Position numbers and translations under genes: made by a program | The notes under the pieces: generated by a model | What the model saw: only the letters and a program-made list of their open reading frames with translations | Told to the model about the DNA's origin: nothing | Database searches by the model: none | Shown: positions 1 to 16,008 of the stretch, piece after piece | Layout of the letters: the number at the start of each line of letters is the position of its first letter | Position numbering within the stretch: the stretch's first letter is position 1 | NCBI GenBank assembly: GCA_046483495.1 | Contig: JAWODC010000010.1 | Coordinates: forward strand, 1 to 16,008 | Origin: Desulfobacterales bacterium | GTDB lineage: Bacteria > Desulfobacterota > Desulfobacteria > Desulfobacterales > UBA5616 | Direction of reading: 5' to 3' | DNA: 16,008 bases

Positions 1-215
1 TTCAAGAATATGAACTCCCCCCGAGCGGCGGGGCTGATCCCCGCCCGCTCTACTCGAAAAAACCGGCATTGGAACAGGCATGAACCGGCGCAATATGACC
101 CCTTCCCCACTGGAGGGGGAAGGCCGGGATGGGGGGGATTAAGCCCCGATCCGCTGACGAGGACTTTTTTAGACACGGATTTCACGGATTGCACGGTTAA
201 AAAAAGCGGATCGGT
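1..215. repeat. Module A (REP-like hairpin plus G-rich segment) followed by a CACGGATT(T/G) module-B arm
   Basis: 25-154 matches 3081-3192, 8025-8154, 9774-9875 and 13741-13873; 151-200 matches 7801-7852. Confidence 0.9.
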
Positions 216-261
216 CCGGATTTTAGGAGCCAAACATCGTTTCGACCGTTTGATTCGATAT

Positions 262-360
262 AACGATCCCAACGATCCCAACGATCCCAACGATCCCAAC
301 GTTCCCAACGTTCCCAACGCTCTCAACGATCATAACGATCATAACGATCCTAACGTTCCA
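262..360. repeat. 9-bp tandem repeat AACGATCCC, 11 units (degenerating)
   Basis: Directly visible; the same unit occurs 4 times at 8499-8534. Confidence 0.95.
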
Positions 361-398
361 AAAAAAACTTTAAAAAAAGCACAAAATCAGCTATTCAA

Positions 399-440
399 TT
401 CACTGTTCACTGTTCACTGTTCACTGTTCACTGTTCACTG
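399..440. repeat. Heptamer tandem repeat (TTCACTG)x6
   Basis: Six perfect units. Related arrays at ~3197-3226, ~8159-8195, ~9880-9896, ~13877-13906, and inverted at 1883-1899 and 2949-2970. Confidence 0.95.
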
Positions 441-486
441 TTCTGCTCTATTCACCGATCACCAACCACTGAAACACCATGAACCC

Positions 487-1878
487 ATGAAACGCATCGT
501 AAAAACACGCATCACCCGCCTGTTCAGCCTCATTTGTTCACTGGTCATCCTGTGTGCACCTGCGGCCCAGGCGCTCGATGATCCGGGCCCGGCAAATTTT
601 CCTGCTGTCGCGGAATCGGCCGGCCTGTCGGTGGTGAAAATCAGGGCGGAAAAGAACGAAAAAGACCGTATCACGAAATATTATCCCGATCCTTATCGTC
701 AGCCGAACAGCCGATACGGCGGCAACCCCGGCGGGGAAAGCCTTGAAAACAGCGTTGCGTCGGGATTTTTTTTCGATACGGCCGGCCATATCGTCACCAA
801 TTACCACGTGGTGAATAACGCCGATCGTGTGACGGCGACACTTCACAATGGAGAGGCGTTCGACGCGGAAATCGTCGGCAGTGATCCGTTCACGGACCTT
901 GCACTCATCAGGATACCGCTCAAAGAGCCGGCACCGACGATCCCGCTGGGAAACTCCGATGATCTCCGGGTAGGGGAATGGGTGGCGGCCATCGGAAGCC
1001 CCTTCGGATTCGACTACACCATTACGGCGGGCATCGTCAGCGCGAAAGGACGGTTCGTTGGGTTGGAAGTGTTCGACGACTTCATACAGACCGACGCGCC
1101 CATCAATCCCGGAAGCAGCGGCGGCCCCCTCCTGAATGTCAAAGGGGAGGTGGTCGGCGTCAGTATGGCCGCCGTTGCGAACAGTTACGGAATCGGATTC
1201 GCCGTCCCGATCAACATGGCCGTGGATGTGCTGTCGCAGTTACGGGATGATGGTGAGGTGTCCCGGGCGTGGCTCGGCATCCTGGTTCAGGATTTGGATG
1301 AAGACCTGGTGAAATATCTAGGCCTGAAAAAAAGAAACGGTGTGATGGTAAGCGAGGTGTACGCGGATAATCCGGCCGACAAAGCCGGCATCGAACTGAT
1401 GGACATCATCCTGGAAATCGACGGCATGCCGGTGAAAAGCAAGGCGGATATGCCCCGTATCGTGTCTTCCATCGAGGCGGGCGGCCGCATCGACGTAAAG
1501 ATCCTTCGAAAAGGCCGTGTCGGCAATTGCCGGATGACGGCGGGGCGGCGGGAGGATGTCGACGTGCTGACCATGAGGCCTGCTAAGCGGATGTCCCAGA
1601 TGCTCGGCATTTCCGTGGGTGATATTGCCCCAAATCCTTCGGGTCCCTTTTCGCAACACAGAACAGGCGGTATTGTCGTCACGCGGGTGGCGCCCCTGGG
1701 AAAGGGAAAGGAAGCCGGCATTCTGGCCGGTGACATCATTAAAGAGGTGAACCGCTGTCCTGTAGAATCGGCGGACGAATTCAAACGGATGATCCGGAAA
1801 TTGACGGAAGGGGAGGGGATTCGGCTGTTGATTCGTCGTCGGGGGTTTGGGTATCTTTTGGCGAAGTTGGAGAAGTGA
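487..1878 (+). CDS. degP: DegP/DegQ (HtrA, Do) family periplasmic serine endoprotease with two PDZ domains
   Basis: ATG at 487 begins a signal peptide (MKRIVKTRITRLFSLICSLVILCAPAAQA). Trypsin-like triad motifs TNYHVV, TDLALI and IQTDAPINPGSSGGPLL are followed by two PDZ-like segments (AWLGILVQD...PADKAGI; MLGISVGD...EAGILAGDII). The ORF-track start at 10 runs through repeats and is not credible. DegP vs DegQ cannot be resolved. Confidence 0.9.
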   Translation: MKRIVKTRITRLFSLICSLVILCAPAAQALDDPGPANFPAVAESAGLSVVKIRAEKNEKDRITKYYPDPYRQPNSRYGGNPGGESLENSVASGFFFDTAGHIVTNYHVVNNADRVTATLHNGEAFDAEIVGSDPFTDLALIRIPLKEPAPTIPLGNSDDLRVGEWVAAIGSPFGFDYTITAGIVSAKGRFVGLEVFDDFIQTDAPINPGSSGGPLLNVKGEVVGVSMAAVANSYGIGFAVPINMAVDVLSQLRDDGEVSRAWLGILVQDLDEDLVKYLGLKKRNGVMVSEVYADNPADKAGIELMDIILEIDGMPVKSKADMPRIVSSIEAGGRIDVKILRKGRVGNCRMTAGRREDVDVLTMRPAKRMSQMLGISVGDIAPNPSGPFSQHRTGGIVVTRVAPLGKGKEAGILAGDIIKEVNRCPVESADEFKRMIRKLTEGEGIRLLIRRRGFGYLLAKLEK

Positions 1879-1882
1879 GCAG

Positions 1883-2030
1883 GAACGGTGAACAGTGAAG
1901 GGGCGGGGTTAATCCCCGCCCGCTCTACTCGAAAAAACCGGAATTGGAGAAAAACAGTAGCCGGTGTCTCAGTGGTTGAATCCACCGCCCACCGCCCACC
2001 GTCCACCGATAACCCATAACCCATAACCCG
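1883..2030. repeat. Intergenic mosaic: GAAC(G/A)GT heptamers, REP-like hairpin with partial module A, seven in-register heptamers
   Basis: GGGCGGGG-TTAAT-CCCCGCCC at 1901-1921; (CCACCGN)4(TAACCCR)3 at 1982-2030. Confidence 0.85.
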
Positions 2031-2048
2031 GCCTTTACTGAGGAACCC

Positions 2049-2909
2049 ATGAAAACCCTGATCATCTGCTTTTCCCAAACCGGAAACACCCAAACGATCG
2101 CCGAAAGCATTCAGGCCGGCATCACACGAAGCGGCCATGCATGCCGCATCGTTTCCATAAAGGATGCATCGCAGGCGGATATCGACGATTGCGACCTGAT
2201 CGGCATCGGCACGCCCACTTTCTACTACCGTGAACCCCTCAACGTGACCCGCTTCATCGAAGCACTGGAACCGTCGGCCGGCAAGCCGTGCTTTTTGTTC
2301 TGTACGCACGGCAGCATCATCGGCAATACCTTTGCCCATATGCAGCGGGGCTTGGCCCGAAAGGGGTACACGGTCGTCGATGCCTGGGACACCTATGCCG
2401 ACTCTTCGCTCCAGTTCTACCCGGAAGTTATGCACACCGCCGGGCATCCGGACGACAGAGAGCTCGCCGCCGCCGAACGCTTCGGCGAATCGATTTTTGA
2501 AAAATCACGGGCGGTTCTCGACGGCAGAGCGGATCCCCCGCCCGAACCGCCGCTGGACACCGAGAGCTGGTGGGCAAAGGATTCTCAAATGCTTACGCCC
2601 ACGTACTTGAGGCAAATTTTCCCTGTTTTCGAAATCGATCTTGAACGGTGCACCCGGTGCGGGCAGTGCGAAGAAAACTGCCCGGTGGACGCCATCGATG
2701 TCGATGCCGATCCGCCGGAAATCCAGAAGGAAGGCTGCATTTTTTGCCTGTATTGCGAAAAGCAGTGCCCCGAGGGGGCTGTCCTGGCTGACTGGACCAC
2801 CGTCGCTGAAATGATCCGGCCGAATCTTCGAAAATACGTGGGCGCGCTCCGGGAGGCGAGGGATGAGGGGGCTTTCCGGCCGTATGTGGATTTTGAGAAG
2901 ATTGTTTAG
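2049..2909 (+). CDS. Flavodoxin-fold protein fused to a 2x[4Fe-4S] ferredoxin domain (EFR1-type ferredoxin)
   Basis: N-terminal flavodoxin motif FSQTGNTQTIAE and DLIGIGTPTF; C-terminal CTRCGQCEENCP and CIFCLYCEKQCP; RBS GAGGA just upstream. Confidence 0.85.
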   Translation: MKTLIICFSQTGNTQTIAESIQAGITRSGHACRIVSIKDASQADIDDCDLIGIGTPTFYYREPLNVTRFIEALEPSAGKPCFLFCTHGSIIGNTFAHMQRGLARKGYTVVDAWDTYADSSLQFYPEVMHTAGHPDDRELAAAERFGESIFEKSRAVLDGRADPPPEPPLDTESWWAKDSQMLTPTYLRQIFPVFEIDLERCTRCGQCEENCPVDAIDVDADPPEIQKEGCIFCLYCEKQCPEGAVLADWTTVAEMIRPNLRKYVGALREARDEGAFRPYVDFEKIV

Positions 2910-3040
2910 TTGGTGTCGCTTTGCGGTTATCAGCCACAGACCCATTTTTGAACAGTGAACAGTGAACGGTTTGTGCGGATCGGCACTGTTGAATGGGTGG
3001 TTAGGTGGTTAGGTGGTTAAGTGATTAGGTGGGATCGCAT

Positions 3041-3339
3041 AATAGACGCTGTTCTTCTAATCATTCAAGAATATGAACTCCGCCCGCTCTACTCGAAAAA
3101 ACCAACATTGGAACAGACATGAACCGTCGCAACACGTCCCCTTCACCCCTGGAGGGGGAAGGCCGGGATGGGGGGATTAAGACCCGATCCGCCTAACTGT
3201 TCACTGTTAACCGTTCACTGTTCACTTTTTGACACGGATTACACGGATTACACGGTTAAAAACAGATGACCCCCACAATGATTTTTGAAACCGCGAAGAG
3301 CACGAAGCACATGAAGAAAAACTAAAAACAGCGTCTATT
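3041..3339. mobile_element. Putative MITE-like non-autonomous element containing module A and a partial module B
   Basis: Perfect 13-bp inverted repeat AATAGACGCTGTT (3041-3053) / AACAGCGTCTATT (3327-3339); no coding capacity. Confidence 0.45.
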
Positions 3340-3405
3340 CACGATTAACGATAAAGGCTCCATCCCACACCCATCACCCATCACCCCCAACCCGTTTTTC
3401 ACCCT

Positions 3406-4191
3406 TTATCCGGCTTGCAAAACAGCACTCAAAAACTGCCGGGTACGCTCATTTTGAGGATCGGTCAATATCTCATCCGGCTTGCCTTCTTCCGCAATGC
3501 GCCCCTCGTCGAAAAAACAGACCCGGTCGGCAAACTCCCGGGCAAACCCCATCTGATGGGTGACGATCAGCATGGTCAGCTCATGGTCGTCCCCGAGCCG
3601 GCGGATCACGTTGATGACCTCGCCGACGAGCTCCGGATCCAGTGCCGAGGTGACCTCGTCGAACAGCATGATCTTGGGCCGCATGGCAAGCGCACGGGCG
3701 ATCGCCACCCGCTGCTTCTGGCCGCCGGACAGCTGCGCAGGATAGTGGTGCAGCTTGTCGCCGAGTCCAACCATCTCAAGGAGCTGTTTGCCGCGCTCCT
3801 CGGCCTCGCTCTTTTTTATGCCCAGCACCGTCACCGGCGCCTGCATGCAGTTCTTCAGAGCGGTCATATGCGGGAAGAGATTGAAGTGCTGGAACACCAT
3901 TCCGATTTTTTGCCGCATTCGCCTGAGGTGGGCCCGGTCGGCCCGTACCTGCCTTCCGCGTTTTTCCATATGGGTCAGCGGCTCCCCGTCGACACGGATC
4001 ACGCCGCCGTCGATGCCTTCGAGCGTCATGAGCACCCGCAAAACGGTGGTTTTTCCCGATCCGGAGGGGCCGATGATCGCCACCTTTTCTTTTTCGGCGA
4101 CCACGAGATCGAGGCCGTCCAGTACGGTCAGCGCGCCGTAGCTCTTTGTCACCTTGTCAAAACGAATGATGGGGACTGCGGGTTTCTGCAT
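3406..4191 (-). CDS. ehuA: Ectoine/hydroxyectoine ABC transporter ATP-binding subunit (polar amino-acid ABC family)
   Basis: Walker A GPSGSGKT, signature LSGGQKQRVAIARAL, Walker B MLFDEVTSALD; TVLRVLMTLE is EhuA-like; abuts ehuD. Confidence 0.88.
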   Translation of the reverse strand: MQKPAVPIIRFDKVTKSYGALTVLDGLDLVVAEKEKVAIIGPSGSGKTTVLRVLMTLEGIDGGVIRVDGEPLTHMEKRGRQVRADRAHLRRMRQKIGMVFQHFNLFPHMTALKNCMQAPVTVLGIKKSEAEERGKQLLEMVGLGDKLHHYPAQLSGGQKQRVAIARALAMRPKIMLFDEVTSALDPELVGEVINVIRRLGDDHELTMLIVTHQMGFAREFADRVCFFDEGRIAEEGKPDEILTDPQNERTRQFLSAVLQAG

Positions 4192-4866
4192 CTATGAAAC
4201 GGCTCCTTTTCGCCGATTCAGCCGCCTTTCCAACCGGCGGACCAATGCCGCGGAAATCAAGCTGAAGACGAGGAAAAAAATGCCGACCAGGGTGATCGGC
4301 TCGGTGTATTGAAAGCTTTCGGATCCCAGGATCTTGGCGGTCTGCATCAACTCGAGAACGGCGATCGCGGACAGCAGCGGCGTCTCCTTGAACAGTGCAA
4401 CAAGGTAATTGCCCAATGCGGGGATGACCGGCGGAACGGCCTGCGGAATGATGATGTCCTTAAAGGTGACAAACGGTGACAGGTTCAACGCGACGGCGGC
4501 CTCCCATTGTCCCCTGGGGATGTTCTCCAGTCCCGCGCGGTAAACTTCCGCGCAGTAGGCGCTGTAGTGCAGTCCCAGCGCCAGGATGCCCGCCGTCATG
4601 GCTTTGAGGGAAAGGCCGAATTCGGGAAATACGTAATAAATGAAAAAGATCTGGATCAGCAGGGGAGTGGACCGCAGAAATTCGACGAACCCTCCCGCCG
4701 GGCGGCTGACCCACTCTATCGGCGACATTCGAAAAACGGCGACCAGCAGACCGATGACCGCTGCAAGGGCAAAACCGCTCAGGGTTACCTGCAGGGTAAC
4801 GAGGGACGCATCGGCCAGAACAGGGAGAATTTCGAACGTGTATTGCCAATCCCAATCGAACGTCAT
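4192..4866 (-). CDS. ehuD: Ectoine/hydroxyectoine ABC transporter permease
   Basis: Hydrophobic permease with FDWDWQYTFEILP, RSTPLLIQ and EAA loop AEVYRAGLENIPRGQWEAA; 1-nt overlap with ehuC. Confidence 0.85.
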   Translation of the reverse strand: MTFDWDWQYTFEILPVLADASLVTLQVTLSGFALAAVIGLLVAVFRMSPIEWVSRPAGGFVEFLRSTPLLIQIFFIYYVFPEFGLSLKAMTAGILALGLHYSAYCAEVYRAGLENIPRGQWEAAVALNLSPFVTFKDIIIPQAVPPVIPALGNYLVALFKETPLLSAIAVLELMQTAKILGSESFQYTEPITLVGIFFLVFSLISAALVRRLERRLNRRKGAVS

Positions 4867-5603
4867 CAGACGACCCTCCCGCGATGAAGACCCCTGCCGG
4901 CGTATCGTTCCAGGGCCCGCATACCGGCGGTCACCACCAGGGATATCGCCAGGTAGAACAGCAGGACGATCGTGAATATTTCAACCGTTCGAAGGGTGTT
5001 CTGATTCAGCTGCTGTGCTTTGAACGCCAAATCCGAAAGGCTGATCATGGAGACCAGGGCCGTTGCCTTGAGCAGTTCGATGAACAGGTTCCCCCATGGC
5101 GGAATCATCGCGACAACAGCCTGCGGCAGGATGACGCGGCGCAGGGCCTGCATTTTGGTGAAGTTCAGCGCCCGGCAGGCTTCCCACTGGCCGCGGTCCA
5201 CCGCATTGACGGCGCCCCGGATCACCTCGGCCCCGTAGGCGCCGATATTCAGCCCGAGTGCCAGGCAGGCGGCGGTGAACGGCGTAAGCAGGATGCCCAG
5301 CTGGGGAAGGACGAAAAAAAGCCAGAACAGCTGAACCAGCGCGGAAGTGCCCCGGAAAATCTCGATGTAGGCCGCTGCGGCCCAGCGCAGCGGCAGCGGG
5401 GCGTACATTTTCATCACGGCCGCCGAGAGTGCCGCTGCAAGGGCGATGACGCTGCTCGCGGCGGAGATCTGCAGCGTTATCCATGCGCCGCGGAGCAATT
5501 CGGGCAGAAATTCTCGAACCGGTGAGAATACGGCGATCCACAAGCCGGCCGCAGCACCGAAAATGAAGGTGACGGTTAAGCGGTTTCGGTTTTCAGAATT
5601 CAT
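4866..5603 (-). CDS. ehuC: Ectoine/hydroxyectoine ABC transporter permease
   Basis: YIEIFRGTSALVQLFWLFFVLP and GAYGAEVIRGAVNAVDRGQWEA motifs; lies between ehuB and ehuD. Confidence 0.85.
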   Translation of the reverse strand: MNSENRNRLTVTFIFGAAAGLWIAVFSPVREFLPELLRGAWITLQISAASSVIALAAALSAAVMKMYAPLPLRWAAAAYIEIFRGTSALVQLFWLFFVLPQLGILLTPFTAACLALGLNIGAYGAEVIRGAVNAVDRGQWEACRALNFTKMQALRRVILPQAVVAMIPPWGNLFIELLKATALVSMISLSDLAFKAQQLNQNTLRTVEIFTIVLLFYLAISLVVTAGMRALERYAGRGLHRGRVV

Positions 5604-5663
5604 GGTTGGTTTCTACAGGTTCAGATTAAACAACTCCCGGATTTGTTATTAGGCCGGTAAGTT

Positions 5664-6024
5664 AAATCCGAAATTCGAAATACGAAATACCCTGGCCCAG
5701 ACCGAACACCATTTATTTGTTTCTTGAGCCACGTTTGACTTTACAAAGCTATTTCTTATGAAACAAACTATGGTCGCACCAGGGCGGGCCGAAACAAATT
5801 CTAAATTCGAAATCATAAATCCTAAACAGCAATAGAATATCAACCTTTTTTTTAGTCTCACCACGAAGAGCACACGAAGAAAAACGCAAAAATAAGCGCT
5901 ACTCCATCTTCGTGCTCGTGGTTTTCATAAATACCCATCGGTTTCTGCACGCGTCAGGAAAAAATCACCTTTCGCCGCCCAAACGCCGCCCCGCTTTGAA
6001 TTTTGAATTTTGAATTTCGAATTT
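5664..6024. repeat. Mirror-arranged short tandem repeats in the ehuB-ehuC spacer
   Basis: AAAT(C/T/A)CG heptamers (5664-5690) versus TTTGAAT/TTCGAAT (5995-6024); ACCACGAAGAGCACACGAAG (~5860-5879) versus CTTCGTGCTCGTGGT (~5908-5922). Confidence 0.75.
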
Positions 6025-6038
6025 ATTTGCCCCAACAC

Positions 6039-6905
6039 CTACTCTCCCGCACAATGCTCGGCAGCCGTCTTTTCCGGAAGGTTCGATTCGTCAAACCCGA
6101 ACGGGGCAACCATTCCCAGGTGCTCCGGCGTTCCGATAAAATCGGCCAGCACCTCGTTGACGGCGTCCCGCAGACCGGTGTCCTCCTTGCGAAACCCGAA
6201 CGACCCTTCGCCGCGGTACGATTTGCCGTTGTGCCGAAACGTAAACGGCGGGGTCCGTTCGATATCATCATCTTTGGCGGCGACACTTTTTGCGGTCAGC
6301 GCCGTCAATGCCGCGGCAACGGTCCGTCCGGATTTAACCGAGGCCACGGCCGACGCGAAGTCGGGTACGATGACGCGGTTTTTCCGTTTGACCCCCGCCA
6401 TTTTCGCATAGCCGATTTCGGCGGTCCCGGCTACATAGGCCACCTTGACATTCTTTTCGGCCACGTCCTCGAAAGATCGAATACCCTCGGGATTGCCCGT
6501 CTTGACGATGAAGGCATCGCCGATGCCGTAGGTCGGGTTGGCGAAAAGGATTTGTTCGCAGCGTTTGGGCGTAATGTACATGGAGGCGACGATGGCGTCA
6601 AACCGTCCGGCCTTGAGGCCTGGAATCAGTGATCCCCATTCGGTGAGCACGCCGTCGACCTCCGAAACGCCCAGCTGCTTCATGACATAACGAAATACGG
6701 TGGGCGATTCACCGGTCAATTTGCCGTCGGACGTCGCATACGCATAGGGGTTTTCGTTGGCAAACCCGATGCGGATATACCCCTGCCGTTGGATCTTTTC
6801 CAAGGTGGTTTCGGCGCCGGCCTTTACGGCCGCCCCGAAAAGGACCATCATCACGGCCGTCGCTGCTGCCGTGACGCATTGCAGTCGATTGTTTTTTACA
6901 ACCAT
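6039..6905 (-). CDS. ehuB: Ectoine/hydroxyectoine ABC transporter substrate-binding protein
   Basis: Signal peptide followed by TLEKIQRQGYIRIGFANENPYAY...TGESP, EWGSLIPGLKAGRFD and MYITPKRC; RBS AAGGAGG (reverse complement of 6911-6917). Confidence 0.9.
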   Translation of the reverse strand: MVVKNNRLQCVTAAATAVMMVLFGAAVKAGAETTLEKIQRQGYIRIGFANENPYAYATSDGKLTGESPTVFRYVMKQLGVSEVDGVLTEWGSLIPGLKAGRFDAIVASMYITPKRCEQILFANPTYGIGDAFIVKTGNPEGIRSFEDVAEKNVKVAYVAGTAEIGYAKMAGVKRKNRVIVPDFASAVASVKSGRTVAAALTALTAKSVAAKDDDIERTPPFTFRHNGKSYRGEGSFGFRKEDTGLRDAVNEVLADFIGTPEHLGMVAPFGFDESNLPEKTAAEHCAGE

Positions 6906-7732
6906 TCATTCCTCCTTCTTATCACGCGGTAAACATAATTATTTATCATAATATGGATCATCCGATGCGTCAAACCGTTCGCCCGGCTTTCGGCCGCCGG
7001 CTATCCCTTATGACACATTCATATCTTTTGCCGGCATGGTAAAAAATAAAAATTAGCGCATAATTTACTGATAATGATTACTATCTTTAATATTTACCCC
7101 GAAAACACGTAATTAAAAACAATTTTGACTTGCAAAACCATATTTATCTGATATAAGAGCCGCTTGATCGGTTAAAAAAAGGAACGAAATCACCTGTCGG
7201 CGGCAGGGGGTGCATGCATTTTAATATGCTGTTTGAATGACTTGCAGTCGAAAGTAAGGCACATCGGGCGTTTCTATTCAAGGCTTTTTTTTATTGGAAA
7301 GACGCCCCTTTTTGTTTTAAAGGCGGTTTTCACGTGAGGGTACCATTTTCGCAAGTTTCACCTGTTTTGTTTTTGGTTTGGTCTCGTGTCAATCGGCAGC
7401 ACCATCCTCGGTCTTTGTCGAACAGCACGTTCGGAATTTCCCGAAACCGTGACACGGTTCCTGTCACCTGGGAAATTCACATTCGAAACCGCTGCCGTCG
7501 CTTATGACGCCGATGTAAATTCCTTGGCCTTCGAGCCGGACATTTTTTAAATCCGGCCCCGGATCTCTTGGACGGTAACATCCAACCCCGGAGGCGGCGC
7601 CCCCTTTTCAAAAACGCATCATGATGGCGTTTTGGGCTCTGATGAGCTGACCTAATATTTTGTTTTATCATATGGTTAGACTCGAAATTGGCTTGGAAGC
7701 CACGGGGCGGAGCTGTAAGTAAACGGTTAAAC

Positions 7733-8371
7733 GGGTTATGGGTTATGGGTGAGGGGCTATAGGCGATGGGCTATGGGTGATGGGCGGGGTTGATCCCCGC
7801 CCGCTGACGCGGATTTTTTTTGACACGGATTACACGGATTACACGGTTAAAAACAGATGACCCCCTAATGATTTTGGTGAGCTATAAAATAAAGCACCGA
7901 TCCGTTTGTTGCACTTAAAGCCGTGAAATCCGTGTCTAAAAAAATTACCCGCGTCAGCGGCTTCGCCGCGCGATTAGACGCTGTTTCTATCTTTTGTTCA
8001 GGTTCAATATGAACTGCCTCCATAGCGGCGGGGTTGATCCCCGCCCGCTCTACTCGAAAAAACCGGCATTGGAACAGACATGAACCGGCGCAACATGTCC
8101 CCTTCACCCCTGGAGGGGGAAGGCCGGGATGGGGGGGATTAAGACCCGATCCGCCTAACTGTTCACCGTTCACCGTTCACTGTTCACCGTTCACTTCTTT
8201 TTGACACGGATTACACGGATTACACGGTTAAAAACAGATGACCCCCTAATGCTTTTTGGTAAGATATAAAATAAAGCACCGATCCGTTTATGCCTTTAAA
8301 ACCGTGAAATCTGTGTCTAAAAGAATAAGCCGCGTCAGCGGCTCCGCCGCGCGATTAGACGCTGTTTCTAT
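7733..8371. repeat. Large composite repeat: GGG(T/C)(T/G)AT heptamers, REP-like hairpin, module B, module A, TTCAC(C/T)G array, module B
   Basis: 7885-8352 aligns by eye, nearly end to end, with 13603-14065; 7801-7960 is bounded by CCGCTGACGCGG / CCGCGTCAGCGG. Confidence 0.92.
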
Positions 8372-8556
8372 TCCGCTCGGACAACCAGCTTGCAGCCCAC
8401 AGATCAACAGCCCAAAAAACACTTTCAAAAAAGTATGAATTCCGCTATTCAATAAGCTGTTCACTATTCCTGTTAAATGACAGATGAATTCCAATCCCAA
8501 CGATCCTAACAATCCCAACGATCCCAACGATCCCAAAAAATGAAAGAAGAACACCC

Positions 8557-9708
8557 ATGCCGACAGCCCTGATCACCGGCGTCACCGGCCAGGACGGCGC
8601 CTATTTAGCCGAGTTCCTTCTCGAAAAAGGCTACATCGTGCACGGCATCAAGCGGCGCGCGTCCCTTTTCAACACCAAGCGGGTGGACCACCTCTACCAG
8701 GACCTTCACGAGGAAAATCCCAGGTTCATCATGCATTACGGCGATTTGACCGATGCCACGAACCTCATTCGCATCATCCAGGAAACGCAGCCCGATGAAA
8801 TTTACAACCTGGCAGCGCAGAGCCACGTGAAGGTGTCCTTCGAGACCCCGGAGTATACGGCCGATACGGATGCAATCGGCACCCTCCGGCTGCTCGAGGC
8901 CGTGCGCATCCTCGGTATGGAAGAAAAAACCCGGTTTTACCAGGCTTCCACGTCCGAGCTCTACGGCAAGGTCCGGGAAATACCCCAGACGGAGAAGACG
9001 CCGTTCTATCCCCGTTCGCCGTACGCCTGCGCCAAGCTTTATGCCTACTGGATCGTGGTGAACTACCGCGAGGCCTACAACATGTATGCCTGCAACGGCA
9101 TCCTGTTCAACCATGAATCCCCGCTGCGGGGCGAGACGTTCGTCAGCCGGAAAATCACCCGGGCGGCCGCCCGTATCGCCTTAGGGCTCGAGAACCGTCT
9201 GTTTTTGGGAAACCTCGACGCCAAAAGGGATTGGGGGCACGCCCGCGACTTCGTCAAGGCCCAATGGCTGATGCTGCAGCAGGAAGCGCCGGACGACTAT
9301 GTCATCGCCACCGGCGAACAGCACTCCGTTCGGGAGTTCTGCGAGCTCGCCTTTAAGGAGGTGGGGATCGATCTCGCCTGGGAAGGGCAGGGGGTCAACG
9401 AAAAAGCCGTCGCCCGTGCGTTTGCCCCCACGCCGGTGATGGCGAAATATGAAGCCTTCTACAGGGACCGGAAACCCTTCAACGACCCGGTAGTGCTGAT
9501 CGATCCGCTGTACTTCCGGCCGACCGAGGTGGAGACCCTGCTGGGAGACTGCAGCAAGGCCGGGGCGCAATTGGGTTGGCGGCCGGAGACGAGCTTTTCC
9601 GGGATGATTCGGGAGATGATCGTCGCCGACCTGGCTGAAGCGGCTATGGAGGTTACCTGCGCGAGGAATGGGTTTGTGGTTCGGGATAGCTTCGAGGCTC
9701 AGATGTGA
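8557..9708 (+). CDS. gmd: GDP-mannose 4,6-dehydratase
   Basis: [77 protein letters not shown]. Confidence 0.97.
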
Positions 9709-9773
9709 TTGGCCGCGGACCCACACGGACGCACACAGGCAAATAAAGAAAAGAATAGGTTATGGGTGAGGGG

Positions 9774-9896
9774 TCGAAAAAACCGGCATTGGAACCAATA
9801 CCAACCGTCGCAACATGTCCACTTCACCCCTGGAGGGGGAAGGCCGGGATGGGGGGGGATTAAGACCCGATCCGCCTAGTGTTCACTGTTCACTGT
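9774..9896. repeat. Module A copy (lacking the REP-like hairpin) plus TTCACTG units
   Basis: TCGAAAAAACCGGCATTGGAAC...CTTCACCCCTGGAGGGGGAAGGCCGGGATGGGG...TAAGACCCGATCCGC. Confidence 0.9.
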
Positions 9897-9918
9897 AGTT
9901 CCACAAACGATAAACACC

Positions 9919-9952
9919 TTGACCACCAAAAAAATGGATATTAAAATGGTCA
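9919..9952 (+). promoter_or_regulatory. Sigma70-type promoter with overlapping inverted repeat (likely TA autoregulatory operator)
   Basis: TTGACC (9919-9924), 17 bp, TAAAAT (9942-9947); inverted repeat TGACCA (9920-9925) / TGGTCA (9947-9952). Confidence 0.6.
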
Positions 9953-9975
9953 TAATAATTCTATAAGGAAGAGCC

Positions 9976-10245
9976 ATGAACGATATCCAAAAGATCATGC
10001 CGGTGACAAAGGCCAAACGAGGGCTTCTCGATATCCTCAAAACAATGCAGGAAGACAACTCGACCATCATGCTGACGCGAAACGGGGAAGCTGTCGGGGT
10101 GATGATGACGCCCGAGCGGTACGAGGCGCTGTTCGAGACCATCGAAATTTTAGCGGATAAAAAGGTGCTCGATGCGCTCGCATCCTCCACCGACGATTTC
10201 AAAAAGGGAAGGGTTTATTCGGATGCCGAGGTATGGGACGAATGA
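9976..10245 (+). CDS. Phd/YefM family antitoxin
   Basis: 89 aa; IMPVTKAKRGLLDILK...IMLTRNGEAVGVMMTPERYEALFETIEIL, acidic C-terminus; RBS AAGGA; ATGA overlap with the downstream toxin. Confidence 0.88.
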   Translation: MNDIQKIMPVTKAKRGLLDILKTMQEDNSTIMLTRNGEAVGVMMTPERYEALFETIEILADKKVLDALASSTDDFKKGRVYSDAEVWDE

Positions 10246-10526
10246 GGGGGTATCGTCTCCTGTATTCGAAAACCACCCGCAGGCTGATCGCTGCATTGCA
10301 TCCGGAAATCAAAGCCATTGTACGCTCGAGGCTCGATGGACTGAAAAAAGAGCCGTTTACCGGCAAGCGGCTGGTGCGGGAGTTGGCCGGTTATCGCTCG
10401 CTTCGGGCCGGAAGATACCGAATTATTTACAAGGTGAATGAAGCAAAAAAGGCCATAGAGGTCCACTATGTGGGGCATCGTAGAGACATTTACGAAATCT
10501 TGGCCGAACGGCCTGATTCGCCTTAA
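10242..10526 (+). CDS. RelE/ParE superfamily (RelE/StbE-type) toxin
   Basis: Basic 94-aa protein with GKRLVRELAGYRSLRAGRYRIIYKV and VGHRRDIYE; start taken at the ATGA overlap (10242). Confidence 0.88.
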   Translation: MRGYRLLYSKTTRRLIAALHPEIKAIVRSRLDGLKKEPFTGKRLVRELAGYRSLRAGRYRIIYKVNEAKKAIEVHYVGHRRDIYEILAERPDSP

Positions 10527-10548
10527 TGGACAATAGGCTATGGGCAGT

Positions 10549-10648
10549 AGCCTTTTACCGTAGTAAAATATAAAATAAAGCACCGATCCGTTTGTTTGCT
10601 TTTAAAGCAGTGAGATCCGTGTCTAAAAAATATCCGCGCCGGCGGCTA
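10549..10648. repeat. Module B right arm downstream of the RelE-like toxin
   Basis: AGCCTTTT..C.TAGTAAAATATAAAATAAAGCACCGATCCGTTT...ATCCGTGTCTAAAAAA, also at ~12524 and 13581. Confidence 0.9.
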
Positions 10649-10729
10649 AAAATGCAGAATACCCAAACAGCCGGCCGATTCAAACCTAATCACCTAACCA
10701 CTTAACCACTTAATATCAAAGGAATCAAC

Positions 10730-12418
10730 ATGCAAAATCCGGATCCGAAACCGAACAAACCACAACCGACACCGGAAACCTCGACCTCCCCGGACGGCGG
10801 GATATTCCCCTTGCCCACCGAACCGGACTACATAAACGAAAACCAACGCCTGGAAAAACTCGTACAGGAACACCGCCGAATGGGCCGTCAAATCGTGGTC
10901 GTCATGGGGGTGGGCTTCGTAGGGGCGGTTATGGCCGGTGTGGTTGCGGACGCCGCAGACAAAGACACCGGCGAATCCCCGTACTTCGTCATCGGCATGC
11001 AGCGCCCCTCGCCGCGCTCGTACTGGAAGATTCCGTACCTCAACCGGGGCAGGGCGCCGGTGGAGGCAGAAGACCCCGAGGTGGTCCCGCTCATCGACCG
11101 CTGCGTCAACGACAAGAAGACCCTGACCGCCTCGTTTTCCTACGAGGCCCTGGCCCTGGCCGACATTGTAGTGGTGGACGTCCAGTGCGACTACCACAAG
11201 AACGCCTTAGGCGACGTGCGCGACGGCCACGCGGACATCAAGGCGCTGGAGGAAAGCCTGAAGGAAATCGGCAGCCGGATCGCCCCCGGGTGCCTGGTCC
11301 TAATCGAAACCACCGTGCCGCCGGGAACCACCGAGTACGTGGCCTATCCAATTATAAAGAAGGCCTTCGAGCAGCGCGGCCTCACCGGCGCGTCTCCTTG
11401 CCTGGCCCACAGCTTCGAGCGCGTCATGCCCGGCCGCAATTACGTGGCCTCCATCCGCGATTTCTGGCGGGTGTGCAGCGGCCTCACCGATGAAGCCCGG
11501 GACAAGGTGACGGCATTTTTGTCGAACATCCTGAATGTCGAGCAGTATCCGCTCACCGTGCTTGACCGGCCCATCGAGAGCGAAACCTGCAAGATCGTGG
11601 AAAACAGCTACCGGGCGGCGATACTGGCTTTTCTCCACGAGTGGAGCCTGTTCTCCGAGCGAAACGGCGTGGACCTGATCAAGGTCATCGACGCCATCAG
11701 GGTCCGCCCCACGCACAGCAACATCATCTTCCCGGGCCCGGGCATCGGCGGGTACTGCCTGCCCAAGGACGGCGGCCTGGGCGTATGGGCGTACCACACC
11801 CTGATGGCCTTCGAGGACGAAATCTTCAAGATCACCCCCGAGGCCATCGACATCAACGACACCCGCGCCCTGCACGTGGCCCGCCTCACCCGCGACGCCA
11901 TGCGCAACATGGGCCGCATCGTGGCCTCCTCCAAGATCACCCTGCTCGGCGCCTCGTACCGCCAGGATGTCGGCGACACCCGGTACTCCGGCTCCGAGCT
12001 CATCGTCCGCAAACTCACCGAAATGGGCGCCGTCATCACCGCCCACGACCCCTACGTCAAGCACTGGTGGGAATTCGAAAAGCAGGACACGTACCCGGCC
12101 CCGGGACACTCCTGGTCCCGCTTTTTCCGCAACCAGGCGGACCTGGCCCACCTGCACATGGAGCAGCATTTGGCCGAGGCGCTGAAGGGGACGGACGCCG
12201 TCATTCTCGCCGTCCCGCACAAGGACTACCTCGCACTCGATCCGGATGCCGTGTTCGCGATGATCGGGGGTGCTGCGGCCGTCGTGGATTGCTTCGGCAT
12301 TCTCACGGACGCTCAGATCGAGCGGTATTTCGAGCTGGGGTGTGAAGTGAAGGCTTTGGGGCGGGGGCATATTCAGCGGATTAAGGAGAAGGTCAGGACG
12401 AAAGATCGTGAATCGTGA
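10730..12418 (+). CDS. Nucleotide-sugar dehydrogenase (UDP-glucose/GDP-mannose/UDP-HexNAc 6-dehydrogenase family)
   Basis: Rossmann motif VVVMGVGFVG, ETTVPPGTT, ERVMPG, KIVENSYR, catalytic GPGIGGYCLPKD, LGASYRQDVGDTRYS; RBS AAAGGA at 10718-10723. Substrate cannot be determined from sequence. Confidence 0.9.
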   Translation: MQNPDPKPNKPQPTPETSTSPDGGIFPLPTEPDYINENQRLEKLVQEHRRMGRQIVVVMGVGFVGAVMAGVVADAADKDTGESPYFVIGMQRPSPRSYWKIPYLNRGRAPVEAEDPEVVPLIDRCVNDKKTLTASFSYEALALADIVVVDVQCDYHKNALGDVRDGHADIKALEESLKEIGSRIAPGCLVLIETTVPPGTTEYVAYPIIKKAFEQRGLTGASPCLAHSFERVMPGRNYVASIRDFWRVCSGLTDEARDKVTAFLSNILNVEQYPLTVLDRPIESETCKIVENSYRAAILAFLHEWSLFSERNGVDLIKVIDAIRVRPTHSNIIFPGPGIGGYCLPKDGGLGVWAYHTLMAFEDEIFKITPEAIDINDTRALHVARLTRDAMRNMGRIVASSKITLLGASYRQDVGDTRYSGSELIVRKLTEMGAVITAHDPYVKHWWEFEKQDTYPAPGHSWSRFFRNQADLAHLHMEQHLAEALKGTDAVILAVPHKDYLALDPDAVFAMIGGAAAVVDCFGILTDAQIERYFELGCEVKALGRGHIQRIKEKVRTKDRES

Positions 12419-12487
12419 ATCGGCGCTGGTTTTTTTATTAGCCACGGACACACACGGACGTACACGGACAAAGAGGTTATGGGTAAT

Positions 12488-12519
12488 AGGCTATGGGCGA
12501 TAGCCCATAGCCTTTCTTC
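12488..12519 (+). terminator. Possible intrinsic terminator built from two inverted heptamer-repeat units
   Basis: Perfect 11-bp stem AGGCTATGGGC / GCCCATAGCCT with GATA loop, followed by TTCTT, ~70 nt after the dehydrogenase stop. Confidence 0.45.
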
Positions 12520-12523
12520 CCAC

Positions 12524-12843
12524 AGCCTTTTTCCGCAGTAAAATATAAAATAAAGCACCGATCCGTTTATTGCTCTTAAAGCCGTGCAATCCTTGTCTAA
12601 AGAAAATTACCCGCGCCGGCGGCTTCGCCGTGCGCTGACGCGGATTTTTTTTGACACGGATTACACGGATTGCACGGTAAGGGCATTGGATCGGCTCTAT
12701 TTTAGATAAAAAAAATTTGACACGGATTTCCCCGGCGAAACACAAAAAAACAGGTTTCACAGGGCAGGCACGGATTGCACGGTTAAAAACAAAGAAAAAC
12801 GATAGAATAGTGTAGAATCCAAAAGTTTAAATGTTAAGAATGC
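12524..12843. repeat. Module B right arm followed by ~180-bp module C
   Basis: 12663-12843 is nearly identical to 15615-15794. Confidence 0.9.
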
Positions 12844-12891
12844 CCCTGGTTCCATTCAGGTGGCAACGACAGAACACCGACAACCATGCCC

Positions 12892-12934
12892 TTGACAACC
12901 GACCTCCAAAACGTATATATATCATGTATATACA
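12892..12934 (+). promoter_or_regulatory. vapBC promoter and operator
   Basis: TTGACA (12892-12897), TATATA-like -10 at 12914-12921, perfect palindrome TGTATATACA (12925-12934); RBS GGAGG follows. Confidence 0.6.
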
Positions 12935-12952
12935 ACAGTTCACGGAGGAAAT

Positions 12953-13183
12953 ATGAATACAGCGAAAATTTTCAAAAGCGGCAATTCCCAGGCGGTGCGG
13001 TTGCCGAAGGAATTCCAGTTCGATGTATCGGAAGTCCTGATCTTTCGAAGAGGCGATGAAGTGGTGCTGAAAAAGCGGCCCTCCAATCTTGCGCGCGTAT
13101 TCGAGCTGTTGACCGGGATGTCCGACGATTTCATGGAAGACGGTCGGCAGCAGCCCCCTGTGCAGGAAAGGGAATCCTTTTAA
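12953..13183 (+). CDS. vapB: VapB antitoxin (AbrB/SpoVT-type, VagC-like)
   Basis: MNTAKIFKSGNSQAVRLPKEFQF...RRGDEVVL...DFMEDGRQQPPVQERE; TAATG overlap with vapC. Confidence 0.92.
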   Translation: MNTAKIFKSGNSQAVRLPKEFQFDVSEVLIFRRGDEVVLKKRPSNLARVFELLTGMSDDFMEDGRQQPPVQERESF

Positions 13184-13578
13184 TGTTCATGCTGGACACC
13201 GACATTTGCATTTATATCATCAAGCAGAAGCCGAAAAGCGTATTGATGCGTTTTGAGAGGCTTGCGCCGGGCGAGCTTTCGATGTCGGCCATAACCTATG
13301 CAGAACTTATGAACGGCGCGAAGAAAAGCCGCCGGGCCGCGGAAAATATTGCAAGACTCGAGGAGATGGCCGAACTGATGAACATTCGACCCTTCGACAA
13401 AAATGCCGCGGTCGCCTACGGTGATATTCGTTCATCCCTCGAAAGAAAAGGCATGATCATCGGCAGCAACGATCTGCTGATCGCCGCGCATGCAGCAAGC
13501 TTGGATTGCACGCTCGTCACCAACAACGTCAAGGAGTTCAGCCGGGTGGACGGGCTTAAAATCGAGAACTGGACGTAG
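13183..13578 (+). CDS. vapC: VapC PIN-domain ribonuclease toxin
   Basis: MLDTDICIYII, SAITYAEL, IGSNDLLIAAHA, LVTNNVKEFSRVDGLKIENW. Confidence 0.94.
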   Translation: MFMLDTDICIYIIKQKPKSVLMRFERLAPGELSMSAITYAELMNGAKKSRRAAENIARLEEMAELMNIRPFDKNAAVAYGDIRSSLERKGMIIGSNDLLIAAHAASLDCTLVTNNVKEFSRVDGLKIENWT

Positions 13579-13580
13579 AC

Positions 13581-14065
13581 AGCCTTTTTCCATAGTAAAA
13601 TTTAAAATAAAGCACCGATCCGTTTATTGCCCTTAAAACCGTGGGATCCGTGTCTAAAAAAAAATATCCGCGTCAGCGGCTCCGCCGTGCGATTAGACGC
13701 TGTTTCTATCTTTTGTTCAGGTTAAATATGAACCGCCTCCGTAGGGACGTGGTTGACCCCCGCCCGCTCTACTCGAAAAAACCGGCATTGGAACAGACAT
13801 GAACCGGCGCAACATGTCCCCTTCACCCCTGGAGGGGGAAGGCCGGGATGGGGGGGATTAAGACCCGATCCGCTAACTGTTCACTGTTCACCGTTCACTG
13901 TTCACTTCTTTTTGACACGGATTACACGGATTACACGGTTAAAAACAGATGACCCCCTAATGATTTTTGGTGAGATATAAGATAAAGCACCGATCCGTTT
14001 ATTGGCTCTTAAAACCGTGGGATCCGTGTCTAAAAAAATTATCCGCGTCAGCGGCTCCGCCGTGC
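13581..14065. repeat. Second copy of the large composite repeat, between the two vapBC pairs
   Basis: Same module order and near-identical sequence as 7885-8352. Confidence 0.92.
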
Positions 14066-14106
14066 ATCGAAATTCAAACAGAAAAAAATTCGACCCCGAC
14101 ACCCGT

Positions 14107-14181
14107 ATATCCCATTGACATATCCCAAACCGCAATCTATATTACAAGAAAAACCAAACAAGGAAGCCGCCATGGGATATG
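14107..14181 (+). promoter_or_regulatory. Second vapBC promoter and repeated operator half-sites
   Basis: TTGACA (14115-14120), 17 bp, TATATT (14138-14143); ATATCCCA at 14107-14114 and 14120-14127, with its inverse TGGGATAT at 14173-14180 over the start codon. Confidence 0.6.
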
Positions 14182-14408
14182 CAAAAACAAAACTGTTTAA
14201 AAGCAACCGAAGCCAGGCTGTTCGCCTGCCCAAGGAAGTCGCATTTTCGGAATCGGTGAAGGATGTCGAAATCATTGCCGTCGGCGAAAAGCGCATCATT
14301 GCACCGGCCGGCCGATCCTGGGATGACTGGTTTGACGGGCCGGGGGTGTCCAGTGACTTTATGAGCGAGCGGTTGCAGCCCGAAGACCAGCATAGGGAGA
14401 CGTTCTAG
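14172..14408 (+). CDS. vapB: VapB antitoxin (AbrB/SpoVT-type, enterobacterial VapB-like)
   Basis: ATG at 14172 after RBS AAGGAAG; TKLFKSNRSQAVRLPKEVAF, WDDWFDGPGVSSDFMSER; TAGTG overlap with vapC. Confidence 0.92.
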   Translation: MGYAKTKLFKSNRSQAVRLPKEVAFSESVKDVEIIAVGEKRIIAPAGRSWDDWFDGPGVSSDFMSERLQPEDQHRETF

Positions 14409-14827
14409 TGCTGAAATACCTGCTGGATACCAACATGGTCATCTACACGATGAAAAACCGCCCCCCTGCGGTCAAAAGGCGGTTTAAGCAGAATCACGGC
14501 CGCATGGGCATTTCCGCAGTAACATTGGGAGAATTGATTTTCGGTGCAGAACATTCACAACAGGTGGAGCGAAATCTGGCCGACATCGAAGCCCTGGCGG
14601 CACGACTCGAGGTGTTGCCGTTCGATGAAAAGGCGGCGTATCACTTCGGTCGACTACGGGCTGTGCCGTACACGTCGGGAAACCCTATCGGGCCCTACGA
14701 CATGATGATCGCCGGTCATGCCAGGGCATGCGGTCTGATATTAGTCACCAACAATGTCAAGGAATTCGAACGTGTGCCGGGGTTGGTGATTGAAGATTGG
14801 AGTGAAACAATAGCCGGTAGTCTGTAG
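14408..14827 (+). CDS. vapC: VapC PIN-domain toxin (resembles the tRNA-fMet-cleaving enterobacterial VapC type)
   Basis: GTG start; MLKYLLDTNMVIYTMKNRP, ISAVTLGELIFGAE, PIGPYDMMIAGHARA, LVTNNVKEFERVPGL. Confidence 0.93.
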   Translation: MLKYLLDTNMVIYTMKNRPPAVKRRFKQNHGRMGISAVTLGELIFGAEHSQQVERNLADIEALAARLEVLPFDEKAAYHFGRLRAVPYTSGNPIGPYDMMIAGHARACGLILVTNNVKEFERVPGLVIEDWSETIAGSL

Positions 14828-14850
14828 GCGGTAGGCGGTGTGGCAGTGAT

Positions 14851-14952
14851 AAACGCCGGCGAATCAATATTCAACACCGATTGGTGTATGACGTGGATCC
14901 AATCCGGAAAATTGTCCACGTTCTCCGAATGTGGACCCATTATGAACAGTGA
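14851..14952 (+). pseudogene. 5'-truncated Txe/YoeB family toxin fragment
   Basis: Hand translation from 14851: KRRRINIQHRLVYDVDPIRKIVHVLRMWTHYEQ*, matching the Txe/YoeB C-terminal pattern SRRINIQHRLVY...VLRMWTHYE. An in-frame TAG lies at 14818-14820 and no start codon precedes the motif. Confidence 0.8.
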
Positions 14953-15198
14953 AAGAACGATCCGTTTCTTTACCCACCGACCACCGGCCATTTTTTTGTT
15001 TGCAAGAAAAAACGAATGTGATATAGGCACTACTTCGGTTCAGCAAGATCACCCGGTTCGGGTCGATTTACACCTTCAGTTTCCCATTTTGGTTTTATGA
15101 CGATCATCCAAAACGGGTAAATACCGGATTTACAGCCGGGCATCCTTATCCCCCCGGCCGAATCATTCCTGGATGGATGAACACGCGTTTGAGATTAT

Positions 15199-15444
15199 GT
15201 GGCCGGTAGTGACGATATGTTGAGTTTTACAGTAGCGGCAAGATTGTGTTCTTTCACCCTGGGCACGTTATGGCGATGGATCAGGCTTGGCGGGATGAAA
15301 CCCTGTTCATCCCCGGGCGGCCATCACACGTTTCAAATCGAAGACCTCATAAAGTCAATCCGGCATGGCGAAGTTCCTGCCGGCCCCGCTATTCACAAGC
15401 GAAATGTTTTTATCCCCATAATTTCGGGTTCCTCGAAACCATGA
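15199..15444 (+). CDS. Small excisionase/MerR-like helix-turn-helix protein, possibly a degenerate remnant
   Basis: LSFTVAARLCSFTLGTLWRWIRLGGMKPCSSPGGHHTFQIEDL resembles HTH_17 domains (xAAxxC...T.WRWI..G.L....TPGGH.R....DL); weak RBS, uncertain start (GTG 15199 or ATG 15217). Confidence 0.5.
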   Translation: MAGSDDMLSFTVAARLCSFTLGTLWRWIRLGGMKPCSSPGGHHTFQIEDLIKSIRHGEVPAGPAIHKRNVFIPIISGSSKP

Positions 15445-15614
15445 TACAGCTACTTTTATTTTGGGAATACGCTGAAGCTGCGGCTGGCTGAAAAAAATCA
15501 ACGATCATATAATATATCAAATAGTTAGAGTGCAGTTTGCGCTGTAAACTACGGGGCGGAGCTGCCAGTAACATTATCAGCCACAGATCCACACGGACGC
15601 ACACATAGGTTCTG

Positions 15615-15875
15615 ACACGGATTGCAAGGTAAGGGCATTGGATCGGCTCTATTTTAGATAAAAAACTTTGACACGGATTTCCCCGGTGAAACATAAAAAA
15701 ACAGGTTTCACAGGGCAGGCACGGATTGCACGGTTAAAAACAAAGAAAAACGATAGAATAGTGTAAAATCGAAAAGTTTCAATGTTAAGAATGCGGACGC
15801 ACACAGACAAATGAACTATAAAATAAAGCACCGATCCGTTTATATCTTTTAAAGCCGTGCAATCCGTGTCTAAAT
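15615..15875. repeat. Module C (second copy) plus module B right arm
   Basis: Matches 12663-12843; contains ATAAAGCACCGATCCGTTT at 15823. Confidence 0.9.
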
Positions 15876-15968
15876 AAATTCTTTCCGCGCCAAGCGGAAA
15901 GCAAAAGCTTTTCAACCCAAATTCACATCAAAAAAACCAGCGTTCAATCACGCCCATATGTGAGACGG

Positions 15969-16004
15969 TTGACACTGTCTTACTTTTTAACTATATTAGT
16001 AAGA
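15969..16004 (+). promoter_or_regulatory. Sigma70-type promoter with inverted repeat for a gene beyond the window edge
   Basis: TTGACA (15969-15974), 17 bp, TATATT (15992-15997); TCTTACT (15978-15984) / AGTAAGA (15998-16004). Confidence 0.6.
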
Positions 16005-16008
16005 AAAG

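Follow-up and report, generated by a model that had tools for sequence, protein, structure and literature searches.

The described systems that come closest are of several kinds. Spacer families and short inverted repeats make up the mosaic NIME arrays with dRS3, which lie between genes (PMC1797815). They are termed Neisseria-specific there, and are suggested to foster both recombination and the variation of surface genes next to them, whether by homology or by a specific enzyme. Ssn, a GIY-YIG protein, represents a second kind of system, i.e., a small, single-domain nuclease gene found between cognate NTS/SRM hairpin repeats which also occur ‘gene-less’ genome-wide (PMC11893778). REP/BIME sequences with RAYT, along with TIRtrons, involve gene-less palindromes present as singles, dimers, or clusters (PMC3733652). 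The BoxC/PIT/TMECO triplex motif, lastly, has the consensus CCCTCNCCC N3-6 GGGNGAGGG N3 GGGNGAGGG (PMC4666352), with DUF559 going unmentioned in the excerpted text of that paper.

The ‘window’ is the entire 16,008-nt stretch analysed here (contig JAWODC010000010.1 of assembly GCA_046483495.1, a Desulfobacterales bacterium). A preliminary description viewed it as holding a candidate integron-like cassette system, with seven co-oriented 19-mer sites partitioning a polysaccharide/TA locus. The reading preferred here is instead that of a NIME-like mosaic array. Each of the seven sites, that is, would be the right half of an element of nested inverted repeats, a kind whose arms flank small GxxExxY and DUF559 nuclease genes, with units likely acting as dispersed homology for the duplicating, losing, and moving of promoter-bearing TA modules. 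To this explanation as a whole I assign a probability of roughly 0.6. The genes as originally called hold, i.e., gmd, Phd/RelE-ParE, a nucleotide-sugar dehydrogenase, two VapBC, a YoeB fragment (missed by Pfam and found with NCBIfam), and a weak HTH (E 7e-4). The long dehydrogenase was absent at E<=1e-100 from the five family genomes searched, and gmd orthologues of family genomes sit in other gene contexts.

Table 1. Features of the window, in order of position.
Feature	Position	Strand	Basis or remark
REP-like, module A, and left arm bearing an inverted linker, at contig start	7..217	+	upstream of HtrA-type protease gene
REP-like + module A + 7-mers + left arm + inner CACGAAG arm start, without 19-mer	3074..3310	+	between two non-polysaccharide genes
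Left 9-mer arm, CACGGATTA x3 + outer CCGCTGACGCGG end	7801..7858	-	pairs with right arm 7900-7962
Unit 1: 19-mer linker (7889) followed by right 9-mer arm and outer end	7877..7972	+	word search, profile, alignment
Short REP-like hairpin with CTCTAC end (reverse GTAG tag)	8024..8053	+	GTAG-REP label by resemblance
Module A: one arm of DUF559-flanking inverted repeat, 19-mer-like tail (ATTAAGACCCGATCC)	8054..8154	+	repeat search, alignment
7-mer tandem array (ACTGTTC)	8158..8194	+	repeat listing
Hairpin 2 left 9-mer arm	8193..8239	-	profile; hairpin z -3.75
Unit 2 (19-mer 8271)	8259..8352	+	word search, profile, alignment
gmd, GDP-mannose 4,6-dehydratase	8557..9708	+	TIGR01472 over cut-off
Module A copy upstream of Phd/RelE	9774..9875	+	module A search
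Phd/RelE-ParE TA module; sigma-70-like promoter match 9919-9947	9919..10526	+	domain + promoter search
Unit 3 (19-mer 10575), lone right half bearing AGCCTTTT leader	10549..10647	+	word search, fold, alignment
Nucleotide-sugar dehydrogenase (UDP-glucose/GDP-mannose family, long form)	10730..12418	+	domain search
Unit 4 (19-mer 12550), lone right half with leader	12524..12634	+	word search, fold, alignment
Left arm with inverted CCGATCC linker + block common to 15615-15794 (96%)	12633..12845	-	profile, alignment
vapBC-1 (upstream conserved region + vapB + vapC), between inverted arms	12913..13578	+	domain search, alignment
Unit 5 (19-mer 13607), lone right half with leader	13581..13691	+	word search, alignment
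REP-like hairpin + module A (13773-13873) + 7-mer array	13736..13904	+	repeat listing, module A search
Hairpin 3 left 9-mer arm	13905..13950	-	profile; hairpin z -3.2
Unit 6 (19-mer 13982); nearest relative C93:17409 copy (93%)	13970..14065	+	word search, alignment
vapBC-2 module; promoter match 14115-14143	14107..14827	+	domain + promoter search
YoeB C-terminal fragment	14851..14949	+	TIGR02116 positions 54-80, E 1.2e-7, below cut-off
Degenerate left arm + block common to 12663-12843	15609..15794	-	profile, alignment
Unit 7 (19-mer 15823), most diverged lone right half	15811..15897	+	word search, alignment

The 19-mer, ATAAAGCACCGATCCGTTT, was re-found as first reported, i.e., exact at 7889, 8271, 10575, 12550, 13607, 13982, and 15823, all on the plus strand with none on the minus, and within the same conserved downstream unit. 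The AGCCTTTT leader of three copies, previously placed 3 to ~105 nt past stop codons, begins at 10549, 12524, and 13581, that is, ~22, 105, and 2-3 nt past them. Mapping genome-wide, as had been proposed, leaves all seven exact copies on this one contig and confined to 8 kb, these being all of the exact copies in the 4.19-Mb genome; inexact copies consist of one with 1 mismatch, four with 2, and 11 with 3. Assembly duplication as their source was ruled out since pairwise identity among copies is just 75-92% over an 85-nt core. Within the unit the 19-mer is better conserved than the remainder: Among the 88 columns no invariant stretch is longer than its 19 (p=0.0003, from a post hoc column shuffle). 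The word is also essentially private to its genome: Of 300 further genomes from the order, one holds a copy with up to one mismatch, while the unit as query returned three single matches from a genome contig collection (unrelated taxa, at chance level) and none from a metagenome contig collection. The full hairpin gave arm-sized matches alone, in five of 60 relatives. Six sequencing runs share words with the window, one of which, with a share of 0.55, may be the source sample, the five small shares being no evidence.

Certain familiar categories were rejected along the way. Spacing is irregular and genes lie between copies, arguing against CRISPR; no Rfam match to the window reached the gathering threshold, and the structured-RNA reading was dropped on that basis; and a scan for promoters (11 vs 6.7 expected) and terminators (11 vs 12.8 expected) spoke against units as terminators.

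Integron arrays and CALINs display co-oriented genes, a repeat after many of those genes, and self-promoted TA modules, as too does the window. The 19-mer might then serve a dedicated, integron-like recombinase, its gene lying elsewhere, as core site, with successive sites bounding excisable sugar/TA cassettes. Such a reading has in its favor the word's invariance, its single orientation and single locus, the presence of a unit after most genes, and that many blocks common to units have similar end offsets (-4 to -12 and +72 to +84 or +100), as a fixed crossover point, too, would give. There are, in addition, several tyrosine-recombinase-like genes in the genome, though below the IntI cut-off. 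It was already stated initially that intI and attC structure are missing, and this was borne out: TIGR02249 had ten matches in the genome (96.7% complete), the best at 86 bits versus a cut-off of 265, and attC boxes, that is R'' (RYYYAAC) and R' (GTTRRRY), were never found paired 40-140 nt apart at the seven sites, on either strand. Neither does the window match TTATGYYAAR, the pattern of the XerD half-site of dif. Unlike in integrons, the modules travel with no conserved site. As to crossover point, ends are staggered in another genus, in which they depart from integrons, and similar within the window.

What the 19-mer is instead can be seen in fuller form at C93:13790-14075 and C93:16920-17570, which run from 7-mers through REP-like hairpin, CCGCTGACGCGG, CACGGAT arm, linker, and CACGAAG arm to DUF559 arm, and then in mirror image. 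There the 19-mer is the linker joining two nested 9-mer-repeat arms, occurring at both ends and inverted, and on the right side lying between the inner (CTTCGTG-word) and outer (ATCCGTG-word) right arms. By sequence comparison it is also a variant form of the tail of module A. Three window copies are such nested hairpins minus their inner part and four are lone right halves. That is, both inverted 9-periodic arms are present in three of seven units, with long hairpins at 7889 (7799-7962, z -11.2), 8271 (z -3.75), and 13982 (z -3.2), whereas the remaining four yielded no long hairpin fold and lack dyad structure. Near-identical units stand inverted within a housekeeping operon, and relatives carry the same TA modules with no conserved site. 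That the 19-mer serves a dedicated cassette system as its attachment site is, in light of these various observations, very improbable, and a false integron-like candidate is removed.

The unit profile gives 35 matches genome-wide at E<=0.1, 14 on the window's contig (7 plus, 7 minus, five of the latter within 7885..15875) and 21 elsewhere (9 plus, 12 minus). A single orientation, as claimed initially, thus describes the exact 19-mer but not the unit. Grouped here into 16 clusters, the matches elsewhere stand for the most part next to housekeeping genes and in no case adjoin an identified TA gene; one cluster adjoins an O-antigen ligase, one is two genes from glycosyltransferases, and the rest adjoin bamA/skp, ABC permeases, CopA, a cytochrome c operon, and similar genes. 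The conservative alternative offered early on, a MITE/REP family, lies nearer the mark than the cassette system. The family is genome-wide and found in both orientations; a target-site duplication, as for a classical DDE MITE, was not apparent by eye in the flanks inspected.

Module A, described as enclosed by successive sites, does occur between them, but it is also found inside the gmd/Phd-RelE interval and, at 54-154 and 3093-3192, outside of any site pair. The ‘module A cassette’, moreover, recurs at 3074-3287 without any 19-mer. With 59 matches, many of them in inverted pairs, module A is spread over 20 contigs. Each of the three DUF559 matches of the source genome adjoins a module A arm: C39 shows both arms, C64 a partial one upstream, and C93 a contig end.

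For the 9-mer arms, origins must be read from other genomes because neither a GxxExxY gene (0 matches in the source genome, 96.7% complete, or in G001) nor a four-helix-bundle gene was found in the source genome. GxxExxY exceeds its cut-off in 36 of 61 genomes, and in one of these (G027; loci L008 and L018/L070) the genes are flanked by the CACGGAT/ATCCGTG arms of the window. The exact CACGGAT word flanks 1 of 30 GxxExxY loci, while a looser arm word is found at 10 of 30 per side versus 0.2% of random windows. Stricter periodicity tests detected 5/30 and 6/29; the strict detector, being too insensitive (5/30), was replaced by an inverted-repeat score. With a score of at least 30, and leaving out one GxxExxY and four RelE loci with short flanks, an inverted repeat links one flank to the other at 22 of 29 GxxExxY loci; the corresponding counts are 0 of 29 for shuffled loci, 0 of 25 for RelE, 0 of 29 for dehydrogenase, and 4 of 29 for VapC. 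TA orthologues elsewhere mostly lack a flanking inverted repeat, and cargo in place of a nuclease was rejected as a general rule (one of three window TA modules, along with the VapC and RelE counts just given).

It is in relatives that movement is seen. Orthologues of the window's TA modules recur in arm-punctuated arrays within relatives' polysaccharide loci, and among three congeneric genomes (G221, G186, and G094, of a genus other than the source's) these modules are gained, lost, reordered, and relocated as units between arms in surface-polysaccharide loci. Nothing is inserted after the dehydrogenase in G221, differing TA sets are found there in G186 and G094, and between the latter two the order of vapBC-1 and DUF433/5615 is swapped. 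One ParE module, 92% identical versus an 83-88% backbone, occupies three different places with ends that vary by pair. Junctions are staggered, in or near arms, and fall there by default since arms fill nearly all spacers of these arrays. In the relatives compared, movement as a repeat-bounded unit was shown for no sugar gene. The arm words of these arrays differ from the window's, each genome having its own. The notion of cassette shuffling thus survives to the extent that TA modules come and go between repeats, but not as to a common site, words being private and junctions staggered.

Might arms and TA modules simply gather in a polysaccharide locus that is permissive and exchanged horizontally, with arms moving no genes? 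Arms adjoin housekeeping genes as well, which apparently are not cargo; 5 of 7 PIN and 17 of 19 listed epimerase-family genes have no arm within 2 kb; and TA homology to distant orthologues spans promoter to stop and no further. Shared blocks of the congeneric genomes nevertheless take in arm sequence beyond the genes, and the window's 471-nt duplication (7885-8352 vs 13603-14065, 91.5% identical) both starts and ends in units. Such neutral accumulation seems distinctly unlikely.

A programmed hot spot of variation has also to be considered, wherein GxxExxY or DUF559 proteins would cut a cognate ssDNA hairpin arm, with repair then moving the adjoining TA module. Gene and arm are tightly paired, GxxExxY is found intact at the head of the G094 array and as a 5' stub in that of G186, GxxExxY follows gmd in G005 and G056, vapBC-1 of the window lies between inverted arms, and there is precedent in SsnA cutting near NTS repeats (PMC11893778). 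On the other hand, no GxxExxY gene was found in the source genome, staggered junctions require no nuclease, and RelE loci lack flanking inverted repeats. I know of no activity of GxxExxY or DUF559 proteins upon such arms. Nuclease-primed movement is, on balance, doubtful. Equally speculative is its extension to the order, i.e., that polysaccharide loci carry integrase-free arrays in which these proteins cut their own arms, inserting, reordering, and relocating self-promoted TA modules, with a private arm word per lineage and the window being an array following GxxExxY loss. Were nucleases to drive movement, cassette shuffling would have a new route; otherwise this is repeat-mediated recombination of the ordinary kind.

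Under the preferred reading, of units as dispersed homology, arms may first have come with nuclease cassettes since lost. Units would then have multiplied locally, likely via unequal homologous recombination, with RecA-type crossing-over between co-oriented arms building the array. Leaders and trailers are indeed recombined among units. Orientation would be kept because direct copies permit both duplication and deletion, and TA modules may accumulate because deleting them is toxic. Against this reading stand the stronger conservation of the 19-mer, the crowding of its exact copies into 8 kb, the similar block ends, the rarity of the exact CACGGAT word at GxxExxY loci, the filling of spacers by arms, the other genus and other arm words from which movement is known, and the many TA orthologues elsewhere with no inverted repeat around them.

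Returning to known systems, the element joins 9-mer arms, BoxC-like arms, and 7-mer arrays into a single nested element that is linked to small, uncharacterised nucleases. With REP/BIME it shares gene-less palindromes, a GTAG-like hairpin being one layer, while the 19-mer unit has neither GTAG nor CGTC tag. Further REP-like short hairpins are seen near 24, 1899, 7783, and 13743. No RAYT with cognate REP was identified: Neither of the genome's two Y1 genes is within the 25 REP-core matches, and flanks inspected hold no such hairpins. Module A (8085-8137, by eye) has the C-block, G-block, G-block layout of BoxC/TMECO with no exact fit to the published consensus. The Ssn likeness is that of a small nuclease gene enclosed by its cognate hairpin repeats, gene-less copies of which also exist, and the difference that of the family (GxxExxY, PF13366, plus DUF559) and its 9-mer-periodic or G/C-block arms. 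With NIME, compared by architecture, what is shared is the mosaic array; different are the unrelated sequence (no dRS3-like family, ATTCCC N8 GGGAAT, is among the window repeats listed), several nested arm families, and TA modules as movable cargo. An architecture of this sort outside of Neisseria would supply a substrate for testing GxxExxY and DUF559 protein function.

The 19-mer of the window occurs there as seven exact copies, all on the plus strand, with no further exact copy found by a whole-genome search. The preliminary description of these copies thus holds, as it does for the surrounding unit (in our reading the 19-mer as linker, then a right 9-mer arm and an outer end), for the leaders preceding three units, and for the gene contents between sites. 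As unit cores are only 75-92% identical pairwise, assembly duplication is ruled out as the source of the copies. The 19-mer is nonetheless better conserved than the remainder of the unit, forming 19 invariant columns running, among 88 (p = 0.0003, post hoc shuffle), an excess that may reflect gene conversion in the recent past or some constraint imposed by binding. In sequence the linker is a variant of the tail with which module A, one arm of a DUF559-flanking inverted repeat, ends. Of 300 other genomes of the order, one contains the 19-mer when a single mismatch is allowed, and unit scans of genome and metagenome contig collections gave three chance-level matches and none, respectively. The feature is real, but the 19-mer is the wrong unit, the array being a mosaic palindromic repeat array, a kind already known.

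By repeat finder, three sites are preceded by a CACGGATTA-periodic arm, whose reverse complement is the sequence following the 19-mer. With that arm those sites fold as long DNA hairpins (z of -11.2, -3.75 and -3.2), no long hairpin fold being found for the remaining four units. A unit profile matches the genome 35 times at E<=0.1, in both orientations: nine other contigs have 21 of the matches (9 plus, 12 minus), and the window contig has 14, seven on each strand. Fuller, nested forms of the element are seen at two loci of contig C93 (see table), and full window copies appear to be the first of these minus its inner hairpin. The copy at window 3225-3310 retains the start of the inner arm and lacks the 19-mer. 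Unit 6 has as its nearest sibling a C93 copy (93%), which has a cytochrome c-like gene on one side and an Fe-S gene on the other. Among the 16 clusters to which, by our own grouping, the 21 outside matches were assigned, none adjoins an identified TA gene, one adjoins an O-antigen ligase, and another is separated from glycosyltransferases by a distance of two genes. The minimum ORF lengths were 70 and 110 aa, and small genes could be missed at these settings. No PIN genes were found on the contigs bearing those clusters. After gmd, after the dehydrogenase and after the HTH region stands a further left-arm word, of CCACGGAC/CACACGGAC type, with a similar word by gmd in genome G275. On contig C56 of the window's genome (G000), arm clusters lie a few genes downstream of an rpe-aroQ-like operon.

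An integron-like system, with the 19-mer as core site, had been proposed, albeit one lacking intI and attC structure. Indeed no IntI exceeds cut-off in the genome, and by the patterns used an R''/R' pair is present at none of the sites. No dif half-site was found by pattern either, nor was any Rfam match. Module A is not supported as a repeat-bounded cassette, as most of the block is present also at 3074-3287 without any site. The block is duplicated locally (7885-8352 at 13603-14065, 91.5%). In favour of the integron-like reading, blocks repeatedly end at similar offsets from the 19-mer, and leaders and trailers have been reshuffled between units, so that crossovers have happened within or beside the unit core, a pattern compatible with homologous and site-specific exchange alike. 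A dedicated recombinase acting on the 19-mer is very improbable.

In relatives, arms are paired with small nuclease genes. In genome G027 the same CACGGAT/ATCCGTG arms as in the window flank GxxExxY genes. Of 61 genomes searched for GxxExxY, 36 have a match over cut-off, while by that search the present genome and its congener have none. The present assembly comprises 4.19 Mb on 94 contigs, with a completeness of 96.7%, and the window makes up all of contig C38. At the 30 best GxxExxY loci a looser left word is upstream in 10 and a right word downstream in 10 (0.2% of 5000 random windows), the exact window arm word being at only one. Flank-to-flank inverted alignments score at least 30 at 22 of 29 GxxExxY loci versus 0 shuffled, 0 of 25 RelE, 0 of 29 dehydrogenase and 4 of 29 VapC loci, with five loci of short flanks left out. 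Module A has 59 matches across 20 contigs, many as inverted pairs, and all three DUF559 matches abut it; their near identity suggests recent spread of a DUF559 element. In each of two genomes an inserted GxxExxY gene separates gmd from fcl. A GxxExxY 5' stub in G186, behind its arms and matching the beginning of the intact G094 gene at 90% identity, looks to be a cassette caught in decay. That these nucleases prime the shuffling of TA modules is a reading to which this pairing is pertinent, and one we consider unlikely.

Movement of modules is seen in three congeneric genomes, G221, G094 and G186, compared at one syntenic point after the dehydrogenase, and this relocation evidence is from a genus other than that of the window. 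At this point ugd, too, is missing from G221. A ParE module is found at three different places, with 92% identity versus 83-88% for the backbone. Its three-way identity extends from a 9-mer right arm to shortly past the genes, with pairwise ends differing, i.e., staggered. As arms occupy most spacers in the arrays, junctions fall in arms by default. A neutral pile-up of arms and TA modules is a reading we find still less likely than nuclease priming. No four-helix-bundle gene was found in the window's genome.

The notion of cassettes survives in part: in relatives, polysaccharide loci carry co-oriented TA arrays in which orthologues of the window's modules are found again. No common site flanks the TA modules and their distant orthologues, DNA similarity to the latter spanning about promoter to toxin stop. 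Modules of the G005 array are separated by that genome's own 9-mer and 8-mer repeats, and most of the four long co-oriented TA and MNT/HEPN arrays (L194, L195, L201, L202) are punctuated by a genome-specific arm word. Among VapC-1 loci fetched at >=60% identity, a sugar-pathway gene is present in the examined DNA of 8 of 11, an uncontrolled count over stretches of differing size. Orthologues of vapBC-1 are directly after rpe-aroQ in two genomes (G067, L142; G130, L144), the operon whose like on C56 of the window's genome has the arm clusters downstream.

Turning to the setting, the ectoine/hydroxyectoine transporter is consistent with a saline habitat. At window 10-480 the upstream repeat mosaic happens to extend the reading frame of the HtrA-type gene, and a spurious ORF of 622 aa results; the true start of the gene likely is near 481. 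The long-form dehydrogenase has matches of about 70-76% identity in 100 of 300 genomes of the order, was not found in five genomes of the same family, and was possibly acquired. The window's gmd lacks a neighbouring fcl, whereas G003, G005, G275 and G056 have one.

Features of the window, its genome and related genomes
Feature	Location	Strand	Content or remark
19-mer, units 1-7	window 7889, 8271, 10575, 12550, 13607, 13982, 15823	+	leader at units 3, 4, 5
Left-half genes	window		HtrA-type protease, flavodoxin/ferredoxin, ectoine ABC transporter
Ectoine/hydroxyectoine ABC transporter	window 3406-6905	-	EhuB, EhuA over cut-off
Right-half genes	window		gmd, Phd/RelE, nucleotide-sugar dehydrogenase, two vapBC pairs, YoeB fragment, weak HTH
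gmd	window 8557-9708
Long-form nucleotide-sugar dehydrogenase	window 10730-12418		below TIGR03026 cut-off
Further left-arm word	window 9709-9750, 12422-12470, 15585-15610
Fuller element, first form	C93:13790-14075		7-mer array, REP-like hairpin, CCGCTGACGCGG, CACGGAT left arm, inner CACGAAG/CTTCGTG hairpin, linker ATAAAGCACCGATCC, in that order
Fuller element, mirrored form	C93:16920-17570		layers mirrored about DUF559-type arm; linker inverted at both ends
DUF559 copy	G000:C39:8081-8464		nearly identical to other two
DUF559 copy	G000:C64:84076-84333		5' end missing
DUF559 copy	G000:C93:4-246		internal TGA
Inserted GxxExxY genes	L203:4616-4981; L218:9444-9818
GxxExxY stub	L195:13504-13582
Syntenic point	G221		empty between dehydrogenase and next sugar gene
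Syntenic point	G094		ugd, GxxExxY, MNT/HEPN, vapBC-1, DUF433/5615, four-helix gene
Syntenic point	G186		ugd, Phd/VapC, MNT/HEPN, ParE module, DUF433/5615, Phd/RelE, GxxExxY stub, vapBC-1
TA array	G005:C95 (L194:9197-15824)		VapBC, Phd/RelE, HicAB, MNT/HEPN and others, between hldE-like gene and wzz
TA array	G186:C150 (L195:8852-14486)
TA array	G275:C44 (L201)		gmd with vapBC-1 and vapBC-2
TA array	G021:C96 (L202)		vapBC-1 twice, vapBC-2
TA module	G079		vapBC-1 after same dehydrogenase as in window
TA module	G003		Phd/RelE between rmlA- and rmlC-like genes

The favoured reading, to which we assign a probability of roughly 0.6, is that arms serve as dispersed homology by which TA modules are shuffled via unequal crossing-over. 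Arms would have arrived with nuclease cassettes, and co-oriented arm copies would then have permitted unequal crossing-over. Loss of a type II TA module is toxic to the cell, and TA modules may persist because of that toxicity.

In the literature covered, which takes in few subscription papers, no description was found of four-helix/TA/polysaccharide arrays; for GxxExxY, a passage of 10.1101/2021.01.26.428298 is unrelated to the subject. Among the closest known systems are NIME arrays (PMC1797815), Ssn/NTS (PMC11893778), GTAG/CGTC REPs and TIRtrons (PMC3733652), and BoxC (PMC4666352). What this locus adds to these is the nesting of several repeat families in one element, together with TA-module traffic between arms.
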